A stretch of DNA of 64,000 nt, taken from the sequence record MG589383; one strand, given 5' to 3'. The DNA comes from Shigella phage phi25-307. Shown here piece by piece: positions 1-64,000 of the stretch; position 1 is the stretch's first letter; the number at the start of each line of letters is the position of its first letter. The notes below the pieces were generated by a model. The model searched no databases, had not been told where the DNA came from, and saw nothing but the letters and a program-made list of their open reading frames with translations. Position numbers and translations under genes: made by a program.

Positions 1-1
1 A

Positions 2-415
2 TTATTGCCCCGCTTCAAATTCTCGCATATCCTGGATATGTTTAAGTGCAAAACTACGAGACTTGACTGCGTCAAGTGCACCACTACAGAACTCAAGTAA
101 AATTCCCCAGTATTGTAAAGTAGTCTCTATTTTAAGCACATCTTTATCTGCAGCCAGGACAGTTTTCATTTCAGATTTCTCGTATCGGTCCATACTGAAT
201 TCATCACCGTCACCTCGTCCCGAGTAGTAGTCTAATCTTGCTTTTAGAGCAGTTTTCTTCTGAGTCTCTATACGCAACATTTCTTTACGAATAAATGAGT
301 GCTTACGTAGCCATTTGCTGTATAACTTAACATTATTCGCTGTCTCATATTGCAACTTTGTCATATCAATAGCTAAGTCTGCGTCTAACTCTTCCTGTAA
401 ATCTTCCAGCTTCAT
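2..415 (-). CDS. uvsY: recombination mediator UvsY (137 aa; start taken at internal ATG 415 = MKLEDLQEEL)
   Basis: Near full-length similarity to T4 UvsY (LKARLDYYSGRGDGDEFSMDRYEKSEMKTV, HIQDM.EFEAG); stop TAA at 2-4; ORF-track N-extension rejected. Confidence 0.9.
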   Translation of the reverse strand: MKLEDLQEELDADLAIDMTKLQYETANNVKLYSKWLRKHSFIRKEMLRIETQKKTALKARLDYYSGRGDGDEFSMDRYEKSEMKTVLAADKDVLKIETTLQYWGILLEFCSGALDAVKSRSFALKHIQDMREFEAGQ

Positions 416-495
416 AATGTTCTCTCTTTTAACTAATAATCTCCCGGCTGTATCGGAAGGACCTAAAACCATTATACATAGGTTGCCTTGAAGCA

Positions 496-894
496 TTACA
501 CTCTATTGCTTGACGCTAACTGAAGTTTAATTTGTTCAATATCGTCAGGGTTGTCTACGACCGAAAATCTAATCTCTACTATAACCGTATAGTCATCATA
601 TACTGGCGTTACACTTACAGAAAGTTTGTCGATGCGTGGCTCGTAGTTACGAACAGCTGCCTGGATATTACGCTCAATCGTATCGGCTGTAAGTGGTGTC
701 ATGTTCTCGAAAAGTTCGTCGACCAAATCGCATCCAAATTCAGGGTCGAAGGGGCGTGAGCCTTTTCTAGTTGTCACTATGCCAAGAAGACTATTTTTAA
801 TAGAACGAAGTCCTACAGAACGAGCAACGTCCTTGTTCCAATCCATACGCATTTCTGGGTCGATATCTGAATAAAGTTTATTGATATTAGACAT
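496..894 (-). CDS. 25: baseplate wedge subunit gp25 (132 aa)
   Basis: Translation collinear with T4 gp25 (NINKLYSDIDPEM...IEQIKLQLASSNRV), same length. Confidence 0.93.
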   Translation of the reverse strand: MSNINKLYSDIDPEMRMDWNKDVARSVGLRSIKNSLLGIVTTRKGSRPFDPEFGCDLVDELFENMTPLTADTIERNIQAAVRNYEPRIDKLSVSVTPVYDDYTVIVEIRFSVVDNPDDIEQIKLQLASSNRV

Positions 895-1520
895 TATAGT
901 AACTCAAAGAATTCTTTGAGGCCTCGTATTGTGTGAACGTGTGACGCCCCACATTTGGGACATTTAATAGGGGTTGCCAGATAAATTGATGGCGATACTA
1001 AAAGATTTTTAATATTGATCATGTCATCTTCTGTTATAAGGCCGTAAAGGTCGTTTATTTCTGCTTCAGTTAAATCTTCAACAGGGATGGACTCTCCATT
1101 GACAAAAACGGCCTCAATACATGAAGCAATCATTAATGCGATATTTTTATCATCAAATAATTTAGGTTGACGGAACTTAATTTTAATACCACTGAACGAA
1201 TACCAGGGGTCGGCCTGTTCATCTAATTGAGTGTGCAATAAATTCATATAGACTTGAAATGAATGCCCACAGGAACAATTCCAGGTGTGTTCTTGATTCA
1301 CTTCACCTAATGAATGTGCCCACAGATTTACCAACAATAGCTCTGCTTCTTGTTTAGTCAAGTTTTTAGCGTTAGAGCAATTAGTGATAATATTGTTCAC
1401 TGCTGATTCAATAGTACCGGTAGCCCGCGCACCTATGAGTCCTAAATATTCTTTTAAAGTAAAGGCTCTACAATTCACTTCTTTATCGCCTAAACGTACG
1501 GTAAACGTATATTTGTACAT
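894..1520 (-). CDS. 26: baseplate hub subunit gp26 (208 aa)
   Basis: Size and position between 25 and 51 as in T4; late promoter TATAAATA about 20 nt upstream on minus strand. Confidence 0.85.
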   Translation of the reverse strand: MYKYTFTVRLGDKEVNCRAFTLKEYLGLIGARATGTIESAVNNIITNCSNAKNLTKQEAELLLVNLWAHSLGEVNQEHTWNCSCGHSFQVYMNLLHTQLDEQADPWYSFSGIKIKFRQPKLFDDKNIALMIASCIEAVFVNGESIPVEDLTEAEINDLYGLITEDDMINIKNLLVSPSIYLATPIKCPKCGASHVHTIRGLKEFFELL

Positions 1521-1538
1521 GTTAACTCCTTTATTGTG

Positions 1539-1550
1539 TATTTATAAATA
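1539..1550. promoter_or_regulatory. palindromic bidirectional late promoter (TATTTATAAATA) for divergent genes 26 and 51
   Basis: TATAAATA readable on both strands, about 20 nt from each start codon. Confidence 0.6.
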
Positions 1551-1567
1551 ATAGAAAAGGAGTAATT

Positions 1568-2320
1568 ATGGCTAATATAATTCGTTGTAAATTACCGGAT
1601 GGTGTTCATCGTTTTAAGCCGTTCACTGTGGCGGATTATAGAGACTTTTTACTAGTTAGAAATGATATCGAACATCGTTCGCCGCAAGAACAAAAAGAAA
1701 TAATTGCCGATCTGATTGATGATTATTTTGGCGAGTACCCTAAAACATGGCAACCATTTATATTCCTGCAAGTTTTTGCAGGCTCTATAGGCAAAACAAA
1801 AGTTCCCGTTATTTTCACTTGCCCTAAATGCTCTAAAGAAAAAACTGCACCATTTGAGATATATCAAAAAGAACTAGTCGAACCTGAACTTGATGTTGCT
1901 GGTATAAAAATACGTTTTTCTTTCCCTGAAAAGTTTTATGACAATAAGGCATTAATGATAAGTGAAAACATAAAAGAAATATATTATAATGGTGAATGGT
2001 ACCCATGGAATGATTTGACTGAAGAGAACCAAATCCAAGTAATAGAAGCAATAGACATTGACTCACTCGAAAAGGTTATTGCTTCTATGAACCCTATTAA
2101 TTTGACCCTTAGATTAGGTTGTTGTGAACGTCATGTTAAAACATATACTGATATCTTAGAGGTTTTTAAATTGTTAGTTAACCCTGATGAGATTTTTACA
2201 TTCTATCAGATAAACCATTCACTAGTAAAGAGTCAATACACATTGGATTCTATTATGCAAATGATTCCTGTTGAACGTGGTATTGCTTTAACATTAGTAG
2301 AAAAGGACCATAAAAAATGA
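1568..2320 (+). CDS. 51: baseplate hub assembly protein gp51 (250 aa)
   Basis: Position, size (T4 gp51 249 aa), SD AGGAG 7 nt upstream, late promoter upstream. Confidence 0.85.
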
Positions 2321-3489
2321 CAGTATTCCAACGTCCAGGATATCCTAACTTAAGCGTTAAATTATATCAAGATTATTCGGCTTGGCAAGAAAATAGATAT
2401 GTTGAACTCGCAGCAACAATAACAACTTTAACCATGCGAGATTCGCTATATGGAAGAAATGAAGGGATTCTTCAATTTTATGACACTAAAAACATCCACA
2501 CTAAAATGGATGGTAGACAGATAGTCCAAATCTCTGTTTCAAATTCAAACACACCTCTCCAAGTTAGAACTCGAATTTATGGATGTAGACATTATTCTGT
2601 GTCTGTGGACTCAAAAGGTGACAATATTATTGCAATTGAGCTTGGAACAATACATTCTATAGAGAACCTTAAATTTGGGCGACCATTCTTCTCAGACGCA
2701 GGAGAATCTATACGTGAAATGTTAGGTGTCATATATAAAGACCGTACGTTAATTACTCCGCCAATAAACACTATTAATGCTTATGTTCCTGATATTCCTT
2801 GGACAAGCACATTTGATGATTATTTGGCATATGTCAGAGAATTAGGACTTGCTACAGCGAGTGATAAGTTCGTATTCGTATGGCAAGATATTTTAGGCGT
2901 AAACATGATTGACTATGATACTCTTATTGGTCAGGAAGGCATTAAGATGGTTGTAGGTGAGCCAAATACTGTAGGTCAGTATATTCAAGAGCTTGAGTAT
3001 CCATTAGTATGGGATTTCACCTGGATGACTAAAGCTAACCAATTTACAAGAGACCCTATTAAAAACGCCACGATATTCGCTCATTCATTTTTAGATACAT
3101 CTATTCCGGTTATTGTTACAGGCGATGGTGATAATGCTATTCTTGTGTCAAGATCAGGTGGATATTCCGAAATGACCTATCGTAATGGATTTGAAGAAGC
3201 AAGTCGTCTTCAGACAATGGCTCAATACGACGGATATGCTAAATGCACTACTACAGGTAATTTTAACATAACGCCTGCTACTAAAATTATATTTGTTGAC
3301 CAAAAGAACCAATTCAAATCCGAATTTTACGTAGATGAAGTTATTCATGAGTTATCAAATAACAACTCGCAAACTCATCTGTACATGTTTACCAACTCAA
3401 TGGTGTTAGAACCTGTTAACCCAGTTAAGGTTAAAAATGAACTTAAATCTGATTCTACCTCTAAAGAAAATAATTCTACCACAGTCTAA
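2317..3489 (+). CDS. 27: baseplate hub subunit gp27 (390 aa)
   Basis: Size and synteny (T4 gp27 391 aa); ATGA start/stop overlap with gene 51. Confidence 0.88.
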
Positions 3490-3970
3490 TAAAAAGGTAA
3501 TGATTCCCAAATTAGGGCTCAAACATTATAATCTTTTAAAGGACGTTAAAGGCCCTGATGAAAACATGAAAATCTTAGCAGATTCTATTTGTAAAAATAT
3601 GAGTCCAGCAGATTTTGATTTTGCATGTCTACACATATTGGAATTTAATAACAAACTTAAGTCTGAAGTTGAAAAAGATGGATTCACTTATAAACTAGAT
3701 GACGTCTATGTATGCCAACGAACAGAATTCCAATTTCAAGGTAATACTTTTTATTTTAGACCCCCGGGCAAATTTGAACAATTCGCTACAATCAGTGAAA
3801 TGCTATCAAATTGCTTAATAAAAGTTAATGACGAAGAGAAAGAAATTTCTTTCCTTGAGATGCCTGCTTTTGTAATCAAATGGGCAGAAGACCTTTCGAC
3901 AACTATTGCTATTCCAGGCCCTAATGGCCCTATTAAGGGTATAGCAGAAATTATTGGATTGCTTGAATGA
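3437..3970 (+). CDS. 28: baseplate hub distal subunit gp28 (177 aa)
   Basis: Size identical to T4 gp28, synteny; overlaps 3-prime end of gene 27. Confidence 0.82.
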
Positions 3971-5739
3971 AACCTGAAGAAATGAAATCCATGCGTAGAA
4001 ATAAGGTCATTGCCGATAATAAACCACAAAAAGTAGCTGCAACAGCAGCTACTGATTCATTAGAAGCATTGAATGATATTTCATCAAAACTAGACGATGT
4101 CCAAGCCGCGTCTGAACTCACATCACAAAGTGTAGAAGATAAAGGCAATGGAATTATTGAATCAATTGGAGACTTAAAGAATTCGACAGATAATACTGCT
4201 GAAGGCACAGAGCTTATCGCAGAAGTTATTGAAAAACAAACTGAAGTCACTAAAAGTATAAACGAAGTTTCTAGTGCAATAAGCTCCAAGTTAGACCGAT
4301 TAGCTACATTATTAGAGCAAAAATTACAAACATCTACCGCTATTCAAAATACAGGAGGCACCTCTCTTGAAGTAATTGAGAACGCAATACCTGTTAAAGT
4401 GGTTGAGAATGAAACTTATGATGAGCTGTTTAAAGCATTACCTACACCTGAAAAGATTGATAATAAGCCAGACGAAGATTTCTTCCCAGCCCCGGTTCAA
4501 GAAAGTGCTAATTCTACTTCTGATTCTAAAGGCGGGATTAGCTTTAAATTGAGCGATAAAATTGCAATGCTCACCAAAACAGTTCAAGCCGGGTTTAATA
4601 AATCAATATCAATTTCTGACAGAATTGCTGGAATGCTTTTCAAATACACTATAACGGCTGCTATTGAAGCAGCAAAAATGGCCGCACTTATTCTTGGTAT
4701 TGTTATCGGTATTGATTTATTGATAGTCCATTTCAAATATTGGACAGACAAGTTCACTTCTGCCTGGGATTTATTTGATGAAAACTTTACTAAATTCTCC
4801 GATGAAGCTAAAGAGTGGGGTAAATTCTTAAGTGATATATTCACTTCTATTGACTCTATAAAACAATTGTGGGAAGCTGGAGACTGGGGTGGTTTAACCG
4901 TTGCTATTGTCAAAGGTGTAGGAACAGCATTAATGAACTTAGGTGAACTAATTCAATTAGGAATGGCTAAACTCTCCGCGTCTATATTGCGTGCTATAGG
5001 TTTTGGTGATACCGCAGACGAAATAGAAGGACGTGCTTTGGAAGGATTCCAAGAAACTACTGGGAACACATTAAAGAAAGAAGACCAAGAGAAAGTCGCT
5101 AAATATCAAATGAAGCGTGACGATGGGGAATTAGGAACCGTTTCTAAAGGTCTTGATATGTTACAACGCGGCAAAACATTCGTTACTAACTGGGTTCGTG
5201 GTAATGACAATAAAGAAGAGTTTAGTACAAGCGATGAGCGTGCTGCGGAATCGGCAAAATTAAAAGAGTTACCTGAAGAGGAGCGTAAAGAGGCGTATAT
5301 AAAAGCTAATGAAACTCGTGCGGCACTAGTTAGATTTGAGGATTATATCGATAAAATCGATATGACTAATCCAGAAAATGCTAAAAACGTCGAGAAGTCT
5401 TATGCTGATTTAAGTAAACTTATTAAAGACCCTGAACTTAATAAAACTCCTGTTGTTAAAAAGGAATTGGATGCTAGATTTGAAAAGCTAAATAATAAAA
5501 TGGCTGAAGCCAAAAAAGCCCAGACAACAGTTAAGCCTGAATCTTCGACTAAATCTCCTGAAGCAAAACAAGTTCAGTCAATAGAGAAAGGACGTGCTTC
5601 TGAATCTAAACAACAGCAACCGGTAGCGGCGATTAGTAACACAAATAATGTCGTCAAAAAGAATACCGTAGTCCAGAATATGACCCCTGTAACAAGTACA
5701 ACGGCTCCTGGAATTTTCCATGCCACCGGTGTTAATTAA
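3967..5739 (+). CDS. 29: baseplate hub / tail length determinator gp29 (590 aa)
   Basis: Size identical to T4 gp29, synteny, low-complexity coiled regions typical of a tape-measure-like protein. Confidence 0.88.
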   Translation: MKPEEMKSMRRNKVIADNKPQKVAATAATDSLEALNDISSKLDDVQAASELTSQSVEDKGNGIIESIGDLKNSTDNTAEGTELIAEVIEKQTEVTKSINEVSSAISSKLDRLATLLEQKLQTSTAIQNTGGTSLEVIENAIPVKVVENETYDELFKALPTPEKIDNKPDEDFFPAPVQESANSTSDSKGGISFKLSDKIAMLTKTVQAGFNKSISISDRIAGMLFKYTITAAIEAAKMAALILGIVIGIDLLIVHFKYWTDKFTSAWDLFDENFTKFSDEAKEWGKFLSDIFTSIDSIKQLWEAGDWGGLTVAIVKGVGTALMNLGELIQLGMAKLSASILRAIGFGDTADEIEGRALEGFQETTGNTLKKEDQEKVAKYQMKRDDGELGTVSKGLDMLQRGKTFVTNWVRGNDNKEEFSTSDERAAESAKLKELPEEERKEAYIKANETRAALVRFEDYIDKIDMTNPENAKNVEKSYADLSKLIKDPELNKTPVVKKELDARFEKLNNKMAEAKKAQTTVKPESSTKSPEAKQVQSIEKGRASESKQQQPVAAISNTNNVVKKNTVVQNMTPVTSTTAPGIFHATGVN

Positions 5740-5747
5740 GGATTATC

Positions 5748-6857
5748 ATGATTAGTGTAAAAGAAATAGTAGTAGATGCAAAGGATTTAAATAAAGCAAT
5801 CCCAGTCTCAGAAAGTGCTGGGCAAAGCACTAAAACCGAAACAACTACTAAAACTTATGTTGCTCAATTTCCTACAGGAAGAGCAGCCGGAAATGACTCC
5901 ACAGGAGACTTCCAGGTAACAGACCTTTATAAGAATGGATTATTATTTACCGCGTACAATATGTCTGCACGCGATTCAGGATCCCTCAGGAATTTACGTC
6001 CGGCATACGCCGGCACTTCATCTAATGGTATCATATCAGATTTAACTGATAATGTGAAAGATGCAGTGACTAAATTCTCTAATGGGTTGCTTCCTGCCGG
6101 AGCTAATAAACCTACTATAAATAAAACTCCTGTTGCTAATATACTTTTGCCACGTTCCAAATCTGACGTTGATACAACTTCACATCGTTTTAATGATGTT
6201 GGTGATAGCCTTATTACTAAAGGTGGAGGTACTGCTACGGGTGTTTTAAGTAACATTGCTTCTACTGCAGTTTTTGGTGCATTAGATTCTATTACTCAAG
6301 GGCTTATGGCTGATAATAACGAACAGATTTATACGACTTCTCGTAGTATGTATGGCGGTGCAGAGAACCGTACTAAAGTCTTTACATGGGATTTAACTCC
6401 GCGTTCAACTGAAGACCTTATGGCTATTATAAACATTTACCAGTATTTTAACTATTTCTCATATGGTGAGACCGGTAAATCACAGTACGCCCAAGAGATT
6501 AAAAGTTATTTAGACGAATGGTACCGTTCAACGTTTATTGAGCCTATGACGCCTGATGATGCAGTAAAAAATAAGACATTGTTTGAAAAGATTACTGCGT
6601 CATTAACAAATGTATTAGTTGTAAGCAACCCTACAATTTGGATGGTTAAAAACTTTGGTTATACGTCTAAATTTGATGGATTAACTGACGTATTTGGCCC
6701 ATGTCAAATTCAAAGCGTACGTTTTGATAAAACTCCAAATGGACAATTTAATGGTCTTTCTGTTGCTCCTAACTTACCGTCAACATTTACGTTAGAGATA
6801 ACAATGCGAGAAATTATTACATTAAACCGTTCTTCACTTTATGCGGGGACTTTCTAA
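5748..6857 (+). CDS. 48: baseplate-tail tube junction protein gp48 (369 aa)
   Basis: Size and synteny with T4 gp48. Confidence 0.87.
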   Translation: MISVKEIVVDAKDLNKAIPVSESAGQSTKTETTTKTYVAQFPTGRAAGNDSTGDFQVTDLYKNGLLFTAYNMSARDSGSLRNLRPAYAGTSSNGIISDLTDNVKDAVTKFSNGLLPAGANKPTINKTPVANILLPRSKSDVDTTSHRFNDVGDSLITKGGGTATGVLSNIASTAVFGALDSITQGLMADNNEQIYTTSRSMYGGAENRTKVFTWDLTPRSTEDLMAIINIYQYFNYFSYGETGKSQYAQEIKSYLDEWYRSTFIEPMTPDDAVKNKTLFEKITASLTNVLVVSNPTIWMVKNFGYTSKFDGLTDVFGPCQIQSVRFDKTPNGQFNGLSVAPNLPSTFTLEITMREIITLNRSSLYAGTF

Positions 6858-7819
6858 TGTACTCTTTAGAAGAATTTAATAACCAAGCTATAAATGCAGA
6901 TTTCCAACGAAACAATATGTTTAGTTGTGTATTTGCTACTACACCGTCGACCAAATCGTCTTCACTAATTTCGTCAATTGGTAGTTTTGCTTATAATAAC
7001 TTAGGGTTGGATTCCGATTGGCTAGGATTGACTCAAGGTGATATCAATCAGGGCGTAACAACCCTGATTACAGCAGGAACACAGAAATTAATTCGAAAAT
7101 CAGGTGTAAGTAAATATCTGATTGGAGCAATGAGTCAACGTACGGTACAAAGCTTGTTAGGTGAGTTCACAGTAGGAGCTTATCTGATAGACTTCTTCAA
7201 TATGGCATATAATAATACAGGTTTAATGATTTATTCTGTAAAAATGCCTGAGAACCGATTATCTTATGAAACGGATTTCAACTATAACTCACCGAACATC
7301 CGAATTACCGGCCGTGAAATGGACCCGTTAGTAATAAGCTTTAGAATGGATTCCGAAGCATCTAACTTTAGAGCAATGCAAGACTGGGTAAACTCAGTCC
7401 AAGACCCTGTAACAGGTCTCCGTGCTTTACCACAAGACGTCGAAGCAGATATTCAGGTTAATTTACATGCACGAAATGGTTTACCACATACCGCTGTCAT
7501 GTTCACCGGATGTATTCCTGTTAGTGTCTCTTCTCCTGAGTTAACGTATGACGGTGATAATCAGATAACAGTTTTTGATGTAACATTTGCTTATCGCGTT
7601 ATGCAATCAGGTGCTGTAAATAGACAGGCTGCTTTAGAATGGCTGGAATCAGGACTTATTAGTAGTGTTTCAGGAATGTTTGGAAATAACCAGAATGATT
7701 CTGGTCTAGGAAGTGCAGTATCAAGACTTTCTAGATTAGGTGGGACCGCTGGAGGTGTGTCTAATATAAACACATTGACAGGTGTGGTGAATTCTGCGTC
7801 AAGAGTTTTAGGACTATAA
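6857..7819 (+). CDS. 54: baseplate tail tube initiator gp54 (320 aa)
   Basis: Size identical to T4 gp54, synteny; followed by terminator hairpin. Confidence 0.88.
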   Translation: MYSLEEFNNQAINADFQRNNMFSCVFATTPSTKSSSLISSIGSFAYNNLGLDSDWLGLTQGDINQGVTTLITAGTQKLIRKSGVSKYLIGAMSQRTVQSLLGEFTVGAYLIDFFNMAYNNTGLMIYSVKMPENRLSYETDFNYNSPNIRITGREMDPLVISFRMDSEASNFRAMQDWVNSVQDPVTGLRALPQDVEADIQVNLHARNGLPHTAVMFTGCIPVSVSSPELTYDGDNQITVFDVTFAYRVMQSGAVNRQAALEWLESGLISSVSGMFGNNQNDSGLGSAVSRLSRLGGTAGGVSNINTLTGVVNSASRVLGL

Positions 7820-7827
7820 AGAAAAAA

Positions 7828-7849
7828 GGGAGACGTTGTCTCCCTTTAG
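7828..7849. terminator. bidirectional hairpin terminator between convergent gene 54 and the alt-downstream ORF
   Basis: GGGAGAC-GTTG-TCTCCC followed by TTT; 9 nt after gene 54 stop. Confidence 0.55.
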
Positions 7850-7853
7850 GGGT

Positions 7854-8147
7854 TTATTTACGGAATGAAAGGAATGCTGGTGCTCGGAATGGAGTATCAT
7901 CTTTAGAGTATTTAACTAATACGACCATTGGTACCTCTGTTTCTAAATGACCCGTCACTACACCGACAAAAATTTGATCAGTGTGTTCAGGGTCACGAAA
8001 GTTTTTAAGAGGTTCCATAGCAATATGGAATGCACCTGGGAATACTCGATTCAATTCGTCAATCACAGCTTCGTTAAAAGCATCATCCGCTGGGATAACA
8101 TCTTCAACTACTAGTTCTTGACCATTAAAGCGAAGCATAGATTTCAT
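7854..8147 (-). CDS. hypothetical early protein downstream of alt (98 aa; start at internal ATG 8147)
   Basis: ORF with SD GAGGA 7 nt upstream of ATG 8147; early promoter (-35 GTTTAC / -10 TACTAT) at 8177-8206; ORF-track N-extension overlapping alt rejected. Confidence 0.5.
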   Translation of the reverse strand: MKSMLRFNGQELVVEDVIPADDAFNEAVIDELNRVFPGAFHIAMEPLKNFRDPEHTDQIFVGVVTGHLETEVPMVVLVKYSKDDTPFRAPAFLSFRK

Positions 8148-8176
8148 AACGTTTTCCTCATGTTGTTGATGGGATG

Positions 8177-8206
8177 ATAGTATCACACATCCATGTGTTT
8201 GTAAAC
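8177..8206 (-). promoter_or_regulatory. T4-type early promoter (-35 GTTTAC, 18-nt spacer, -10 TACTAT)
   Basis: Minus-strand GTTTACAAACACATGGATGTGTGATACTAT; leader CAACAACATGAGGAAA precedes ATG 8147. Confidence 0.5.
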
Positions 8207-10293
8207 TATCCTTGGACAAATTTAAACGGAACTGATTCTAAATCCATTAAAGATGCTAACAATTTCAATCCTTTAGGAGCACTAGTTTTTTCTACAAATG
8301 AGGAGAACGATATCGGCTCATCTGATTCGATTTCACCCGTCATAGCAACCACCTCACCTGTTTCCATGAGAACATCACCGTCGTAAATGACAGCTTCGTC
8401 CAACTGGTCCGAGGACATGACTTCAGCTTGAATAAATTTAAGGTTGGATTCTAAACCTGCACCAGTGTCAGATGACGCATCTGTAATTTTATTTATCTGC
8501 AAGAGAATGCCTCTAGGCAAAATAATTTCTTGCTCATTAGGGTGATTACTCAACTGTCCAGGATAAATCACGTTAACTTTATGGGCGCCATCAATAGCCC
8601 ATCCAACGTTAACACGGATTTGGTCTGGTGCATGCATAGCTGTTCTTACTTGACTAGGAGAAATAGTAACACCTTCGTCATTATTGTCAATGTTAAGCTC
8701 TTTGCGAACTTCTTCAGGAGCAAGTCCAAGGGCAACGTTCTCTTTAAACCCACCGAAAATAATAGGAGCTAGTGAAGTGGAAACATAGTTTCTGAAGTAG
8801 AATACCTTATTTTTAACCATTGCTTCGTAAATAGGCATTCTGATAGACTGAGCTCTATATAACGTTAGTCCTTCAGGTAAACGGTCTCCATTTAAAAACG
8901 CTGAATCAAGACCATCAATAGCGCGTTTAACTTCATCTTCATCTGCAACATCGTAAAAATCTGGTTTATAACGACCTAACAGCATATTATTGATATCGGT
9001 ATACGCAGAAGAGGCATATTCACGAATAGCTCGTTTTTCAGCAACAGAGTATTGATTAGGGACCCGATTCATTGTTATATTAAAGGTGCCTCTAGCCGAT
9101 TCTCGTGCATAAGTATACATCACATTAGACAAGAACGCTGATTTACGTTGTTTCCAAGTTTTTTCAGATACTTCAGCTAAAACGTCGTCAGCCAGTTGGA
9201 AATTATCACGTCTAAAATCTTCAAACCATTCGTCTTTAATAGAGTCTGCAATTTCATTTGCAGCTTCAACAAAAGCAGTTAATGCTTTAACAGATGTTGT
9301 TTTTTCAGTTTTAATTTTCTTAGCAAACTTTTCTAAAGTTGGCTTAATAACACTACCATAAGAAACTTCATCAGCAAATCTAAAGGATTCATCAATACGA
9401 TTATAAATCTTATTTTCGATATCAGCAACTAAAGTGCCTTTTGCTGTGGACGATGCTTGGGCTAGTACGATTTCATATGCTTCAGGAAGTAATTCGGCTG
9501 TAGCTGGGCCACTAACTTCTTTAGCAGAATTTTCGTATTTCTGGAATAACTCACCTTCTTGTCGGTCAGCTTCTAAAGATTGACTTGCTGCAATAGCACG
9601 ACGAGAAATTTTAGTACGAGCAATAACAGGCTTATCTTTACGTTTTTCTTCTACAGCAGCAATAGAACCAGCGATAGCCGTTTCTTTGGTGACCTTTTCG
9701 CCAGTCTTTTTACTCACATAAACTTCGCCAACATCAGAATCTACTTTCGTGTACAACTCTGTGTTAATGTTAGGGATGCCTTTAATATCTTCAATGTTGG
9801 CATTTTTGCGAACCATCATCACATAGGTGTGTTTACCTGTGAATTGATACATTGCCGACAATACTTTAAAACGACCACCGGTTTTAGTAGAAACTAAACG
9901 AGCAAGAAGAGTTTGAAGCTGCTGTCCGCGTCCTTTCAATTTCTTGGTAGGGAATCGGAATAGAACTGCATCCATACGAAGAGCTTTAACCTGTTCATAT
10001 ACTGTATTGAAAATGGTGTTGATTGCATCAATAGGAGCAGGACCAAGGCCATTTTTCAATTCAGCGAGATTGCCCTTTTCAGATAGACTCATAATAACAA
10101 CATGAGCGTATTTGTCGCCAAGTTTAACTTGTTTTACAGCATCACCTTCGGAAAGGTAAGAGAATAAGCGAACTACGATGTTTGTATCGATATCACCAAT
10201 TTTCCAGACTTGTGGAACTTTAGCTTTAGGGTTCAAATTGACGACAGGAAGACTGCCTTCAGATTCAAACACTTCATTTAATTGTTCAGACAT
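8206..10293 (-). CDS. alt: ADP-ribosyltransferase Alt (695 aa)
   Basis: Collinear with T4 Alt (ISRRAIA.SQSLE, GITLYR.Q, YEAMVKN.VFYFRNFVSTSL, ILPRG, KFVQG C-terminus). Confidence 0.92.
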   Translation of the reverse strand: MSEQLNEVFESEGSLPVVNLNPKAKVPQVWKIGDIDTNIVVRLFSYLSEGDAVKQVKLGDKYAHVVIMSLSEKGNLAELKNGLGPAPIDAINTIFNTVYEQVKALRMDAVLFRFPTKKLKGRGQQLQTLLARLVSTKTGGRFKVLSAMYQFTGKHTYVMMVRKNANIEDIKGIPNINTELYTKVDSDVGEVYVSKKTGEKVTKETAIAGSIAAVEEKRKDKPVIARTKISRRAIAASQSLEADRQEGELFQKYENSAKEVSGPATAELLPEAYEIVLAQASSTAKGTLVADIENKIYNRIDESFRFADEVSYGSVIKPTLEKFAKKIKTEKTTSVKALTAFVEAANEIADSIKDEWFEDFRRDNFQLADDVLAEVSEKTWKQRKSAFLSNVMYTYARESARGTFNITMNRVPNQYSVAEKRAIREYASSAYTDINNMLLGRYKPDFYDVADEDEVKRAIDGLDSAFLNGDRLPEGLTLYRAQSIRMPIYEAMVKNKVFYFRNYVSTSLAPIIFGGFKENVALGLAPEEVRKELNIDNNDEGVTISPSQVRTAMHAPDQIRVNVGWAIDGAHKVNVIYPGQLSNHPNEQEIILPRGILLQINKITDASSDTGAGLESNLKFIQAEVMSSDQLDEAVIYDGDVLMETGEVVAMTGEIESDEPISFSSFVEKTSAPKGLKLLASLMDLESVPFKFVQG

Positions 10294-10329
10294 AGTGTTT
10301 TCCTTTTAGTAATAATTTATATTTATGCC

Positions 10330-10349
10330 AAAAAGAGCCCGAAGGCTCT
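10330..10349 (-). terminator. rho-independent terminator (stem AGAGCC/GGCTCT, UUCG loop, U-tract)
   Basis: Minus-strand AAGAGCC-TTCG-GGCTCTT-TTTGG immediately after ORF 10349-10537. Confidence 0.55.
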
Positions 10350-10537
10350 TAATCCACAATCGGGAGCAAAGTACGATAAACTTCAAAATTAGGGCCTTTT
10401 TCGTACCCATTAACGTTATCTACGAAAACCCGATACGAATTTTCATTAGGAAAATCTAATATAATCTGAGAGCAAGAGGTGGAAACATCTCCACCATCCT
10501 TCTTAGCTACAATAACTGTTTCTAAATAAGCTTTCAT
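10349..10537 (-). CDS. hypothetical small protein (62 aa), translationally coupled to ligase (TAATG overlap)
   Basis: ORF between ligase and alt; start ATG 10537 overlaps ligase stop; terminator hairpin at its 3-prime end. Confidence 0.45.
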   Translation of the reverse strand: MKAYLETVIVAKKDGGDVSTSCSQIILDFPNENSYRVFVDNVNGYEKGPNFEVYRTLLPIVD

Positions 10538-12030
10538 TATAAACCTGTCTGGGACCACGGTCCAAATACGTCTTCAAACGAATCCGCTTCTGTTTTATCA
10601 AAACGGAACCCTTTAATAATTGGAAGGAAAATACCTACAGTACCTTCACGGCCTTTAGAATGAACCCAACCATTACATTCACAATCAGCGATACGTCCAA
10701 TTAATTTACCTTCACGAGCTTCGGTCATTAATCGTTCACGGTCTAAATCATGACGCTCGTCTAAAGGAATAAGAACCTTTACACCGTCAACTGTTTTATG
10801 AGTTGTATCTTTAAACCCTGAACCACAATCGGTTGTAATACGACGACAACGTGATACGAGTTCGACACCACCTAATTTGTTAGGGTCTTTAGAGTGTTCA
10901 TAGTATCCTACAACTTCTAAAGCGATATCAATAACTTCTTTAAATTTAATTAGGTTCTTAGAGCGTTTGTTTTCCCAATATGAATCACGGTTTTTAAGGA
11001 TAATACCTTCAAGACCTTGGTCAACATATTTTTTATAAACTACTTTAGCTTCGTCAAGATTACGAACTAACTGATTTTCAATTGGTTCAATTCGCTTAAA
11101 GCCTTCAGCCATATTTTCAAGAGCAGCAAAACGAACATCGTATTTCTGACCTTTAATTTTGCCGTCAGAATAGACTTCATCTAAAGGAACATAGTCCCAG
11201 GCTTGAAGAACCATACCTTCCGCTTCTTTAGGAGAAATAGTCCCTTGAAGAGATTTATTTGCTAAACCATTTGAAGTGCTACGGTCTGCAACTTGTACTT
11301 CTTCGGATTCTTCATTATCACCAAATAAGAACGACAGGTCATTTCCTGAGCTCACAGCCTTTTTAATATCGAATGAATGATAAACTAATTCACCGTCGAT
11401 TAAAACCCCATTAGGGTGTCTTTCACGAGCTTCTTTAGTCATTTCCATTAGTTCATCCGCTAATAGAGTAAGACCATGGTATTCGTTACCAGCACGAGAA
11501 AAGAATTGAACACCATCATCGCGAACTTCAGCGAAACAACGAGCACCATCTGCTTTTAATTGGGCAAATGCGGGCCATTTAATATTTTTAGTAATCAATT
11601 TCTCATCATATGCAGATGCTAACATCTGTGGTTGCAATTGAATAAGTCCAGGCCACACCTTATTCGCGATAGACACTGAAGCACCTACTTCAAGGTCGCG
11701 CATCATTACACGACGAAGGACTTCTACATCATCAGGTTTACCATCAGCGATATAACCCATGAGCTCTTTAATTGCAGCATTACCGGTGAGTTTACGAGTG
11801 GCTAATGTGAACTCAATAAAATCCAACATGTCATCTAATTCAAGAAGACCATATGCTTGAGACCTTTCACCCGGTCCTGGCCATTTCTTAATATAATACT
11901 GGATACCACGTGCATATGTTAAACGATACACACGTTCAAGTAATTTGTTGTCCTTATTTTTCTTAAGGATTTCTTGTTTTGTTTTAGTAGAACCGATCGC
12001 AGCTATTTGGTTTAAAATATCTAAAATCAT
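10537..12030 (-). CDS. 30: ATP-dependent DNA ligase gp30 (497 aa)
   Basis: Collinear with T4 DNA ligase (MIL.ILN.IA.IGSTK.KQ, FAQLKADGARCFAEV, GVLIDGELV, ECECNGW). Confidence 0.94.
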   Translation of the reverse strand: MILDILNQIAAIGSTKTKQEILKKNKDNKLLERVYRLTYARGIQYYIKKWPGPGERSQAYGLLELDDMLDFIEFTLATRKLTGNAAIKELMGYIADGKPDDVEVLRRVMMRDLEVGASVSIANKVWPGLIQLQPQMLASAYDEKLITKNIKWPAFAQLKADGARCFAEVRDDGVQFFSRAGNEYHGLTLLADELMEMTKEARERHPNGVLIDGELVYHSFDIKKAVSSGNDLSFLFGDNEESEEVQVADRSTSNGLANKSLQGTISPKEAEGMVLQAWDYVPLDEVYSDGKIKGQKYDVRFAALENMAEGFKRIEPIENQLVRNLDEAKVVYKKYVDQGLEGIILKNRDSYWENKRSKNLIKFKEVIDIALEVVGYYEHSKDPNKLGGVELVSRCRRITTDCGSGFKDTTHKTVDGVKVLIPLDERHDLDRERLMTEAREGKLIGRIADCECNGWVHSKGREGTVGIFLPIIKGFRFDKTEADSFEDVFGPWSQTGL

Positions 12031-12296
12031 TTGATGTCCTCGATTTTGGTTACGGTTCTATTATAAGCCACTTCATCTAGAAGCGATTTCAGCGTTTTCT
12101 GATAAGTGGTAATCCATTTACCGAGACCTTCAACATAATATTCTGAAATGTAGATGAACCCTTGTTCAACACACTCTTTAAATATTTCTGCGTCTTTTAC
12201 TGAACGAAACATTGGCCAGTCTCGAAAGAACATGTTAACGTGACCGTAGTCACGCGTTGTGTTTTTGCCATCTGTAATATCATGAACTACAAACAT
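12027..12296 (-). CDS. hypothetical protein (89 aa)
   Basis: ORF in 30.x early block, 4-nt overlap with ligase start. Confidence 0.5.
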   Translation of the reverse strand: MFVVHDITDGKNTTRDYGHVNMFFRDWPMFRSVKDAEIFKECVEQGFIYISEYYVEGLGKWITTYQKTLKSLLDEVAYNRTVTKIEDIK

Positions 12297-12305
12297 AATT
12301 AACCC

Positions 12306-13130
12306 TTAACAATTTGTAGACCAAGTCCATTTGGACGAATCTAAAGGAAAGTTTTGAATCGTCCACCATGGCTGCATATCGGTTGGTCCTGGGGTTCGCC
12401 AGGTATATGGAGTACGTGTTGTCGAGGGGCCACCAATTTGATTAGGCCATGCACCTGGACTTGTTGTACCAGATTCTTTAAGCAAATCCGCCAATCGTTT
12501 TAAAAGGTCTTCACGATCTGAATCTGAATTATGCTCGGGTGGAACCAAACGAGATTCAATATCATCCCACGTGTGTACACGTTGTGCAGTACGAGGAATG
12601 GCATCACGTTCACCACGAGCCAACCAATAAATCGGTACATTAAGAATTTCTGCTGCATGGTCACAATGATGAGCTAAATCGTCAACGTAACAAATCACGT
12701 TATATTTTGTTTTAGCTAGTTCGAATAATTGTTCCTTTGAAGAATCATGACCACACATCATTACTTCAGAGAAAGCGCCTGGGAACAAAGCATTCAAATT
12801 AAATTGTCTATTCAATCGAGCATCAATTGAATCACCTAGCGCCGTCACGGCTACAAAATTATAGTCTTCTTTTAGTTTATTGATAACTCGAAGAGCATCC
12901 GAATAAGGCGCTAAGTAACGAATAAAATCAGAGCTATTATATTTTTCTATTAATTGTTTACCAAGGTTATCGTCGGTATTGAACAGTTTACCAGGAGAAA
13001 TAAATTTTTCGTCCTGAATCATTTTTAAAATATGTTCTAATGGAAGATTATATTTTTGGGCAAAATAAGGAAGTCCAGATTGCCAGCTTAAACATACACC
13101 ATCAATATCAGTCAAAATAGTAGGTTTCAT
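12306..13130 (-). CDS. HAD-superfamily hydrolase-like protein (274 aa)
   Basis: N-terminal ILTDIDGV motif (HAD motif I, DxDG[TV]); Trp/Pro-rich C-terminal tail of uncertain authenticity. Confidence 0.55.
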   Translation of the reverse strand: MKPTILTDIDGVCLSWQSGLPYFAQKYNLPLEHILKMIQDEKFISPGKLFNTDDNLGKQLIEKYNSSDFIRYLAPYSDALRVINKLKEDYNFVAVTALGDSIDARLNRQFNLNALFPGAFSEVMMCGHDSSKEQLFELAKTKYNVICYVDDLAHHCDHAAEILNVPIYWLARGERDAIPRTAQRVHTWDDIESRLVPPEHNSDSDREDLLKRLADLLKESGTTSPGAWPNQIGGPSTTRTPYTWRTPGPTDMQPWWTIQNFPLDSSKWTWSTNC

Positions 13131-13594
13131 AAAGAGTCTCTTAATAGGTTTAACACATCAATAAATTCAGCTTCGGTTAGTATTGTATCATCTTTTGTTA
13201 GACCGCTAGCCATGCTGTGCTTCAAAATTTTTCCTTTAGAGGCTTGTAAGGCATCACGAAACCCCTTGTTTTGGATCGCGGCTTCAAAATATGCATTTGT
13301 GTATAATTCTTTCCACGCTTCGGAGTATCTTGAAAATGGAACTCCTAACCAGAAGAGAGTTCCACGGTCCTGAGCTCTTGCATAAGACCTTCCAGCTTGC
13401 TGTGCAGCCAATCCAGACATCCCAAATATGCGTCTTTGTTGTTCAACATTTTTCACCTTACATCCTTGGAGAAATCCTTCAAGTCCTCCGAATTGAATAC
13501 CATCCATAACGAAAGGCCATTGAGCAAAGTTACTTAATGCACATGACGGCCATTTGAAATTGCTTCTTATTTCTAATTCAGACATCTTTAACAC
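13127..13594 (-). CDS. NADAR / YbiA-like domain protein (155 aa)
   Basis: LSNFAQWPFVMDGIQF resembles the YbiA/NADAR core motif (FSNFAAWP..DG); call from memory, not searched. Confidence 0.5.
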   Translation of the reverse strand: MLKMSELEIRSNFKWPSCALSNFAQWPFVMDGIQFGGLEGFLQGCKVKNVEQQRRIFGMSGLAAQQAGRSYARAQDRGTLFWLGVPFSRYSEAWKELYTNAYFEAAIQNKGFRDALQASKGKILKHSMASGLTKDDTILTEAEFIDVLNLLRDSL

Positions 13595-13796
13595 TTATAA
13601 TTTCAACATCAGCCCAATGGCCATATCCAGGTATACGGTCTTCGATAGATAAATTTCCGTCATTTTTAGGCATTTTAATTGACGTAACGTATGGTTCTAA
13701 ACGGTTTTCTGCATAATACGGAAAAACGTCTGTTACACGATAAGTAACTTCGATCATTTCCGTACCAAACAATTTCTGGATTAATTTATTCAACAT
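13578..13796 (-). CDS. hypothetical protein (72 aa)
   Basis: ORF in operon-like arrangement with overlapping starts/stops. Confidence 0.45.
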   Translation of the reverse strand: MLNKLIQKLFGTEMIEVTYRVTDVFPYYAENRLEPYVTSIKMPKNDGNLSIEDRIPGYGHWADVEIISVKDV

Positions 13797-13983
13797 GTTT
13801 CAACCCTTTAATAGGAGATAACTCTTTACCCATACGTATGTCAGAAGTCCAATCAACCCATTGAACAGCATACGCTTCATTGATAATTCCAGCGCCGGTT
13901 TTAAATTCAGGGAGAACTTTAAAAATCACCCCAGGAATTCCAACACCTTTTAATTGAACTGTTTGTGCTATTAAAAATTTCAT
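13786..13983 (-). CDS. hypothetical protein (65 aa)
   Basis: ORF preceded by early promoter at about 13995-14036. Confidence 0.45.
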   Translation of the reverse strand: MKFLIAQTVQLKGVGIPGVIFKVLPEFKTGAGIINEAYAVQWVDWTSDIRMGKELSPIKGLKHVE

Positions 13984-14037
13984 ATTTTTCCACTTACTAA
14001 AGAAATCATTATACTCTAATCCGTCCTTGGATGTAAA

Positions 14038-14652
14038 CTACTTAACGAAATTAATTTCTACTGGATGAACAACAGGTTGAGCAGTGATATATTGAGTAAT
14101 TGCTTTCATGACTAGAGCTTCAGAACCAGGATTTTTCTCAACGAATTCACGTGCTTGGTTATGAGCTTCAAGTTCACTTAGTAAACCACTTCGTTGGCAT
14201 CCACGGTCTTGAGTACCCTGTTCAGATAAAAAGACGACGATGTATTTTTCATCGTCATACGGTTTAGACGGTTGAGCAAATGTTCCTTTACTTCCAAAAG
14301 GAGAGTTATGACGCCACATCACGCCGTGAGGAGTTTCAACCTTCATATATTCGTGCGGGCCATTTTTCTTAGTTTCTTGATGTGGAACTTCGTGGACCTT
14401 AGGGTTAGGACATTCAATAAAATGCTCATCTAAATCGGTCGAGAATATTAAAGTAAAACAATTACTGAATTTACCAACACCTGCCTGATAAATTTTACCT
14501 TCAGAAGTTCTAATTTCACAAACCGAGCCGGCATCAGTAACTTCTAAAACTTCAAAAGGCTCGATAAGGTCATATGAGAACATGTTTTTAAGGCGTGGAG
14601 TAATATCCCCATTTTTAAAATTCATTTTATAAAAAGTATTAACTTTAAACAT
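14038..14652 (-). CDS. hypothetical protein (204 aa)
   Basis: Long ORF, SD GAGGAAATT upstream of ATG; no recognisable domain. Confidence 0.55.
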   Translation of the reverse strand: MFKVNTFYKMNFKNGDITPRLKNMFSYDLIEPFEVLEVTDAGSVCEIRTSEGKIYQAGVGKFSNCFTLIFSTDLDEHFIECPNPKVHEVPHQETKKNGPHEYMKVETPHGVMWRHNSPFGSKGTFAQPSKPYDDEKYIVVFLSEQGTQDRGCQRSGLLSELEAHNQAREFVEKNPGSEALVMKAITQYITAQPVVHPVEINFVK

Positions 14653-14687
14653 AATTTCCTCAGTGGGAGCCGAAGCTCCCAGTTAAA

Positions 14688-15053
14688 TTAGATATCGAAT
14701 TCGTTAAGAACTACATCAAAGATTGCTTCGAGATGTTCAGGTTTAGCTCGGTTACTCAGGATATGACGAATCCAAGTTTTAACCAGAAGTTTACGATTAT
14801 CACCGTTCCAGCAAGGATGAGTACCTAAATCACGTTGACGGAAATCGTCATCTAATGCAATTTTGAAGTTGGAACCTTCCATCGTGATTGAAACCGTGAT
14901 GCCATTTTCAAATCGCATATAAACGTAATTAGGAGTCATATACTGCTCAATTTCACATACTGAACCGTTATTATGTTTCCATAAGCAAATCGTATCAATA
15001 GAACCAGCAATACCGTTAGAAACATATTTACGTTCGAAGTTGATGTAGTTCAT
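14688..15053 (-). CDS. hypothetical protein (121 aa)
   Basis: ORF with early promoter (15092-15124) and SD GGAGAATAAA upstream. Confidence 0.5.
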   Translation of the reverse strand: MNYINFERKYVSNGIAGSIDTICLWKHNNGSVCEIEQYMTPNYVYMRFENGITVSITMEGSNFKIALDDDFRQRDLGTHPCWNGDNRKLLVKTWIRHILSNRAKPEHLEAIFDVVLNEFDI

Positions 15054-15091
15054 TTATTCTCCAGATGTTTAAGTTGTTTGTTGGTACAGGT

Positions 15092-15124
15092 CTATAATAA
15101 CAAAACCTGTACCAAAGTAAACAT
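15092..15124 (-). promoter_or_regulatory. T4-type early promoter with inverted repeat GGTACAGGT/ACCTGTACC flanking -10
   Basis: Minus-strand GTTTAC..17 nt..TATTAT; palindrome 15085-15112. Confidence 0.5.
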
Positions 15125-15126
15125 TT

Positions 15127-15498
15127 TTATTTGATTTTTGTCCACTTAGCTGAATCAATAACACCTTTTGCTTTAATCTTCTCGATTAATGACTCTGCAC
15201 GATTTCTAGCATTTTCGTACCATACAACATCTTCAGAGTAACCAGTCTCTTCATCTTCGTAAGTTTTAGAACGAATACAACCATAAACTGTAGAATTCAG
15301 ACGGTAAATTTCACCAGTGAAAAAGTTTTCGATTTCGATATGATAACAAAAATCGTCTGAAGGGCCATCAGGAGTTGTACAATAAACTACATCACCTTGA
15401 ACCGAACGAACCATCCACTGTAACTCGTTAACAACTTGAGATTTATATCCATCATGGTCACGGCATTTAATTGTAGCATTTAAATTGATAGTGTTCAT
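15127..15498 (-). CDS. hypothetical protein (123 aa)
   Basis: ORF with early promoter (15538-15570) and SD GGAGAATAAAA upstream. Confidence 0.5.
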   Translation of the reverse strand: MNTINLNATIKCRDHDGYKSQVVNELQWMVRSVQGDVVYCTTPDGPSDDFCYHIEIENFFTGEIYRLNSTVYGCIRSKTYEDEETGYSEDVVWYENARNRAESLIEKIKAKGVIDSAKWTKIK

Positions 15499-15537
15499 TT
15501 TATTCTCCGGTTGTTTTATTGATTAGGTGGTACAAGT

Positions 15538-15570
15538 CTATAGTAACACATCCTACAGGAGAGTAAACAT
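15538..15570 (-). promoter_or_regulatory. T4-type early promoter (-35 GTTTAC / -10 TACTAT)
   Basis: 17-nt spacer; upstream of ORF 15127-15498. Confidence 0.5.
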
Positions 15571-15600
15571 CTTTTTTAAACTTTTTCTGCCCTAAACGCA

Positions 15601-15623
15601 CAAAAGGGAGACCGAAGTCTCCC
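15601..15623 (-). terminator. rho-independent terminator (GGGAGAC-UUCG-GUCUCCC, U-tract)
   Basis: Minus-strand hairpin followed by TTTTG; after ORF 15629-15808. Confidence 0.55.
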
Positions 15624-15628
15624 TAAAA

Positions 15629-15808
15629 TTATGCAACAACCTTTCCAAAACGAGAAGCATCATCTCGAAGAACTGCACGTGCTCTGCGCATGATCTTCTC
15701 AACGGTTTGATTAATACGAGAGTTCGACCCACGCTTGTATCCAGCGCGTTTAGAGGTACCATCAACTTTCTTTTCAACTGCTTTCTTTGCTTTAGCTTGT
15801 TTTGCCAT
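15629..15808 (-). CDS. small lysine/arginine-rich protein (59 aa; not in ORF track)
   Basis: Hand-translated MAKQAKAKKAVEKKVDGTSKRAGYKRGSNSRINQTVEKIMRRARAVLRDDASRFGKVVA; followed by UUCG hairpin terminator 15606-15623. Confidence 0.4.
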   Translation of the reverse strand: MAKQAKAKKAVEKKVDGTSKRAGYKRGSNSRINQTVEKIMRRARAVLRDDASRFGKVVA

Positions 15809-16075
15809 TATAAATTCTCTTTAAATGAAAATGCAGGACTTATTGTCATTGCCTGCTCAAGCCCTCAAGGGGAATATAGGTTTTGGATATTTAACGACAG
15901 GATAACCATAAACCCGTCATCATACCGACCACGACTTAGACAGATAACCTTTTTCTGACGCGTGATAGTACAAAATACATTCAAGAGGTACACCGTAAAA
16001 TTGTCGGGGCGGTACTTCAAAACATACCGATTCGCAAATCGATAATCAGACAATTCGACGGCTCCTCGATTTAAC

Positions 16076-16324
16076 TTACTTCAGGGTAATAACAAAATGA
16101 CGAACTGCTTTACGTGCTGCAGAAGCCAGAGGCTTAGCATATTTCAATTCATCTTTCTGGACCAGGATATCGCGAAGATCGGCTTGTGCTGGATTCAGAT
16201 GTTTGAAATACTGTAAGATTTCAAGAGCTTCAGCTTCAACATCAATAGATGCGCCGTAATTGTCATGGCCATTATTCCATGCATGGCGTTGCAGTTCAAG
16301 AGCGTGTTGTAATTGTTTAGTCAT
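16076..16324 (-). CDS. rIII: lysis-inhibition accessory protein rIII (82 aa)
   Basis: Size and position immediately upstream of gene 31 as in T4; sequence recall of T4 rIII is approximate. Confidence 0.7.
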   Translation of the reverse strand: MTKQLQHALELQRHAWNNGHDNYGASIDVEAEALEILQYFKHLNPAQADLRDILVQKDELKYAKPLASAARKAVRHFVITLK

Positions 16325-16448
16325 TTTAAATTCTCAATTCGAGATAATATTTAGTAGCCACGTTCTTCTGAATTTCACCTTCTTTCGACAAGTCTCTCAG
16401 TTGTAGGCTACCGCTTAGAAGAATGTTCTCTTCATATAGTTATTTATA

Positions 16449-16781
16449 TCACTTATAAAGACACGGAATAGCTTTATAGTGGCATGTTACGAATTTCTGT
16501 TTAATTTCTTTAGGTTGTTTAAGTCCCAAAGCCACAAATGGATGCGGAACGTTTCGAATTTGACCAACTGGCAGAGAAGTCAAATCACCAACTTCAACAA
16601 AACCTTCAGGAACATCAGGACCTACAGAATGAACTACACATAGTTCAGGAACTTCACCTTGAACACGTTTACCAATCACAAGTCCTGATTCGGTAACTTC
16701 TTCATCACCTGCTTGAGCGGGTTCAGAAACCAGAATGACATATTCACCAACAGCACGAATTGGGAGTTGTACTTCAGACAT
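16449..16781 (-). CDS. 31: co-chaperonin gp31 (GroES analogue, 110 aa)
   Basis: Near-identical to T4 gp31 ([41 protein letters not shown]). Confidence 0.93.
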
Positions 16782-16810
16782 CTTATTTCCTTGTTGTTTG
16801 ACGATAGATT

Positions 16811-16838
16811 AATAATACTATACTATTCGTAAAGCATA
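16811..16838 (-). promoter_or_regulatory. candidate MotA-dependent middle promoter for gene 31 (MotA box ATGCTTTA, 12 nt, TATTAT)
   Basis: Minus-strand ATATGCTTTACGAATAGTATAGTATTATT about 30 nt upstream of ATG 16781. Confidence 0.35.
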
Positions 16839-17135
16839 TTACATAAGAAGCAAACGTTCCACCGGAGTACCATCAACCGAAATTACTTTATCAAGGCGGA
16901 AAGAACGCCACTGACCTAACTTGGTGTCGAATGCTCGAACTGATTCACGAGGTTCATAACGAACTTCTGTTGCCGGATTGTTATTTTCGTATTTGACTTC
17001 AAGTTCATCACGGGAGGCAAACATCGTACGAACATCACCGTTAGCCTTTTCAAATACAACACAATGAACGCCTACAGACAGAATAGTTTTAATACGTTCA
17101 CGAAGAACCATAGTTTCTTGTTCAGTTAAAATCAT
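16839..17135 (-). CDS. hypothetical protein (98 aa)
   Basis: ORF between cd and 31. Confidence 0.5.
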   Translation of the reverse strand: MILTEQETMVLRERIKTILSVGVHCVVFEKANGDVRTMFASRDELEVKYENNNPATEVRYEPRESVRAFDTKLGQWRSFRLDKVISVDGTPVERLLLM

Positions 17136-17137
17136 AA

Positions 17138-17719
17138 TTATTCACCACAAAAGTTTCGGATTTGTTCCCAATTCAGAGAACGAAGATTATTACGAGAGTA
17201 CTGAATTACTTCAATACCGGCTTGTTTTAGAATGTCTGCCCAATTTTCAGGAGATCTGTCATATAATTCTGCGTATACAACCTTTTTAATACCTGACTGC
17301 GTAATAGCTTTAGTGCAATCAGGACATGGAGAAAGTGTCGTATACAACGTAGCACCTTCAATAGAATTACCTTTACGAGCTGCAAACAAAATGGCATTCA
17401 ATTCAGCATGGATTTCGTTATTAGCAGACCATGCACTATGAGCGGCCCGATGTTCTTTAGCCAAAACAAAATTATCCACCCGTCCAAATGCTGTAGTGCC
17501 TTCTTTATGTCCGGCAACGATGACCGGGCTTGGTTTATTCTTCAACCAACCGTTTTCGGATGCATGTTCACAACAGTTAACGCCACCTGCTGGTGAGCCA
17601 TTATATCCAGTAGAGATAATGCGTCCATCTTTTTCAATGACGGCACCAACTTTCCATGAACAACATTTTGATTCTTGAGAAATCAGATATGCAATCTGAA
17701 GGTATGTGCTAGCTTTCAT
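17138..17719 (-). CDS. cd: dCMP deaminase (193 aa)
   Basis: Cytidine/dCMP deaminase zinc motifs HAELNA and PCPDC; size equals T4 Cd. Confidence 0.9.
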   Translation of the reverse strand: MKASTYLQIAYLISQESKCCSWKVGAVIEKDGRIISTGYNGSPAGGVNCCEHASENGWLKNKPSPVIVAGHKEGTTAFGRVDNFVLAKEHRAAHSAWSANNEIHAELNAILFAARKGNSIEGATLYTTLSPCPDCTKAITQSGIKKVVYAELYDRSPENWADILKQAGIEVIQYSRNNLRSLNWEQIRNFCGE

Positions 17720-18711
17720 TATTGAACCTTATTAATATAAGTTAACAGCTCTTTAGTTTGTTCCCAACCGATGCACGCATCGGTAACGGAAACGCCATAG
17801 GACATATTATCAGAAATTTTTTGATTTCCTTCATGTAGGAATGATTCTATCATAATTCCTTTGACCAAATCATTAGCTGCTAAATTTTTACCAATACCAA
17901 TTTGATTGCTATAATACCCATCAGCGTTTGCGTGGCTACAGTCAACCATTACATAATGATTCAGACCTAATGCACTTGCTTTGTTAGAAGCTTCTTGAAT
18001 ATCAGAAGAATGATAGTTCGGGCCGTTAGTCCCGCCACGCAATACGATATGCGTATTCTGATTACCTTCAGCTTCAACAATGCCTACAGTACCATCGACG
18101 TCCATACCCATATACCGATGAGGCCAGGCGGCACTATACATCGCGTCTGTAGCTACTTTAATAGAACCATTGGTTGCGTTCTTGAAGCCTACGCACATCG
18201 GTAGACCTGAAGCAATTTCACGATGTGTCTGACTTTCAGTCGTACGGGCGCCAATAGCAACCCATGAGAAAATACCAGAAAGATACTTAATCGTGAATGG
18301 GTCTAATACTTCAGTTGCTAATGGAAGTCCCATACGTAGAAGTTTACGACACAATGTTCGTGCAACTATAAGACCGTGGTTCATATCAAAACTTCCGTCA
18401 AGATATGGATCATTTACAAGACCTTTCCAACCTACGGTAGTTCGAGGCTTTTCAAAATAAACGCGCATCACTAACAGAACATTAGGAAGACGAGTTTGAA
18501 GTTCAGCCAGACGTTTGCCGTATTCAACAGCAGCAATAGGGTCATGAATTGAACAAGGACCTACAACAATAAGTTTGCGTGGGTCTTCACCGTTCATAAT
18601 CGAATTAACTTGTTCGCGATGAGAAGCCACTTGTGATGCGTAAGCTTCCGACAAAGGAATAATCTCAGCCAGTTCTTTTGGAGAAATAAGTTTTCTGACG
18701 ATAGGTAACAT
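17719..18711 (-). CDS. 3-deoxy-D-arabino-heptulosonate-7-phosphate (DAHP) synthase, class I-alpha AroG-like (330 aa)
   Basis: Motifs shared with E. coli AroG along the whole length: GPCSIHDP, VMRVYFEKPRTTVGWKGL.NDP, GARTTESQ.HRE.ASGL, VGFKN.T.G.IKVA.DA, LRGG, D.SHAN, ESFL.EGNQ, TDACIGWE. Confidence 0.85.
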   Translation of the reverse strand: MLPIVRKLISPKELAEIIPLSEAYASQVASHREQVNSIMNGEDPRKLIVVGPCSIHDPIAAVEYGKRLAELQTRLPNVLLVMRVYFEKPRTTVGWKGLVNDPYLDGSFDMNHGLIVARTLCRKLLRMGLPLATEVLDPFTIKYLSGIFSWVAIGARTTESQTHREIASGLPMCVGFKNATNGSIKVATDAMYSAAWPHRYMGMDVDGTVGIVEAEGNQNTHIVLRGGTNGPNYHSSDIQEASNKASALGLNHYVMVDCSHANADGYYSNQIGIGKNLAANDLVKGIMIESFLHEGNQKISDNMSYGVSVTDACIGWEQTKELLTYINKVQ

Positions 18712-18831
18712 AACAATCCTTAGGAGATATAAACAGATTCTGATTCAACAATACCTTTAACCGGATTAGACAGGCTAAGTTGGTAGTGCTCAGATTTATG
18801 ACCATTCTCGATAGTAATGAGATAGCTCTCA

Positions 18832-19068
18832 TTATAGTGTTCCATATACTCGAGTTGCTTCAACAAGACCATCACTGCCTAATTTAAGATTAGTAATTTG
18901 GTCACCATCTTTAGGATTAACGATTATGAGAAAAGAACGTGGAGATTCTTTAATAACTCGTAATGTTGCATCTTGGAAACGTTCAGACACTTTATTGATG
19001 AGTGCTTGAGCAAATTCTTTTACTTTAATCTGAAATTCGTGTACTGTAATTGGGTTTTCACTTAGCAT
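18832..19068 (-). CDS. hypothetical protein (78 aa)
   Basis: ORF with early promoter at about 19095-19125. Confidence 0.45.
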   Translation of the reverse strand: MLSENPITVHEFQIKVKEFAQALINKVSERFQDATLRVIKESPRSFLIIVNPKDGDQITNLKLGSDGLVEATRVYGTL

Positions 19069-19128
19069 TTCTATTTCCTCATTTGTTGGTAGAGTTATAG
19101 TATCACAACTCCACCATGTTGTAAACCA

Positions 19129-19404
19129 TTAAATTGCTTTGCATTCAATTTTTTGTGTACCGAAATTGATATCACATTGGATAACTAAATCGCCGTCAAG
19201 ATCAAATACCACTATGACGTGTGCAGACCCAGGGAGAAGAGTAATAGCAATAGAATCTACTTGGTCTGGGAGCAAAGCATTGAGTACATGAGTTAGTTGA
19301 GCATGAACTCTGAGTTCGGCTGCATTATCAAGCACTTCAAACATATTATTAGCAATAATCTGACTGAAGACTACCTTTACAATTTCAGAATAAGTTGGGA
19401 ACAT
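19129..19404 (-). CDS. hypothetical protein (91 aa)
   Basis: ORF in cd-pseT intergenic block. Confidence 0.45.
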   Translation of the reverse strand: MFPTYSEIVKVVFSQIIANNMFEVLDNAAELRVHAQLTHVLNALLPDQVDSIAITLLPGSAHVIVVFDLDGDLVIQCDINFGTQKIECKAI

Positions 19405-19411
19405 AATTACC

Positions 19412-19636
19412 TCAGTGTACAGTATTTACTTTAACTCGAACAACAAATCGCTCGGTCGGTTCACCTACAGGAACAAACTCTACATGATATTCACCTTTGT
19501 AACGAGTATTCAGATCATTACGAATTCCTGCGAGTTTGTTGATTAATGTAGGACTCATATTAAGTCCCACTAGTTTACGAAGCATTTTGTATGCTTCATC
19601 TTCGATTTCATGATGTTTATCGTACATAGTTTTCAT
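19412..19636 (-). CDS. hypothetical protein (74 aa)
   Basis: ORF in cd-pseT intergenic block. Confidence 0.45.
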   Translation of the reverse strand: MKTMYDKHHEIEDEAYKMLRKLVGLNMSPTLINKLAGIRNDLNTRYKGEYHVEFVPVGEPTERFVVRVKVNTVH

Positions 19637-19807
19637 TTAACCATTCAATTGCCTGGTCGACGTTATCAAATATACCGCCGTCCAACCATTCTTCATGTTC
19701 ATAGTCCAGCACATCAATACCGAACCGTCCATTTACTAAAGGCCATACTACAAACAAATATTCTTTATGCTGTTCGATGGCCTCAATCACTTCATATAAT
19801 CGTTTCA

Positions 19808-19808
<1 letters not shown>
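19617..19808 (-). CDS. hypothetical protein (63 aa)
   Basis: ORF abutting pseT. Confidence 0.4.
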
Positions 19809-20894
<1,086 letters not shown>

Positions 20895-20895
<1 letters not shown>

Positions 20896-21194
20896 TATTT
20901 TATTCCTAAGAAAATTTCAAGAATACGAATGTTATGCTCGCGCCGGTCTTTATTAATTTCAGCAACGTTTTTATTAATTGACGTACTTCTAACGTTTGAA
21001 GAAATAAATTTAATCATATGACTTTTGAGTTGTTGCAAATCCAACCCTTTTTCTTTAGCAGCTTTACGAAGAGCTTTACCTGCTTCATCTAGTGCCTTTG
21101 CTGCATCTTTGTCATAATTGCCGAGTGACATTCCACGACAGATATCAATATACTCATCAGACCGTTTGATGTAATTCTCTAGTAATGTTTTCAT
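20895..21194 (-). CDS. hypothetical protein (99 aa)
   Basis: ORF with early promoter at 21218-21250. Confidence 0.45.
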
Positions 21195-21251
21195 TTAGAT
21201 TTCCTCAATTATCCATAGGAGCATTATACTCTGCTCCTGAGAGTTTGTAAA

Positions 21252-21476
21252 CTATTTTACTAAAGATTCAATATACTCGTGAAGAGCTTTAGTCGCTACT
21301 GCCCACTTATTCTGATATTCATTTTTCAGATTAGCACGAGACTGAACTAACAATCGGTCATTAGTCGGAGGCAAAGATTCTAATCGTTGAATCTGGCGCC
21401 CATAAATCATAGCCGCCATTTCAGATTCATAGATAAGCCCTTTAATGTATTCATGTTGTTCTTTAGTCATTGGCAT
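21252..21476 (-). CDS. hypothetical protein (74 aa)
   Basis: ORF upstream of spanin pair. Confidence 0.4.
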   Translation of the reverse strand: MPMTKEQHEYIKGLIYESEMAAMIYGRQIQRLESLPPTNDRLLVQSRANLKNEYQNKWAVATKALHEYIESLVK

Positions 21477-21757
21477 TTTTCCTCTTTTAAACCACTACGA
21501 TAATAACATATCATAGTCTTCTGGTCATGTACATATCTTTTTACATCGTTTAACCAGATACGAAATTCTTGAGAGTCTTCAAACGGCATTCCAACCCACG
21601 GATTACCATCAATAACCTTTACTTGCCATTTCTGGTTATATTCAACAATAGATTCAGGCCATGGCGGATGTAAAGTTTCTTTAGGGCTTAAGGGCACATC
21701 CTGGGCACATCCAGCCAAAATACTAATAGATAATACAACTGCGGTTAATTTAATCAT
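21467..21757 (-). CDS. o-spanin-like outer-membrane lipoprotein (96 aa)
   Basis: Signal peptide with lipobox (MIKLTAVVLSISILAGC); position and size as T4 PseT.2. Confidence 0.6.
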   Translation of the reverse strand: MIKLTAVVLSISILAGCAQDVPLSPKETLHPPWPESIVEYNQKWQVKVIDGNPWVGMPFEDSQEFRIWLNDVKRYVHDQKTMICYYRSGLKEEKCQ

Positions 21758-22110
21758 TCTGAGAGCTTCCTGAGGTCTTCTGCAAAGGAATCGAAGGACT
21801 TGTTGATTTGTTTTTCGACCAATCCTGGTTTACTTGCCACCACGTTCTTCTTCTTCGAATCCTTACGGAGCTTTTCATTTTCGGCCTTAAGTTGGTCAAC
21901 TAAAACACGGTTCTTATAAGTCATTTCTTCGATTGACTGATACTGAACCTTGAAGTCGTCTAATACTTTAGCATTGTTTTTAGCGGTCTCTTTGACAGAA
22001 GCTAATTCAGTATTCAACGAATCAACTTTGTTGTTTAAGACAACTATTGTTACCGTAGAAACTAGAGCAAAAGCTGCTACTATAGTATAAATCGGATTTA
22101 CTTTAAGCAT
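21754..22110 (-). CDS. i-spanin-like protein (118 aa; N-terminal TM plus coiled coil)
   Basis: N-terminal TM (IYTIVAAFALVSTVTIVVL) then charged coiled-coil region; 4-nt overlap with the lipoprotein gene; position as T4 PseT.3. Confidence 0.6.
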   Translation of the reverse strand: MLKVNPIYTIVAAFALVSTVTIVVLNNKVDSLNTELASVKETAKNNAKVLDDFKVQYQSIEEMTYKNRVLVDQLKAENEKLRKDSKKKNVVASKPGLVEKQINKSFDSFAEDLRKLSE

Positions 22111-22598
22111 GTTTTAATAATCTCAATGATTTCATCTCGGGATAATCCATTGATAAGAACGGTTTTCGGACCATCGCACTGGATTTTGTACGATTCAAAC
22201 AATACACACAACTCTTCTGCTGTATGATACGGACTTGAAATTCCGAGGCGGTTGAATTTGTCGGTAAGAGGGTCGCAAATAATGTAGAATTTTATACCTG
22301 CGATATGTACATTTGGTTGACTAATATTAATGAACACATTAGCGTCATATTTAGTCAAATTGTTTTGAAGAAATTCTACCATGGCATTAACTGCTTCTGG
22401 CATCGCTTCACGTTTCTCTTCGGTGTAACGTGTTGAATATTCCTTTTGCTTTAACTTCTTTTTAGCATTTTTGGCCAGTGTAACACGTAGGTCAGTAAGA
22501 TAACCAACTGGACGTCCTTTCTTAAAGACCCTGATTCCATCTGAAGAATCACCAAATGCTGCCACAACCATATCGTTAGTAATCAATTGCATATTCAT
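22098..22598 (-). CDS. alc: Alc, inhibitor of host transcription on C-containing DNA (166 aa; start at internal ATG 22598)
   Basis: Begins MNMQLITNDM as T4 Alc; SD GAGGAG 8 nt upstream of ATG 22598; early promoter 22629-22658. Confidence 0.8.
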   Translation of the reverse strand: MNMQLITNDMVVAAFGDSSDGIRVFKKGRPVGYLTDLRVTLAKNAKKKLKQKEYSTRYTEEKREAMPEAVNAMVEFLQNNLTKYDANVFINISQPNVHIAGIKFYIICDPLTDKFNRLGISSPYHTAEELCVLFESYKIQCDGPKTVLINGLSRDEIIEIIKTCLK

Positions 22599-22628
22599 AA
22601 TTTTCTCCTCGTGATGTTGATAAAAGCC

Positions 22629-22658
22629 ATAGTAACACCATCCTTGGTGTTTGTAAAC
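22629..22658 (-). promoter_or_regulatory. T4-type early promoter upstream of alc
   Basis: Minus-strand GTTTACAAACACCAAGGATGGTGTTACTAT. Confidence 0.5.
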
Positions 22659-22660
22659 CA

Positions 22661-23794
<1,134 letters not shown>

Positions 23795-23808
23795 TCAGTT
23801 AGTTTTTT

Positions 23809-23841
23809 AAATTGTACCACAATCCTTGTGGCGTGTAAACT
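23809..23841 (-). promoter_or_regulatory. T4-type early promoter upstream of rnlA (-35 TTTACA / -10 TACAAT)
   Basis: 17-nt spacer; overlaps denA stop codon. Confidence 0.45.
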
Positions 23842-24250
23842 ACTTTTTCTTATGTTGGATATTCCAAGGCGGGTTGAACTTTTTGATAAAAAGCGGTTCT
23901 TCAAGGTCCATTGTTGCGATGGTCATTGAACCAAGTTCGTTGGTGACTGAAAGGTCAAAACATTGGCGGGCCCAGAATTCAACCTTTTTGCCTTGCATTA
24001 AGGCATCCAAAATCATAAGTGATTTTCTTGAATCTGAAGTCTGGTCTTTTCGATTTATGGCTGTTCGATAATAGTTAATGCGTTTCTTTAAATTCTTGGT
24101 TTTACCAATATACACAAGTTCGTCATCTATAGCAATAGCGTATATGACATTTTTCTTATTAGGGACATCAACTGTTTTAATTGTTGCATCTTCTAATAGC
24201 TCCAATTCTGTATATTTAATAAAGGAATATTCGGCGGCAATATCTTTCAT
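23840..24250 (-). CDS. denA: endonuclease II, GIY-YIG family (136 aa)
   Basis: Collinear with T4 DenA (YSFIKYTELEL, NVIYAIAI.DELVYIGKTKNL.KRINYYRTAINRKD, FNPPWNIQHKKK). Confidence 0.9.
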   Translation of the reverse strand: MKDIAAEYSFIKYTELELLEDATIKTVDVPNKKNVIYAIAIDDELVYIGKTKNLKKRINYYRTAINRKDQTSDSRKSLMILDALMQGKKVEFWARQCFDLSVTNELGSMTIATMDLEEPLFIKKFNPPWNIQHKKK

Positions 24251-24276
24251 AATAAAGTGGGACCGAAGTCCCGTCC

Positions 24277-25464
24277 TTAGAAATATTTTTTGTATGAATT
24301 GATTACATTTTGGTCTACATCATTATCAATTTGTGCGACAAGATAAGAACTGATTTCAACTTCCTGAGGAGCTGCTTGAACTAAATCAGAGTTCAGATAT
24401 TCACGAATCCAAGGATATGGATGCTTGGTCGGAGCATCAGTGATTGGGCATGGTAAACCACACTGTTTCATACGAGACACAGTCAAGTAATCAACAAAAG
24501 CACACATACTCTGCGTATTGATACCTGGGCATGTACCGTTTTTAAAGAGGTGTGCAGCCCATTCCTTCTCTTGTCTATTTACTTCCATAAAAATGTCAAC
24601 TGCTTCTTGTTCACATTCTTTAGCAATTTGAACCCACTCATCACCATCAGTACCAGATTGAAGTTGACGGATAATGTACTGAGTACCCTTGAGGTGGAGT
24701 TGTTCGTCACGAGCAATGAACTTCATAATCTTTGCATTACCTTCCATAATTTCCATATTTTTATGGAAGTTGAAAGTACATGCAAATGATACGTAAAAAC
24801 GAATAGCTTCTAAGGCATTGATAACATGCAAACAGAGATAAAGAGACTTCATTAAATCACGCTTGGCGTTAAACATTATTTCTTCATACATCTCAATATC
24901 ATTCTGCTGGCATGAGCCTATTGAACGCTCATAATCTTCCTTAGCGTTTTCCCAATAACGAGTTTTAACCAGAACATCATCGTAATATTTACCTATTGAT
25001 TCAGCTCGTTTCATGATTGCTTCGTCTAATACAATTTCATCAAATACCTTAGATGGGTCCGTATAAAGATTTCGCATAATATGAGTATACGAACGAGAGT
25101 GAATAGTTTCACTGAATGTCCATGTTGCAACCCACGTATCTAATGAAGGGTCAGAAATCAGTGCCATAAGTACCGCAGATGGGGCCCTGCCTTGGATAGA
25201 ATCTAATAATGATTGATACTTAAGATTGTTTGTAAAGATGTCCTGTTGGAACTGAGGAAGCTTATTGAACTGCGCAGAGTCCAACATCAAGTTTACCTCT
25301 TCTGGGCGCCAAAAAAACGATAATTGCTTTTCGGTCAAATCTTCAAAAACTTTATGGCGTTGAATATCATAACGCGCAATACCAAGACCAGAACCAAAGA
25401 ACATCGGTTCATTCAAAACATCAACTTGTTGTGTGTTAAAAACTGTACTCATTATATTTCTCAC
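24277..25464 (-). CDS. nrdB: ribonucleotide reductase small (beta) subunit (395 aa), uninterrupted
   Basis: Size and synteny with T4 NrdB; continuous reading frame, no intron-sized gap. Confidence 0.88.
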   Translation of the reverse strand: MRNIMSTVFNTQQVDVLNEPMFFGSGLGIARYDIQRHKVFEDLTEKQLSFFWRPEEVNLMLDSAQFNKLPQFQQDIFTNNLKYQSLLDSIQGRAPSAVLMALISDPSLDTWVATWTFSETIHSRSYTHIMRNLYTDPSKVFDEIVLDEAIMKRAESIGKYYDDVLVKTRYWENAKEDYERSIGSCQQNDIEMYEEIMFNAKRDLMKSLYLCLHVINALEAIRFYVSFACTFNFHKNMEIMEGNAKIMKFIARDEQLHLKGTQYIIRQLQSGTDGDEWVQIAKECEQEAVDIFMEVNRQEKEWAAHLFKNGTCPGINTQSMCAFVDYLTVSRMKQCGLPCPITDAPTKHPYPWIREYLNSDLVQAAPQEVEISSYLVAQIDNDVDQNVINSYKKYF

Positions 25465-25504
25465 TTAGTTTAACTCATCCATGAGTAAATTATAATCAAA
25501 AGTC

Positions 25505-27760
25505 TTAAAGCTTACAAGCAGAACAATCTTCAGCTTTAGGTGTTTCTAATTCGTAGTCATCTGTACCTGACCCATCACGAGTGTTATGATAGTAGAGGTT
25601 TTTTCCGCCAAAGTACCAGAAGTAAAGTAGATCGTCAAGCATTACTGACATTGGTACTTTACCTTTCTCAAATACTGCAGGGTCATAGTAAGTATTAGCA
25701 GAAGCAGATTGGCACACCCATTTCAACATGATAGCAACTTGGGTCAAATAAGGTTTATTACCTTTCTTAGCAAGTTTCCACGCGTAGTCGTAAAGACTCA
25801 TGTTATGTTCTATATTAGGAACAACCTGACGGAAGTTGCCTTCTTTAGATTCTTTAATACTTACTGGACCGCGTGGGGGCTCAATCCCGTTTGTAGAGTT
25901 TGATACTTGACTGCTTGACTCACAAGGCATGAGTGCAGACAACGTTGAGTTACGAATTCCATGTTCTTTGAGTTCAGCTCGAAGTTCTTCCCAGTCACAG
26001 ACGTAGTTCGGGGCTGCGATTTGGTCAATCTTTTTATTGTACCAGTCGATAGGTAATTCGCCTCTAGACCATTTAGTGTCTGAATAATACTCGCAACATC
26101 CTTTTTCTTTGGCGAGTTTGATTGAAGCTTTGATAAGGCCATATTGCAATCTCTCAAACAATTCATGAGTCAAATCGTTAGCGTCTTCATATGAAGCAAA
26201 GTTGGAAGCTAACCATGCGGCATAGTTCGTAACACCAACACCGAGGTTTCGACGCTTTTTAGCTTTTAAAGCTTCTGGAACCGGATAATCTTGATAGTCT
26301 AACAGGTTATCAAGTGCACGTACTTGTACTTCAGCAAGTTCATTAATTTTATCTTGGTCTTGCCAATCAAATTTATCTAATACAAAAGCAGATAATGTGC
26401 ATAAACCAATTTCAGCATCAGGACCATTCACATCATTAGTTGGAATAGCGATTTCACAACATAAGTTACTCTGACGAATTGGAGCTTTTTCACGAATAAA
26501 TGGAGTGTAGTTATTCGTGTTATCAACAAACTGTGGATAAATTCGAGCAGTGCCAGAACGTTCAGTCATGAACAATTCAAAGAGTTCTAGTGCTTTTATT
26601 CTTTTCTTTCTGATTGTTGGGTCTTTTTCAGCTTTCTCATAAAGCTCACGGAATTTATCTTGATCTTCAAAGAACGAGTAGTATAGTTCGCCTGACATTT
26701 CGTGAGGGCTAAATAAAGTAATATAATCATTTTTACCAAGGCGTTCCATCATAAGGTCATTAATCTGAATTCCGTAGTCCATATGACGAATACGGTTTTC
26801 ATCCACGCCTTTGTTATTTTTCAGAACTAATAGGTTCTCTACTTCTAAGTGCCACATCGGATAATACGCTGTAGCAGCACCACCACGAATACCACCTTGA
26901 GAACAAGATTTTACTGCAGTTTGGAAATGTTTCCAGAATGGAATAACACCTGTATGTCGAACTTCACCCATACCGATCTTAGAACCTTCTGCACGAAGCA
27001 TACCAACGTTGATACCGATACCAGCTCGTTTAGAAATATATTCAATAATTGATGCTGAAGTTTTGTTAATAGATTTTAACGAATCACCGGCTTCAATAAC
27101 TACACAACTAGAGAACTGGCGAGTTGGAGTACGAGCACCTGCCATAATTGGAGTAGGCAATGAAACTTGATGAGTAGAAACGGCATCATAAAAACGAATA
27201 ATATGTTTCAAACGGTCGTGAGTTTCGTCTTGATGTAAGGCCATACCAATAGCCATGATAGCAAACTGTGGAGTTTCATAAATCTTCCCAGTTGTTTTAT
27301 CTTTAACTAGATATTTTTCTTTAAGCTGCATAGCACCAGCATAAGTCAGGTCAAAGTCTCGTTCATGTTTAATCTGTGAATCGAGATAAATGATTTCTTC
27401 TGCTGAATATTGAGACAACAACTCAGGGTCATATTTGCCTTCATTAACACAGTAAGAAATATGGTCGATAAAAGCAGGTGGTTCAAACTGTCCGTATACA
27501 TCTTTACGAAGTGCAAACATTAGCCCTTTGGCGGCGACATACTGATAATCAGGTTCTTCGACAGAAATCAAGTTAGCTGCAACTTTAATACAAATCTTCT
27601 GAATATCTTTGGTGCTCATCCCATCGACAAGATGGGTCTTAATTTCTTCGTACAATTCATATGGATCAATTTGTGTTCCTTCACATTGCCAAGTTAAGAC
27701 TTGAATAATTTTCTGTGCATCAAAATTTTGGGATACACCACTGCTCTTAGTTACTTGCAT
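25505..27760 (-). CDS. nrdA: ribonucleotide reductase large (alpha) subunit (751 aa)
   Basis: Size (T4 NrdA 754 aa) and synteny; class I RNR C-terminal cysteines. Confidence 0.9.
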   Translation of the reverse strand: MQVTKSSGVSQNFDAQKIIQVLTWQCEGTQIDPYELYEEIKTHLVDGMSTKDIQKICIKVAANLISVEEPDYQYVAAKGLMFALRKDVYGQFEPPAFIDHISYCVNEGKYDPELLSQYSAEEIIYLDSQIKHERDFDLTYAGAMQLKEKYLVKDKTTGKIYETPQFAIMAIGMALHQDETHDRLKHIIRFYDAVSTHQVSLPTPIMAGARTPTRQFSSCVVIEAGDSLKSINKTSASIIEYISKRAGIGINVGMLRAEGSKIGMGEVRHTGVIPFWKHFQTAVKSCSQGGIRGGAATAYYPMWHLEVENLLVLKNNKGVDENRIRHMDYGIQINDLMMERLGKNDYITLFSPHEMSGELYYSFFEDQDKFRELYEKAEKDPTIRKKRIKALELFELFMTERSGTARIYPQFVDNTNNYTPFIREKAPIRQSNLCCEIAIPTNDVNGPDAEIGLCTLSAFVLDKFDWQDQDKINELAEVQVRALDNLLDYQDYPVPEALKAKKRRNLGVGVTNYAAWLASNFASYEDANDLTHELFERLQYGLIKASIKLAKEKGCCEYYSDTKWSRGELPIDWYNKKIDQIAAPNYVCDWEELRAELKEHGIRNSTLSALMPCESSSQVSNSTNGIEPPRGPVSIKESKEGNFRQVVPNIEHNMSLYDYAWKLAKKGNKPYLTQVAIMLKWVCQSASANTYYDPAVFEKGKVPMSVMLDDLLYFWYFGGKNLYYHNTRDGSGTDDYELETPKAEDCSACKL

Positions 27761-27848
27761 ATATTCCTCAGTATAGGTTGATAGACATTACTCCAAACGG
27801 GATAGTATTTATCCCGTTAATTTATTATACAACTTTTAAACTGAAGCG

Positions 27849-28103
27849 TTAATTATCCTCAGCAATAATTTCTTCGTATTCTTTAGGTGTCAAGACTGTG
27901 ATATCGAAATAAACCAACGGTTCTTTTTCTATACCGTAACCACCACAAAATTCACGATATTCATAAATTCGTTCATGTGAATAGCAAATGAATCGTTCAC
28001 CTTTAATTGTGATTTCACTATTCGGTGAAGGGATATCCAGTTCGGTAGGATTTTTCATTTCAAAAATTGTGGTGCCATATGAATTAATAAAACGTAAAAT
28101 CAT
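27849..28103 (-). CDS. hypothetical protein (84 aa)
   Basis: ORF between td and nrdA. Confidence 0.45.
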   Translation of the reverse strand: MILRFINSYGTTIFEMKNPTELDIPSPNSEITIKGERFICYSHERIYEYREFCGGYGIEKEPLVYFDITVLTPKEYEEIIAEDN

Positions 28104-28104
28104 T

Positions 28105-28965
28105 TTATACCGCCATTTTAGCTTTGATAGCTGGATGTGATTCGTAATTTTTAAGAACGAAATCAGAATGTGTCATTGTTCCGGTAACCCAGTCCATTTG
28201 GATTTTTGTAGGCCAATTCTCAAAATTACTAGGCCAATTAATTTCAAGAGAACATAACTCTTTAGGTTCACGACGAAGAACTTCTTTGCATTGTTCTACA
28301 TGATTGCTGTAGATATGCGTGTTGCCGCCTGAGAACACTAAATCACCTGGGGTAAGGTTACACATCTTCGCTACAATATGCGTCAAGGCAGCGTACGAGG
28401 CAATGTTGAACGGCAGGCCTAAGAAAACATCTACACTGCGTTGATACCATTGTAAATCAAGATGACCATTACGCACATTGAACTGATAGAACATATGGCA
28501 AGGAGGAAGAGCCATTTGATTTATTTCAGCTGGATTCCAGGCAGAAACAATTTGACGACGATCAGTTGGTAATTTTTTAATACGGTCGATTGTTTCAACT
28601 AATTGGTCTACACCACCAAAATCACGCCATTGCTTACCATAAATAGGACCAAGTTCGCCACTATGATATCCAAGGTCTTTTGCCTGATTTTCATAGTTAT
28701 CGTCCCAAATAGTTTTACCTTGAATAAGACTACCATGAGTACGAATACGCAAATCATTAACATTGGTAGAACCAGACATGAACCATAATAGCTCGGCAAT
28801 ACAAGCTTTCCATGCTAATTTCTTAGTTGTTACCGCAGGGAATCCTTTAGTCAGATCCCAACGTAATTTAGTTCCGAACAGGGCAATAGTGCCGGTACCT
28901 GTACGGTCGTCTGTTTCGTAGCCATTTTCTAAGATATCTTTAATTAGGTATTGGTATTGTTTCAT
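28105..28965 (-). CDS. td: thymidylate synthase (286 aa), uninterrupted
   Basis: Thymidylate synthase active-site region (LPPCH.FYQF); size equals spliced T4 Td; no intron. Confidence 0.92.
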   Translation of the reverse strand: MKQYQYLIKDILENGYETDDRTGTGTIALFGTKLRWDLTKGFPAVTTKKLAWKACIAELLWFMSGSTNVNDLRIRTHGSLIQGKTIWDDNYENQAKDLGYHSGELGPIYGKQWRDFGGVDQLVETIDRIKKLPTDRRQIVSAWNPAEINQMALPPCHMFYQFNVRNGHLDLQWYQRSVDVFLGLPFNIASYAALTHIVAKMCNLTPGDLVFSGGNTHIYSNHVEQCKEVLRREPKELCSLEINWPSNFENWPTKIQMDWVTGTMTHSDFVLKNYESHPAIKAKMAV

Positions 28966-29549
28966 TTATAAACGCTCTCAGTAATTTCGGTGAGTTCATC
29001 GATTCTGTAGTAATGAGATTCTACCATAGAACGTTGAAGCATAATATCTTGGACGAAATCTTTATCAAGTTGAACATCGGAATTAACACGACATTTCTTA
29101 ATGATTTTAGTCATCACGATTTCATCGGCATAAGGCAGTGCTTGTTTTAATAAAGCAGGACCACCAATAACCGAGACATTAACATGTTCAGTAGAAAGTT
29201 TAAACGGTACGTCAGTTGCAGGGCTAAACAGGTTAATTTCACCACCTGTTACCAAGGTAATAAATTCAGATTGGGTGATATAGAACCGTGCAAGTTCGTT
29301 GGTTTTAGTCCTAGGCAGTTTTCTGGCCATATCAGTGACAACCACATGAGTGCGATCTGGTAGTAGACGAGGTAATGATGCAAAAGTCTTAGCACCCATA
29401 ACCATTACAGTGTTTTTAGTGCGAGCAACAAAGTTACTCATATCTTGTTTGATATGCTTCCATGGAAGTCCATCACCTAATCCAAAAGCATATTCCAGTT
29501 TATCATCAACCGTTTTAGACGGTGCGCATGCGAATACTAATTTAAGCAT
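28962..29549 (-). CDS. frd: dihydrofolate reductase (195 aa; start at internal ATG 29549)
   Basis: Aligns with T4 Frd from MLKLVF (LPW, VMGAKTF.SLP.LLP.R.H.VV, VIGGPALL); ORF-track N-extension overlapping upstream gene rejected. Confidence 0.88.
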   Translation of the reverse strand: MLKLVFACAPSKTVDDKLEYAFGLGDGLPWKHIKQDMSNFVARTKNTVMVMGAKTFASLPRLLPDRTHVVVTDMARKLPRTKTNELARFYITQSEFITLVTGGEINLFSPATDVPFKLSTEHVNVSVIGGPALLKQALPYADEIVMTKIIKKCRVNSDVQLDKDFVQDIMLQRSMVESHYYRIDELTEITESVYK

Positions 29550-29790
29550 TTTTAAGTCCTTTAATAACTTTTTGGATTTGTGATTTAGAAGAAACCAAAT
29601 CAGTCTGGATTTGACAGCCGTCGGTCGGGTCAAATGTTGTAACACAAACACGAGGTTTTGTTGTGTATCGACCAGACAAATCAAATGCGTCACCAATGAA
29701 TTCGGCTAAATCCGGATGGTCCAAATTAACTGAAGTATAAACTTCATATCCGACATCAGCGCCTTGAGAGTATTCAACAACAACATTCAT
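29542..29790 (-). CDS. hypothetical protein (82 aa)
   Basis: ORF upstream of frd, overlapping its start by 8 nt. Confidence 0.5.
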   Translation of the reverse strand: MNVVVEYSQGADVGYEVYTSVNLDHPDLAEFIGDAFDLSGRYTTKPRVCVTTFDPTDGCQIQTDLVSSKSQIQKVIKGLKNA

Positions 29791-29792
29791 AA

Positions 29793-30056
29793 TTATTTCC
29801 TCAGATTTTTCTTAACAACTTTCCAATCGGCTTTAAACGATTCAACATCAGAGTGGTGAATCCAGAATCCTGCACTTTCACCATCTTCGTAGAGTGGACA
29901 TCCATCACATTCTTCGTTCCAACCCATTTCACGTAAAGCTTCTTCGGCTTGTTCAAGGAGTTCAGCGTCTTTACCAACTATGGTAAAGTACCATTTACCT
30001 CTAACTTCTGAATCTTTGATGCTCTGGCGTTGCAATCTCATTTTATTCTCCTTCAC
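29793..30056 (-). CDS. hypothetical protein (87 aa)
   Basis: ORF with early promoter upstream (about 30065-30100). Confidence 0.5.
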   Translation of the reverse strand: MKENKMRLQRQSIKDSEVRGKWYFTIVGKDAELLEQAEEALREMGWNEECDGCPLYEDGESAGFWIHHSDVESFKADWKVVKKNLRK

Positions 30057-30102
30057 TTTTATTTGATAGGACTACTATAACATAGCCCTATCTTGTTATA
30101 AA

Positions 30103-30495
30103 CTACTTTTTAAAAGTTTTTTGCAAAAGTTTGATGATTTCGTCGACGTTGGTTTCATCTACGATACAATGTATTTTTGTTACACCTAAAGCTATACCTT
30201 TGTTGGTAGATTGAGGCTTTACTAAATCTACCTCAGTAAAGTATTTGAACTCGTCAGGATAAATCTCAAAATAAGTTTCAATTTCACCAGCGGCAGAACA
30301 TACAGTACCGTCTTCCATAGTTACACTTACTACGTTTGGCGTATCGTCATCATAATCAGGTTCCATTCCGTTTACAACAAAACTAGGCCCGTGGAGTTCA
30401 ATCAATTTTAACATCTTAGCGTTATTGTGTGGCGCTTCTTGAACAAAGTCGTCTTTAAACAAAGGGTTAATGATATAAGATTTTCCGATTTCCAT
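30103..30495 (-). CDS. hypothetical protein (130 aa)
   Basis: ORF with early promoter upstream (about 30510-30558). Confidence 0.5.
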   Translation of the reverse strand: MEIGKSYIINPLFKDDFVQEAPHNNAKMLKLIELHGPSFVVNGMEPDYDDDTPNVVSVTMEDGTVCSAAGEIETYFEIYPDEFKYFTEVDLVKPQSTNKGIALGVTKIHCIVDETNVDEIIKLLQKTFKK

Positions 30496-30579
30496 TTTGA
30501 TTTCCTCATGTTGTTGATAGAACTATAATATCACATCTAGGGAAGAAGTAAACAACTTTTTTGGCAATTTACAGATACT

Positions 30580-30602
30580 CAAAAGGGAGACCGAAGTCTC
30601 CC
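30580..30602 (-). terminator. gene 32 terminator (GGGAGAC-UUCG-GUCUCCC, U-tract)
   Basis: Hairpin starts 6 nt after gene 32 stop; TTTTGAG follows. Confidence 0.65.
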
Positions 30603-30608
30603 GATTTA

Positions 30609-31508
30609 TTATAGACCAGCTAACAGGTCATCGAGGTCGCCATCGTCAGAAGACGAGGAACTCATGAAGTCATCTTCAGTTTTTGCAGAACTAAAGGCTT
30701 CCATGTCTTTATCAAAATCGTCGAGGTCAGAAGCAACTTTATCTGCAACAGAAGCTGCGGCAGCTGCTGCACCACCAAGAGCGGCAGTACCAAGAACTTG
30801 AGTAAATTTAGTATTCAATTCTTCAAACGATTTGAACTTATCTTTAGAAGTCATTTCAGAAAGGTCAACCATTTGTTCGAACAATTCTTTCTGGAAAGAT
30901 TCATCATCAATGTTTGGAATCGCAGATTGATTCAGGAATTTAGATTCGTCATAGTTACTGAAACCAGAAACCTGTTTAACTTTCAGCACAAAGTTAGCAC
31001 CTTCCCATGGGCAAGTTACATCAACAGGAGTTTCACCCATTTCAGTATCGACTGCAATCATTGCATTGATTTTGTCCCAAATCTTTTTACCAAAACGGTA
31101 TTTGAATACTTTACCTTCATTATCTGGAGCTTGTGGGTCTTTAACAACCAGGATATTAGCCCAATAAGAAGTTTTACGTTTCAGTTGAGAATATTCTGTT
31201 TTGTTTGTATTGTACAGATCATTTTTACTAATGTACTGACATACTGGACAAGAGTCATAATCGCCGTGTGTAGATGAACAGGTTTCAATATACCATTTGC
31301 CGTTTTTCTTGAACCCGTGGTTAACAAGAATTGCAAACGGAAGTGCGTCATCTGTTTTTGCCGGCAGGAAACGAATTACCGCTTGACCATTACCGGATGC
31401 ATCGAGTTTCAGCTTCCATTCACCTTTATCTTCTGAAGAGAAACCTTTGTTACCATTCAGTTTAGCCATCTGAGCTGCGAGGTCTGCGGTACTTTTACGT
31501 TTAAACAT
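30609..31508 (-). CDS. 32: single-stranded DNA-binding protein gp32 (299 aa)
   Basis: Collinear with T4 gp32 ([35 protein letters not shown], zinc site [16 protein letters not shown], acidic C-terminus). Confidence 0.95.
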
Positions 31509-31575
31509 TTTATTTGCCTTTATTTAGATTAATTAAATTTTACAGTTGGTTGCTACGACACTTATACCTCGTAGC
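31509..31575 (-). promoter_or_regulatory. gene 32 translational operator: AU-rich unstructured leader plus upstream hairpin/pseudoknot element
   Basis: Minus-strand leader AAAATTTAATTAATCTAAATAAAGGCAAATAAA-ATG; hairpin GCTACGA(10 nt)TCGTAGC at 31552-31575; matches known T4 gene 32 autoregulatory architecture. Confidence 0.5.
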
Positions 31576-31622
31576 TGGTATGATTTATTTATAAAGTAAT
31601 TTTAACACACAAGAAATAAAGC

Positions 31623-32276
31623 TTAATACTTACATGATTTGATTGTTTCTATGAACAATTTCTTAGCAGCATTTCCATCGATTTGAAGTATTTTTCGATA
31701 TGCCTTTAATTTGGTAGAATAATTTTGCCAGACTAAATTGTCAGTAAGTTCGTCGTGCTTATCTATAATATTCAAAAATGAGTCCAACAATAAGAAAGTC
31801 TCAAATGAGATTATATTGCTTTGTAGCAATTTGAATATGTAGCTCGACTGAACGTTGTTATTATAATCAAATATCTCTTGAAGCGCACTAACTTCAACTT
31901 TCTTACTGAAATAGTAGATGTTACGTACGTCTTCAGCAAACGTCTCCTTGGCTTGTTTGAGACGTCCAATATATTCCCTATAGAAAACTAATGCATCAGC
32001 GTCTGATATCTCACCAATCCATGCGTCTTGGTTAGCAACTAAGTTGCTTATGAATATCAAGGTGAGTTCCTTCAATTTATATTTCTCTGCTAGTTTTTCA
32101 AAGAAATATTTATCTCGGCGTTTTTGATACGCATTATCCGAAACACGCATGCACCAGTTATATTTGATTACGTCATACCGACCACCAAAGTGGTTTTTGC
32201 ACATCAAGTATAGTTTATATACTGATTTACCGTTAATATAACGTTCTCCGTCAGGAGGCATGCGTATTTTAATCAT
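31623..32276 (-). CDS. 59: helicase loader gp59 (217 aa)
   Basis: Size identical to T4 gp59; position between 32 and 33. Confidence 0.85.
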   Translation of the reverse strand: MIKIRMPPDGERYINGKSVYKLYLMCKNHFGGRYDVIKYNWCMRVSDNAYQKRRDKYFFEKLAEKYKLKELTLIFISNLVANQDAWIGEISDADALVFYREYIGRLKQAKETFAEDVRNIYYFSKKVEVSALQEIFDYNNNVQSSYIFKLLQSNIISFETFLLLDSFLNIIDKHDELTDNLVWQNYSTKLKAYRKILQIDGNAAKKLFIETIKSCKY

Positions 32277-32952
32277 AGTTCCATCCAGGCCATTTTGAAG
32301 ATTTAAGTCTATACGTAACTAGAGATGCAGAAATATTAAAAACATCCGAAACTTCTGTGCATGACGAGTATTTTATACCATCAATAATTATAGGTTTTTG
32401 TTTTTTAATAGTTCTTTCTTTAGAATGCGGCTTTGAATTTGCTATTCTAAGAGCTTCTTTGGTTGAATCAGGCATCGGCTTATTCGTTTTTCGCCCTTTT
32501 CGGACTTTACTCAAAGCTAATTTATGAGCTTCAGATAGTTTCTTACCCTTATTAGGGGATGGTATTTTTCTTTCTAATCTGGTTTTAGATACTTTAGCCT
32601 TAGTCTCTTCAGATCTAGGTTTACCTAATTTAGAAAGTGAAATAGCCCTTTTAGCTTCATCACTTTGTTTTTTACCAGGGCCACCTTTACCACCGGGAAC
32701 TAAGTTATAAGTATCAGTTCGCAAAACAAAATCTTCATTAACCAATTCTGCTTCTTTTTTATAGGCGTCCTTGTCATTATCATATTCATAAAGAATTTCG
32801 GTATAAAAATTTTTTAGTCCATATTTAGCTTTGGCCGCTAATATAGCGCGGCCTGATCCAATATACCAATCTTTCTCTTTATGTTTTTTGTGTACGCCTA
32901 TATAAATTTTACCATTTATTTTATTGGTAGTTTTATACACAACGTATTTCAT
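32269..32952 (-). CDS. free-standing GIY-YIG homing endonuclease, Seg-like (227 aa)
   Basis: N-terminal GIY-YIG module (KYVVYKTTNKINGKIYIGVH...R...E) followed by Lys/Ser-rich DNA-binding-type repeats; wedged between 59 and 33 with overlapping stops/starts. Confidence 0.75.
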   Translation of the reverse strand: MKYVVYKTTNKINGKIYIGVHKKHKEKDWYIGSGRAILAAKAKYGLKNFYTEILYEYDNDKDAYKKEAELVNEDFVLRTDTYNLVPGGKGGPGKKQSDEAKRAISLSKLGKPRSEETKAKVSKTRLERKIPSPNKGKKLSEAHKLALSKVRKGRKTNKPMPDSTKEALRIANSKPHSKERTIKKQKPIIIDGIKYSSCTEVSDVFNISASLVTYRLKSSKWPGWNYD

Positions 32953-33287
32953 AATAAGAAATCTAACGTATTAGTTTTTTCACCACGAGCAACTGATGGG
33001 CGAAGCATGTTTTCGTCAATTGCTTCGCTTGTAATTTTTTCAACAATTCCTGTAGGAATAAATTTAGCAAATTGTGTTTCTGGAATAGAATTTTCTTCCA
33101 AGAAAGCAGTTGTTGCTTCTAAATAAGACATACCAAATCGTTCAACCATGGATTCGATAATGAATCCGTTTTCTTGTCGGTCAAGTAATTTAGCGATATC
33201 ATCTTTATCGTGTTTTACTGCTAATTCTTGTTCAGATAAACCGGCCTCATCAACCGGTTTAATATCACTTAGTGAAAACTGTGTCAT
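32949..33287 (-). CDS. 33: late transcription accessory protein gp33 (112 aa)
   Basis: Collinear with T4 gp33 (MVERFGMSYLEATTAFLEENSIPETQFAKFIP, KTNTLDFLL). Confidence 0.93.
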   Translation of the reverse strand: MTQFSLSDIKPVDEAGLSEQELAVKHDKDDIAKLLDRQENGFIIESMVERFGMSYLEATTAFLEENSIPETQFAKFIPTGIVEKITSEAIDENMLRPSVARGEKTNTLDFLL

Positions 33288-33534
33288 AAAGCTCGACTAC
33301 CTCTTCGTTTTCAGCTTCAAATTGATCACGAGCGTCTTTATGATAAAGAGCTAACAAACGATTAAACATTTTTCCATCGACGCCAAGCTCTTCTTTAGCA
33401 CGAGTACGAATGTCTTTAATCAGTTCATTATAACCAGAAATTTTAAGTTTGTTATCGGAAGCTTCTTTGACTAGTTTAGCCAGTTCTTCACCATGCACAT
33501 CTTGATTAAATTCAACTGCTTCTTTCTTAGCCAT
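33265..33534 (-). CDS. dsbA: dsDNA-binding protein DsbA (89 aa; start at internal ATG 33534)
   Basis: MAKKE..VEF...HGE.LAK..KEASD.KLKISGYNELIKDIR as T4 DsbA; SD GAGGT upstream of ATG 33534. Confidence 0.88.
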   Translation of the reverse strand: MAKKEAVEFNQDVHGEELAKLVKEASDNKLKISGYNELIKDIRTRAKEELGVDGKMFNRLLALYHKDARDQFEAENEEVVELYDTVFTK

Positions 33535-33541
33535 GTTTACC

Positions 33542-34459
33542 TCAGAATTCATTAATTACACTTGTTAATTTAGAAAGACCAGATTTTACAAAGTATGAAT
33601 AAATCTTGCCTTTAGGTTGTGGTTTATATGAGTTATAATACTCTATAATGGTTGAAGCAATATTATCAGGGATATAATCAAAATCAATGAGAACCAAATT
33701 TTCTTGATACCGTTTATATTCTTCTGCACTTAATAATACTTCGGCTTGAGAACGGTCATTGGCAATTGCTTCAATAATCGTTGTTTTCATGCTCGGAGTT
33801 CGTTCACCATCAACTCGAGTAAACCAGAAGTCACCACGAACTCGAACAGATGCAACGCCATCTTTACGGTCACCTTTAAGAATTTTAGTCATGCAATCAA
33901 TTTCAGCAGAACCGTTCTTAATTTTAACCCATTTTTTCTGTGGTGGCGACCACTGTTTAACGTTAGGATATTTGTGTAATTGTGTAAAGTCACCATCTGA
34001 TGCAACAATACATACCTTATGACCAGCTAATGACAAATATTTAGTTAATACACCGATATGGTCATCCGCTTCATACTTGTCAATATCCATTACAACGTAT
34101 GGCATGTATTTCTTAATCTCATCAACAACTTGATGGAGTGCAGTAAAATATCCTTCCCAATCCCACTTTGAAGCTTCACGATCGGTTTTACGATTTTTCT
34201 TGTAATAGTAAGCAAAGTCACGACGCCAATAACCTGAAGTAGCATTATCCATACACAATACAAATTTTGTATAGCCTTGCTTACGGAACATCACCACGTT
34301 TTTACGAATTGAATTCAAGATTACATGGCGAACCATCGGAACAGTAATTTTATCGCCGTCTTCAAAGTTGTTTAATGCGGCTGCCAATGCAATGTTACTA
34401 AAGTCGGCAAGTGCAATACCTTCTTTGTAATCTTCATCCAACATCATTTCTAAATCCAT
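33542..34459 (-). CDS. rnh: RNase H / 5-prime flap exonuclease (305 aa)
   Basis: Size identical to T4 RNase H; position between dsbA and gene 34. Confidence 0.85.
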   Translation of the reverse strand: MDLEMMLDEDYKEGIALADFSNIALAAALNNFEDGDKITVPMVRHVILNSIRKNVVMFRKQGYTKFVLCMDNATSGYWRRDFAYYYKKNRKTDREASKWDWEGYFTALHQVVDEIKKYMPYVVMDIDKYEADDHIGVLTKYLSLAGHKVCIVASDGDFTQLHKYPNVKQWSPPQKKWVKIKNGSAEIDCMTKILKGDRKDGVASVRVRGDFWFTRVDGERTPSMKTTIIEAIANDRSQAEVLLSAEEYKRYQENLVLIDFDYIPDNIASTIIEYYNSYKPQPKGKIYSYFVKSGLSKLTSVINEF

Positions 34460-34524
34460 ATGAACCTCTTGTTCAGTTAGTCAACTTGACTATAGTAACA
34501 TACTCATTTGAAAGCGTAAACTGG

Positions 34525-34532
34525 TATAAATA
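34525..34532 (+). promoter_or_regulatory. late promoter TATAAATA for gene 34
   Basis: Exact T4 late -10 consensus 31 nt upstream of ATG 34563. Confidence 0.65.
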
Positions 34533-34562
34533 AGTATTATTGAAACAATAAAGGAAAAACGA

Positions 34563-37500
34563 ATGGCCGACATCAAACGTAAGTTCAGAGCCGAAGACGG
34601 TCTGGACGCCGGTGGCGACAAGATTGTTAACGTAGCATTAGCCGACCGTACAGTAGGTACTGATGGCGTAAACGTTGACTTCCTGGTACAAGAAAACACC
34701 GTTCAAGTATATGATTCTACGCGTGGATATAACAAAGGATTTGTTGTTCTTTATGACAACCGTTTATATCAAGCAATAAATGATATCGTGTCTCCTTCCG
34801 GGGCATTTAACCTTTTACAATGGCGCACAGTTCGTACCGATGCACAATGGATAACTGTCGCTTCTGGGACTTATCAACTTTCTTCAGGTGAATCGATTTC
34901 GGTTAACACTGCTGCCGGCAATGATATGGTTTTCACATTGCCAAGTACGCCGGTTGATGGTGATACTGTTGTTTTGGCTGATATCGGTGGAAGAACCGGG
35001 ACAGTTAAAGTACAGATTAACGCGTCTGTGCAGAGTATTTTAAACTTTAGAGGTGAACAAGTTCGTTCAGTTTTAATGACGCGACCACGTTCACAACTAG
35101 TGTTTGTGTTTAGTAATCGTTTGTGGCAGATGTATATCATTGATTACGGTAAAGAATCAATCACTGTTACACCAGCGGCACCATATCAAGCACAAGCAAA
35201 TGATTTTATCGTTCGTCGTTTTACTAGTGCAGCACCAATCAACATTACACTTCCACGTAATGCTAACAATGGTGATATAATCAGCCTAGTCGATTTAGAT
35301 AAATTAAACCCACTGTATCATACAATTGTTAAAACATTTGATGATACAACGTCTATTGGTGAAGTCGGGACTCATATTGCCGAAGGCAGAAATGACTCTG
35401 ACGCGTTTTTTGTTTTTGATGCTGCAAATAGTTTATGGCGTATATGGGAAGGCGACCAGAAATCGCGTCTTCGTATTATCCGTGCGGATTCAAATATTCG
35501 TCCAAATGAAGAAGTTCTTATTTTTGGCACAAATAACGCTGCAACCGGAACTATTAATCTTACGCTGCCTACCGGAATTTTGAGTGGTGACACTGTTAAA
35601 ATTTCAATGAACTACATGCGTAAAGGCCAAACAGTAAAAATTAAAGCTGCCGAAGGTGATACAATTGCTTCTTCTGTTGCGTTGCTTCAGTTCCCTAAAC
35701 GTTCTGAGTATCCACCTGATGCTCAATGGGTCTCTGTTACTGAACTAGAATTCAATGGCACTACTTCATATGTTCCTGTATTAGAATTATCGTATATCGA
35801 AGACACCGTTGCTGGTACACGTTATTGGGTTGTGCAACAAAACGTCCCAACTGTAGAACGTGTTGATGCTGGAACTGATGCTACACGAGCTCGTTTAGGT
35901 GTTATTGCTCTTGCTACTCAAGCGCAAGCAAACGTTGATTTTGAAAATTCTCCGGCTAAAGAAGTTGCTATTACTCCTGAAACGTTGGCAAATCGTACAG
36001 CAACTGAAGCTCGACGTGGTATCGCTAAAATTGCTACAACAGCACAAGTTAACCAGAATTCCACAGCATCATTTGTGGACGATACTATTGTTACGCCTAA
36101 AAAACTAAATGAGCGTACAGCAACTGAAACTCGTCGTGGTCTTGCTGAAATTGCTACTCAGGCTGAAACAGATGCTGGTCTTGATGACACAACGATTATT
36201 ACACCTAAGAAATTGCAGGCACGTCAGGGTTCTGAAACACTATCTGGTATAGTTAAATATGTATCAACTACTTCTGCTACTCCTGCTGAAACTCGTGGGG
36301 CTGCAGGCACTAATGTTTATAATAAAACCGTAAATAATTTAACTATTTCTCCTAAAGCCCTTGACCAATATAAAGCAACTTACGCCCAACAAGGTGCAGT
36401 AATTTTAGCTATTGATAGTGAAGTAATTGCTGGACAATCTCAGTCTGGATACTCTCATGCTGTAGTAACTCCTGAAACACTACATAAGAAAACTTCTACT
36501 GATGGACGTATTGGTTTAATTGAAATTGCTACGCAAGCAGAAACTAATGCTGGGACTGATTATACACGTGCAGTAACGCCTAAGACGTTAAATGATAGGA
36601 GAGCGACGGAAGGATTATCCGGCATAGCCGAAATTGCTACGCAAGTTGAATTTGATACTGGAACTGATGATACTCGTATCTCGACTCCACTGAAAATTAA
36701 AACTCATTTTGATTCTTCTGACCGTACCAGTGTTAATTCTGATTCCGGACTTATTGAAGAAGGAACCTTGTGGAACCATTATACTCTTGATATTTCTAAA
36801 GCAAATGAAACACAACGTGGTACACTTCGCGTAGCGACCCAGGCAGAATCTAATGCAGGAACTTTAGATGATGTTCTTATTACTCCTAAAAAGCTTTTAG
36901 GGACTAAGTCCACTGAAACGTCTGAAGGTGTAATCAAGGTTGCAACCCAGTCTGAAACTGTGACTGGAACGTCAGCGAACACTGCTGTATCTCCTAAGAA
37001 TTTAAAATGGATTGTGCAGAGTGAACCAACATGGGCTGCTACTACAGCAATTCGCGGATTCGTTAAAACTTCATCCGGTTCTATTACATTCGTTGGTAAT
37101 GATACAGTCGGTTCTACACAAAACTTAGAGCTATACGAGAAAAATAGCTATGCAGTATCACCGTATGAATTAAACCGTGTATTGGCAAATTACTTGCCAT
37201 TAAAAGCAAAAGCTGCTGACGCAAATTTATTAGATGGCCTAGATTCATCTCAGTTCATTCGTAGGGACATTGCACAGACGGTTAATGGTTCACTAACCTT
37301 AACCCAACAAACGAATCTGAGTGCCCCTCTTGTATCATCTAGTACGGCTACGTTTGGTGGTTCGGTATCTGCTAATAGTACATTAACTATTTCTAATACA
37401 GGTGCTTCAACTCGCTTAATATTTGAAAAAGGTCCACAAACTGGAAACAACCCTGCTCAGGCGATGAATATCCGTGTATGGGGTAACCAATTCGCCGGCG

Positions 37501-38438
37501 GTTCTGATACATCTCGTGCTACGATATTTGAAGTTGGTGATGAAACATCTAACCACTTTTATTCACAACGGGATAACCTTGGTAATATTACTTTCAGCAT
37601 CAACGGTACAGTTCGGCCGATTAATGTTAATGCATCCGGAACATTGAATGCTAATGGTGCGGCAACATTTGGACGTTCGGTGACAGCACAGGGTGAATTT
37701 ATAACCTATAGTGCAAACGCATTCAGAGCAATTAGTGGTAATTACGGATTCTTTATTCGTAATGATGCTGCTAATACCTATTTTATGCTTACTGCATCAG
37801 GTGATCAGACTGGCGGATTTAATGGATTACGTCCTTTAGCTATTAATAATGCATCCGGCCAAGTAACGATTGGTGAAGGCTTAATCATTGCCAAAGGTGC
37901 TACTATAAATTCAGGTGGTTTAACTGTTAACTCGAGAATTCGTTCTCATGGTTCTAAAACTGCTGATTTATACACTCGTGCTCCTACTGCTGATACAGTC
38001 GGATTCTGGTCAATCGATATTAACGATTCAGCCACTTATAACCAGTTCCCGGGTTATTTTAAAATGGTTGAAAAAACTAATGAAGTGACTGGACTTCCAT
38101 ACTTAGAACGTGGCGAAGAAGTTAAATCTCCTGGTACACTGACTCAGTTTGGTAACACACTTGATTCGCTTTACCAAGATTGGATTACTTATCCAACAAC
38201 TCCAGAAGCACGTACAACCCGTTGGACACGTACATGGCAGAAAACTAAAAATTCTTGGTCGAGTTTTGTTCAGGTATTTGATGGTGGAAACCCTCCTCAA
38301 CCTTCTGATATTGGTGCTTTACCTTCTGATAATGCAACAATCGGAAACTTGACAATAAGAGATTTCTTAAGGATTGGTAACGTCCGCATTATTCCAGACC
38401 CTGTGAATAAATCTGTTAAATTCGAGTGGATTGAATAA
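34563..38438 (+). CDS. 34: long tail fibre proximal subunit gp34 (1291 aa)
   Basis: Size (T4 1289 aa), synteny, internal repeated fibre motifs, late promoter TATAAATA at 34525-34532. Confidence 0.93.
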   Translation: MADIKRKFRAEDGLDAGGDKIVNVALADRTVGTDGVNVDFLVQENTVQVYDSTRGYNKGFVVLYDNRLYQAINDIVSPSGAFNLLQWRTVRTDAQWITVASGTYQLSSGESISVNTAAGNDMVFTLPSTPVDGDTVVLADIGGRTGTVKVQINASVQSILNFRGEQVRSVLMTRPRSQLVFVFSNRLWQMYIIDYGKESITVTPAAPYQAQANDFIVRRFTSAAPINITLPRNANNGDIISLVDLDKLNPLYHTIVKTFDDTTSIGEVGTHIAEGRNDSDAFFVFDAANSLWRIWEGDQKSRLRIIRADSNIRPNEEVLIFGTNNAATGTINLTLPTGILSGDTVKISMNYMRKGQTVKIKAAEGDTIASSVALLQFPKRSEYPPDAQWVSVTELEFNGTTSYVPVLELSYIEDTVAGTRYWVVQQNVPTVERVDAGTDATRARLGVIALATQAQANVDFENSPAKEVAITPETLANRTATEARRGIAKIATTAQVNQNSTASFVDDTIVTPKKLNERTATETRRGLAEIATQAETDAGLDDTTIITPKKLQARQGSETLSGIVKYVSTTSATPAETRGAAGTNVYNKTVNNLTISPKALDQYKATYAQQGAVILAIDSEVIAGQSQSGYSHAVVTPETLHKKTSTDGRIGLIEIATQAETNAGTDYTRAVTPKTLNDRRATEGLSGIAEIATQVEFDTGTDDTRISTPLKIKTHFDSSDRTSVNSDSGLIEEGTLWNHYTLDISKANETQRGTLRVATQAESNAGTLDDVLITPKKLLGTKSTETSEGVIKVATQSETVTGTSANTAVSPKNLKWIVQSEPTWAATTAIRGFVKTSSGSITFVGNDTVGSTQNLELYEKNSYAVSPYELNRVLANYLPLKAKAADANLLDGLDSSQFIRRDIAQTVNGSLTLTQQTNLSAPLVSSSTATFGGSVSANSTLTISNTGASTRLIFEKGPQTGNNPAQAMNIRVWGNQFAGGSDTSRATIFEVGDETSNHFYSQRDNLGNITFSINGTVRPINVNASGTLNANGAATFGRSVTAQGEFITYSANAFRAISGNYGFFIRNDAANTYFMLTASGDQTGGFNGLRPLAINNASGQVTIGEGLIIAKGATINSGGLTVNSRIRSHGSKTADLYTRAPTADTVGFWSIDINDSATYNQFPGYFKMVEKTNEVTGLPYLERGEEVKSPGTLTQFGNTLDSLYQDWITYPTTPEARTTRWTRTWQKTKNSWSSFVQVFDGGNPPQPSDIGALPSDNATIGNLTIRDFLRIGNVRIIPDPVNKSVKFEWIE

Positions 38439-38446
38439 GAGGTATT

Positions 38447-39574
38447 ATGGAAAAATTTATGGCTAAGTTTGGACAAGGATACGTCCAAACGCCATTTTTA
38501 TCGGAAAGCAATTCAGTACGATTTAAATTAAGCATAGCGGGCTCTTGCCCGCTATCAACATCTCCTGCTTATATTAAGTTCCAGGATAATCCACTTGGGT
38601 CCCAGGTTTTTTCTGTTGGATTAAACGTTCGTGTAATAAATCCTACAACAGGTGCAGTAGTTGAATCTAAGTCATATAATTTCTCTACTGAAAACGACAC
38701 AACGTCAAGTGCATTTGTTACTTTCATGGACACATATGCTTCAAATTTTATATTTGCTCTTGTTACTAACGCTAAAACAAACTTTCCGCCTGAAGTTCTT
38801 ACATGGTTTAATAAAGCCGGAAGTTCTGCTATTCCATTAGCTCAACAAGTTTTAAATATAGTGGACATTTCTTATTCGGCATTTTATATTTCTGGTAAGA
38901 ATGCTATAGCACTAGAACATATTAAGTATAGTAATAAGAAAACTTCAACCGACTATAGTACACCACTTGATGTTGTGTATGACACGATCGACGATATTGG
39001 TGCTACCGGCTTCCCTAGTCGTACGTATGAATCGACAGACACATTTTTATCTGCCGTTGGAGGTACTAATAATGAAATTAAAAGGATGCCTACAACATCC
39101 CTTATTACACCTCTCGCTGGGTATAAATTGAAGCCTGGAGATTTCCTTTATATGAAATTCCAACTAATGGCTGATGCCGATTTGTTAGCACAAGGGACGA
39201 CACGACTTTCTATTCGTTTCTTTAAATCTCCTTCTACTTCACCTATTTCATTTAAGGATACAAACTTTGATGGGGCTGCAGGTGAATGGAAGATATATGA
39301 AGACTACATAGAAATTCCTGCTGGTGCTGACGGGTTCACGATTTATTGTTATCGTACAGCTCCAGTCGGGCAAGGTGGATTAAGAAACGTTATATTCACT
39401 GAAGTATCATGTAATGGAAGCGTTTCAAAACCTGCTGAGTTTGGTGTAAATGGTATTCGTGTAAATTATGTTTCAGAATCTTTAAGTGCCCCAGACATAA
39501 TGACATTACCTACTCAATCTTCAACTGATACTGGTAAGGTATTTGGTCAAGAATTTAAAGAAGCATCAGAATAA
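38447..39574 (+). CDS. 35: long tail fibre hinge connector gp35 (375 aa)
   Basis: Size and synteny with T4 gp35. Confidence 0.85.
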   Translation: MEKFMAKFGQGYVQTPFLSESNSVRFKLSIAGSCPLSTSPAYIKFQDNPLGSQVFSVGLNVRVINPTTGAVVESKSYNFSTENDTTSSAFVTFMDTYASNFIFALVTNAKTNFPPEVLTWFNKAGSSAIPLAQQVLNIVDISYSAFYISGKNAIALEHIKYSNKKTSTDYSTPLDVVYDTIDDIGATGFPSRTYESTDTFLSAVGGTNNEIKRMPTTSLITPLAGYKLKPGDFLYMKFQLMADADLLAQGTTRLSIRFFKSPSTSPISFKDTNFDGAAGEWKIYEDYIEIPAGADGFTIYCYRTAPVGQGGLRNVIFTEVSCNGSVSKPAEFGVNGIRVNYVSESLSAPDIMTLPTQSSTDTGKVFGQEFKEASE

Positions 39575-39579
39575 ATTTA

Positions 39580-39604
39580 GGGAGACTTCAGTCTCCCATT
39601 TTTG
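39580..39604 (+). terminator. terminator after gene 35 (GGGAGAC-TTCA-GTCTCCC, T-tract)
   Basis: Hairpin then ATTTTTG; directly upstream of gene 36 late promoter. Confidence 0.6.
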
Positions 39605-39612
39605 TATAAATA
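39605..39612 (+). promoter_or_regulatory. late promoter TATAAATA for gene 36-37
   Basis: Exact consensus 25 nt upstream of ATG 39637, just downstream of the gene 35 terminator. Confidence 0.65.
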
Positions 39613-39636
39613 TGGTATACATATAAGGAGACAACT

Positions 39637-40302
39637 ATGGCCGATTTAAAAGCTGGTAGTACAACTGGCGGCGCCGTTATATGGCATCAAGGTAATTTCC
39701 CTTTAATGCCAGCAGGTGATGACGTCCTGTATAAAACGTTTAAACTCTATTCAGAATATAATAAACCACAAGCGGCTGATAACGATTTCGTTTCTAAAGC
39801 TAATGGTGGTACGTATGCCGCTCGAGTAACATTTAATAATGGTGTGCAAGTACCTTATGCCGTAAATAACACAAATCAAAGTGGTATTTATCCTGGCAAT
39901 GGCGATGCTGCTACTTTTGATACAGCAAATATTGATATTGTTTCATGGTATGGCATTGGTTTTAAATCATCACAAGGATCTGCAGGTAGAACTGTTGTTG
40001 TTAACACTCGTACTGGTGATATCAGCACTAAAGGTGGTATTTATGCAACTGGTCCTGTCCGTTCTAACGCTACTGCTCCGGTTGCAGCAAATGATCTCAC
40101 AAGAAAAGATTACGTTGATGGACGAATAAATATTGTTACAGATAACGCAAATTCCCGTGTATTGCGTTCTGGCGATACCATGGCTGGTACTTTAACAGCA
40201 CCAAACTTTTTCTCACAGAATCCGGCGTCTGAGGCTAATCATGTTCCTCGTTTCGACCAGATTGTAATTAAAGATTCTGTTCAAGATTTCGGCTATTATT
40301 AA
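39637..40302 (+). CDS. 36: long tail fibre distal connector gp36 (221 aa)
   Basis: Size identical to T4 gp36; late promoter at 39605-39612. Confidence 0.88.
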
Positions 40303-40310
40303 GAGGACTT

Positions 40311-43300
40311 ATGGCTACATTAAAACAGATACAATTTAAAAGAAGCAAAGTAGCAGGAGTTAATCCTACTGCAGCACAATTAGCCGAAGGCGAATTAGCG
40401 ATAAACTTAAAAGATCGAACTCTTTTTACTAAAGATGACCTCGGTAATATTATTAGCCTAGGCTTTGCTAAGGGCGGGGATATTAACGGTAATGTAACTC
40501 AAAATGGAGATTATTTACAGAACGGTACATATAATCTCAATGGAAACCAGTTTGTTTATGCAGGAAAATATATTGAATTTTTACCTAAAACTGCAGGCAA
40601 TGGTGCTTGGGCTAACCAACATTTGAATAAAGCCCCTATCTTTACAGATTTAAGTTCAACTACTTCTGTTTCAGAATACCATCCGCTGATTAAACAACGC
40701 TATAAAGATGGAACTTTTTCTGCTGGTACATTAGTAAACGAAGGTAGTTTTAAATTCCATTATATTGATGAAACCAGGACTTCAAAATACTGGACTTTTA
40801 ATCGAAACGGTAATTTTCAAGTTGATTCCGGAAGTTTATTAGTATCTAATGGATATTTAGTTACTCAAAGTAATATTGAAACTAAAGCTGGTTCTTTAAT
40901 TGGTCCTAAAGTTATTACCAAAAATATCAATGTGAGCACTAAATCTTGGGACACTAATATTGATACTGCATATGATTTAGTTTCATTACCTACTTGGCAG
41001 TATACTCCAACCGAAACGGATTTGGATACTAATGGTATAAACTACCTTCGTAAATTCCGCGGACATGTTTCTTCTGCTATTTTCCATGAAGTTGCTGATG
41101 CTCGTTCAGGTAAACCACAGAATATTTCGTATTGGACGGGACGTAATGCTGAAGTTTATCAATGGTCTTATACCACAGATGGGCGTATGTCTGTTGCTAA
41201 TTCGATAGGTATAGGTCTTGCTGATGTTGGTGACCAAGGACGTTATCCATTGGTTTCGTTTGGTAAAGGTATTGCAATTGGTGACAATGATACTGGTATT
41301 AAATGGGTTCGTGACGGGGTTATCGATTTAGTTGCGAATGGTATTTCTGCCGGCACTATTCTTAATAACGGTATTAACAGTACTAAAAAATTGATGGTCG
41401 GTTATAGCCGCGATTCTGGTACTACTTGGGATTTCCCAAATAACAACCAAGCAATGTTTACCGCACGCACCGATGTTGATGGTAATAATAACGGCGATGG
41501 TCAGACTCATATCGGTTATAACAGTAATTCTAAAATGTATCACTATTTCCGTGGTACAGGTCGTATGGCTGTTGGTATGTCCCAAGGTCTCCTTGTTGAA
41601 CCAGGAATTTTAGATATTAGCACTGGTTCAAATACATTAAGTTTGCGTGCTGACGGTACTGTTGCTTCTGTTCAAACGTTAAAGCTTAATAATGGATTAT
41701 ATTTTAATGGTGATGGAACTAATGCTTCTTTAGTTTTTAAAGCAGCTTCAGGTATTGATGGCACTAAGCAAATTATGTGGGAAGGTGGTAAGCGTGCTGG
41801 TCAAAATAAAAGTTATGTGACAGCTAAAGCTTGGGGTAATTCATTTAACGCATCTGGCGATCGTAATCGTGAAACAGTTTTTGAAGTAGCTGACGGACAA
41901 GGTTATTACTTTTATGCGCAGCGTGTAGCTCCCGCTTCAGGATCTACTGTCGGACCAATTCAATTTAGAATTGCTGGAGCATTATTAACCGGTGGTGGTA
42001 TTACATCATCCGGCTCGATTGTTACAGAATCAAGTTTAGTTGCTAATAACGGATTATCTGTAAATGGCCAGGCTAAATTTGGCGGAACAGCTGATGCATT
42101 AAGAATTTGGGATGCCGAATATGGCGCTATTTTCCGTCGTTCAGAAACAGCATTACATATTATCCCGACCAATAAAGATGCTGGTGAATCTGGTGGAATA
42201 AGCAATCTGCGCCCATTGAGCATCGCACTTAACAACGGTATGGTTCAAATGCGTCATTCTGTCACGTTAGGTGATGATGGTGCAGGCGGTAATATGATTA
42301 CTGTGGACAACGATAACAAACTTGTTGTTGTTACTAGTCATAGTCGTATTTCTCCTAATTACCGTATGCAGGTAGGACAAGCAGCTTATATTGATGCTGA
42401 ATGTACTGACACCGTTCGCCCGGCTGGTGCAGGGTCTTTTGCTTCACAAAATAATGAAAACGTTCGTGCTCCGTTCTATATGAATATTAATCGCACAGAT
42501 ACAAGTACTTACGTTCCTATTTTAAAACAACGTTATGTTCAAGGAAATAGCTGTTATTCTTTAGGTACTTTAATAAATGGCGGTAACTTCAGAGTTCATT
42601 ATCATGAAGGTGGAGACGGAAGTTCAACAGGCGCAACTATAAAAGATTTAGGCTGGGAATTTACACGTTCTGGTGATTTTATATCTCCTAAGCGCATTTC
42701 TGCTGGGGGTTCAGTTTATTTAGGCACAGACGGTAACATTACTGGTGGTTCTGGTAATTTTGCCAACTTAAATAGTACAATTGAATCACTTAAAACTGAT
42801 ATTGTTTCAAGTTATCCTATTGGAGCTCCGATTCCTTGGCCTACTGATACACCTCCTGAAGGTTACGCCATAATGGAAGGTCAAACATTTGATGCTGGCT
42901 TGTATCCTAAGTTAGCTGCTGTGTATCCTTCCGGCTCTCTGCCTGATATGCGTGGTCAAACTATCAAGGGTAAACCATCTGGGCGTGCTGTATTAAGTAC
43001 AGAAGCAGACGGTGTTAAGTCACATAGCCATAGTGCAAGTGCATCAAACACGGATTTGGGTACTAAAACCACTTCTAGTTTTGATTACGGTAGCAAAACG
43101 ACTTCAAGCTTTGATTATGGTACTAAGACCAGTAATACCACTGGCAACCATAACCATACAGTGAGTGGTAATACTAGTTCCGCTGGTGCTCACCGACACG
43201 CGCGTTCAGGCCCTCAGATTCAATACGGCGTACACACTAGCATATTCTATGATGGATACAATAGTGCTGGTCCAAATGGCAACGCTAAAATCACTGGAAC

Positions 43301-43568
43301 CGTGAGTGGTGCTACTGCATCGTCGAATATGGCCAAAACTTCTTCAGACGGTGCCCACACCCATAGTTGGTCTGGTACTACTAGCACCACAGGTAACCAT
43401 GCCCACACCGTAGGTATTGGCGCCCATACTCACACCGTAGGTATTGGCGCTCACACCCATTCGGTTGCAATTGGTTCACATGGTCATACAATAACTGTAA
43501 ATGCCACAGGAAATACAGAAAACACAGTTAAAAACGTTGCTTTTAACTATATCGTTCGTTTAGCATAA
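40311..43568 (+). CDS. 37: long tail fibre distal subunit / receptor-recognising gp37 (1085 aa)
   Basis: Size, synteny, C-terminal HxH repeat region, followed by T4-type gp38 gene. Confidence 0.9.
43407..43514 (+). repeat. four tandem 27-nt coding repeats in gene 37 encoding H-x-H-[TS]-[VI]-x-[IV]-[GN]-x units
   Basis: CATGCCCACACCGTAGGTATTGGCGCC / CATACTCACACCGTAGGTATTGGCGCT and two degenerate copies, in frame. Confidence 0.8.
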
Positions 43569-43574
43569 GGAGAA

Positions 43575-43593
43575 GGGACTTCTGTCCCTTTTT
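43575..43593 (+). terminator. terminator after gene 37 (GGGAC-TTCT-GTCCC, T-tract)
   Basis: Hairpin then TTTTTAT, 7 nt after gene 37 stop. Confidence 0.55.
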
Positions 43594-43598
43594 ATAAT

Positions 43599-44150
43599 AT
43601 GAAACTCTATCACTATTATTTTGACACTAAAGAATTTTACAAAGAAGAAAATTATAAACCATTAAAAGGCGTAGGATTTCCAGCTCATTCGACACCAAAA
43701 AAACCTTTAGACCCTAAAGAAGGCTATGCTGTTGTATTTGATGAACGCGAACAAGAATGGGTATATGTTGAAGACCATCGTGGAAAAACAGTATGGACTT
43801 ATGATAAGCAAAAAATTGTTATTGACACTCCAGGTGCTCTTCAAAATGTTACTACAGAAGAACCTGGTGAATTTGACATTTGGACCGGCGACGGGTGGAA
43901 GGAAGATGAAGCATATAAACGCGTAGTTCAACGTGATAAGAAAATTCATGAACTCTATAAATTATTCAGTGTTTTAAGTTCTCTTATTGACGCAGAGGTT
44001 GCTAATAGAGAAGAAAAACGAAAATTTAAAGAGCTCAAAAAATTCTTTGCCCTTTTAGAAAAACATGAACATCTTGGTGGTGAATTCCCTAAATTCCCTG
44101 ACCTTGAAAACAAATCTATTGTCAAAGCGATTATAAATATCTTTAAGTAA
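43599..44150 (+). CDS. 38: gp38, T4-type tail fibre assembly chaperone (183 aa)
   Basis: Collinear with T4 gp38 (YHYYFDTKEFYKEENYKP, EGYAVVFDER, FALLEKHEHLGGEFP), same length. Confidence 0.88.
   Translation: MKLYHYYFDTKEFYKEENYKPLKGVGFPAHSTPKKPLDPKEGYAVVFDEREQEWVYVEDHRGKTVWTYDKQKIVIDTPGALQNVTTEEPGEFDIWTGDGWKEDEAYKRVVQRDKKIHELYKLFSVLSSLIDAEVANREEKRKFKELKKFFALLEKHEHLGGEFPKFPDLENKSIVKAIINIFK
44132..44139 (+). promoter_or_regulatory. late promoter TATAAATA for holin gene t (inside 3-prime end of gene 38)
   Basis: Exact consensus 21 nt upstream of ATG 44160. Confidence 0.6.
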
Positions 44151-44159
44151 GGAGGTATT

Positions 44160-44819
44160 ATGGCAACACCAAAAGTATCATTTTCGCCTAGTGATATTCT
44201 ATTTGGGTTGCTAGATCGTATTTTCAAAGATAACGCTACTGGAAAGGTTTTAATGTCTCGAGTAGCGGTAATTATTCTTTTGTTCCTAATGGCACTAATA
44301 TGGTACAAAGGAAGTATTTTGCTGGATTATTATGTAAGAGCTAAGTATGATACTTATACTGAAATAATCCAAAAAGAACGAGCTTTACGTTTTGAATCTG
44401 CGGCTCTAGAACAACTGCAAATAGTTCATATCTCATCTGGTGCAGATTTTAGTGCTGTGTATTCTTTCAGACCTAAAAACTTAAATTATTTCGTCGACCT
44501 TATAGCTTATGAAGGCAAACTACCTAGCACAATTTCTGAAAAGTCCCTTGGCGGATTTCCGGTGGATAAAACGGCCAATGAATATATAATTCATTTAAGT
44601 GGCCGTCATTTCTCATCTAAATCAGAATTTGCATTTTTGCCTACAAAATCTAAGACCGCCGAACTTTCTTATATGTATAGTTGCCCATACTTTAATTTGG
44701 ATAACATCTATGCTGGGACTGTGACGATGTATTGGTATAAGGGGAGTAATATACTTGAGGAGGATCGCTTAGCGGCTATATGCAACCAAGCGATCCGAAT
44801 ACTAGGAAGGGCTAAATAA
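44160..44819 (+). CDS. t: holin T (219 aa)
   Basis: Collinear with T4 holin (ISFSPSDILFG.LDR.FKDNATGKVL, YMYSCPYFNLDNIYAGT, RILGRAK); late promoter 44132-44139. Confidence 0.93.
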   Translation: MATPKVSFSPSDILFGLLDRIFKDNATGKVLMSRVAVIILLFLMALIWYKGSILLDYYVRAKYDTYTEIIQKERALRFESAALEQLQIVHISSGADFSAVYSFRPKNLNYFVDLIAYEGKLPSTISEKSLGGFPVDKTANEYIIHLSGRHFSSKSEFAFLPTKSKTAELSYMYSCPYFNLDNIYAGTVTMYWYKGSNILEEDRLAAICNQAIRILGRAK

Positions 44820-45092
44820 TTAGTTGTTAGAATACATCGCTAAATGACGATAAATATTTTCAAAACCTTCATTGAATTCACTAATCAGTGTTTTCTTTTC
44901 TTCGGCAGTTAAATTTGTAATTAGTTTTCTGAACGAATTCTGATTTAGCTGCCGACCATCTTTTTTAATTCCAATCTCATTCAAGAAACCGATGAAACTT
45001 GCTCGGTCTTCAACAATATCTTCCCTAGAGAATTTAATCAAAATAGAAGCAATAGTAATAATTTCACGTACGATTTCAATGTCTTTATTCAT
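44820..45092 (-). CDS. asiA: anti-sigma-70 factor AsiA (90 aa)
   Basis: Collinear with T4 AsiA (VREIIT.ASILIKFSREDIVE.RA.FI.FLNEIG, NEGFE); early promoter 45127-45156. Confidence 0.92.
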   Translation of the reverse strand: MNKDIEIVREIITIASILIKFSREDIVEDRASFIGFLNEIGIKKDGRQLNQNSFRKLITNLTAEEKKTLISEFNEGFENIYRHLAMYSNN

Positions 45093-45124
45093 AACGTTTT
45101 ATTCATTCCACTTAATTGATAGGA

Positions 45125-45158
45125 GTATAGTACCACTATCAGTGTTGATTGTAAACGG
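45125..45158 (-). promoter_or_regulatory. T4-type early promoter upstream of asiA
   Basis: Minus-strand GTTTACAATCAACACTGATAGTGGTACTAT. Confidence 0.5.
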
Positions 45159-45354
45159 CTTTTTCTACGCTTTTAACGTAATTGGTGTAGTCTTCCTGTT
45201 CGTACGAGTGTAAGGCCAAGAACGGAGCTAATAGTTCATTATAGACTAAAGCCTCACGCTCACGTTCGGCCTCTACTACGTTCTGAAGATTATGACTCAT
45301 ACTGTTCCTTATAACTATCAATGTAGTCCTGTATGTCGAAGAATGATATTTCAT
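45139..45354 (-). CDS. hypothetical small protein (71 aa as drawn; true start uncertain)
   Basis: ORF only; overlaps next ORF by 65 nt. Confidence 0.3.
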   Translation of the reverse strand: MKYHSSTYRTTLIVIRNSMSHNLQNVVEAEREREALVYNELLAPFLALHSYEQEDYTNYVKSVEKAVYNQH

Positions 45355-45589
45355 ATTCTAAGGCATTAAGAGCCTGTTCTTCAGTGTAGTCAGAACCAAA
45401 TACAATAGTGATTTCACCAGGTTTAGAATGACTGAAATCAACACTAAACTCAAGTCGAGAGCAGACTTCATCTTCCATATCTATGATAACACTACGATAC
45501 ACTTCTCGGTTAACCTGATAAAGCTCTGCAAGTTCTTCGCATCGAATAACAAGTTCAGTGGCAGGATTTTCTTTGATTTTAGTAAGCAT
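45290..45589 (-). CDS. hypothetical acidic protein (100 aa; start at internal ATG 45589)
   Basis: ORF only; weak SD. Confidence 0.35.
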   Translation of the reverse strand: MLTKIKENPATELVIRCEELAELYQVNREVYRSVIIDMEDEVCSRLEFSVDFSHSKPGEITIVFGSDYTEEQALNALEYEISFFDIQDYIDSYKEQYES

Positions 45590-45672
45590 AGTCTTTACCC
45601 TTATGTTTTTGTTTGCGTTTAGATTGAAGTTCTGATTTCTTCTTGTCCTTATGGACGGAAGCCTTATTGAAA

Positions 45673-45891
45673 TCATGTTTTGCTACAAAATTGTTCATAA
45701 TGCTTTATAACCTCGTTTAAACATTTGTCTGTGAAAGAAAACTTTTTAGCCACAGAACATTCGATAATGTGCTCTTTCAAATCTTTAGAGTCAGTATAAC
45801 CCATCTCAGTAATAAAGTGGCGAATTAAAGCTTTATTCTTATCATTAACAGAATTAAAATAATCTGCTTTAGAATCAATTATTCTCATCAT
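45673..45891 (-). CDS. hypothetical protein (72 aa)
   Basis: ORF in asiA-motA early block. Confidence 0.4.
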   Translation of the reverse strand: MMRIIDSKADYFNSVNDKNKALIRHFITEMGYTDSKDLKEHIIECSVAKKFSFTDKCLNEVIKHYEQFCSKT

Positions 45892-46156
45892 CTAATTTCC
45901 TTAATTGATATTGCAACGAGCCAATAATTTCTTCGTTCATTTTAATATACATGTCGCGCAAGAAAGGTTTTAACCCATCACGAATAATTGCTAATGTATC
46001 ACCTTTACATAAATTAACCAAATAAGGATGGTCTAAAGCATCCCAACCAGGCTGATTAGCATACATACCATAATTTTCTTCCATCATATGATTAAGACGT
46101 TTGATATCTTGGATACGTGATTCAATAGCATCTTTCTGGAGTTGTTTAATATTCAT
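45875..46156 (-). CDS. hypothetical acidic protein (93 aa); size compatible with Arn but not verified
   Basis: ORF; T4 Arn is 92 aa and lies in this block, but sequence identity could not be confirmed from memory. Confidence 0.4.
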
Positions 46157-46418
46157 TAATAAAGGTCCTCTGAATAAAGTTCTTTCTCGCTTCCGCCACG
46201 TTCAATTTAAACCTATTAGCTGCACATACTATAACACGTTGAACTTTTTGGTCATTATTCCAATAGCACGTTTGCCAACAGATTTCAGGAACTTCATTCA
46301 TTATATCATCAGCAGAATAATTATAACCGTAGGACTGGAATTTTTCTGCTAGACTTTCAGGAGTCTCACGAGACAAGGCCAAATCTAATAGCTCTAAACG
46401 TTCTTTAAATGATTTCAT
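46146..46418 (-). CDS. hypothetical protein (90 aa)
   Basis: ORF in asiA-motA early block. Confidence 0.4.
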
Positions 46419-46744
46419 TTAAACCATTCCTTAATACGTTGCCAAATAGATTTTTGTGCTTGTTTATTTACACCAATCGAACGAATAACTGGTTGTGACT
46501 GCTGATATTCTTTATAATCTTCTTTATAGATTTCGTAAGCGGCATCAACAAATGAACTGATCGCTGCCATGTAGTTTTTACGAAGGCCGAATGGTGCGTC
46601 ATTATTTTCACGAATAACCATATATTGGCCTGCTTTAATCTTTACAATTGTCCCTAAATAAGCCCCGTGGTACCAAATATCCCATCCTTCCTGAGTAGGT
46701 TCTGCACATTTACGAAGTTCGTTAATAATATTCAGCTTATTCAT
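46415..46744 (-). CDS. hypothetical protein (109 aa)
   Basis: ORF in asiA-motA early block. Confidence 0.45.
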
Positions 46745-46754
46745 TATGTATTCC

Positions 46755-47387
46755 TCACAGTACGTTAGTTACAAGGGTAATGATTTCTTTGGACACATTA
46801 GGGAAGTCAATGTAAGTATATTTACCACCGATCTTAATCTTAACATCATTTTCAAGAGAAGTAAACAGCTTTGATTCAGTTTCTGACATGTTATATGCAA
46901 ATATTCTAAGACAACCGTCTCGACGAATTTCGATCTGACGAATACCTAGAACTCGTTTTGCAAATCGAACTTCCAAGTTACTACGGTTTTCACCAATTTC
47001 TTTAACTTCAACTTTATCTTTAATATTTTCAAAAACAAAGTTTGCTAATTCATGCATTTCGGGAGTAACTCCACGTGCTTTTCTAGTGTTACGTTTCTGA
47101 AGAAGTTCTGGAGCATTTTCTTGGGCAAAGAGGTCTGCAGCTTTTTGGATAATATCCATTGCTTCGCCTGTTGCTATAAGTCCATCACCAGATTTTTCGA
47201 CTAAACCTTTCTTAATCAATACACCAATGTTAGAGTTAACAACCGATGCATTGTATTCCGCTTCCAGAGCTTCACGGACATTGGCAGCAGTGGTGAAGTT
47301 GTTCTTAATGATATAAACCATTATTGCAGCAGTTTTTTCATTCAGAGCGTTTTCGGAAGCTTTGATGATGTAAGCAACTTTAGACAT
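46755..47387 (-). CDS. motA: middle-transcription activator MotA (210 aa)
   Basis: N-terminal domain collinear with T4 MotA (MSKV.YIIKAS...LNEKTA, VVNSNIGVLIKKGLVEKSGDGLI.TGEA, AQENAPELL.KR.TRKAR); early promoter 47427-47454. Confidence 0.88.
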   Translation of the reverse strand: MSKVAYIIKASENALNEKTAAIMVYIIKNNFTTAANVREALEAEYNASVVNSNIGVLIKKGLVEKSGDGLIATGEAMDIIQKAADLFAQENAPELLQKRNTRKARGVTPEMHELANFVFENIKDKVEVKEIGENRSNLEVRFAKRVLGIRQIEIRRDGCLRIFAYNMSETESKLFTSLENDVKIKIGGKYTYIDFPNVSKEIITLVTNVL

Positions 47388-47424
47388 TTTATTTCTCCAA
47401 TTTGGTTGTTTTGTTTTGATAGGT

Positions 47425-47456
47425 CTATAATATCATGTTTGAAGCACATGTAAACT
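47425..47456 (-). promoter_or_regulatory. T4-type early promoter upstream of motA
   Basis: Minus-strand TTTACATGTGCTTCAAACATGATATTAT. Confidence 0.5.
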
Positions 47457-47475
47457 GTTTTGTGAGAAAAATGCA

Positions 47476-47496
47476 CAAAAGGGAGCCGAAGCTCCC
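47476..47496 (-). terminator. terminator downstream of gene 52 (GGGAGC-UUCG-GCUCCC, U-tract)
   Basis: Minus-strand hairpin followed by TTTTGTG; upstream of motA promoter. Confidence 0.55.
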
Positions 47497-47572
47497 TAAT
47501 CGTGTTTGTCCAACCAATACAGCCAAATCACTAGTGCAGCTATTGCACCGAGAAATCCTAAGGCTAGGGCAC

Positions 47573-48898
47573 TCAAAGTGCCTCCAAGTCTTTAGTGTAC
47601 TCTGTCACAACATCAGTAGACTTCCAATACTCATTTTCTTCTTTCTTAGCTTTAGCTTCTTCTGCCAGTTTACGTGCTTCGTCGGAAGTGATATGGAAGA
47701 TGTTAAGGCCTACCAGTTTATCGACATGTTCTTTATACATTTCGATTTGTGCTAGCTCTTCAGTCAAAGCTTTACGAGTCTTGCCCTGAATCACAATTTC
47801 GCCACTGATAACTTTTTTGATGAAGTGTGCCTTAGCAAAAGCCAGTTTAAATGCTTTTTCAGATTCAAGGATTTTGTTGTCAATACGTTTCTGAACGTAA
47901 GTCTTACGGACTTCAACAAAATCTTTGATTAAGTCCACTACGTTATCATAGACGGCTAATTTACCCTTTTCATTAATCACTGTGATGTTTTGTGAACGAC
48001 GTTCGATGAGACTAAAATCTTTCATGATTTTTTCATGACGTAGCTCTTCATCATCAGGAAGCGAGTACTCTTTACGGAACTTCACCTTAAACCCAAAGCC
48101 GTGTTCACCACAATCATCTTCCCATGAGATTAGACCTTTGTCTTCCAATGGGTCAAGAACCTTACTCACATACGTTTCACGGTCGAATTTATATGGGATT
48201 TCAGTTATCTGCATTTGAGTGCGAGATGTGAACTTATATGTTCCGTGAATCTCATAACGCCCATCAACTTCGTGTACTTCACCACGGAATTCCGGGAATT
48301 CAACTTTTGGCTTAGTGACATTTTTACCTTGAAGAGCTTGTAATACGGCCTTTTTTACCGATTTAAAACTATGAGGCAGAATATTTGTTGCGTAACCGGT
48401 TGCAATACCAGAGACACCATTCAAAAGAACTGTCGGAATAATAGGAAGATAGAATTTTGGTGGAATGTGTTCTTTATCTTCATGGGCTGGAGCATATTCA
48501 GTATCTTTATATACGTTATAGAAATTTTTACTTACACGAGCAAAAATATAACGAGATGCTGCAGCTTTTTGGACTGTTCGAGAACCAAAGTTGCCTTGGC
48601 CATCTAACAGTGGATAGTTGTTGTTCCATGTGTTAGCCATCAATGCACCTGCATCTTGTGCAGAAGATTCACCATGGTGATAACCTAAATCTGCAACACC
48701 GCCTGCAATTGACGCAAGTTTATGAAATTTTTCTTTATTACCACGAGCCAAATCTAACGCACGATGAACCACAAAACGTTGAACCGGCTTAAATCCATCA
48801 ATCATGTTTGGGATTGCACGGTTTTCAACGGTGTACATCGCGTATGCTAAGGCTTCGTTATCAATAATACTTTTTAGATTACGAGAATTCAATTGCAT
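47573..48898 (-). CDS. 52: DNA topoisomerase II medium subunit gp52 (GyrA-like, 441 aa)
   Basis: Size (T4 442 aa), synteny, GyrA/ParC-type N-terminal region with putative catalytic Tyr; not searched. Confidence 0.9.
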   Translation of the reverse strand: MQLNSRNLKSIIDNEALAYAMYTVENRAIPNMIDGFKPVQRFVVHRALDLARGNKEKFHKLASIAGGVADLGYHHGESSAQDAGALMANTWNNNYPLLDGQGNFGSRTVQKAAASRYIFARVSKNFYNVYKDTEYAPAHEDKEHIPPKFYLPIIPTVLLNGVSGIATGYATNILPHSFKSVKKAVLQALQGKNVTKPKVEFPEFRGEVHEVDGRYEIHGTYKFTSRTQMQITEIPYKFDRETYVSKVLDPLEDKGLISWEDDCGEHGFGFKVKFRKEYSLPDDEELRHEKIMKDFSLIERRSQNITVINEKGKLAVYDNVVDLIKDFVEVRKTYVQKRIDNKILESEKAFKLAFAKAHFIKKVISGEIVIQGKTRKALTEELAQIEMYKEHVDKLVGLNIFHITSDEARKLAEEAKAKKEENEYWKSTDVVTEYTKDLEAL

Positions 48899-48902
48899 AT
48901 TT

Positions 48903-49043
48903 TCACCATATTAATGAACGAATAGCCATTATAACATCTGAAATGAAAAGCACTACTTGGATTAGCCCAAACATCACACCATAGTACAGAACCGTAAGCA
49001 ACAACAAGAGCCCGAAGGCTCCTGCTAAGATTTTCTTAATCAT
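48903..49043 (-). CDS. small hydrophobic membrane peptide (46 aa; not in ORF track)
   Basis: Hand-translated MIKKILAGAFGLLLLLTVLYYGVMFGLIQVVLFISDVIMAIRSLIW; stop 4 nt before gene 52 ATG; start overlaps upstream peptide stop (ATGATTAA). Confidence 0.4.
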   Translation of the reverse strand: MIKKILAGAFGLLLLLTVLYYGVMFGLIQVVLFISDVIMAIRSLIW

Positions 49044-49188
49044 TACTCGCCTTTAATACGTTAAAAAGAGCTAAGACCGCTAAGGTACCTTGTGACACAG
49101 CCTGTTGAAATACTGTTGTTTCGCCTGTAACTAAAGTGTTAACGAATAAAAACGACCAACACAGCAATGCAATAATCCATGCTACCAT
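49036..49188 (-). CDS. small membrane protein (50 aa; not in ORF track), candidate ac-like
   Basis: Hand-translated MVAWIIALLCWSFLFVNTLVTGETTVFQQAVSQGTLAVLALFNVLKASND; SD GAGGT upstream; T4 ac is a 51-aa membrane protein in this position. Confidence 0.4.
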   Translation of the reverse strand: MVAWIIALLCWSFLFVNTLVTGETTVFQQAVSQGTLAVLALFNVLKASND

Positions 49189-49240
49189 TTTAATTACCTC
49201 AAAAATAAATTAAAGGCCTAGCTTAATAGGCCTGTATAAA

Positions 49241-49687
49241 TTAGTAACTCTGCAGAATGAATTTGAAGTTATCAGCCAGAAGACGGTTCATTTCAGTGAG
49301 TGTTTGATATTCTGATGTATGGTTGCGAGTGAATGCCAGAGCCAATTGACCTTTACCGTAACCAGTAGTCAGGGGTTTCATGTTCTTAGCTGCAACAAAG
49401 ATTACATCATATTCAATATTGTTAGTGCCCATGGTACGGGCTAGTTGCGAACGGCCTTGACGAATGTGAGAAAGAATTGCATCTAACCCTTGTTTAGAAC
49501 GTTGACGTCCTACAAAGAATCGTGCTGCTACTTGACGCCAATCAGATGAACCTTTAACAAAGAAGTAAAAACCTTCACGAGAACGAAACTCTTTAGAAAC
49601 TTCAGAACCGTATTCGCCATTACGAACTACTGCAACAACTTCACCGCCAACTGCCAGAAGGTCTTTACGAGTTAAATATTTGGACAT
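49241..49687 (-). CDS. ndd: nucleoid disruption protein Ndd (148 aa)
   Basis: Collinear with T4 Ndd ([71 protein letters not shown]). Confidence 0.9.
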
Positions 49688-49727
49688 GCTAATTTCCTCA
49701 ATTGATTAATGATTTTATTATCCAATG

Positions 49728-49762
49728 AGAGCATTATACTCTGCTCTCAAGAGTTTGTACAA
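49728..49762 (-). promoter_or_regulatory. early promoter upstream of ndd with palindrome GAGAGCAGAGTATAATGCTCTC over the -10
   Basis: -10 TATAAT inside an inverted repeat; near-identical cassette at 21218-21250. Confidence 0.45.
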
Positions 49763-49764
49763 TT

Positions 49765-49965
49765 TTATTCGGCTATATCAGAACGTTCAAAAAGCTCTTC
49801 AACAGTTAAACATTCGGTGTCGTCCTCAATAAAGAATCGAGTCCAACACGTTGGGGCGATACAGTTATGAGTTTGTCCGGCGATAGAAGCTACACGAATA
49901 AGCTGCTGACCATTATTCAGAACAAATTTTTCACCAATTTCAACATCTTTAAAAAGCTTAGCCAT
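49765..49965 (-). CDS. hypothetical protein (66 aa)
   Basis: ORF with early promoter upstream (about 49995-50030). Confidence 0.45.
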   Translation of the reverse strand: MAKLFKDVEIGEKFVLNNGQQLIRVASIAGQTHNCIAPTCWTRFFIEDDTECLTVEELFERSDIAE

Positions 49966-50215
49966 TTTGTGTTCCTCATGTTTCAGTAGGACTACTATAC
50001 CATAATCCTACCTTGATGTAAACAATTAAATTACATTAAAATATGTTAAAGCCAACCATGTTCCAGTGAACGAACATACGATGTAAAAACCCGTATCACA
50101 AATTGTTCTTAGTACAATAAGAAGCGCATTTTTCATAAGTACCTCAATGCAATTGAAAATATTATACAAATCATAGGGATACTAAGCAACCATATTCCGA
50201 TCCACATTTTAGAGC

Positions 50216-50479
50216 TCATATCTCAACTTCCGCGAGTTCCATATATCCTTTGTTGATAACCTCTTTAAGGTCTTTAGAAAGAATAACACTAAAATGGTCG
50301 TTCATATGTCCATTAACTAAACGAGTTATTTCTGCTTCAGATGACATATAAGGCACGTCTGAGTCCCAATGAGATAGACTCAAATGGGTATAAATCATCC
50401 CTTCGTCATCTGCGGTGTTGTACATTGAAACAAATTCGCCTGTTACTTTATGTTTTGCGTAGAAAAATTTAAATTTCAT
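50216..50479 (-). CDS. hypothetical protein (87 aa)
   Basis: ORF with palindromic early promoter upstream (50495-50535). Confidence 0.45.
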   Translation of the reverse strand: MKFKFFYAKHKVTGEFVSMYNTADDEGMIYTHLSLSHWDSDVPYMSSEAEITRLVNGHMNDHFSVILSKDLKEVINKGYMELAEVEI

Positions 50480-50547
50480 GATGTTATCCTCTTTTAGATA
50501 GGACTACTATATCATAGTCCTACTTAGTTGTAAACACTTTTATGAAA

Positions 50548-51105
50548 TTAAAGATGAAGATACCACCCGTTGTAGTTGCTCTTGCGGACGATTTTCTTTA
50601 GGTCTTCATGGTCTCCCACGAACTTTATAGAATAAGAGAAGACGTCAGGTGAGGTTTCTTTGACATCTAATATAATAATGCAATCTGCGACTCGATGGTT
50701 CAAGAAGGGCCCTATATTGATTCCATTACCACCCGGATAATCACCACTGTATCCTGTGGTAACCGAAATCCATTTAGAATCTATCTGGTGTGTCTTGACT
50801 TCTACACGAATTCCACAATACTTGGGATGGGCTAACACGTCCCATGCATACGTGTACGGGTCTTCTACGTCTTCAATACCTTTATTAACATATCCGTCTA
50901 GCCAATTTGCTACTACATACTCTGCAAAGACCGCAACCTTACAACGTCGAACTACGTCTTCTTTTATTTGACCTGGATCTTGTTTCAACGAGTACCGAGC
51001 AGTGTCAGCAATCTTCACCTTCATTTCACTAGTCAAAAACTCATTCGACAGGATAAATGTCGGAAGATTCTTCAGTCTCAACAGTCCCAAGTTCGTCTTT
51101 ACCAT
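50548..51105 (-). CDS. denB: endonuclease IV-like protein (185 aa; start at internal ATG 51105)
   Basis: Position between ndd block and rIIB; 185 aa as T4 DenB when started at ATG 51105, which has SD GAGG 5 nt upstream; identity by synteny and size only. Confidence 0.6.
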   Translation of the reverse strand: MVKTNLGLLRLKNLPTFILSNEFLTSEMKVKIADTARYSLKQDPGQIKEDVVRRCKVAVFAEYVVANWLDGYVNKGIEDVEDPYTYAWDVLAHPKYCGIRVEVKTHQIDSKWISVTTGYSGDYPGGNGINIGPFLNHRVADCIIILDVKETSPDVFSYSIKFVGDHEDLKKIVRKSNYNGWYLHL

Positions 51106-51328
51106 AGATACCTCTGATGTGTAGTTCGCCAAAATAAATGCGGTCACCTTCTTCAAGATATTCTGCATCTACAGGCGGAATTTCAATAACAACTTCGTCA
51201 CATTCTAACCAGCCGTAGTGTGCATCGCCAGGATGTTTTACCAATTTAGCACAATAAACTGATTTACACTTATGATGACCACGAAGATTAGCAATTTTGG
51301 ATTCTGATACGTCAAATGGATGAATCAT
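51041..51328 (-). CDS. hypothetical protein (95 aa; start at internal ATG 51328) overlapping denB start
   Basis: ORF with SD AGGGG 6 nt upstream of ATG 51328; overlaps the denB-like ORF by 64 nt in another frame. Confidence 0.4.
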   Translation of the reverse strand: MIHPFDVSESKIANLRGHHKCKSVYCAKLVKHPGDAHYGWLECDEVVIEIPPVDAEYLEEGDRIYFGELHIRGIYGKDELGTVETEESSDIYPVE

Positions 51329-51340
51329 AATTACCCCTAA

Positions 51341-51366
51341 AGAAAAAAAAGGGGACCGAAGTCCCC
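51341..51366 (-). terminator. rIIB terminator (GGGGAC-UUCG-GUCCCC, U8 tract)
   Basis: Hairpin begins 6 nt after rIIB stop; followed by TTTTTTTTCTTT on the minus strand. Confidence 0.7.
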
Positions 51367-51371
51367 AATTA

Positions 51372-52307
51372 TTATTCTGCAAATAATTCAGTAACGTCTG
51401 AAATTACTTCATAACGACAAGTACGCATCTTAGCATCACCATAGTCAACTGGGATAGATACAACATCACGTGGATGAACTTTAACCTTAACAACTTTATC
51501 TGAGCTAGAACCAAAGTAACGAATATATGATTTAGCACAAACATGTAGACCACGGGAACAAGTTTGTGTATCATCATCGTTAACACGAGTACGAGGCATT
51601 GAAACAACTTTACCAGGCGAGTTATCAAATGTGCCACTATAGCAATCTAAATAGTCTTTACGAACTACTTTCCACGCATAGAAATGCCCATCTTCAGTGA
51701 TTTCAATATCGTTTGCAACCAAGAAGTCGAATAAACGTTGTACAGCTTTTTCGCTTGGGTTTTCTAACAGGTTTTCAAGGAACGGCAGATAGAATTTAAA
51801 GTCTTCGCCTTTTTCCATGGAATCAATAATACGATTAACCAGTCCTGAACGAATTTCTATACCTTGATAAAATAAACTACCACCTTCAATAGTAACATTA
51901 CCGTCAACAAACTTAGTAATAGCTTTCTTGATGTTAATAAGTTCGACAGCTTTACTAAGGTTTCCTGCGACCAAATTGGCTTTAATTTCTTCAAAATTTG
52001 CATGACTTGTTGGGGTCGCATTGTATGCTACGCGTCCTTCAATGATTGAAATAAATTTAGATGACGCGTTCCATACGATTTCTGGACGATGACCTGTAAT
52101 AATAGGTTCATTATTTTCTGGGACCTGTTCTTCGTCTTCAAATTCAGCTGCTTTCTCTTCAGCTTTAAAATTCTTAACAATCTTACGAAGAGTATCTGTT
52201 GAAATGCCGAAGTAATCGGCAATTTCTTTACGAGTCCATTTGCCTGATTCAACCAGGCCGTAAGCTTCTAACTGTTCTTCTTGGGACAAGCATTTAATAT
52301 TGTACAT
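51372..52307 (-). CDS. rIIB: rapid-lysis / Rex-exclusion protein rIIB (311 aa)
   Basis: Collinear with T4 rIIB (MYNIKCL, IEGGSLFYQ.IE.RSGLV.RI.DSMEKGE.F.FY.PFLENLLENPS.KAV.RLFDFLVANDIEITEDG.FYAWKVVR, SRGLHVC.KSYI, VKVKVHPRDVVSIP.DY.DAKMRTC.YEV). Confidence 0.94.
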   Translation of the reverse strand: MYNIKCLSQEEQLEAYGLVESGKWTRKEIADYFGISTDTLRKIVKNFKAEEKAAEFEDEEQVPENNEPIITGHRPEIVWNASSKFISIIEGRVAYNATPTSHANFEEIKANLVAGNLSKAVELINIKKAITKFVDGNVTIEGGSLFYQGIEIRSGLVNRIIDSMEKGEDFKFYLPFLENLLENPSEKAVQRLFDFLVANDIEITEDGHFYAWKVVRKDYLDCYSGTFDNSPGKVVSMPRTRVNDDDTQTCSRGLHVCAKSYIRYFGSSSDKVVKVKVHPRDVVSIPVDYGDAKMRTCRYEVISDVTELFAE

Positions 52308-52316
52308 AATGTTTCC

Positions 52317-54530
52317 TTATTTGGCCGCTTCCACGGCCTTCATGAATTTAACGATTTGAGCGACCTGTTCTTTGGAAAGAGTACCACGTCGTCCCATGTA
52401 TTCTGACACAATATGATAATTGGTTTCGAATTCAATAACCATTTTATCATCATTATCGTAAGCATTATCTTTAAGCTTATCGAAAATTTTAGCACACAAT
52501 TCTAACTTCTTATTCAGGTCTGTATTAGTAGCACCTGCGAATCGATTCCATCCCCAACGATTATTTACTGTTGAGAGTTTTGCAAAGTCTTTACTGATTT
52601 CTTTGTTCTTAGAGCTAAAATACTTACTAAGGAAGTTAAGCTCTTCGTTACGAGTAATATGATTCAAATAAGGCTGTGCTCTACGACTTGGTGATACATA
52701 CTCATCATAATCCACTTTGTCAATTAGCGTAATATAGTCATTAATTGATTTTTCGAACAAGCATTCTACTTCACCAAGTTTACGAACTTTCTTAGCAATC
52801 TGTGGACGGACTACAGTGAACTCTTTAATACCTGACAAATCAGCAATACGAGTCAAGAAACTAGAATCATAGTTCAACCAACCTTTATCTGCGTCAAGAC
52901 ATTCGGCGTTAGAACGATTACGAATTACAACATAACCTTGAATCTCATCGGCTTTACCGGCCGGAATAAAGAGATCTTCTGATACCCAAACATCGTTTTC
53001 ATTCTTAAAGAACCGATGAGCACTTGGGGATTTAGGACGAGGCTGCGATGAACGTTCTTTAACTTCAATCCACGGTTTAACTAATGCAAGAATTTCAGAG
53101 GTCTTATAAAATTTAAGGCTATCACCAGCGAAAATAACCTTTAATCGTTCTAGAAGTTTCATTGCAACTTCATCTTCCGGATTAACGAATAATACGCTAC
53201 TACCCCATCCGGAAGGAACCTTATCAACGAGTGTTGATGCATCGGTGGAAGTCAAAGCATCGTTCAGAGCACGCATCATTGGTACGCGGCCTTTCACATC
53301 GTCAATAACAATATCAATATGCTTACGACTAATACCTAGCAGGCTATTAATTGAAATAGTTGAAGACGAGCTTCCGCTTTCACGAATACGACGAAGTCGT
53401 GGATCTGAAACGATATCGTATACAACACCAAGGTTGCACCATTCAGGTCCCATTTTAAACCGTTTGTACAACTCAGAATAAGTTAGCTGTTCTTTAGAAT
53501 ATTTCAGTGATTCAATATTAGAACCGGCTTTTTCCATGTATTTACGAGCAGAGTAACCAAGAGAATCGATTTCACGGAATACATGACGTGGATATTCACA
53601 ATCAATCCATTTCTTAGAATCTTCAGCAAATAATTTTGCATCGATTTCTGCAACACGTTTATGGATATTTGCTACTGTACGTTTATCAAATGACAATGCT
53701 TCACGAGACGGGGCTACATCTAGTTCACCCATAGGGAATTTAATATAAGCTGTAGTGCATCGCGTCATCATCCATGTTTGTTCTTTAATAACACTTCCGA
53801 TTGGATATACAATACCACCATAAACAGCCATGATATTACCACGTTCACCCCATGGAGCTTCCTTGGCTAAATAAACATCATCGAATTCCGGGAAGTATTT
53901 GATATCTTTAACACCACGAACTTCTGCAATATCGCCGAGAGGACGCATAACATATGCAATTTCAGATGCGAACTTTTCAAAATCTTCTGGGTTAACCGGT
54001 ACAACTACTTCTACACCCGTACGGTCATCAGGGCCCATCTTATCTACAAAGGTTGGCTTAATCTGTGGACCGCTGTCATCTTGATAAATTACATAACCAC
54101 GAACTTCACCGTTGTGATAAGACGTAAGGTTAAACGTATCGGTATACGCTAGTGGAGCTTTAGAGCCGAGTCCGAATCCACCAATGAAATCGTTACTCGA
54201 TGTTTTAGTTGAAGCAAAATATGAATTATAGATTCCTGGCTCTTCGTCATTACCTCGAATGGTGAAATCACTCATACCAGGACCAAAGTCTCGAACTACA
54301 AAACGTGGGTCTAAACGACCTGGAGCCTGAACAATAAACTTATCAGTGCAACCATTAAGAATTTGACCATCGATACAGTTTGTGATTAATTCGCGTACAC
54401 AAGCCAATTCTTTGTTTGTATAAAGGTCATTAGACAAAATCTTATAAACTTTGCTATTGCCTTGAATAGTAAATGCTGTGCTCTTATCGCCTGAACCAAT
54501 AATCGTTTCTTTAGCCGTTTCAATAATCAT
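52317..54530 (-). CDS. rIIA: rIIA protein (737 aa)
   Basis: Collinear with T4 rIIA (CVRELITN, GRLDPRFV.RDFGPGMSDF, DFIGGFGLGSK, GPQIKPTFV, IYGGIVYPI). Confidence 0.93.
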   Translation of the reverse strand: MIIETAKETIIGSGDKSTAFTIQGNSKVYKILSNDLYTNKELACVRELITNCIDGQILNGCTDKFIVQAPGRLDPRFVVRDFGPGMSDFTIRGNDEEPGIYNSYFASTKTSSNDFIGGFGLGSKAPLAYTDTFNLTSYHNGEVRGYVIYQDDSGPQIKPTFVDKMGPDDRTGVEVVVPVNPEDFEKFASEIAYVMRPLGDIAEVRGVKDIKYFPEFDDVYLAKEAPWGERGNIMAVYGGIVYPIGSVIKEQTWMMTRCTTAYIKFPMGELDVAPSREALSFDKRTVANIHKRVAEIDAKLFAEDSKKWIDCEYPRHVFREIDSLGYSARKYMEKAGSNIESLKYSKEQLTYSELYKRFKMGPEWCNLGVVYDIVSDPRLRRIRESGSSSSTISINSLLGISRKHIDIVIDDVKGRVPMMRALNDALTSTDASTLVDKVPSGWGSSVLFVNPEDEVAMKLLERLKVIFAGDSLKFYKTSEILALVKPWIEVKERSSQPRPKSPSAHRFFKNENDVWVSEDLFIPAGKADEIQGYVVIRNRSNAECLDADKGWLNYDSSFLTRIADLSGIKEFTVVRPQIAKKVRKLGEVECLFEKSINDYITLIDKVDYDEYVSPSRRAQPYLNHITRNEELNFLSKYFSSKNKEISKDFAKLSTVNNRWGWNRFAGATNTDLNKKLELCAKIFDKLKDNAYDNDDKMVIEFETNYHIVSEYMGRRGTLSKEQVAQIVKFMKAVEAAK

Positions 54531-54542
54531 ATTTTTCTCTCA

Positions 54543-54743
54543 TCACAAGTTACGTTTAAAAATTTCTGCTACTTCAAGAAGTTCTTCTTTAGTAGCTGTA
54601 TCGGTTTGTATTTTATATCGAATTTCCTTAAAGCGTTCTTTAAAGGCTTCAGCTGATTCGATATCAAAAAATCTTTGGATAAGCCGGAATTCCCGGAGCA
54701 CAGCTTTATCAAAAAGTTCCAAGTCCACGTTATATGTTCTCAT
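54543..54743 (-). CDS. hypothetical protein rIIA.1-like (66 aa)
   Basis: ORF immediately upstream of rIIA; SD GAAGAGAAT. Confidence 0.5.
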   Translation of the reverse strand: MRTYNVDLELFDKAVLREFRLIQRFFDIESAEAFKERFKEIRYKIQTDTATKEELLEVAEIFKRNL

Positions 54744-54835
54744 AATATTCTCTTCAGTAGATTCCTAGGGCACTATTACTAAAGACCATATAATCTATCA
54801 TCTTATGTGTAATAGTGCCTCAGGCTATTCAGGAT

Positions 54836-55936
54836 TTACGCTGTGAAGATTTTATCCCACATCGCAACAACTGCATCTCGGTTATACTTCTTCCATACTG
54901 CTTCAGCACGTTTAACTCGAGCTTCGTATGTATCAGTGAATTCTAATACAGCTTTTGTGTAAAGCGCAACTACTTCTTTCTTAGGAGTAGAGGAATCAAT
55001 TTCTACACGCACAGTATCTGGGTCGTATTCAAATGTCGCATGAGGATAATCCTTAAAAACTAACTGGATTACAGGGACACCTTTAGAGATGGCTTCAATA
55101 GAACTATTCTCTACCGTACCTGTGTCAGGACATGTATTAATAAGTGCTTTAGCTGTTTTAAGACGTTCCATGATTTCACTGTGTGGAGCATCAATAATAA
55201 CAGGATATTTAGCTGGTGGTGCCCATTTGCTTGGACAGTATCCTACACCATTTTCGCCTAGTGCTTTAATCGCTTCAAGAGCAACATCAGTACGACGCAT
55301 TTTAGTGTCATAACGTTGTGCACTAATAATCAGATCAGTCGCCGGAAGAACTTCAGGTTTCTCATTCAAACAAATAACCGGATAATCTTCGGCTTCAAAC
55401 AACGGATTTGCTCGCCAATAATCATAATCAATTTTGTCAGTCAGAGCTGAAGTCATATGGCAATATTTACGTTCAAATTCACGGAAGGCTTTAGTAGGAG
55501 CATAACTCTTACCGCCATTCTTATGAATTTGAATAGTCTGGTCCCAAATTTGAACAATGCCACGAGATACCGGTTCAAATGGTGTTGCCATAAAATTCTT
55601 ATGAACTTTAGAGAGACCTGCGTCTTTAATTGCCTGAACGGTTAGTTTAGTCGGTTCCATAGTAACAACAAAATCGTATTCATGGATGCCGGCTAGTTCA
55701 ACAATCTTACGAGCCATAGTATAACTCATACCTAGACTGAATTTAGTCAGATGACCAACAGGATGGTGTGTAACTTTCCAGTCACCAAACGTGTCATTAT
55801 CAAAGCCGATATAATCAATATCAGCACCAATGGACACAAGATATTTCAACACATTTAAATGTACTGCTTCAAGGCCACCTTGTACACGGTCAGGATTAAA
55901 TGGGACTGCACGAGATGGGATAAACATAACTTTCAT
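54836..55936 (-). CDS. GT-B fold glycosyltransferase, GT4-like (366 aa); candidate DNA-hmC sugar transferase
   Basis: N-terminal GG.E motif (RVQGGLEAVHLNVLKYL) and C-terminal GT4 donor-binding signature (ENSSIEAISKGVPVIQ); position between rIIA.1 and gene 39. Confidence 0.6.
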   Translation of the reverse strand: MKVMFIPSRAVPFNPDRVQGGLEAVHLNVLKYLVSIGADIDYIGFDNDTFGDWKVTHHPVGHLTKFSLGMSYTMARKIVELAGIHEYDFVVTMEPTKLTVQAIKDAGLSKVHKNFMATPFEPVSRGIVQIWDQTIQIHKNGGKSYAPTKAFREFERKYCHMTSALTDKIDYDYWRANPLFEAEDYPVICLNEKPEVLPATDLIISAQRYDTKMRRTDVALEAIKALGENGVGYCPSKWAPPAKYPVIIDAPHSEIMERLKTAKALINTCPDTGTVENSSIEAISKGVPVIQLVFKDYPHATFEYDPDTVRVEIDSSTPKKEVVALYTKAVLEFTDTYEARVKRAEAVWKKYNRDAVVAMWDKIFTA

Positions 55937-55978
55937 AATTAAGCCTTATTAAAATTAAAATGAAGCTCCCGAAGGAGC

Positions 55979-56791
55979 TTAGGACATCCAACACATTTTA
56001 TAACCTTTGCAGGTTCTGTTAGGATTATTTAATGCTTTCAATATATTAGAAGACCCTATATCTAAATACTCCCTTAATTCATAAAGATAGTTAAAATCAA
56101 TAGTTTCACCTGTTTTTACACTTGTGATTCTTATAGGCCTTCTTTCATATTTAGATTTATACAACTCTCTAGTCTTAGCTTTAGTTTCTTCTGACCTAGG
56201 AGTGTATGGTTTAAATCCTTTTGTTTTAAATGTTTCCATTCTTGATTTAGTTATTTTATCCTGGTGTTCTTTTGTTTTTACAGGTGCTTTTCGCCCATTC
56301 TCCCAAGATAACTTGTTGGCCTGTATTATTTTATCTATTGCTTCTTGCGTATGAGTTTTACCATAAAATGGATTTAATTCGCCTATACGTTGTGAAGCAA
56401 TATGTGACATTAATTCTCTTGTTGCTTTAGTATGTTTTTTACCTTTAAATGGGTTGCCATTTTTAGCAATCCATTCTTTCATAAATCTAGAGTGCTCTTT
56501 AGAGAATTCTTGTTTAAGCCAATCATAATCTCTAGAATTTCTAGCTCCCATGTAAAAAGCTCTAATAGCCATAAGCATAGAACGGTTCTTATGAATTTTA
56601 TAAAGCAATAAATGGGCGATAAAATGCTCTCTAGGGGTCATTTTAACTAGATTTGATTTAGCATTACTCCCACCCATAGATTTAGGCAAAATATGGTGAG
56701 TTTCAGTATAATTAGGAATAGTGCTGCGGTTTTTAGCCGCAGCGATAAGTTTATCATAAATTTTACGATAATTCATTATCCTAGCATCCAA
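55979..56791 (-). CDS. free-standing HNH homing endonuclease, Mob-like (270 aa)
   Basis: HNH core (TETHHILPKSMGGSNAKSNLVKMTPREHFIAH) plus repeated NUMOD-like DNA-binding modules (NPFKGKKHT, NPFYGKTHT); overlaps 3-prime end of gene 39 by 16 nt. Confidence 0.8.
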   Translation of the reverse strand: MDARIMNYRKIYDKLIAAAKNRSTIPNYTETHHILPKSMGGSNAKSNLVKMTPREHFIAHLLLYKIHKNRSMLMAIRAFYMGARNSRDYDWLKQEFSKEHSRFMKEWIAKNGNPFKGKKHTKATRELMSHIASQRIGELNPFYGKTHTQEAIDKIIQANKLSWENGRKAPVKTKEHQDKITKSRMETFKTKGFKPYTPRSEETKAKTRELYKSKYERRPIRITSVKTGETIDFNYLYELREYLDIGSSNILKALNNPNRTCKGYKMCWMS

Positions 56792-58596
56792 TCTTTACGG
56801 AGTTCAGGGTCGTTACCCATGAGCATTTCAAATAGTTCTTTCCAATTTTCAGGAAGTTTAACTACGTCGTACACAGGGTTTTGAATCATTTCTTTATATT
56901 CATCCCGCTGAAGTGAGCCCAATCCCTTGATGTATCGAATACTATGCTTAGGCAGTGTATCTTTGGCTTCTTCATACTCAGCTACAGTATAAAACCATTT
57001 TTGAGTTTTGCCAATTTGTGCAATAATTACAGGCGTTTTAACAAAGCGAATACGTCCTTGTTCAAACAATTCAGGCCAATTACTAAAGAAAGCAAGCAAA
57101 GCCGGATAAATACTTCCAAGACCGTCATGATCGGCATCGGTCATAATTGCAATATTACGATAGTTCGTATTCTCTGCCTTTTCACCAAGAATAAGACCTG
57201 TGATAGCACAGATATCAAAGAGCTCTTTGTTCTTCATCATATCAGCATATGACATACCCCAGCTATTCATCACCTTACCACGTAATGGGAATCCACCGTG
57301 TAGTTCACGGTCACGAACATCAATGAGATAACCAATTGCCGAATCACCTTCTGTTAAAAACAATGTCGTATCTGCATCTTTACCACATTGGTTAGCTTTA
57401 ATATGCTTATGAACCTTAGCTTTAGTTGCCTTTTTAGCTGCTTTAGTTTCTGCAGCCTTTTCTGCTGCCAATTTACGAGCTAATGCTGCTTCAACAATAG
57501 GCATAATCAAAGCTTCATTTTTAAGAAGTGCCTGAGCAATTTTCTTAGCATCTAATTGGATATGATTACGAATATCACCATACGTTGACGTTAAACGTTC
57601 TTTAGTCTGAGAATCAAAACGCATGTTGCTCATGTCTCTAATAAACATCAACATTGTGAGGCATTCTTTAACACGAGCTTTAGTGACTTCAATACCCTTA
57701 TATTTCTTTTTAATACCGGGCAAAAGATGTTCGCAGATATCATCCATTACACATTCAACATGATGACCACCATTTTTAGTATGGATGTTATTCACATAAG
57801 TTAAATGACGGAAGCCATCTGGTGATGTTGTGAATGCTATAGAGACTTTATCATTTTCTTGAATGATGTTATCTTCGCCAAATTGTTTAGCAAATCGTTT
57901 AAAATTACCATCAACCTTTTTACCATTAAATGTGAACTTGATATCAGGATAAACGACTGCCAATGTTTGAAGACGGTCTAAAGTAATATCTAAATAAATT
58001 TGAGATAAATTATGCTCTTCAAATGAAGAGAAATCAGGAGTGAAGATTACTTTAGTGCCTTTACCTTTAGATTTCTTAGAAGACCATGATTTGTTTTCCA
58101 TTCCGTTTGAACAGTTAACAGTGATTTCATTTTCGCCATCTGACGTGATGCCTGTAAACAACGTAGAGAAGATATTAGTTAAACTACTCCCGACGCCGTT
58201 CATACCACCAGTCTTGCGTTCAGAGTCATCACCAAAGTTACCACCGGCCTTTGGAATAGTCCAGGCCGCTACAGGCCCAGGAATTTGTTCACCTGTTTGG
58301 TCGGTAACTAAACCTTGAGGAATACCACGTCCGTTATCTTCCACTGAGACTTGATTATTTTTAATTTGCACATCAATTTTATTTGCAAACTTAAATGATG
58401 TACGAATAGCTTCATCAACCGAGTTGTCAATAATCTCATCGATTAATTTAACAAGACCAGGAACATATTCAACTTGTTGATATTTACCAAACAAAAAACG
58501 CTCATGGGCTTCTTTAGCCGAAGAACCAATATACATGCCACTGCGTTTCTTAATATGTTCTACATCTGACAATACCTTAATTTCATTTTTAATCAT
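56776..58596 (-). CDS. 39: DNA topoisomerase II large subunit, fused 39+60 type (606 aa)
   Basis: GHKL ATPase N-terminus collinear with T4 gp39 and Toprim C-terminus collinear with T4 gp60 (AIMTDADHDGLGSIYP.LL.FFSNWPELFEQGRIRFVKTPVIIAQ) in one uninterrupted frame. Confidence 0.93.
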   Translation of the reverse strand: MIKNEIKVLSDVEHIKKRSGMYIGSSAKEAHERFLFGKYQQVEYVPGLVKLIDEIIDNSVDEAIRTSFKFANKIDVQIKNNQVSVEDNGRGIPQGLVTDQTGEQIPGPVAAWTIPKAGGNFGDDSERKTGGMNGVGSSLTNIFSTLFTGITSDGENEITVNCSNGMENKSWSSKKSKGKGTKVIFTPDFSSFEEHNLSQIYLDITLDRLQTLAVVYPDIKFTFNGKKVDGNFKRFAKQFGEDNIIQENDKVSIAFTTSPDGFRHLTYVNNIHTKNGGHHVECVMDDICEHLLPGIKKKYKGIEVTKARVKECLTMLMFIRDMSNMRFDSQTKERLTSTYGDIRNHIQLDAKKIAQALLKNEALIMPIVEAALARKLAAEKAAETKAAKKATKAKVHKHIKANQCGKDADTTLFLTEGDSAIGYLIDVRDRELHGGFPLRGKVMNSWGMSYADMMKNKELFDICAITGLILGEKAENTNYRNIAIMTDADHDGLGSIYPALLAFFSNWPELFEQGRIRFVKTPVIIAQIGKTQKWFYTVAEYEEAKDTLPKHSIRYIKGLGSLQRDEYKEMIQNPVYDVVKLPENWKELFEMLMGNDPELRKDWMLG

Positions 58597-58641
58597 GTTG
58601 TCTCCTCGTTATGAAGGTATTCTATCATCCGAAATCTAAAG

Positions 58642-58660
58642 CAAAAAGGGCCGAAGCCCT
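58642..58660 (-). terminator. terminator (GGGC-UUCG-GCCC, U-tract) upstream of gene 39
   Basis: Minus-strand hairpin followed by TTTTTGC; abuts stop of ORF 58660-59085. Confidence 0.5.
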
Positions 58661-59085
58661 TATTTAAATTTAATTTTCTGAAGTGCATCAATTGCAGCCA
58701 AACGCCCTTGTTCACTTTTAACTGTAATGACCACATCGCCTGATACGATCACCGAACCATCAACAAATTCTATAGAGCCTTTTTTGAAATCGACAGATGT
58801 ATCTGGTTCCGGAACTTCTTCAAAGAATTTAAATTCTGCACCATAAAGCAGAATATCACCTTGCATACTATGAATAGTTCGGCCATAATCGCCTACGGCT
58901 TCTACAGCAATCACAGAAACGCCGTAACCAATCATCTCTTCCACAATAAAATCTTTGGACAATAAAGTAGTATGCAGATTAGTATTAAGACGTTTACCAG
59001 TCGTATTAAGAATTCTCAAGAAATTATCTTCCTGTCCTTTGATAATACGATATTTCTTACCAACTTCAAAACCTTTAAAAGCCAT
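58660..59085 (-). CDS. hypothetical protein (141 aa)
   Basis: ORF; terminator hairpin at its 3-prime end. Confidence 0.5.
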   Translation of the reverse strand: MAFKGFEVGKKYRIIKGQEDNFLRILNTTGKRLNTNLHTTLLSKDFIVEEMIGYGVSVIAVEAVGDYGRTIHSMQGDILLYGAEFKFFEEVPEPDTSVDFKKGSIEFVDGSVIVSGDVVITVKSEQGRLAAIDALQKIKFK

Positions 59086-59123
59086 AATTAACCCTTCTTA
59101 AGTAAGTCGTAAAAACCACCGTT

Positions 59124-59267
59124 CACATGTTTAGGAGCAGAAACCCGACGAGTAGACAAACGATGACATTCAGGGCAAACATCGTTTTCTCGTTCAGAAA
59201 TTCTTTTAATTTTTTCATATTCATGACCACAATCTTCAGATTGGCATTTATAGTCGTATAACGGCAT
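59124..59267 (-). CDS. small Cys-containing membrane-anchored peptide (47 aa; not in ORF track)
   Basis: Hand-translated MPLYDYKCQSEDCGHDMKKLKEFLNEKTMFALNVIVCLLVGFLLLNM; SD AAGGA upstream. Confidence 0.3.
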
Positions 59268-59269
59268 TA

Positions 59270-59698
59270 TTATTCCTTAAAATGTGCTTTCAACATTTGA
59301 TACAAAGACCATGCCTGGTCGTTATTTTCGATAGTAATCGTCATCACCGGAAATTCAGACAATTCGTCAAGTTCACCAGAATCTTGCTCTTCGGACGCTT
59401 GATATGGATTTTCAACTTCGTCAAAGAACTCTGCTTCATTCGTGGAGAGCCAGATAAAGTTTTCATCAAGGATATCACCGCCTGTTGCGTATCCAACCGT
59501 GCCAGTAGATGTCACAATTTTAGTAGGACGGCCAAGATGGTCAACATCTAATACTTTAAATGGTTCCATGCCAAGACGTCGTGCATAAATCCCATTATCA
59601 GTGTGGTCTTTAATAAACTCTTCTTGGGCACGTTTATCTATAAATTGGTACCATGAGTTAACGCGGAATTTATTAGCCATTAGTAAGTTTCCTTCCAA
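59270..59698 (-). CDS. hypothetical protein (142 aa)
   Basis: ORF. Confidence 0.5.
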
Positions 59699-59907
59699 TA
59701 AGTTGTACCGTTTTCAGTGATTTCACGGAAGATACCATAGATAGGCATTTCATCACCGAGTTTTTCGTAAACGTAAATCACTTCTGTGTAGCATAAAAAT
59801 TCGGTCCAGTTTTTCTGTACAACAACTAAATCAGGATTAAACAGAACATCTTCAAACTCATCGATGTTTGAATCAGTAGTTACGTTTTTAATGATTTGGC
59901 GTTTCAT
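59680..59907 (-). CDS. hypothetical protein (75 aa; start at internal ATG 59907)
   Basis: SD GAGGAG upstream of ATG 59907 and early promoter at 59933-59962 argue against the longer ORF-track start. Confidence 0.45.
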
Positions 59908-59968
59908 AATATTCTCCTCTTGTTTTGATAGGTCTATAGTAACACATCTAGAGGAGAAGTAAACAACT

Positions 59969-60388
59969 TTATGCAAAAGATGCTGGACAATATTTTTTGA
60001 TTTGGAACTCAGGAACTACCATGAACTGTCCAGCGAAAACGATGTTATAAAGCTTAACACCATCTTCTACCCAACGGTCGCTAATAAATCCGGCGATTTG
60101 CTTAGTTTTCCACGGCGTTCCATCGGTTCCCGCAGCAATAGTGAATTCATGGTCTTTTACAACTAAAACAGACCTGCACAGTTTCCATTTGAACGCTTTT
60201 TCTTCTGGCTCAATGAATTGGCTTGAGACGTAGCCAATGTTGCCATCGGCGTCACGAACTTTAACTTGATGTGGACTAAAGAGTCCACAACTTACAGAAA
60301 GAACTTCAACCAACTTCCCGGCAACTTTAGAGCGAGAAGCAACAGATACATATACGTAATCACCTGTAGAGAGATTTACAATATTCAT
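59969..60388 (-). CDS. hypothetical protein, tandem paralogue A (139 aa)
   Basis: Shares ASRSK.AG.LVEV, FKW.LC and GFISD.WVEDG.KLYNIVF.G.F.VV motifs with the adjacent upstream gene. Confidence 0.55.
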   Translation of the reverse strand: MNIVNLSTGDYVYVSVASRSKVAGKLVEVLSVSCGLFSPHQVKVRDADGNIGYVSSQFIEPEEKAFKWKLCRSVLVVKDHEFTIAAGTDGTPWKTKQIAGFISDRWVEDGVKLYNIVFAGQFMVVPEFQIKKYCPASFA

Positions 60389-60397
60389 AATAATTCC

Positions 60398-60853
60398 TTA
60401 AGCTTTACGAGGAGACACATAGCGAGTGATTTCAGATTCTTTAACAACTCGGAAGTCACCTAAGAATACGATATTGTATAACTTTTCACCATCTTCAACC
60501 CATTGGTCACTAATGAAGCCACACATAGTATCAGTTTTGCTTGGATAACCGTATTCGTCGATGTAATCAAATTCTTTATCGGTTATAAATTCAACGCCTT
60601 TGCAAAGGGCCCATTTGAACTGTACATTAGGTTCAGTAGAAGCAAAATGAGCACTCACATGAGTTTCCAGGAATTTAGGACTTACGTAAGCGTACTGAGT
60701 ATCCTGACGTCCAAAACTAGGAATGATTCGAACTTTAACTTCTTTAATACGTCCCATGCCATTTGTGCGAAGTCCGACAACTTCAACCAGACGACCTGCG
60801 GCTTTAGACCGGGATGCAGTTGATACACGCTTAATTTCACCAATAGTAATCAT
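60398..60853 (-). CDS. hypothetical protein, tandem paralogue B (151 aa; start at internal ATG 60853)
   Basis: Paralogue of 59969-60388; early promoter 60866-60907 and SD upstream of ATG 60853. Confidence 0.55.
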   Translation of the reverse strand: MITIGEIKRVSTASRSKAAGRLVEVVGLRTNGMGRIKEVKVRIIPSFGRQDTQYAYVSPKFLETHVSAHFASTEPNVQFKWALCKGVEFITDKEFDYIDEYGYPSKTDTMCGFISDQWVEDGEKLYNIVFLGDFRVVKESEITRYVSPRKA

Positions 60854-60918
60854 AATTTTTCTCTCTTTGTTTAAGTTGAATTCATTATACTCCATCCATC
60901 CTTGGATGTAAACTGGTT

Positions 60919-61596
60919 TTATCGCTGTTTTACACTTAACGGGTCAGGATTTTCAGGGACATCTTCAAGGCCAAGCGCATAACGCTGAGCATATTTTAAC
61001 ATCAAAATATCTTTAGCACAATCATGAATACTATCATGGGCAACGAATCCTTTTAACGTACCCAACGGTAATGGACACATACTTAATCCTCGTGTCAACG
61101 AGTAAGCTTCGATTGCCGTACGAATATCGCGTTGAGCCCAGAATTTAACCGGTTCTAATTTATCAGTATCAATCTCTGGTTCAGGAACACCTTCATCACG
61201 ATAGAGGTCACGAATCAAATCGACTAATATCGGGAAGTCAAAGCTCATACCACGGCACCACATCTGTGATTTCCATTGGTCAACTTTATTAGCTCGACAA
61301 TAATCTAAAAAGATTTTAATGCCTTCAAGCGTAGTGACATCGTCTTCAGACGGAGCCAAGTTTTTACGTGCTTCAGCCGATTGTTCTTTCCACCATTTCA
61401 TAGTGGATTTAGCGAAAACTCGCTTCCCTTTCTGAGAAGCTAAATTAAATTTAATTCGTTTACCTCGTTGAACAAGTTCTTCAAATGATTCAACAACTTC
61501 AGGGTCGGAATTATATGCAATAACCGCAAGGTCAATAACAGCCGCTTTTGATGTATTGCCGAATGTTTCAAAATCTATAATAACATCAGTGCTCAT
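60919..61596 (-). CDS. dexA: exonuclease A, DEDD family (225 aa)
   Basis: DEDD exonuclease motif I (IIDFETFG) and later H/D motif; size and synteny with T4 DexA. Confidence 0.88.
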   Translation of the reverse strand: MSTDVIIDFETFGNTSKAAVIDLAVIAYNSDPEVVESFEELVQRGKRIKFNLASQKGKRVFAKSTMKWWKEQSAEARKNLAPSEDDVTTLEGIKIFLDYCRANKVDQWKSQMWCRGMSFDFPILVDLIRDLYRDEGVPEPEIDTDKLEPVKFWAQRDIRTAIEAYSLTRGLSMCPLPLGTLKGFVAHDSIHDCAKDILMLKYAQRYALGLEDVPENPDPLSVKQR

Positions 61597-61605
61597 AATT
61601 TTCTC

Positions 61606-62919
61606 TCAAATAAAATGGACGTCAAACCGGCCACGAGTTGTGCCGACATACAATAACTGTTTAGCTAATTCTGAATCGGCATAATGGATACACGGTGTAT
61701 AAACAAAGGCCGTGTCAACAGACATACCCTGGGCCTTATGGAAGGTTGATACTGGTAGTGCCTTCACCTTAGTGAACATACGTTTAGCATCCCAGAATTC
61801 GCTCCATGGAGCTTTACCACCTTTATTCCAAAATTTGTATGTTTCTGCGGTCTTAGCCAAAAACAAATTGAATTTATAAAGCTCTTCTTCAGAAGAAATA
61901 ACCTTTATATCTTCGCGGATGTATTCTTCATCATCCCCATATGTTTCTACTGTAAGATTCCAGTATCGTATCATATATTCGCCCGAAACACCACGTGCTT
62001 TAACGAATGTAGACGTTTCTACAGCATCTCTAATACGAACGAATTGGCCGTTATTGAAAAGCATTTCGGTAATATTTTTACCATCTAGCTTATATGTCTT
62101 AGTAAATGGCTCCTGTAGAACAATGACTTCGTCTTTAATAAATGGTTTTTCTGTTTCAAGAAGTTTTCGTCGAATAATTGAATTTAACTTGTCCACCGAC
62201 TTATTTGTGAATGCCATCATTCGATTTTCGAAAAGGTCTTCAGGAGTTTTAACGACGTTAAAATAGTTCATCATATACGATTTAAGGTCTGTATATCCGT
62301 GAACACCATGTCCATCAACTACTTTATCGTAAATCCATTTGCCATTACGAATATCAGTAGCAACATCAATAATTGGTGCATTGCTACGTTTAACTTCTGT
62401 AAGGTTGCATTGCACGAAGTCTTTGTGAGTGAAGAAAGGACTTAGATACGCAGTTGATTCGCCTGGGTCTACCGGACGAATCTGGCATCGGTCGCCGATG
62501 CCAATTACTGTACACCATTTAGGGATACTAGCTAACATTATTTTAAACAGAGAACGGTCGCACATTGACGCTTCATCAAATAACAGTACACGGCACAAGG
62601 CTAGGTCTGGAACCTTTTTCTGTTCAAACAATACGTTTTCTTCGTATGTAGTTGGGTTGATTTTAAGAATGCTATGAATAGTCGATGCTTCTTGTCCCGC
62701 AAGTTTACTTAGAACCTTTTTAGCGGCATGTGTAGGGGCTGCTAAAATAATACCTGATTCTCCAGAAGAAATAAGGGCTTCAACGATGAATCTAGTAAGG
62801 GTTGTTTTACCTGTACCAGCAGGCCCATTAATAGTTACGTGATGTTTCTTTTCTTTAATAGCGTTCATAACAACGTTGAAGGCGTTTTTCTGGCCTTCAG
62901 TCAAATCATCAAATGTCAT
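61606..62919 (-). CDS. dda: Dda DNA helicase, SF1B (437 aa)
   Basis: Collinear with T4 Dda (MTFDDLTEGQKNAFN.VM.AIKEKKHHVTINGPAGTGKTTLT, STFHKAQGMSVD.AF.YTPCIHYAD). Confidence 0.94.
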   Translation of the reverse strand: MTFDDLTEGQKNAFNVVMNAIKEKKHHVTINGPAGTGKTTLTRFIVEALISSGESGIILAAPTHAAKKVLSKLAGQEASTIHSILKINPTTYEENVLFEQKKVPDLALCRVLLFDEASMCDRSLFKIMLASIPKWCTVIGIGDRCQIRPVDPGESTAYLSPFFTHKDFVQCNLTEVKRSNAPIIDVATDIRNGKWIYDKVVDGHGVHGYTDLKSYMMNYFNVVKTPEDLFENRMMAFTNKSVDKLNSIIRRKLLETEKPFIKDEVIVLQEPFTKTYKLDGKNITEMLFNNGQFVRIRDAVETSTFVKARGVSGEYMIRYWNLTVETYGDDEEYIREDIKVISSEEELYKFNLFLAKTAETYKFWNKGGKAPWSEFWDAKRMFTKVKALPVSTFHKAQGMSVDTAFVYTPCIHYADSELAKQLLYVGTTRGRFDVHFI

Positions 62920-63227
62920 CGTAAAGTCCCTGCAATTGGAATACTAACAATACGGCCTGTATCCAGGATTCGTTGATACAATTTTTGCGTCTCCGCATCT
63001 AGTTTAACGTGTTTCATTTCAAGCTTATTAAACCAGAACTTACGCGGAGTTTCGACCATTCTTAGAACTCCCATTTTTAAATCTGTTTTATACTGTGTTT
63101 TCAAAGTATCGAAAACTTTATCTGCAATATCCTTTCTAAAAAATACTGCAGGACGATGCTCATCAAGTGGAACCGGGACAGTAAATCCTTCCATATCTCG
63201 ATAAACTATTGCATATACATAAACCAT
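62916..63227 (-). CDS. hypothetical protein dda.1-like (103 aa)
   Basis: ORF overlapping dda start by 4 nt. Confidence 0.5.
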   Translation of the reverse strand: MVYVYAIVYRDMEGFTVPVPLDEHRPAVFFRKDIADKVFDTLKTQYKTDLKMGVLRMVETPRKFWFNKLEMKHVKLDAETQKLYQRILDTGRIVSIPIAGTLR

Positions 63228-63229
63228 AA

Positions 63230-63976
63230 TTAACCTTTAATCAGTTGGAATAATGATGCGCTAAGTGGTAAGCCACGTTTCAATTTTAATTTACCAATGA
63301 AACCGATCTTTTCAAAACGTTGCAGACCTTGGATAACTTTATCATATGTATCGAAAAGCGATTCAGCGTCAGTTAATTTAGTTTTAGTTTTCCAGTCAGA
63401 GCCTTTAAGAAGAACGTTGAGTTTAGTAAGTTCATGGCCTTCTGCTTGATGCGAGCCATTAATGCGTGCTTTCAAAGCAACAATTCTAAGTTTAGCTTCG
63501 TCAGATAAAGGTTGATTTTTCATCATGTTCGCCATATGCTTAACACGATTTTCACGTTTTGCTCGGATTTTTAAAATGGTATCATAAACCTTTTTAATTT
63601 GGGCCCATTTCTTCTCGTCGAGATTAAGTTTCTCTACTTTACGGGCGGAAGGATTAGCGATACGTCTTGCAATAGCGTCACGTTTCTCAATAAGTTCTTC
63701 TAATGTTAAATCAGAACGAGCCGTGTTATATTTTTTCTTAACTGGGATAACATTACCTTTAATGTAACCGATATCGTTATTAAAACGTTCTAAGGATAAT
63801 TTCTCACCTTCAACAGAGTTATTGAAAGATTCACCTGAGTAAGCGCAGACCTTTTGATCAAGAATGTTTTTAAGGTAATTAAAGTCTAAGTTAAAATCCT
63901 TAGAGCGTCTCTTCGCAGAAGCTCTGGTGTGGTCAAGACGACGATTGATTTTGTTAATTTTATTATTTGATAACAT
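63230..63976 (-). CDS. srd: Srd-like protein (248 aa)
   Basis: Size and position downstream of dda as T4 srd; identity by synteny only. Confidence 0.55.
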   Translation of the reverse strand: MLSNNKINKINRRLDHTRASAKRRSKDFNLDFNYLKNILDQKVCAYSGESFNNSVEGEKLSLERFNNDIGYIKGNVIPVKKKYNTARSDLTLEELIEKRDAIARRIANPSARKVEKLNLDEKKWAQIKKVYDTILKIRAKRENRVKHMANMMKNQPLSDEAKLRIVALKARINGSHQAEGHELTKLNVLLKGSDWKTKTKLTDAESLFDTYDKVIQGLQRFEKIGFIGKLKLKRGLPLSASLFQLIKG

Positions 63977-64000
63977 AATATTTTCCTCTGTCTTACGGAC

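Follow-up and report, generated by a model that had tools for sequence, protein, structure and literature searches.

The window analysed here, 64,000 nucleotides of Shigella phage phi25-307 (record MG589383), carries at 45139-46744 a chain of small open reading frames on the minus strand, with asiA on one side and motA on the other. Both flanking genes lie on the same strand and were identified with Pfam. The gene motA (46755-47387), which is the first in the chain, matches MotA_activ (E 5.3e-39) and MotCF (E 3.2e-8) and its product is 51% identical to T4 MotA, and asiA (44820-45092) matches AsiA (E 2.4e-32) with 73% identity to T4 AsiA. Read from motA, the order of the genes is motA, arn.4, arn.3, arn.2, arn.1, a gene of the DUF7230 family, arn and asiA.1. 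All the junctions from motA to the last frame, ORF1, are either overlaps of 4 to 26 nt or a gap of 10 nt, and 46 nt separate ORF1 from asiA. By megablast the region is that of a Mosigvirus (RB69-like T-even phages), with 97-98% identity to AV118, ATK47 and similar phages, and an exact-sequence look-up returned six products of the block as AYD79458-AYD79463 of Shigella phage phi25-307. The same architecture is also present in Gaprivervirus VR25 and in one Klebsiella Jiaodavirus.

A sequence-only reading of this DNA had described six tightly packed, overlapping frames, none of them assignable, in the region where T4 keeps arn. The frames are real and closely packed and the comparison with T4 was correct, but the genes number seven, two of the starts had been set too far upstream and ORF5 is a remnant. 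Moreover, each of the seven genes has a T4 counterpart, the orthologues standing in matching order and on the matching strand with 41-79% identity (BLAST and tblastn against the T4 locus). Contrary to that reading, five of the six frames can be assigned in this way, as orthologues of T4 AsiA.1 and of Arn.1 to Arn.4, and the sixth can be assigned to Arn by structure. The block is the syntenic equivalent of the T4 asiA.1-arn-arn.1-arn.2-arn.3-arn.4 region. It has in common with the arn operon of T2 and T4 its genes, their order and strand, together with the tight packing downstream of motA, and differs from it in the truncation of arn.3 and in the 17-nt overlap of arn.2 and arn.1, where a 70-nt intergenic region has been reported.

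The block ORFs are real genes under purifying selection, as every one of them has a PHROG match with an E-value between 1e-22 and 1e-53 and as pN, only 0.13-0.47 in the comparisons with T4 and VR25, is far under a pS that is saturated at 0.6-0.9. A Shine-Dalgarno motif is also found at normal spacing before every gene. Lack of conservation in relatives, which the sequence-only reading had named as evidence that would count against it, was not observed, all the genes of the block being conserved. The PHROG alignments start at residue 19 of the long form of ORF1 and at residue 30 of that of ORF2, the homologues all begin at the shorter starts and the ribosome-binding sites are placed only there; for these reasons the start of ORF1 is 45300 (53 aa) and that of ORF2 is 45589 (99 aa) rather than 45676. 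Several of the products had been described as acidic, which holds for two only, ORF2 (net charge -15, pI 4.15) and ORF1 (net -5), whereas ORF6 is basic (pI 9.2) and the remaining frames first listed are near neutral.

ORF6 (46415-46744) is arn.4 and encodes 109 aa with 79% identity to translated T4 DNA over 109/109 residues; it belongs to phrog_1594 (E 1e-52), shows a pS of 0.70 and a pN of 0.13 against T4 and bears the family name Phage_T4_Y16F, which was taken from its homologue in L007. ORF4 (45875-46156) is arn.2, of 93 aa and family Phage_T4_Y16C, with 41% identity to T4 Arn.2, 61% to VR25 Arn.2 and a match to phrog_1844 (E 3e-40). ORF3 (45673-45891) is arn.1, of 72 aa, and matches phrog_4452 (E 2e-39) and, with 73% identity over 71 residues, translated T4 DNA. 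This similarity takes in 29 codons 5' of the annotated start of T4 arn.1; T4 arn.1 and T4 arn.4 both appear to have been annotated too short. In T4 the 72-aa form of Arn.1 would begin at a TTG codon, and for the 109-aa form of Arn.4 T4 has ATA at the place of the ATG of this phage. At the asiA end, ORF1 (45139-45300) encodes the mildly acidic AsiA.1-like protein of 53 aa (phrog_5245, E 7e-31). It has the start MSHNL and its position in common with T4 AsiA.1, to which its identity is weak (30%), and its matches to VR25 gp175 (E 8e-8) and to a Klebsiella phage homologue (E 7e-6) are firmer than this T4 link.

The seventh gene (45579-45698) encodes a lysine-rich protein of 39 aa (net +8) and occupies the space that is freed when the starts of ORF1 and ORF2 are corrected. 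It scores 49.5 bits (E 4.6e-13) with the Pfam family DUF7230 (PF23876), for which the cut-off is 27, and matches phrog_1359 with an E-value of 6e-22. A tblastn search with it matched 1847 phage records, in 1313 of which the match covers nearly the whole protein, and it corresponds with 77% identity to an unannotated ORF of T4; the gene is thus absent from the T4 reference annotation despite its wide conservation. The selection acting on it is specific to its own frame (pS 0.64, pN 0.13), the pS of the other two frames being at most 0.16. The ribosome-rescue factor ArfA was suspected for this small lysine-rich protein and dropped, as HMMER gave no support: the profile scored -1 bit against E. 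coli ArfA, and shuffled copies reached up to 12 bits. No PDB chain was matched by the 39-aa protein at E 10, by sequence or by profile, and the literature searched contains no mention of DUF7230 or of PF26092, the family of Arn.3.

The best promoter match of the region lies upstream of motA and resembles a sigma-70 promoter of the early type (47427-47454, minus strand; TTTACA-16-TATTAT with TG, 10/12); it stands directly after the hairpin and T-run (47497-47480) that end gene 52. A second promoter-like site, a consensus match only, was found for asiA (45127-45155, minus strand; TTTACA-17-TACTAT with TG); it covers 45139-45155, at the 3' end of ORF1, and extends into the 46-nt gap. Scans of the block for generic promoters and terminators gave no excess over shuffled sequence, no convincing terminator was found inside the block and an Rfam scan of the window returned no match. 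The strict MotA box (TGCTTNA, 10-14 nt, TANNNT) is enriched in the window, with 17 occurrences against fewer in each of 100 shuffles, and none of these middle-promoter sites lies within 44700-47700. A transcript from the putative promoter 5' of motA would run through the whole block from early to middle infection, and the block would be translated by coupling along the overlapping start and stop codons. This mode of expression, with transcription starting 5' of motA and translation coupled from gene to gene, is the likely one. In the homologous operon of T2, RNA from arn.4 through arn is abundant (bioRxiv 10.64898/2026.06.19.733364), which speaks against an absence of expression, the other observation that would have weakened the sequence-only reading. 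The ArcZ-pairing sequence reported at the 3' end of arn.2, CCAGGGAAAT in T4, reads TTAAGGAAAT here, with 7/10 bases kept when compared by eye, and the RNase E motif GCAUU reported upstream of arn.1 is GCCAC in this phage and is not kept.

The product of ORF2 (45290-45589, minus strand), which is gp157 of phi25-307 (AYD79459), has 23 acidic (D+E) against 8 basic (K+R) residues. Its AlphaFold2 model (pLDDT 86.8, pTM 0.74) has a predicted beta-alpha-alpha-beta-beta-alpha-alpha fold that superposes on 3WX4, the crystal structure of T4 Arn, with a TM-score of 0.79/0.80 and an rmsd of 2.4 Å over 98 columns (probability 1.00); the model was built on seven close sequences and the PDB used to train AlphaFold included 3WX4. 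Among 350,542 PDB chains 3WX4 was the sole match to the model at E <0.001, the next having a TM-score of about 0.3. By sequence the two proteins are far apart. ORF2 did not match the Pfam model DM_Arn (PF22134; gathering score 26 bits) even at E 10, whereas T4 Arn scores 186.7 bits, its direct identity to T4 Arn is 15-19%, and when the profile of the ORF2 family was compared by hhalign with T4 Arn and no other sequence, the result was not significant (3-18%). However, a search of 1.84 billion representatives with this profile finds an intermediate protein, P0010 (91 aa, E 4e-7), which can be aligned with T4 Arn over its full length at 33% identity (E 7e-11) and itself reaches 16 bits with DM_Arn, under the cut-off of 26. 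When Arn and P0010 are combined, hhalign relates the ORF2 family to them with 96.7% probability (E 3.4e-10, 87 columns). A syntenic Klebsiella phage protein of 92 aa gave 93% (E 2.7e-7) with the combined profile and six other proteins of the block, used as controls, all gave less than 1%. The gene of P0010 adjoins a 42-aa ORF, asiA and holin t, and a search of the 64-kb window with P0010 returned ORF2 as the only match. At the level of sequence, the homology of ORF2 to T4 Arn is detectable transitively only, through P0010.

The position of ORF2 is that of T4 arn, adjoining asiA/asiA.1 and downstream of arn.1, between asiA.1 and DUF7230/arn.1. The two proteins are also alike in length (99 and 92 aa) and in their strong acidity, although ORF2 is the more negative (net -15 against -9) and its C-terminal tail is the longer of the two. 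In the five lineages compared, the proteins of the Arn locus are all acidic (net -9 to -15), and their family alignment shows a conserved C-terminal motif, Y/F-D/E-I-x-D-Y. The identification of ORF2 as the Arn of the Mosigvirus lineage is therefore supported by a predicted Arn fold, a bridge sequence, the arn position and a high acidity. In tblastn searches T4-type Arn was found in 485 phage records, with no identity below 88%, and the ORF2 type in 177, and neither type retrieved the other. The BASEL phage AndreasVesalius, a Tequatrovirus, has an ORF2-type protein that its record already labels 'Arn', and the assignment is for this reason not wholly new. As a Tequatrovirus carries it, this also shows that the ORF2-type allele moves between genera.

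According to Ho et al. 2014 (cited in PMC12871103), the dimer of T4 Arn mimics DNA, inhibiting McrBC and also binding to H-NS; its role against McrBC is also given in a recent preprint (bioRxiv 10.64898/2026.06.19.733364). Arn moreover blocks the PUA-Cal-HAD defence, an activity that is abolished by the single change N70S, and one substitution between the T4 and T2 proteins alters the target (PMC12871103). The same mode of action, as a DNA mimic, is the most likely one for ORF2, judging from its charge, its position and its predicted fold. The protein would be an acidic decoy made early in infection, a candidate for binding and blocking either a nucleoid protein or a DNA-binding defence protein of the host. 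In this it recalls Ocr of T7 and other phage DNA mimics, proteins of small size and high acidity that are made early and are believed to block defence proteins that bind DNA, but the folds of Ocr and ORF2 are unrelated and the resemblance would be a functional one. The DNA of the RB69 genus is reported to contain arabinosyl-hmC and not glucosyl-hmC. Given this modification and the almost complete divergence of the sequence, the target of ORF2 may differ from those of T4 Arn.

ORF5 (46146-46418, minus strand) is a remnant of arn.3. Its 90 aa consist of residues 1-72, with 64% identity to T4 Arn.3 over this stretch, and of 18 out-of-frame residues. Relative to AV118 and ATK47, 199 bp inside arn.3 are missing, and the deletion is flanked by direct repeats of 16-17 nt. 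In these relatives ATTGAAGAGTGGTGGAA and ATTGAACGTGGTGGAA stand 198-199 bp apart; the window keeps a single copy, and the alignment with AV118 and ATK47 places the junction at ATTGAA (46206-46201). The frameshifted ORF5 ends 11 nt inside arn.2, the ancestral stop being part of a TAATG overlap. In an alignment of the 59-member family, eight of the 10 invariant Arn.3 residues are lost from ORF5, and the C-terminal residues of T4_Y16D (PF26092) that it lacks are R84, H85, Q111, G112, F113, D115, R123 and Q135. In a model of the full-length Arn.3 (pLDDT 88.9) the deleted part is the core of the conserved domain. This model has no neighbour in the PDB (best TM-score <0.4), and its matches in BFVD are limited to uncharacterised phage proteins, with a weak likeness to domains of 'large polyvalent proteins'. 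We infer from the sequence that arn.3 has been inactivated in phi25-307 by a deletion between short direct repeats, with a probable loss of its function. Rearrangements of this gene are also found elsewhere: arn.3 of PhAPEC2 yields a 64-aa product, the N-terminal module is duplicated in the Arn.3 of P0016, and in one T4-like contig this module is replaced by an inverted, diverged copy, with the break at the same RFK(L/M) boundary. Evidently arn.3 is dispensable and prone to recombination.

Only one assembly shows the deletion, so that it could have arisen in a laboratory mutant or be an error of assembly. An artefact of sequencing or assembly, with an intact arn.3 in the phage itself, would agree with the occurrence of the 90-aa product in one contig only, that of phi25-307, among about 15 billion proteins, with the absence of the exact junction from IMG/VR, and with the fact that all of the near matches listed (40/40) span 400 bp across the segment that measures 201 bp in the window. 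Nevertheless, the clean loss between direct repeats is what is expected of slippage or recombination, and independent truncations or rearrangements of arn.3 occur elsewhere (P0099/L007, and PhAPEC2 as above), which makes the artefact improbable. The deletion is thus private to the phi25-307 isolate, and an assembly error is the less likely explanation. For ORF2, the low identity to T4 Arn and the absence of a match to DM_Arn leave room for the view that it shares only the fold and has an unrelated structural or regulatory function, at a locus that tolerates any small acidic protein; given that a single substitution retargets Arn between T4 and T2 (PMC12871103), transfer of function at this distance is unsafe. 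However, the homology through the syntenic intermediate P0010 is full-length and end to end, strong negative charge is kept in 5/5 of the lineages compared and the C-terminal motif is conserved. A function unrelated to Arn is accordingly judged unlikely, and ORF2 is retained as the probable Arn of this lineage.

The sequence-only reading had considered all the frames of the block as candidates for DNA mimicry or anti-restriction, a suggestion that is supported for ORF2. For the products of arn.1, arn.2, arn.4, ORF1 and the DUF7230 gene, which are no acidic mimics, the searches gave evidence neither for nor against it. That all six or seven genes encode anti-restriction factors could be read from the many GenBank records in which Arn.1 to Arn.4 are labelled 'anti-restriction nuclease', from the same name given to PHROG 4452 (Arn.1), and from the weak likeness of the Arn.3 fold to domains of 'large polyvalent proteins'. 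These labels, however, derive from gene names that record only map position, and are without experimental origin; newer Pfam releases name the families of the block by UniProt placeholders (T4_Y16D, Phage_T4_Y16C, Phage_T4_Y16F). A counter-defence role of arn.1 to arn.4 has also been proposed, as speculation, in a preprint that states their functions to be unknown (bioRxiv 10.64898/2026.06.19.733364). No functional match to Arn.1, Arn.2, Arn.3 or Arn.4, or to ORF1 or the DUF7230 protein, came out of the searches of Pfam, NCBIfam and PDB sequences, and the PDB fold search made with the model of full-length Arn.3 yielded none either. In addition, Arn.3 is lost or rearranged in several viable phages, and a block made up entirely of anti-restriction factors seems quite improbable. 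As a working guess, Arn.1, Arn.2, Arn.4, the AsiA.1-like protein and the DUF7230 protein may be accessory host-takeover or counter-defence factors that are co-expressed with Arn.

Taken together, we put at roughly three in four the probability that the block is the arn operon of a Mosigvirus T-even phage, with ORF2 as its Arn and likely DNA mimic, with arn.3 inactivated by deletion and with transcription probably in the early to middle period. The block is otherwise an ordinary and already named operon. What sets it apart is the strong divergence of its Arn, an arn.3 deletion private to this isolate and a micro-gene, very widely conserved, that had not been listed. Across the genera of Tevenvirinae the Arn-fold proteins are 15-37% identical and their neighbours at the locus 70-79%. 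It is possible, though this is put forward only tentatively, that the arn locus is a hotspot of the arms race with the host, that the ORF2 type is directed against a defence other than McrBC and that Arn.1, Arn.4 and the DUF7230 protein are undescribed host-takeover factors.

For the T4-like phages these results mean that the RB69-like members have an Arn after all, one that has been missed by Pfam and by most genome annotations, and that an acidic Arn-fold protein is found at the arn locus in at least four genera of Tevenvirinae. The gene missing from the T4 annotation and the short annotations of T4 arn.1 and arn.4 bear on how the control of the T2 arn transcript by ArcZ and RNase E, described recently, is to be read, and what has been reported as an 'intergenic region' seems to be conserved coding sequence. 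The proteins of the Arn locus may represent natural specificity variants of a DNA mimic, the T4 form of which blocks three host systems or more, with McrBC, H-NS and PUA-Cal-HAD as its known targets.

Two small genes of the arn cluster appear to be annotated shorter in T4 than they read in the window. T4 arn.1 is recorded as 43 amino acids, and a further 29 codons stay open 5' of the annotated start (1807-1893 of the T4 locus, minus strand; 45805-45891 of the window, minus strand). These upstream codons are conserved, as their synonymous and non-synonymous divergences between the window and T4 (pS 0.64, pN 0.19) indicate. The extended T4 frame begins at a TTG preceded by GAAGGTG and, when read from there, encodes a protein of 72 amino acids, as in the window. 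In T2 a "70-nt intergenic region" with an RNase E motif has been described (bioRxiv 10.64898/2026.06.19.733364). This region would be coding sequence if arn.1 starts at the upstream TTG.

Similarly, T4 arn.4 is annotated as 68 amino acids, and the 41 codons upstream (2835-2957 of the T4 locus; window 46622-46744, both on the minus strand) are 85% identical to those of the window, with frame-specific divergence (pS 0.78, pN 0.10). The start codon is ATG in the window and ATA at the same place in T4; in a T4-like Tequatrovirus contig (L007) arn.4 is called as a 109-amino-acid gene.

Between arn.1 and arn, and bridging them, lies a lysine-rich DUF7230 gene of 39 amino acids (phrog_1359; window 45579-45698, minus strand). 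Its T4 counterpart (1584-1700 of the T4 locus, minus strand) is unannotated in the reference NC_000866. The gene was found by tblastn in 1847 phage records from Escherichia, Klebsiella, Salmonella, Vibrio and others, and four further PHROG families match the N-terminal 20-29 residues of its product. This protein is 77% identical between the window and T4, two phages in which the neighbouring Arn is almost unrecognisable.

Rearrangements of arn.3 were also seen elsewhere. At 2413-2760 in L007, a contig with 96% identity to T4, an inverted copy of only 74% identity stands in for the N-terminal module of arn.3. The inversion creates a 104-amino-acid ORF on the opposite strand (P0099), present on seven contigs, and its break and the arn.3 deletion of the window share an RFK(L/M) codon boundary. 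In another rearranged Arn.3 protein, P0016, the N-terminal module is duplicated in tandem. Where arn.4 meets arn.3 (2303-2312), the record of the relative ATK47 has an annotated "ori type 2 repeat", and AV118 carries at the same spot a perfect 9-nt inverted repeat, TTTAAATGA/TCATTTAAA.

Moreover, Escherichia phage AndreasVesalius, a Tequatrovirus, carries a Mosigvirus-type Arn allele (1601-1915 of its locus) 78% identical to the divergent Arn of the window, and its annotation apparently lacks arn.1, which points to cassette exchange between genera at the arn locus.

Across the 64-kb window Rfam found no RNA families. Strict MotA-box-like sites (TGCTTNA, 10-14 nt, TANNNT) numbered 17 over the whole window, against 6.0 +/- 2.5 in shuffles, the majority on the minus strand, in keeping with putative middle promoters of the T4 type in other parts of the window.

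An ArcZ-pairing sequence has been described at the 3' end of arn.2 in T2 and T4, the T4 version being CCAGGGAAAT (bioRxiv 10.64898/2026.06.19.733364). The window differs from the T2/T4 arn operon in having GCCAC (45808-45815, minus strand) in place of the reported RNase E motif GCAUU. It differs also at the pairing sequence, where it has TTAAGGAAAT (45880-45900, minus strand), which serves also as the arn.1 Shine-Dalgarno sequence. With both elements altered, the T2-type ArcZ control may not be applicable to Mosigvirus.

Follow-up and report, generated by a model that had tools for sequence, protein, structure and literature searches.

In bacteriophage T4, the counterparts of the gene pair analysed here are the acridine resistance gene ac, a gene with a phenotype known since the 1960s, and its neighbour, gene 52.1. 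Loss of T4 ac confers acriflavine resistance, and E. coli carrying only ac on a plasmid becomes more sensitive to ampicillin and, by 3 log, to acriflavine (bioRxiv 10.1101/2025.06.30.662393). Early T2/T4 work read the phenotype as increased acridine uptake (summarised in bioRxiv 10.1101/2025.06.30.662393); a block of AcrAB-TolC by Ac is the hypothesis of the same 2025 preprint (bioRxiv 10.1101/2025.06.30.662393) and is repeated in PMC13250531. In T4, deletions extending from 52.1 to rIIB/denB are viable (PMC9712115; PMC6071114), and T4 sa-delta-9 lacks the stimulation of phosphatidylglycerol (PMC6071114). Genes ac and 52.1 form part of an early gene cluster, denB-ndd-ac-52.1, that is non-essential and lies upstream of topoisomerase gene 52. 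Our literature search on DUF7396, the family of gp52.1, found nothing, and gp52.1 itself was met only as a deletion boundary (PMC9712115).

Here we compare this cluster with its counterpart in Shigella phage phi25-307. The locus is already known, both genes being annotated in T4, in RB69, and in the RefSeq record of Shigella phage phi25-307 that holds these exact proteins (Ac as YP_010093309.1), and the comparative details given below are refinements of a known system and not a discovery.

Sequence analysis

The window, that is, the whole stretch of DNA analysed, comprises 64,000 nucleotides of sequence record MG589383. The range of the gp52.1 family was defined by tblastn, and the 11 lineages sampled represent eight annotated genera together with metagenomic contigs, one T4-related and one Bp7-related. 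Because the stem register of the RNA hairpin in 52.1 differs slightly by genus, making it unsuited to column-wise covariation, the hairpin was tested in each lineage against synonymous recodings. An Rfam scan of positions 48700-49800 returned no family at E <= 1, and PADLOC and NCBIfam searches gave no meaningful matches.

Gene order and identity of the ORF pair

By its sequence, the phage is assigned to Mosigvirus, i.e. the RB69-like T-even phages, and approximately 150 Mosigvirus genomes match the window at 98% nucleotide identity. Between ndd and gene 52, ORF listing found the two minus-strand ORFs (50 aa and 46 aa) described in an earlier note on this DNA, which was made from the sequence alone; their absence from the ORF track used there reflects only its length cut-off (default 60 aa). 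Genes and signals from ndd to gene 52 are as follows.

49241..49687, minus strand: ndd, nucleoid disruption protein, 148 aa, upstream neighbour (PF06591, E 4.3e-89; phrog_1102, E 1.8e-56)
49204..49233, minus strand: intrinsic-terminator-like hairpin, AGGCCT-ATTAAGCT-AGGCCT, with a T-rich tail (terminator scan; stem 49233..49214)
49036..49188, minus strand: ac orthologue, 50 aa, ATG start (phrog_2501; predicted two-helix membrane hairpin)
48903..49043, minus strand: gene 52.1 orthologue, 46 aa, ATG start (PF24129; phrog_3595; one long hydrophobic helix)
47573..48898, minus strand: gene 52, topoisomerase II medium subunit, 441 aa, downstream neighbour (phrog_551, E 1.8e-217; PF00521, E 6.5e-78)

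The flanking proteins are 58% (Ndd) and 88% (gp52) identical to those of T4 at the amino acid level. In T4, the interval between ndd and ac contains stp; in the window it is a 52-nt spacer holding the terminator-like hairpin, which the SA79RD and G2285 records annotate as a terminator. No homologue of T4 Stp, a 26-aa activator of PrrC, was found in this interval or by tblastn across the whole window, where the best match (E 0.073) lies elsewhere and on the opposite strand.

The arrangement claimed in the earlier note is borne out in detail. The two ORFs are chained by a start/stop overlap of 8 common bases, and the 46-aa ORF ends 4 nt before gene 52, with its TGA at 48905-48903, followed by AAAT and the ATG at 48898. 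Both products are strongly hydrophobic, as had been stated, with GRAVY values of 1.10 (50 aa) and 1.81 (46 aa); among the 77 ATG-initiated ORFs of 40-60 aa in the window (mean 0.19, sd 0.65), they rank among the highest 6.5% and 1.3%, respectively. Their description as small membrane peptides agrees with this hydrophobicity and with the helices predicted (Ac residues 2-21 and 25-49; gp52.1 residues 2-45), and homology of both ORFs agrees with the proposed correspondence to the T4 ac/52.1 region. The 50-aa ORF matches phrog_2501 (E 9.3e-22), which also includes T4 Ac (E 2.2e-25) and an ORF of Klebsiella phage KPN6, while the 46-aa ORF matches Pfam PF24129 (DUF7396) over its full length (1-46/46; 81.1 bits, cut-off 27) and phrog_3595 (E 1.8e-23).

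At 46 and 50 codons, the ORFs are of the short kind that an AT-rich genome rich in small ORFs might yield by chance, without their being genes. The likelihood of that reading is negligible given family matches at E 1e-21 to 1e-23, retention across hundreds of phage genomes, purifying selection, and the presence of a Shine-Dalgarno (SD) sequence and a coupling junction. Both ORFs are expressed-type genes for small inner-membrane proteins, and we hold with high confidence that they are the orthologues of T4 ac and 52.1 in a Mosigvirus, together with the overall explanation proposed below.

Ac sequence and predicted structure

Sequence similarity between the window Ac and T4 Ac is limited, amounting to 37% identity over 35 aa by BLASTP (E 2e-7) and approximately 36% over the full length. 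Residues 6-50 share 51-58% identity with Tequatrovirus ac genes by tblastn (E 5e-8 to 2e-10), and a profile built from Mosigvirus sequences only scores T4 Ac at about 28 bits, which is short of database-wide significance. Seven residues (W11, T18, V26, Q29, A30, Q33, and G34) are invariant across Mosigvirus, T4-type, and Jiaodavirus sequences, and Q33-G34 aligns to Q37-G38 of T4 Ac, in which the G38R substitution results in acriflavine resistance (bioRxiv 10.1101/2025.06.30.662393). Annotation concurs: the label "Ac acridine resistance protein" is given to this ORF in RB69, APCEc01, and numerous further Mosigvirus records. Given the identity of only about 36% and the fast evolution of Ac (pN/pS 0.55-0.8 at long distance), its specificity could differ from that of T4 Ac.

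The AF2 model of Ac (pLDDT 80.6) consists of helices 2-21 and 25-49 with a turn at TGE, and the ESMfold model of T4 Ac has the same two-helix shape (bioRxiv 10.1101/2025.06.30.662393). On the Kyte-Doolittle scale (19-aa window), helix 1 reaches 2.07, and helix 2 (TVFQQAVSQGTLAVLALFNVL) is moderately hydrophobic at about 0.9-1.0. The predicted arrangement of Ac in the inner membrane is a hairpin of two helices, one face of which is polar (Q/S/T/G).

Members of the Ac cluster are 48, 49, or 50 aa long, and DNA and protein alignments trace the C-terminus to the length of one A-run.

49052..49054, minus strand: A-run AAA (AAAA in most Mosigvirus)

The AAA allele, carried by phi25-307 and G2285, yields an Ac of 50 aa ending in KASND and an 8-nt overlap with 52.1, whereas AAAA, as in RB69 and most relatives, yields 48 aa ending in KGE and a 1-nt TAATG overlap; the 49-aa allele ends in KGEQ.

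Conservation of gp52.1 and signals within its gene

The window gp52.1 is 74% identical to that of T4, and the family, 45-46 aa in length, conserves the pattern MIKK...YYG..(F/Y)G...VLFISD...S..W. NG86 estimates against T4 give an overall pS of 0.79 and pN of 0.17; in codons 19-30 (LYYGVMFGLIQV), pN falls to 0.00 while pS is about 1 (saturated), and pN is 0-0.09 against Bp7 and VR7. By these substitution patterns, gp52.1 is under strong purifying selection at the protein level, most clearly in codons 19-30. AF2 models the protein as a helix spanning residues 2-45 (pLDDT 96.7); since a single helix of 44 residues exceeds the bilayer, tilted, kinked (at YYG), or oligomeric topologies are conceivable.

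Three further signals lie within the 52.1 ORF, all on the minus strand.

49002..49027, minus strand: RNA hairpin in codons 6-14, UAGCAGGAGCC-UUCG-GGCUCUUGUUG, beginning 8 nt past the ac stop (MFE structure)
48928..48952, minus strand: MotA-box middle-promoter-like site for gene 52, TGCTT-N14-TATAAT, in codons 31-39 (pattern match)
48903..48907, minus strand: GGTGA, SD-like, for gene 52; shares bases with the final codon and the stop of 52.1 (anti-SD -2.8 kcal/mol)

The RNA hairpin exceeds 99.7% of synonymous recodings in stability, and T4, Bp7, VR7, KPN6, and F48 have a hairpin at the same place in 52.1 with a different sequence. Its homologue is annotated as a rho-independent terminator in SA79RD; terminator features that may correspond to it also fall under the 52.1 match in the ATK47, G50, and fPS-90 records. 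Since the dinucleotide-shuffle control is weak (z-score only -1.35), we grade the evidence for a terminator-like or mRNA-stabilising element as suggestive only. The MotA-type pattern occurs 5 times in the window against 1.1 expected, and the site in 52.1 is annotated in SA79RD as a T4-type middle promoter. A functional promoter here would allow gene 52 to be transcribed at middle times independently of ac and 52.1, and the ORF would thereby double as regulatory DNA and RNA, carrying the post-ac hairpin, the middle promoter, and the gene 52 SD.

Such density of signals invites the view that 52.1 encodes no functional protein and is an incidental frame over the ac-52 regulatory spacer, conserved at the nucleotide level. 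The promoter-like codons 31-39 are nearly invariant at third positions across the 11 lineages (pS 0.15-0.5, compared with 0.4-1.2 in codons 19-30), the hairpin covers codons 6-14, where amino acids vary freely (pN about 0.6), and the gene 52 SD falls inside the last codons of 52.1, all of which is in keeping with this view. It is nevertheless highly improbable: a spacer would not be expected to hold pN at 0.00 in codons 19-30 against T4 despite saturated synonymous change, nor to remain open, at exactly 45-46 codons and with ATG, KK, and a hydrophobic body, in 11/11 lineages. Residues Y20, Y21, G22, G26, S43, and W46 are retained across lineages, several of them encoded by varying synonymous codons, and a Pfam family exists. 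Part of the conservation of gp52.1, in codons 31-39 and the start region, is nevertheless at the nucleotide level and may reflect promoter and junction constraint instead of protein function.

The ac-52.1 junction and the upstream slot

Translation signals differ markedly between the two genes, with a strong SD before ac and a weak or absent one before 52.1, whose ATG is embedded in the 3'-terminal codons of the ORF ahead of it.

49197..49200, minus strand: GAGG, the SD of ac, 8 nt upstream of its ATG (anti-SD duplex -6.9 kcal/mol)
49036..49043, minus strand: ATGATTAA start/stop overlap, the ac-52.1 coupling junction (sequence and alignment)

Most of the lineages examined have a comparable GAGG ahead of the upstream ORF. 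Across 8 lineages, the anti-SD duplex of the upstream ORF ranges from -5.7 to -6.9 kcal/mol (F48, with an uncertain start, -3.3), compared with +0.9 to -4.2 kcal/mol for 52.1, and in 5/6 genera examined the SD before 52.1 is at most weak. Ribosomes ending ac would therefore be expected to re-initiate on 52.1, so that both peptides are made together, and translation of 52.1 would end only 4 nt short of gene 52.

The upstream position is not always occupied by Ac. Depending on the genus within the Tevenvirinae, all sampled genera of which conserve gp52.1, it holds an Ac-type ORF (phrog_2501), an ORF of phrog_9347, or a third, Kanagawavirus type, these being mutually unrelated small membrane ORFs; in every genus examined, the ORF in this slot overlaps the 52.1 start (ATGATTAA, ATGA, or TAATG). 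The 8-nt ATGATTAA junction recurs in T4, Bp7, VR7, KPN6, and F48, even with an unrelated upstream ORF. Phrog_9347-type slot ORFs and gp52.1 were also considered as distant homologues of Ac and were rejected (hhalign probability < 1%).

Possible functions of Ac and gp52.1

For gp52.1, our best guess, though in itself unlikely, is a membrane partner or scaffold shared by whichever small membrane proteins occupy the slot; still less probable is a two-peptide membrane module, of which gp52.1 would be the constant half and the slot an exchangeable cassette. If the latter is true, the classical ac phenotype could depend in part on gp52.1, many "ac" deletions and frameshifts would be polar double mutants, and the 52.1 ORF would be a triple-use sequence serving as peptide, post-ac hairpin, and middle promoter of gene 52 with its SD. 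Proximity to gene 52 points in another direction, namely that gp52.1 anchors the T4-type topoisomerase (gp52/gp39/gp60) in the membrane or assists its assembly. The gap to gene 52 is only 4-5 nt in 10/11 sampled lineages, and T4 gp39 and gp52 were reportedly recovered in membrane fractions in old fractionation work. VR7, however, has a gap of 53 nt, and the Erwinia phage Cronus, the Acinetobacter phage AM101, and GEC-3S lack a DUF7396 ORF upstream of gene 52, even though their Straboviridae gp52 orthologues are 75%, 72%, and 61% identical, respectively, over 200 aa. Moreover, a middle promoter in 52.1 would uncouple expression of gene 52 from that of 52.1, and the viable T4 deletions of 52.1 include none reported as DNA-delay (PMC9712115; PMC6071114). 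A topoisomerase role for gp52.1 is accordingly very improbable.

With respect to Ac, we expect by analogy to T4 that the protein would increase the intracellular levels of efflux substrates, acridines among them. The likeliest route would be interference with AcrAB-TolC efflux, a hypothesis put forward in one preprint, to which we give slightly less than an even chance. The older uptake model of Silver, in which Ac hairpins assemble as a small pore or lipid defect and make the inner membrane permeable to acridines, is in our estimation somewhat unlikely. It has in its favour the moderate hydrophobicity of helix 2 with its conserved Q29, Q33, and G34, as well as the early T2/T4 interpretation, but it must accommodate the absence of reported leakage or toxicity from Ac alone and the additional sensitisation to ampicillin by plasmid-borne ac, which the preprint authors read as loss of AcrAB-TolC efflux, though general permeability could explain it too (bioRxiv 10.1101/2025.06.30.662393). 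The suggestion in the earlier note that such peptides modulate host transporters agrees with the hypothesised AcrAB-TolC block (bioRxiv 10.1101/2025.06.30.662393). The acriflavine assay proposed in that note corresponds to the classical T4 ac phenotype.

If Ac is indeed a phage-encoded blocker of AcrAB-TolC, it would represent a natural efflux-pump inhibitor. Both the design and the reading of ac mutants are affected by the probable coupling of 52.1 to an upstream ORF that can be swapped, by the promoter-like site and hairpin inside the 52.1 frame, and by the likely polarity of ac lesions on 52.1.

Comparison with known systems

The E. coli protein AcrZ consists of one bent TM helix and tunes AcrB rather than blocking it. 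Its likeness to Ac is one of functional analogy only: AcrZ (49 aa, AcrB-binding) and Ac are of similar size, predicted to lie in the inner membrane, and share the proposed target AcrB/AcrAB-TolC, whereas Ac is a predicted two-helix hairpin with no sequence or fold match to AcrZ at E <= 10. Profiles of the Ac family and of gp52.1 found nothing among PDB sequences, which include AcrZ chains, at E <= 10, and Foldseek searches of PDB with either AF2 model gave no match. The failed match lowers the case for Ac as an AcrZ homologue, not that for an action on AcrB, and the PDB results say little about either protein, since a lone helix or hairpin offers such searches too little to work with.

T4 and RB69 provide close parallels. 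T4 Ac (51 aa) belongs to the same PHROG and has the same strand and position, following ndd and overlapping 52.1 upstream of gene 52; it shares the hydrophobic two-helix build and the core residues W, T, VF-Q-A, and QG, including the glycine equivalent to G38, and the 8-nt ATGATTAA overlap and the ...SND C-terminus also occur in T4. It differs in that the window Ac is 4 residues shorter at the N-terminus and has TGE at the turn in place of DA, and in that T4 carries stp where the window has a terminator. [quoted passage not shown] Among Mosigvirus proteins, RB69 Ac (NP_861957.1, 48 aa) is 94% identical to the window Ac, with the same locus and annotation, and differs at its end, where KGE and the 1-nt TAATG overlap stand in place of the KASND and 8-nt overlap that give the window Ac its T4-like frame.

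Locus organization and prior annotation

The interval between ndd and gene 52 is occupied by the known T-even ac/52.1 gene pair, which has been annotated before in public records of the same phage type. The genes concerned are as follows.

49687..49241, minus strand, Ndd, 148 aa, upstream neighbour (PF06591, E 4e-89)
49188..49036, minus strand, ac ORF, 50 aa, ATG start (ORF listing)
49043..48903, minus strand, 52.1 ORF, 46 aa, ATG start (ORF listing)
48898..47573, minus strand, gp52, T4-type topoisomerase II medium subunit, 441 aa (phrog_551, E 2e-217; PF00521)

The earlier note had described two strongly hydrophobic ORFs of 50 and 46 aa, chained by a start/stop overlap between ndd and gene 52, and had placed them in the T4 ac/52.1 region; coordinates, neighbours and family matches bear this out. 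The two ORFs share eight bases, ATGATTAA, the ac stop lying inside codons 2-3 of 52.1, and the 52.1 stop (TGA, 48905-48903) is followed by AAAT and the gene 52 ATG, giving the 4-nt spacing that had been reported. Among the window's 77 ATG-ORFs of 40-60 aa, GRAVY values of 1.10 and 1.81 rank the 50-aa ORF in the top 6.5% and the 46-aa ORF in the top 1.3%. Their absence from the ORF track, also remarked upon, is real and due only to a length threshold.

The 701 bases around the locus are 98% identical to approximately 150 Mosigvirus genomes (RB69-like T-even phages of Escherichia and Shigella), and RefSeq/GenBank entries for Shigella phage phi25-307 (YP_010093309.1 and AYD79466.1) match the 50-aa and 46-aa peptides exactly. 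Mosigvirus records label the upstream ORF 'Ac acridine resistance protein' and the downstream one 'hypothetical protein', 'gp52.1 conserved hypothetical predicted membrane protein', or 'putative 5.1 kDa protein in Gp52-ac intergenic region'.

Two further small ORFs were observed nearby. The first, at 50026-50136 (minus strand, 36 aa, MKNALLIVLRTICDTGFYIVCSFTGTWLALTYFNVI), is hydrophobic, lies upstream of ndd.1, is hypothetical in APCEc01, and belongs to the denB-52 cluster of tiny membrane-protein genes; tblastn gave no match to T4 ndd.2-ndd.4. The second, at 47496-47576 (minus strand, 26 aa, TTG start, MSALALGFLGAIAALVIWLYWLDKHD), is also hydrophobic, overlaps the gene 52 stop by 4 nt and occupies the position of T4 motA.1; tblastn shows no similarity between it and T4 MotA.1, it is unannotated in relatives, and it is probably not a gene.

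Family assignment and evolution

By sequence, the 50-aa ORF is a member of the Ac family. It matches phrog_2501 (E 9.3e-22), which also takes in T4 Ac (E 2.2e-25) and the counterpart ORF of Klebsiella phage KPN6 (E 1.1e-17). A BLASTP comparison with T4 Ac aligns 35 residues at 37% identity (E 2e-7), and tblastn recovers Tequatrovirus ac genes at 51-58% identity. Divergence from T4 (pN 0.45, pS 0.56) denotes fast evolution, with W11, T18, V26, Q29, A30, Q33, and G34 invariant among Mosigvirus, T4-type, and Jiaodavirus sequences. The AlphaFold2 model (pLDDT 80.6) is a helical hairpin (helices 2-21 and 25-49, TGE turn) of the same shape as the ESMfold model of T4 Ac (bioRxiv 10.1101/2025.06.30.662393). 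Classical transmembrane hydrophobicity is attained by helix 1 alone; helix 2 is amphipathic and has one face made up of Q, S, T, and G.

The 46-aa ORF is identified as gp52.1 by its matches to Pfam DUF7396 (81.1 bits; cut-off 27) and phrog_3595 (E 1.8e-23) and by 74% identity to T4 gp52.1. Matches by tblastn number more than 900 phage records, spanning Tequatrovirus, Mosigvirus, Dhakavirus, Gaprivervirus, Jiaodavirus, Marfavirus, and Kanagawavirus. The substitution pattern marks 52.1 as a genuine coding gene: relative to T4, synonymous change has reached saturation (pS 0.79) with pN of 0.17, and codons 19-30 (LYYGVMFGLIQV) show pN of 0.00 at pS of about 1. AlphaFold2 predicts one unbroken helix (residues 2-45, pLDDT 96.7), with an N-terminal KK and an invariant D36 within the hydrophobic stretch; in the membrane the peptide could lie tilted, be kinked at YYG, or oligomerise.

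Overlap alleles and proposed translational coupling

A single-A homopolymer length difference at 49052-49054 (minus strand) toggles the Ac C-terminus, as seen in the window and four loci of relatives (L001, L003, L005, L006). The KASND allele (50 aa; window, phi25-307, G2285) has an 8-nt overlap with 52.1; the KGE allele (48 aa, one extra A, TAATG overlap) occurs in most Mosigvirus, and a KGEQ allele (49 aa, ATGA overlap) is also found. T4 ac likewise overlaps 52.1 by these 8 nt and ends in ...SND; the window allele is the rarer one, with the T4-like reading frame. The start/stop overlap is kept in every allele.

Translation signals differ markedly between the two genes:

8 nt 5' of the ac ATG, minus strand, Shine-Dalgarno GAGG (-6.9 kcal/mol)

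A strong Shine-Dalgarno precedes the ORF directly 5' of 52.1 in 7/8 lineages, whereas that of 52.1 is weak in the window (-4.2 kcal/mol) and practically absent in T4, KPN6, and Kosakonia phage 305 (+0.4 to +0.9). This contrast, together with the conserved overlap, suggests termination-reinitiation coupling of 52.1 translation to the upstream ORF; given such coupling, ac deletions or frameshifts would be polar on 52.1.

Nucleotide-level signals within 52.1

Two candidate regulatory elements lie within the 52.1 reading frame.

48928-48952, minus strand, middle-promoter-like site (MotA box) for gene 52, 52.1 codons 31-39 (TGCTT-N14-TATAAT match)
49027..49002, minus strand, stable hairpin with CUUCGG-type loop, 52.1 codons 6-14, beginning 8 nt past the ac stop

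In 11 lineages the third positions of codons 31-39 (GTGCTTTTCATTTCAGATGTTATAAT) hardly vary, and pS there falls to 0.15-0.5, which argues that the most conserved residues of gp52.1 (VLFISDVI) are dual-coded. The T4 middle-promoter pattern TGCTT-N14-TATAAT has 5 matches in the window (1.1 expected), and the 52.1 site carries a T4 middle-promoter annotation in phage SA79RD. Gene 52 may thus be transcribed at middle times from this predicted promoter.

At the position of the 52.1 hairpin, T4, Bp7, VR7, KPN6, and F48 also have one, built from other bases and specifying other residues. Hairpin stability exceeds that of synonymous recodings in five lineages (p 0.000-0.005) and, more marginally, in two (p 0.03-0.07), and is not significant in the two Kanagawavirus sequences. 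Since the dinucleotide-shuffle control is weak (z -1.35), we grade the hairpin as suggestive. Its homologue is annotated as a terminator in SA79RD, and early transcripts over ac might end, or gain stability, there.

Variation of the upstream ORF among relatives

The ORF directly 5' of 52.1 is not always ac: it is a phrog_9347 protein in Dhakavirus (Bp7) and Marfavirus (F48), and a third ORF type in Kanagawavirus. The relatives' loci compared (L numbers) contain the following.

L023 978-1139; L025 1068-1208; L027 1004-1138; L010, L015, L019, and L020 1347-1508: small hydrophobic non-Ac ORFs of Dhakavirus, Marfavirus, and Kanagawavirus (phrog_9347 or no family)
L028 (Erwinia phage Cronus) 176-714; L029 (Acinetobacter phage AM101) 562-720; L031 (GEC-3S) 410-772: small transmembrane ORFs between ndd and gene 52

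Profile comparison (hhalign) of the non-Ac ORFs with Ac or gp52.1 revealed no relationship (probability <1%), and the ...ND* ATGATTAA junction is kept with them (ATGA in Kanagawavirus). One reading, which we consider unlikely, is that gp52.1 is the fixed member of a pair whose other member, the membrane peptide encoded upstream, can be swapped, and that gp52.1 contributes to the ac phenotype. An obligatory partnership of gp52.1 with the topoisomerase is argued against by the distant Straboviridae Cronus, AM101, and GEC-3S, in which gp52 is orthologous, DUF7396 is missing, and one to three small hydrophobic transmembrane ORFs lie between ndd and gene 52. The Cronus ORF at 349-504 looks like the phrog_9347 type (…AGVWVPSWG…).

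Function and comparison with T4

T4 carrying wild-type ac is acriflavine-sensitive in infection: in the presence of the dye, ac deletion, frameshift or G38R phage plate at ~1e10 PFU/ml vs ~2e6 for wild type. G38R confers acriflavine resistance (bioRxiv 10.1101/2025.06.30.662393), and T4 G38 aligns with the invariant G34 of the window Ac. Plasmid-borne ac by itself renders E. coli more sensitive to both acriflavine (3 log) and ampicillin, a result that led the authors to hypothesise that Ac blocks AcrAB-TolC (bioRxiv 10.1101/2025.06.30.662393), a proposal taken up again in a 2026 PNAS paper (PMC13250531). Sequence and fold searches found no solved structure similar to Ac, which argues that it is not an AcrZ homologue; it could act on the same pump as AcrZ. 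Alternatively, as in the older model, Ac may raise permeability.

The literature mentions gp52.1 solely where it bounds a viable T4 deletion: the GT7-type deletion gp52.1-rIIB (PMC9712115) and sa-delta-9, in which post-infection stimulation of phosphatidylglycerol synthesis is also lost (PMC6071114).

The window departs from T4 in the 52-nt ndd-ac spacer (49189-49240):

49233..49214, minus strand, intrinsic-terminator-like hairpin (terminator scan)

T4 has stp, encoding the 26-aa PrrC activator, between ndd and ac, whereas the window has this hairpin instead and no stp homologue or Stp-like ORF anywhere in its 64 kb. The small ORFs that Cronus, AM101, and GEC-3S carry between ndd and gene 52 fit the way this region is described for T4, where small, non-essential genes for membrane proteins are clustered.

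Follow-up and report, generated by a model that had tools for sequence, protein, structure and literature searches.

Palindromes over the -10 of early promoters in a T4-like phage appear to be PeSL-type cassettes, with stem-loops that probably form in read-through RNA

Why should several early promoters of a T4-like phage carry palindromes that span the -10 element? We addressed this question in a 64,000-nucleotide stretch of Shigella phage phi25-307 (sequence record MG589383; the whole 64 kb is referred to here as the window), which derives from a T4-like Mosigvirus of the RB69/HX01 group. A preliminary description had listed three such palindromes (P50535, P15122 and P21252), remarked that a sigma-70 promoter requires less than this, and proposed that they are operator sites for a dimeric regulator or RNA hairpins at the 5' ends of early transcripts. 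Direct reading recovered all three within 1-2 nt of where they had been placed, each lying across the -10 of a T4-type early promoter on the minus strand (GTTTAC-N16/17-TAnnnT). A scan added four further sites of the same kind, at 50023, 49762, 30103 and 19126 (Table 1). Judged by their sequence, these palindromes appear to be PeSL-type cassettes (promoter-early stem-loops), an already known kind of element in T4-type phages. We consider it probable that the stem-loop of these PeSL cassettes forms in read-through RNA and insulates neighbouring early units, with gene shuffling as a by-product.

Table 1. Stem-loop elements at early promoters in the window. Positions are those of the window; (-), minus strand; dG in kcal/mol, sense strand unless marked.
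Element	Extent	Setting	-35	-10	Left arm	Loop	Right arm	Remarks	dG	z
P50535	50499..50535 (-)	between denB and 87-aa ORF	GTTTACA 50535-50529	TATAGT 50511-50506, N17 after the -35	TAGGACTA 50522-50515	TGATATAG 50514-50507, 8 nt; contains TG-n-TATAG	TAGTCCTA 50506-50499	perfect 8-bp arms; final T of -10 is first base of right arm; predicted start A at 50499, ATG at 50479; 12 nt from denB stop codon to -35	-13.2	-3.2
P50023	49986..50023 (-)	precedes 66-aa ORF	GTTTACA 50023-50017	TATAGT 49999-49994	GTAGGATTA 50011-50003	50002-49995	TAGTCCTAC 49994-49986	one sense-strand G·U pair	-14.0 (antisense -7.3)	-3.3
P49762	49726..49762 (-)	precedes ndd	TTGTACA 49762-49756	TATAAT 49738-49733	TGAGAGCA 49749-49742	GAGTATAA 49741-49734	TGCTCTCA 49733-49726		-13.8	-3.75
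P30103	30065..30103 (-)	precedes 82-aa DUF5417 ORF (frd.1 orthologue)	GTTTATA 30103-30097	TATAGT 30079-30074	GATAGGGCTA 30092-30083	30082-30075	TAGTCCTATC 30074-30065	one G·U pair; -35 fused to TAG stop of upstream ORF	-16.0 (antisense -8.9)	-5.9
P21252	21217..21252 (-)	precedes 99-aa ORF before pseT	GTTTACA 21252-21246	TATAAT 21228-21223	AGGAGCA 21238-21232	GAGTATAA 21231-21224, 8 nt	TGCTCCT 21223-21217	7-bp arms; -35 fused to TAG stop	-12.2	-2.8
P19126	19087..19126 (-)	precedes 78-aa ORF	GTTTACA 19126-19120	TACTAT 19102-19097, partly within right arm	TGGTGGAGTTGT 19116-19105	GATACT 19104-19099	ATAACTCTACCA 19098-19087	two G·U pairs	-16.9 (antisense -8.1)	-5.2
P15122	15081..15122 (-)	precedes 121-aa ORF	GTTTACT 15122-15116	TATTAT 15099-15094	TTGGTACAGGT 15115-15105	15104-15092, 13 nt	ACCTGTACCAA 15091-15081	perfect 11-bp arms (9 bp noticed at first)	-18.3	-5.5
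Weaker, spacer type	60884..60913 (-)				ATCCA	agga	TGGAT	short stem-loop inside spacer, 60907-60894		
P23840, weaker, spacer type					CCACA	aggat	TGTGG	stem-loop 23831-23817		
P22658, weaker, spacer type					AACACCA	agga	TGGTGTT	stem-loop 22651-22634		
P8206, weaker, spacer type					ACACA	tgga	TGTGT	stem-loop 8198-8185		
P14038, weaker, spacer type								very weak		
Possible member (uncertain)	45117..45156 (-)		GTTTACA 45156-45150	TACTAT 45132-45127	GATAG.GG		CTCCTATC	imperfect stem across -10	-8.0	-1.4

All seven strong sites share a predicted layout, GTTTAC(A/T)-N16/17-TAnnnT followed by a Shine-Dalgarno (SD) sequence and an ATG 30-51 nt past the -10 (individual -35 heptamers are given in Table 1). 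The 20 nt before the -35 average 77% A+T (46% A), against 62% (32% A) in the window. Copies number seven strong and about five weaker in the 64 kb, and the genes downstream are small (66-148 aa) and mostly hypothetical. P50535, P50023 and P30103 are paralogues of one another, as are P49762 and P21252 (family B), in which two stem pairs differ on both sides with pairing preserved. In the two families with 8-nt loops, the -10 and its TG extension lie in the loop at a fixed register, and the arms of P50535, P50023 and P21252 contain AGGA...TCCT. The five spacer-type stems are weaker (dG -5 to -8 kcal/mol). P14038 and P8206 have z scores near 0 and the other three about -1.3 to -1.9; none is individually significant against shuffles. 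A stem of this type is also present at the denB site in T4-like relatives. At 45117..45156 a crude test confirmed no start codon downstream, which makes the membership of that site uncertain.

Stems over the -10 are more frequent at early promoters of the window than chance allows. With RNAfold applied to 46 nt centred on the -10, z scores taken against dinucleotide shuffles and 3000 background segments of the same kind, a dG of -12 kcal/mol or better was reached by 7 of 18 high-confidence early promoters and by 3.3% of the background (binomial p = 1e-6); the two sets of folds also differ by the Mann-Whitney test (p = 4e-4). The seven strong stems comprise 7-12 bp across the -10, with dG values from -12 to -18 kcal/mol and z from -2.8 to -5.9. 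Perfect short inverted repeats in the whole window are in modest excess (81 vs 58 +/- 7), and an Rfam search of the whole window gave no match at gathering score. The preliminary description was right that the symmetry exceeds what a sigma-70 promoter needs, and the comparisons with relatives indicate that it is selected.

In relatives, conservation of the palindromes holds for the pairing of the stem and fails for the arm sequences, which are replaced entirely. At loci orthologous to site 15122 (45-95% protein identity), all 16 keep an 11-14 bp stem across the -10 with different arms, among them TTGGTACAGGT, GGTGAGGGTC, GCTGATTGAGTGT, TTGGTGTAGGAGTA and TTTGTAGGAGAC (dG -17 to -23 kcal/mol, z -4.7 to -8.8). 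RNAalifold and pair counts found 95.5% of cells paired, compared with 30-47% when the partner columns were slid, and compensatory changes on both sides at 6 of 12 pairs; the covariation score of 0.62 (0.26 in shuffles) was reached by none of 500 shuffles. Stems of 10-14 bp, varied in sequence, are present at 22 of 22 promoters orthologous to site 30103. RNAalifold returned no fixed-column consensus pairs for 19 of these orthologues (alignment A1), since their stems lie in registers a few bases apart between lineages; each sequence was folded separately with shuffled controls. In T4, the gap between frd.2 and frd.1 is laid out like P30103, and in the region examined the T4 reference record annotates no promoter or stem-loop features. 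In relative L020, the bases of the P19126 orthologue have changed (GGTAGAGTTGT / ATAGCTCTACC) and its stem is retained. Relatives that have no promoter at site 21252 (T4-like ones) or at site 19126 have no stem there either. HX01 tolerates one broken pair in the arm of site 50535.

The mismatches in these stems are asymmetric between strands. Across distinct stems, G·U pairs outnumber A·C by 42:13 (p = 1e-4), and folding is more stable on the sense than on the antisense strand (Wilcoxon p = 1.6e-6 for 91 sequences, p = 0.013 within the window). The G·U excess points to an RNA, or sense-strand, hairpin. This RNA is unlikely to be the promoter's own transcript. With start sites placed by the usual 7-nt spacing from the -10, and with the preference of RB69 promoters for C at -3 to -1 (Nolan 2006), the left arm falls in the spacer (about -23 to -16) and the right arm runs from -7 to about +1 at site 50535 or +7 at site 15122, so the promoter's own RNA would contain nothing of the left arm and little or nothing of the right. 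On these predicted starts, the hairpin could form only in RNA entering from the upstream gene. The purine-rich left arms (AGGA, GGAG) may be more simply explained as the complement of a conserved CCT just before the start than as RegB sites or decoy SD sequences. Sequestration of the downstream SD by the right arm was rejected, with a complementarity of at most about 4 bp. Hairpins at early promoters go unmentioned in Nolan 2006 and Hinton 2010, and a literature search for genome-wide mapping of 5' and 3' transcript ends in T4-type phages found nothing usable.

PeSLs have been described in RB49/phi1 (Arbiol 2010, PMC2839356) and in T4/PST and nt-1/KVP40 (Comeau 2014, PMC4122927). Like the elements here, they occupy intergenic AT-rich stretches that combine an early promoter with a stem-loop and the SD/ATG of a small gene, most often place the stem in the spacer or over the -10 (stated in Arbiol 2010 as between -35 and -10 or overlapping the -10), and recur many times in plastic early regions at indel or replacement junctions. 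The window reproduces this set: early promoters facing an SD/ATG, A+T-rich upstream sequence, a stem-loop, dispersed copies and indel junctions. Our elements match those of T4/PST in promoter consensus (TTTACW-N17-TAYWAT) and in the frequent AGNA-loop-TCNT stems, and one published example lies in the same ndd region (Comeau 2014). Mosigviruses (the RB69 group) were not among the phage pairs analysed in those papers. Compared with the polyG/polyC stems of RB49, those of the window are richer in A+T, and no T-run follows them. Related elements at T-even internal-protein (IP) loci (Repoila et al. 1994, as relayed by Arbiol 2010) share the T4-type early promoters, weaker AT-rich stem-loops of variable size and gene shuffling, and in that account are described for IP loci only. 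The published case for PeSLs rested on sequence repeats and one reporter assay, in which a stem-loop cut lacZ expression as strongly as rrnB T1; the promoter, terminator/attenuator and mini-circle tests cover RB49/phi1 elements only (Arbiol 2010). To this case our analysis adds covariation, strand bias and a distribution complementary to that of true terminators.

The last of these concerns the genes upstream. At 13 promoters without an upstream terminator, the gap from the preceding stop codon to the -35 is only -1 to 12 nt, and 10 of the 13 have an embedded stem. None of four others does (Fisher p = 0.015): three lie behind a UUCG-loop terminator with a T-run, and one has no same-strand gene upstream. 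However, P59964, with a 4-nt gap, has neither terminator nor stem, and the T4 promoter after gene 32 has both an upstream terminator and a small spacer palindrome; with these exceptions and the small numbers, the complementarity is only a tendency. The C(UUCG)G terminators of the same phage resemble our elements in being stable intergenic sense-strand hairpins behind early genes, some of them directly before an early promoter (47480-47497, 30585-30602 and 15605-15624). In contrast to the elements here, which enclose the -10 in loops of 4-13 nt inside the promoter and have no T-run, they are GC-rich, have 4-nt loops and a T-run, and stand outside the promoter. We rejected the idea that the stems over the -10 are canonical intrinsic (Rho-independent) terminators, since no T-run follows any of the seven (T count 1-4 within 10 nt downstream) and a terminator-consensus scan flagged 0 of 7, though it detected the phage's UUCG terminators. 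A similar hairpin at 14664-14681, also without a T-run, stands ahead of a gene lacking its own promoter. At least hairpins of that type must therefore permit read-through, a case that favours a role as decay barrier or attenuator over efficient termination.

A closer relation to termination is conceivable but, in our assessment, unlikely: the elements might be promoter-coupled terminators in the bacterial sense, in which polymerase on a strong overlapping promoter compensates for the missing U-tract. There is a precedent in bacteria, where overlapping promoters raise termination at coupled terminators and save intergenic space (Fletcher et al. 2026, bioRxiv 10.64898/2026.08.19.745784). As in those systems, the termination and initiation signals of tandem genes would share DNA here, each written into the parts left free by the other, with shorter intergenic regions as a result; the near-consensus early promoters and extremely short gaps of the window fit this scheme. 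The geometry does not. Bacterial promoter-coupled terminators place the stem over the -35, fill the spacer with the T-tract and reach the -10 afterwards, with transcripts ending some 10 bp short of the start site, whereas the stems here enclose the -10 and no T-tract follows. Moreover, judging from footprint size, a promoter-bound polymerase would stall the incoming one before the stem had been transcribed.

A comparably doubtful reading places the selected structure in the DNA, as a cruciform or single-strand hairpin that holds the -10 in its loop and so tunes promoter melting, or as a target for structure-specific nucleases or recombination (T4 endonuclease VII, for example) with shuffling as its purpose. 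In its favour, JM10 lacks the equivalent of 50041-50497 of the window, and the junction of this natural deletion lies inside an element, a chimera of P50535 and P50023 over 55 nt of shared sequence. The looping of the -10 and TG extension at fixed register in the two 8-nt-loop families could be taken in the same sense, and a crossover inside a loop, together with mini-circles, has been reported for published PeSLs (Arbiol 2010). However, ordinary homologous recombination over about 55 nt of similarity explains the JM10 junction equally well, and the G·U bias translates into A·C mismatches on the complementary strand, which disfavours cruciforms. Cruciform extrusion is poor with loops of 8-13 nt and arms of 7-8 bp. 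Promoter tuning at the DNA level also does not predict that stems should be absent behind upstream terminators.

The operator reading, according to which a phage or host regulator binds the duplex palindromes as a dimer and times the early promoters, is very improbable. A protein bound to a dyad centred on the -10 would obstruct RNA polymerase, TAGGAYTA...TAGTCCTA is common to three sites, and the shut-off of T4 early promoters is not fully explained in a review (Hinton 2010). Yet the arms of the seven sites fall into at least four unrelated families with none common to all, and no 6-mer is shared between TAGGACTA, AGGAGCA/TGAGAGCA, TGGTGGAGTTGT and TTGGTACAGGT. Where arms are shared between sites they come with shared flanks, which identifies them as duplicated cassettes. 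Stem length (7-14 bp) and loop size (4-13 nt) both vary; orthologues keep the pairing, lose the arm sequence and drift by a few bases in register between lineages, and the broken pair in the 50535 arm of HX01 is tolerated. An excess of G·U on one strand would, furthermore, be meaningless for a protein site in duplex DNA.

The other proposal of the preliminary description, a hairpin at the 5' end of the early transcript, fared better in one respect: the strand bias supports a structure in sense-strand RNA or single strands. That it should cap, and for instance stabilise, the transcript of the same promoter is extremely unlikely, however, since at P50535 the predicted start coincides with the final base of the right arm, at P15122 it lies 7 nt into that arm, and the left arm is untranscribed spacer. 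Hardly credible is the absence of any function, with chance palindromes or hitch-hikers on duplicated promoter cassettes, for although there are clear paralogues (50535, 50023 and 30103; 21252 and 49762) and only a modest excess of short inverted repeats in the window, the promoter enrichment (p = 1e-6), the unrelated, independent stems with compensatory changes at orthologous sites and the two pairing-preserving double changes between the family-B paralogues speak against it, and the covariation refutes it.

We therefore return to PeSL cassettes acting through read-through RNA, for which we propose the following mechanism. About 40 bp would hold two signals, a T4-type early promoter (A-rich upstream region, GTTTAC at -35 and TG-n-TAnnnT at -10) and a stem of 8-14 bp, whose left arm is written into the spacer, where sequence is free, and whose right arm occupies the loosely constrained positions from -7 to about +1/+7. 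Since only -1 to 12 nt separate the end of the upstream gene from the -35, polymerase arriving from upstream must transcribe both arms. In the read-through RNA, the stem-loop would then form where the upstream cistron has its 3' boundary; there it most likely attenuates or pauses transcription, or blocks 3'-to-5' exonucleases. We infer these biochemical roles, and either would insulate adjacent early transcription units. Recombination would be a by-product: the dispersed copies, each about 45-55 nt long, would provide short homologies through which the small genes they flank may be deleted, inserted and swapped. Rearrangements coincide with such elements in the few cases examined. Besides the JM10 deletion, L074 has an additional gene with such elements on its flanks, and in L012 the denB promoter is the same but is followed by a different gene. 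In CEV1, a 47-nt cassette of the P49762 type stands ahead of an unrelated gene. Nesting might also couple the two signals: lacking a U-tract, the stem would stop or pause polymerase from upstream only while the embedded, very strong early promoter is occupied or active. Alternatively, the stem could be under selection for making the cassette a favoured substrate of the phage recombination machinery. We regard these extensions as speculative and improbable. Under the first of them, insulation would be set by promoter activity and relax after early shut-off, and read-through would feed delayed-early expression.

For annotation and engineering, recombination is likely to add or remove the small early genes between these elements, and mutations in the spacer may alter the RNA of the upstream gene and not the promoter itself. 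The comparative data give firmer support to the structural half of the PeSL proposal than motif repetition alone. The palindromes appear to be not a hidden repressor system but a local version of the cassettes that, by earlier proposals, organise the plastic early regions in T4-type phages and reshuffle them.

All three palindromes singled out in the preliminary description are present in the window (table), the arms of that at P15122 being longer, at 11 bp, than first reported (P-numbers designate minus-strand early promoters by the window coordinate of the -35 start). On the minus strand, each falls within a T4-type early promoter, GTTTAC(A/T)-N16/17-TAnnnT, with a Shine-Dalgarno sequence and ATG 30-51 nt downstream of the -10. 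In the two palindromes with 8-nt loops, the loop reads TG-n-TATAG or GAGTATAA, which places the -10 in the loop and its final T at the start of the right arm. Whole-window scans identified four further sites of the same kind. When 46-nt windows centred on the -10 were folded for 18 high-confidence minus-strand early promoters, seven reached -12 kcal/mol or lower, versus 3.3% of 3000 random same-strand windows (binomial p = 1e-6); these seven have z scores of -2.8 to -5.9 against dinucleotide shuffles. Perfect short inverted repeats are in only modest excess window-wide (81 versus 58 +/- 7 expected), indicating that the stem excess is promoter-specific.

Promoter-embedded palindromes, terminators and a T-run-less hairpin in the window
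Feature	Window coordinates	Strand	Left arm / loop / right arm, or composition
P50535 palindrome	50499-50522	-	TAGGACTA / 8 nt / TAGTCCTA
P15122 palindrome	15081-15115	-	TTGGTACAGGT / 13 nt / ACCTGTACCAA
P21252 palindrome	21217-21238	-	AGGAGCA / 8 nt / TGCTCCT
P50023 palindrome		-	GTAGGATTA / 8 nt / TAGTCCTAC
P30103 palindrome		-	GATAGGGCTA / 8 nt / TAGTCCTATC
P49762 palindrome		-	TGAGAGCA / 8 nt / TGCTCTCA
P19126 palindrome		-	TGGTGGAGTTGT / 6 nt / ATAACTCTACCA
UUCG terminator	47480-47497	-	stem, tetraloop, T-run
UUCG terminator	30585-30602	-	stem, tetraloop, T-run
UUCG terminator	15605-15624	-	stem, tetraloop, T-run
UUCG terminator	10333-10350	-	stem, tetraloop, T-run
UUCG terminator	55963-55980	-	stem, tetraloop, T-run
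UUCG terminator	24259-24272	-	stem, tetraloop, T-run
UUCG terminator	~51330-51350	-	stem, tetraloop, T-run
UUCG-loop hairpin	14664-14681	-	TGGGAGC-ttcg-GCTCCCA; no T-run, no promoter downstream

The 3-kb stretch around the P50535 palindrome, covering rIIB, denB, ndd and ac, shares 97-98% identity with many Mosigvirus phages of Escherichia (RB69/HX01/JS09 group). Gene order for the full window, taken from the annotated relative HX01, shows a long minus-strand run of early and middle genes (dda ... rIIA, rIIB, denB, ndd, motA, asiA; then rnh, gene 32, frd, td, nrdAB, rnlA, pseT, cd, gene 30, alt) broken up by plus-strand tail-fibre and baseplate genes. A 330-aa ORF (17719-18711, minus strand) is the positional counterpart of a gene whose HX01 annotation is phospho-2-dehydro-3-deoxyheptonate aldolase (DAHP synthase) and would, as such, be an auxiliary metabolic gene within the early region.

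The stems are fitted around the promoter signals. The left arm is contained in the spacer (about -23 to -16 at P50535), and the right arm starts at the final base of the -10 and ends near +1 at P50535 and +7 at P15122. The arms occupy the promoter positions under least RNA polymerase constraint, with the -35, TG extension and -10 outside them or within the loop. Stemless promoters, too, have the promoter-proximal consensus (AGnCCTATCAAC-like) that the right arm overlaps, and RB69 promoters prefer C at -3 to -1 (Nolan 2006); it therefore looks as if the free spacer evolved complementarity to a semi-constrained downstream segment. Short spacer stem-loops with a common AAGGA or ATGGA loop (CCA-agga-TGG type) occur in this phage and its T4-like relatives (60907-60894, 23831-23817, 22651-22634, 8198-8185 and ~14032-14019; downstream of denB in relatives' loci L005-L015).

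For conservation, we retrieved orthologous loci from IMG/VR, anchored on denB, pseT, DNA ligase and gp32, and extracted 100 nt upstream of the orthologues of each downstream gene. At site 15122, the P15122 locus, each of the 16 distinct upstream regions (protein identity 45-95%) contains a promoter whose -10 is spanned by a stem of 11-14 bp (-17 to -23 kcal/mol, z -4.7 to -8.8), the arms being unrelated in sequence (TTGGTACAGGT, GGTGAGGGTC, GCTGATTGAGTGT, TTGGTGTAGGAGTA, TTTGTAGGAGAC). RNAalifold analysis of 11 distinct sequences recovered 12 pairs, six of them changed on both sides; 95.5% of alignment cells are paired, versus 30-47% with partner columns slid by 1-3, and the covariation score of 0.62 (0.26 when shuffled) was reached by none of 500 shuffles. 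Stems of 10-14 bp are likewise found in 22/22 orthologous promoters at site 30103, where no fixed-column consensus structure emerged because the register shifts by a few bases among orthologues. This shifting argues that the stems were probably re-invented repeatedly rather than plainly inherited as one. At site 50535, close relatives retain the same stem, T4-like relatives have a 5-8 bp spacer stem instead (TACCAC...GTGGTA or ACRCCA...TGGTGT), and in the most distant loci an ordinary terminator takes its place; the hexamer AGGACT belongs to a stem arm in the window but to the loop in L005. At sites 21252 and 19126, relatives without the promoter also lack the stem. T4 shows the same layout after frd.2, with aaaaagTAGTTTACA followed by a stem spanning TACTAT. 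Between frd.2 and frd.1 of T4 (L127, NC_000866, ~2584-2516, minus strand) there is also a hydrophobic 22-codon ORF (MFAPYIMAAVMLVCLYLLIKAC), unannotated in that record, that has a good Shine-Dalgarno sequence and a copy in L047.

The mismatches within the stems indicate which molecule folds. An A·C pair on one strand is a G·T pair on the opposite strand; among distinct stems of at least 6 bp, the sense strand has 42 G·T and 13 A·C pairs (p = 1e-4). The sense fold exceeds the antisense fold in stability in 57/91 sequences (Wilcoxon p = 1.6e-6; p = 0.013 within the window alone). This bias is the signature of a sense-strand structure, most simply RNA, and argues against both a two-sided cruciform and a protein site in duplex DNA. 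The earlier proposal that the palindromes are operators is accordingly rejected, both on the mismatch counts and because relatives replace the arms with pairing kept. The alternative proposal, a hairpin at the 5' end of early transcripts, holds as regards RNA and fails as regards the transcript. Given canonical spacing between -10 and start, the promoter's own transcript would begin at or within the right arm and could not fold the stem. In the 13 promoters without an upstream terminator, the gap between the end of the preceding ORF and the -35 is -1 to 12 nt; with no terminator between stop codon and -35, incoming polymerases must transcribe both arms. From this layout we infer that the hairpin belongs to read-through RNA and lies where the upstream cistron has its 3' boundary. 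At five promoters the -35 is fused to the preceding TAG stop (TAGTTTAC), leaving zero intergenic spacer; such TAG-TTTAC fusions lie at 30103, 23840, 21252, 14038 and 8206, and in T4 (L127 ~2640-2650).

Embedded stems and true terminators tend to have complementary distributions. As its standard terminator the phage uses a GC-rich stem capped by a UUCG tetraloop, with a T-run after it (e.g., GGGAGAC-ttcg-GTCTCCC-tttt), and three such terminators sit directly 5' of an early promoter (P47455, P30553 and P15568; gaps 117, 55 and 23 nt). A fourth promoter, P34521, faces tail-fibre genes and so has no upstream same-strand gene. All four lack an embedded stem but retain right-arm-like sequence; stems are present in 10/13 promoters abutting an upstream gene (Fisher p = 0.015). 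Exceptions are P59964, with neither terminator nor stem, and the T4 promoter after gene 32, which combines a terminator with a small palindrome in the spacer. No T-run follows the embedded stems (1-4 T per 10 nt), and a terminator consensus scan left them unflagged, picking up only phage C(UUCG)G terminators. Hairpins lacking a T-run also separate cistrons where no promoter follows, in T4 between frd.3 and frd.2 and in the window at the UUCG-loop hairpin 1 nt past the stop of a 121-aa ORF and 11 nt ahead of the ATG of a 204-aa ORF (14038..14652), which must be transcribed through it. Since genes behind such hairpins must be read through, we favor a role for the stems as putative attenuators, pause sites or decay barriers over efficient termination. 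In the interval separating ndd from the small ORF that follows, two adjoining minus-strand inverted repeats (AGGCCTA-ttaagc-TAGGCCT, 49214-49233; TTTAATT-12-AATTAAA, 49189-49214) have no detectable early promoter.

The elements form paralogous families (P50535, P50023 and P30103; P21252 and P49762), the last two being separated by two double changes that leave pairing intact. Among ~160 close relatives compared, JM10 (L125, PP400777.1) has a natural 457-bp deletion corresponding to window 50041-50497, which takes out the 87-aa ORF. Its junction (locus 1536-1590, a 55-nt overlap of two alignments) is chimeric, joining the -35, left arm and loop of P50535, via the common right arm, to the leader and gene of P50023. 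CEV1 (L126, KM389389.1; locus 401-447) places a 47-nt P49762-type ndd-promoter cassette, ACAAACTCT-TGAGAGCA-gagtataa-TGCTCTC-GTTGGATAAT, before an unrelated gene; its -35 is degenerate (CGCACA) and its flanks have no match in the window. Elsewhere, an additional gene is bracketed by promoter/stem-loop elements (L074), and a different gene lies behind the same denB promoter (L012). The terminator-preceded promoter beside site 15122 or its orthologue has its own genome's version of the right arm (window 15568-15530 versus 15122-15081; L039, L041, L035), namely AGACTTGTACC versus AGACCTGTACC in the window and GTACACTCAATCA in both L039 promoters, with no complementary left arm. These matches suggest that neighboring promoters may exchange sequence.

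Promoter-early stem-loops (PeSLs) were described in RB49 and phi1, with stems most commonly between -35 and -10 or overlapping the -10, a proposed terminator/attenuator role on upstream transcription, one stem that reduced lacZ expression to the same extent as rrnB T1, ties to indels and mini-circles, and AT-richer analogues on T4-type early promoters at T-even IP loci (Arbiol et al. 2010, PMC2839356). They were extended to T4/PST and nt-1/KVP40, with a T4/PST promoter consensus of TTTACW-N17-TAYWAT, stems often of the form AGNA-loop-TCNT, and an exchange example in the same ndd region (Comeau et al. 2014, PMC4122927). The window elements show every testable sequence-level property of PeSLs and appear to be a new Mosigvirus member of this known element type. 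Promoter-coupled terminators described in bacteria (2026 preprint, bioRxiv 10.64898/2026.08.19.745784) follow the same logic but differ in geometry, with the stem over the -35 and a T-tract filling the spacer. To the PeSL picture, our analysis adds covariation and strand-bias evidence, a distribution of embedded stems that tends to complement that of true terminators, and a clear natural case of cassette loss between two elements.

Follow-up and report, generated by a model that had tools for sequence, protein, structure and literature searches.

What does a long-loop inverted repeat do in the short gap between a glycosyltransferase gene and the rII genes of a T4-type phage? We examined this question in Shigella phage phi25-307 (sequence record MG589383), an RB69-like phage of the genus Mosigvirus, taking as our window the whole stretch of 64,000 nucleotides that was analyzed. 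The first-pass annotation had placed the repeat between a glycosyltransferase ORF and rIIA.1, and both gene labels proved right. All local genes lie on the − strand, in the order gene 39, HNH ORF, ORF003c, a 92-nt spacer, rIIA.1 and rIIA. Because these genes run from right to left, the sense RNA is that of the − strand, and a TATAAT on the + strand is antisense to them. The glycosyltransferase ORF corresponds to RB69 ORF003c, which has been proposed as a DNA arabinosyltransferase (PMC6024577) and appears in a later paper as a putative second arabinosyltransferase (PMC13326640). Near the repeat, a window position equals the RB69 position plus 52316. The features of the locus, from upstream to downstream, are as follows.

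56776-58596, − strand: topoisomerase gene 39 (fused 60+39)
55979-56791, − strand: HNH/NUMOD3 endonuclease ORF of 270 aa, between gene 39 and ORF003c
55963-55980, − strand: UUCG-tetraloop hairpin with a U-run
54836-55936, − strand: ORF003c (RB69 ORF003c/gp3 ortholog), putative DNA arabinosyltransferase, GT-B fold
54744-54835, − strand: ORF003c–rIIA.1 spacer, 92 nt
54825-54835, − strand: 11 nt separating the ORF003c stop codon from the hairpin base
54809-54824, − strand: 5' arm of the RNA hairpin, CCUGAGGCACUAUUAC, with its perfect core at 54809-54819
54780-54808, − strand: A+T-rich 'loop' with an inner helix, by fold prediction
54789-54794, + strand: TATAAT hexamer, read from the sequence, antisense to the local genes and outside any recognizable promoter
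54764-54779, − strand: 3' arm of the RNA hairpin, GUAAUAGUGCCCUAGG, with its perfect core at 54769-54779
54744-54763, − strand: rIIA.1 leader; a Shine-Dalgarno-like GAAGAG lies 6 nt upstream of the AUG
54543-54743, − strand: rIIA.1 (Pfam T4_RIIA1, E = 3.7e-30)
52317-54530, − strand: rIIA

The left arm of the repeat, GGCACTATTAC (54769-54779), has its exact reverse complement, GTAATAGTGCC, at 54809-54819, which makes a perfect 11-bp inverted repeat with its arms 29 nt apart (54780-54808). The interior carries G or C at 7 of its 29 positions and is 76% A+T. The arms, the 29-nt AT-rich spacer and the TATAAT that the first-pass annotation had described are all borne out by the sequence, save that its 12-nt left arm holds for only 11 nt: the first G (54768) faces T54820 as a G·T and does not belong to the perfect match. 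Beyond this core, the repeat extends to 16 nt per arm (54764-54779 and 54809-54824), with 14 of the 16 positions complementary (88%) and two that are not Watson-Crick; in the sense RNA, these are a C·A mismatch between 54768 and 54820 and a U·G wobble between 54767 and 54821. We compared the repeat with chance expectation by first-order Markov simulations, counting perfect 11-bp inverted repeats with loops of 3-40 nt. The simulations gave 0.99 ± 1.25 such repeats per 64 kb, with at least one in 58% of simulations, and the window has three. The frequency of the bare 11-bp repeat is not significant, since roughly one per 64 kb arises by chance. In context, that is, by its intergenic place and by the strength of its fold, the repeat does stand out against chance. 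The other two 11-bp repeats of the window lie inside long ORFs, which leaves the ORF003c–rIIA.1 repeat as the sole intergenic example; non-ORF sequence makes up about 6.5% of the window.

For a 70-nt RNA of the sense (−) strand, the predicted folding energy is −28.5 kcal/mol (z = −5.69); none of 200 shuffles is as good, and one structure accounts for 72% of the ensemble. This fold tied for second among approximately 16,000 70-nt − strand windows (mean −10.6, sd 3.9), and the − strand windows that equal or exceed its stability are inside ORFs. The + strand fold of the repeat is weaker, at about −22.7 kcal/mol, and ranks approximately 13th on that strand. The predicted architecture spans about 61 nt and consists of a 16-pair lower stem with one mismatch, a 4 x 2 internal loop, an upper stem of 5 + 3 pairs and a 5-nt apical loop, for about 24 stacked pairs in all (16 + 5 + 3). 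In the inner helix, 54800-54804 are predicted to pair with 54782-54786 and 54796-54798 with 54788-54790, leaving 54791-54795 as the apical loop. Pair probabilities in the core were 0.99-1.0 in three sequence contexts. The hairpin ends 8 nt before the Shine-Dalgarno-like sequence, which stays uncovered.

The most stable 70-80-nt RNA folds of the window, at 62440-62520 and 43396-43476 (−31 and −32 kcal/mol), are both located inside long ORFs (61606-62919, −, and 40311-43568, +); the fold at 43396-43476 contains a near-repeat, with GCGCCAAUACCUACGGUGUG present twice, and its z-score is only −2.2.

A promoter and terminator scan returned no promoter-like or terminator-like site in 54744-54835 on either strand. 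Likewise, a search for GTTTAC-N17-TATAAT with up to three mismatches gave no match in the spacer, though the same search recovers the early promoters of the window. The scan and the pattern search together uphold, for both strands, the earlier statement that the region does not show the early-promoter pattern. T4-type early promoters (GTTTAC-N17-TAnTAT) are found on the − strand at 15094-15122, 15540-15568, 30525-30553, 47427-47455 and 59936-59964; several of them overlap inverted repeats (for example, at 15081-15115 and 59912-59958), a promoter-plus-stem arrangement that resembles the PeSL cassettes considered below. Direct reading of the − strand spacer found no GCTT or TGCTT (MotA box), where a T4-type middle promoter would carry (a/t)(a/t)(a/t)TGCTTtA 11-13 nt upstream of TAnnnT. 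For a sigma-70 or T4-type early promoter, we looked for TTGACA or GTTTAC 16-18 nt upstream of a TAnnnT oriented towards the gene. By direct reading, the hexamers at spacings of 16-18 from the TATAAT match TTGACA at no more than three of six positions, and there is no TG extension. The TATAAT is most likely an incidental piece of A+T-rich loop sequence.

Just 3' of the stem, the − strand reads CUAGGAAUCUACUG and the + strand CUAUUCAGGAUUUAC, and neither contains a U-run; the absence of a U-tract, which had also been reported, thus applies to both strands. The hairpin also departs from intrinsic terminators in that its stem is not G+C-rich and its loop is far beyond 3-8 nt. The only hit of the terminator scan in the region was the UUCG hairpin at 55963-55980. 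As judged from these features, the long hairpin is no promoter and no intrinsic terminator.

The published predictions for RB69 list 58 early promoters, 32 middle promoters and 31 terminators (PMC1524935 supplements) and place nothing at the equivalent RB69 positions 2452-2503. The nearest predictions are Pm:5538, Pe:6863 and the UUCG hairpin, listed as a terminator at 3649-3662; Pm:156 and Pm:5538 are the only middle promoters of the region, no early promoter lies below 6.8 kb, and the long hairpin is not called in the TransTerm list for RB69 (PMC1524935). No promoter is predicted between the UUCG terminator that follows gene 39 and rIIA, and rIIA.1 and rIIA would therefore have to be reached by read-through. 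This need for read-through makes an RNA-level role for the spacer plausible. Our literature search found no transcript start or end, processing or transcriptome data for any Mosigvirus.

The 1 kb around the repeat is 95-99.3% identical to 153 phage records, all of them Mosigvirus (RB69, JS09, HX01, ST0, phiC120, Bas46 and others). The repeat is present in every one of these 153 records and was found nowhere else, which answers the question of conservation in relatives that the first-pass annotation had raised. Homology with T4 and other genera covers rIIA.1 and ends at 54752, nine bases upstream of its start codon. The Mosigvirus-specific segment takes in the UUCG hairpin, ORF003c and, at its far end, the long hairpin, and sequence comparison makes the long hairpin a part of the segment that appears to have brought ORF003c. 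As read from its sequence, T4 has at the equivalent place (2404-2457) a 54-nt spacer with a GTTTAC-18 nt-TATAAT early promoter that encloses a CCACA/TGTGG stem; in other genera, a different gene abuts rIIA.1 with no spacer. Homologs of ORF003c with 42% identity occur in Acinetobacter phages. Downstream of one of them, in Acinetobacter phage KARL-1 (2623-2677), we found TTGAAA-17-CATAAT around a GGAGCC-UUCG-GGCUCC hairpin. The T4 and KARL-1 spacers thus read as promoter-plus-stem cassettes, and that of Mosigvirus as a stem only, although a much larger one. Since T4 has an early promoter at the very place where Mosigvirus has none, expression of rIIA.1 and rIIA in Mosigvirus would depend on read-through and on whatever effect the RNA structure has on it.

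We next consider how the spacer varies. Over 108 nt centered on the spacer, identity is 99% or more in 124 of the 153 records and 96-99% in the others; over the surrounding 1 kb, identity is mostly 95-99% and only 7 records reach 99%. Diversity was calculated in 24 Mosigvirus sequences, a sample deliberately enriched for the most divergent spacers. In this sample, pi was 0.026 for the spacer, 0.078, 0.065 and 0.093 for the third codon positions of rIIA, rIIA.1 and ORF003c, respectively, and 0.002-0.011 for first and second codon positions; segregating sites numbered 13 of 92 in the spacer and 148 of 399 at third codon positions. The spacer is therefore 2-3 times less variable than neighboring third codon positions, despite a sample biased towards spacer variants. 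Within the spacer, 7 of 32 arm positions vary versus 5 of 29 in the loop, and this lack of additional conservation in the arms counts against a functional RNA hairpin. Common polymorphisms are found at 54826 (T/G), between the ORF003c stop codon and the hairpin, and at 54795 (C/T), in the apical loop. Long stretches next to the hairpin are invariant in all 24 sequences. The longest invariant stretch in 1.3 kb, 54827-54865 (39 nt), comprises the last nine codons of ORF003c, its stop codon and nine more bases, so that the last 27 nt of the ORF are unchanged, including all nine third codon positions; no promoter was recognized there. The 20-nt rIIA.1 leader (54744-54763) is part of the fourth-longest such stretch, 54737-54763 (27 nt), and both stretches touch the hairpin. 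Because runs of 9-14 invariant third positions also occur elsewhere, the invariance of the flanks is only suggestive.

For the fold and covariation tests, we used 13 aligned haplotypes. The architecture of the sense-strand fold is retained in all 13, with energies of −24.6 to −35.3 kcal/mol, whereas the antisense fold falls to −14.7. Pairing is possible in 95.5% of alignment cells, but 427 of 500 column shuffles do as well. Among these haplotypes, the 11-bp core shows no double change from one Watson-Crick pair to another, and the only change on both sides (columns 12 and 64) occurs across two lineages at a pre-existing mismatch. Covariation is uninformative here because diversity is too low, with all relatives at least 95% identical; the statistics stay empty since the other genera lack the spacer and scans of metagenomes and IMG/VR for distant homologs returned only haplotypes already known. 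Three one-sided changes, namely 54770 G>A (ESCO47, EP32B), 54817 G>A and 54796 T>C (both SQ17), leave a G·U pair in the sense RNA but create A·C in its antisense counterpart. The 54772 A>G change of RB69 does the opposite, placing an A·C mismatch in the sense RNA, and counts against selection for the sense fold; the resulting bias of 3 to 1 towards the sense strand is not significant. The mismatch has been repaired independently in AV115/AV118 (54767/8 AG>GA) and in Shf125875 (54820 T>C), which gives perfect or near-perfect 16-bp stems at approximately −35 kcal/mol. The 13 observed substitutions had a mean ddG of −0.06 kcal/mol on the sense strand, compared with +1.86 ± 0.65 kcal/mol for random changes of the same type (P ≈ 0.001); the corresponding value on the + strand was P ≈ 0.07, and on the sense strand with the three mismatch-repairing changes removed, P = 0.19. 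The repairs are not proof of selection, because hairpin-templated mutation at the DNA level can make them.

In AV115/AV118, the AG>GA change that makes the perfect 16-mer also removes an in-frame TAG upstream of rIIA.1, and the annotation of AV115 starts rIIA.1 ten codons earlier, at a GTG within the arm of the hairpin.

The structure is thermodynamically exceptional, biased towards the sense strand, single-copy, genus-specific and conserved. For its role, the reading that we favor, tentatively and with a confidence somewhat short of even, is a processing or stability hairpin that acts at the RNA level within a read-through polycistronic transcript. The spacer would be transcribed with its neighbors in a pre-replicative polycistronic − strand mRNA that runs from gene 39 through ORF003c and rIIA.1 to rIIA, and the repeat together with its 'loop' would fold in this mRNA as one extended imperfect hairpin of approximately 61 nt. 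Such a hairpin could serve as post-transcriptional punctuation. It would shield the arabinosyltransferase message from 3'-to-5' exonucleases, be cut by a double-strand-specific RNase (RNase III), or both; either route would uncouple the decay of ORF003c and rII mRNA. We infer both transcription through the hairpin and its role. With this qualification, the possible 'regulatory boundary' proposed by the first-pass annotation is plausible.

The closest likeness in anatomy is to the early RNase III hairpins of phage T7 (R1.1 and others), which are intercistronic and whose 3' hairpin stabilizes the upstream message after cleavage. Like these sites, the Mosigvirus hairpin is intercistronic, would lie in a read-through polycistronic mRNA, comprises about two helical turns of imperfect duplex with an internal loop, and lacks a promoter or U-tract. 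The general anatomy of an RNase III substrate, at least about 20 bp of imperfect double-stranded RNA with an internal loop, is also found here (24 predicted pairs), and the resemblance is one of anatomy only. Unlike the T7 sites, with which it has no sequence relationship, it is a single site rather than one of a series and belongs to a T4-type phage; to our knowledge, RNase III has no established part in the processing of T4-type mRNA. By analogy, the hairpin might be a genuine RNase III-type site that severs the arabinosyltransferase message from the rII message, that is, a T7-style punctuation in a T4-type phage acquired along with a DNA-hypermodification gene, although we consider this more specific proposal improbable. 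If it were true, the phage could set the level of the arabinosyltransferase separately from the rII genes, whose early promoter, still present in T4, has been lost. More broadly, a functional hairpin would mark the way in which Mosigvirus has wired a DNA-modification gene, acquired recently, into the old gene 39–rII unit. As a compact 61-nt target with natural perfect-stem variants (AV115/AV118, Shf125875), it is suited to testing mRNA punctuation in a T4-type phage. Its scope is a single stem-loop in a single genus, and it alters no general picture.

The main competitor of an RNA-level hairpin is a neutral quasi-palindrome without a function of its own, a scar or by-product of the recombination that placed ORF003c between gene 39 and rIIA.1, which would persist, and at times be 'perfected', by hairpin-templated strand switching during replication. 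We regard this as possible, though rather unlikely. Templated correction at quasi-palindromes is the mechanism of T4 quasi-palindrome mutagenesis (Ripley model), and the imperfect repeat has been made perfect in some isolates, with the AG>GA double change of AV115/AV118 being the classic signature of such a correction. A neutral origin also fits the end of T4 homology at 54752, just outside the hairpin and at the edge of a Mosigvirus-specific segment, as well as the missing covariation and the arms that are no more conserved than the loop. However, the T4 case is a mutational phenomenon rather than a function, and likeness to it leaves unexplained why spacer diversity is 2-3 times below that of third codon positions and why the fold is stronger on the sense strand in 13 of 13 haplotypes. 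It would also be somewhat unexpected for compact T4-type genomes, with approximately 6.5% of non-ORF sequence, to keep a useless 61-nt insert in 153 of 153 records. The dependence of rII expression on read-through, with no promoter between the gene 39 terminator and rIIA, is compatible with another role, in which the hairpin pauses or attenuates RNA polymerase or bars Rho loading and so tunes transcription into the rII genes. If left unstructured, the 92 untranslated nucleotides might let Rho enter; effects of Rho on the delayed-early RNA of T4 have been reviewed (PMC2988021), and attenuation of transcription was demonstrated for stem-loops of RB49-type phages that lack obvious U-tracts (PMC2839356). 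Nevertheless, such a transcriptional device is improbable, given a loop that is overall far longer than those of intrinsic terminators, the absence of a U-tract on either strand and of anything specific to Rho, and the lack of a TransTerm call in RB69.

The remaining explanations are less likely still. Exact symmetry would suit a protein site in the DNA, with the arms (11-16 bp, centers 40 bp apart) bound by a dimeric repressor, a recombinase or a homing endonuclease, and phi25-307 does have a free-standing HNH/NUMOD3 gene 1.1 kb away. Yet the element is equally present in phages without the HNH gene (Bas46, RB69), the arm sequence recurs nowhere else in the window, the covariance model finds only itself, 151 of 153 records have one copy, and the arms tolerate substitutions that are mostly G·U-compatible in RNA; a DNA-level site is accordingly very unlikely. 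We hold a similarly low opinion of a translational coupling clamp, in which the hairpin would bring together the ORF003c stop codon and the rIIA.1 ribosome-binding site, and pairing of the flanks would mask the rIIA.1 start until a ribosome finishes ORF003c. Among the invariant stretches of the 1.3 kb, those that flank the hairpin rank first (39 nt) and fourth (27 nt) in length, and the MFE structure of a 111-nt context joins the AUG to the region of the stop codon at pair probabilities of approximately 0.7. This outer pairing, however, adds only about −2.4 kcal/mol, and its probability drops to 0.11 at 141 nt and to 0 at 181 nt; the best duplex between the two flanks (−7.9 kcal/mol) does not surpass those of shuffled sequences (P ≈ 0.24), and the hairpin stops 8 nt short of the Shine-Dalgarno-like sequence and leaves the ribosome-binding site uncovered. 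We rejected long-range masking of that site by the end of ORF003c, since the pairing depends on context and does not rise above shuffles. The least probable of these explanations, which we rate as highly unlikely, is that the + strand TATAAT starts an RNA antisense to ORF003c. The hexamer at 54789-54794 is a perfect −10, but neither an acceptable −35 at 16-18 nt nor a TG extension accompanies it, the promoter scan was silent, the site is unlike the T4-type late consensus TATAAATA, the base two positions upstream of the hexamer (54787) varies in one phage, and no + strand gene lies downstream.

An RNA-level processing or stability hairpin may also be set beside the other stem-loops known from T4-type phages. 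PeSL cassettes combine an early promoter with a stem-loop in RB49/phi1-type phages (PMC2839356). Like them, the Mosigvirus structure is an intergenic stem-loop beside an accessory gene, in a plastic region and at the boundary of a lineage-specific gene, and the T4 60–rIIA.1 spacer and the KARL-1 spacer downstream of the ORF003c homolog have the PeSL layout. Unlike PeSL, the Mosigvirus stem has no sense-strand promoter, is single-copy rather than dispersed, and is much longer and A+T-rich instead of GGGG/CCCC, with a 29-nt interior. With T4-type intrinsic terminators and UUCG hairpins, such as that at 55963-55980, it shares a stable sense-strand intercistronic RNA hairpin downstream of a stop codon, and it differs from them in the stem composition, loop length and missing U-run noted above. 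The Mosigvirus element is an intercistronic hairpin that is real, conserved and genus-specific, ordinary in kind and undescribed in particular.

With regard to copy number and known families, a pattern search found the arm sequence to be unique within the 64-kb window, and a covariance model built from the 13 haplotypes matched only the element itself. The 153 Mosigvirus records contain it at 155 places, with one copy per genome in 151 of them. No match was found by blastn in 5,426 E. coli genomes or 72,556 plasmids, and no Rfam 15 match overlaps 54744-54835, even at E ≤ 10.

A number of further candidates were tried and rejected. The spacer is not a MITE or REP-like element: it has inverted termini, but it is single-copy in the phages, without a host match and without a flanking direct repeat. 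As a PeSL cassette, it would be expected to have a strong sigma-70-like promoter and a dispersed repeated motif in tens of copies, and it has neither. The hairpin does not appear to have traveled with the glycosyltransferase gene, since the hairpin of KARL-1 is different (promoter-type UUCG) and is analogous rather than homologous. We dismissed a concealed sense-strand promoter, whether within the loop or at the 3' end of ORF003c, because no TAnnnT fits the −35, GTTTAC or MotA-box positions, and a RegB site because the spacer has no GGAG. As for a replication origin, T4 oriA has been placed near soc (PMC3016281), not near rIIA.1, and no shared origin motif is known. We also considered a split Shine-Dalgarno bridged by a hairpin. 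This arrangement is found in T4 genes 38 and 25; here, there is no Shine-Dalgarno-like sequence outside the stem on its 5' side.

Upstream of ORF003c, the UUCG hairpin (AAGCUCC-UUCG-GGAGCUU) is followed by CAUUUUAAUUUUAAU and lies between ORF003c and the HNH ORF, or gene 39 in the case of RB69; it is a predicted terminator both here (55963-55980) and in RB69 (3649-3662). The HNH/NUMOD3 ORF (55979-56791) is absent from RB69 and Bas46, and in Bas46 gene 39 is directly followed by the UUCG hairpin. In the phi25-307 window, the start of the HNH ORF overlaps an altered end of gene 39, and the ORF closes with TGG ATG TCC TAA, the codons that also end gene 39 of Bas46. This arrangement has the look of an insertion of a free-standing homing endonuclease at the very 3' end of the topoisomerase gene. 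Finally, the ORF003c homolog is annotated as two shorter ORFs in EP32B and LH01, and these splits may represent either inactivating frameshifts or indels of the putative arabinosyltransferase or sequencing errors.
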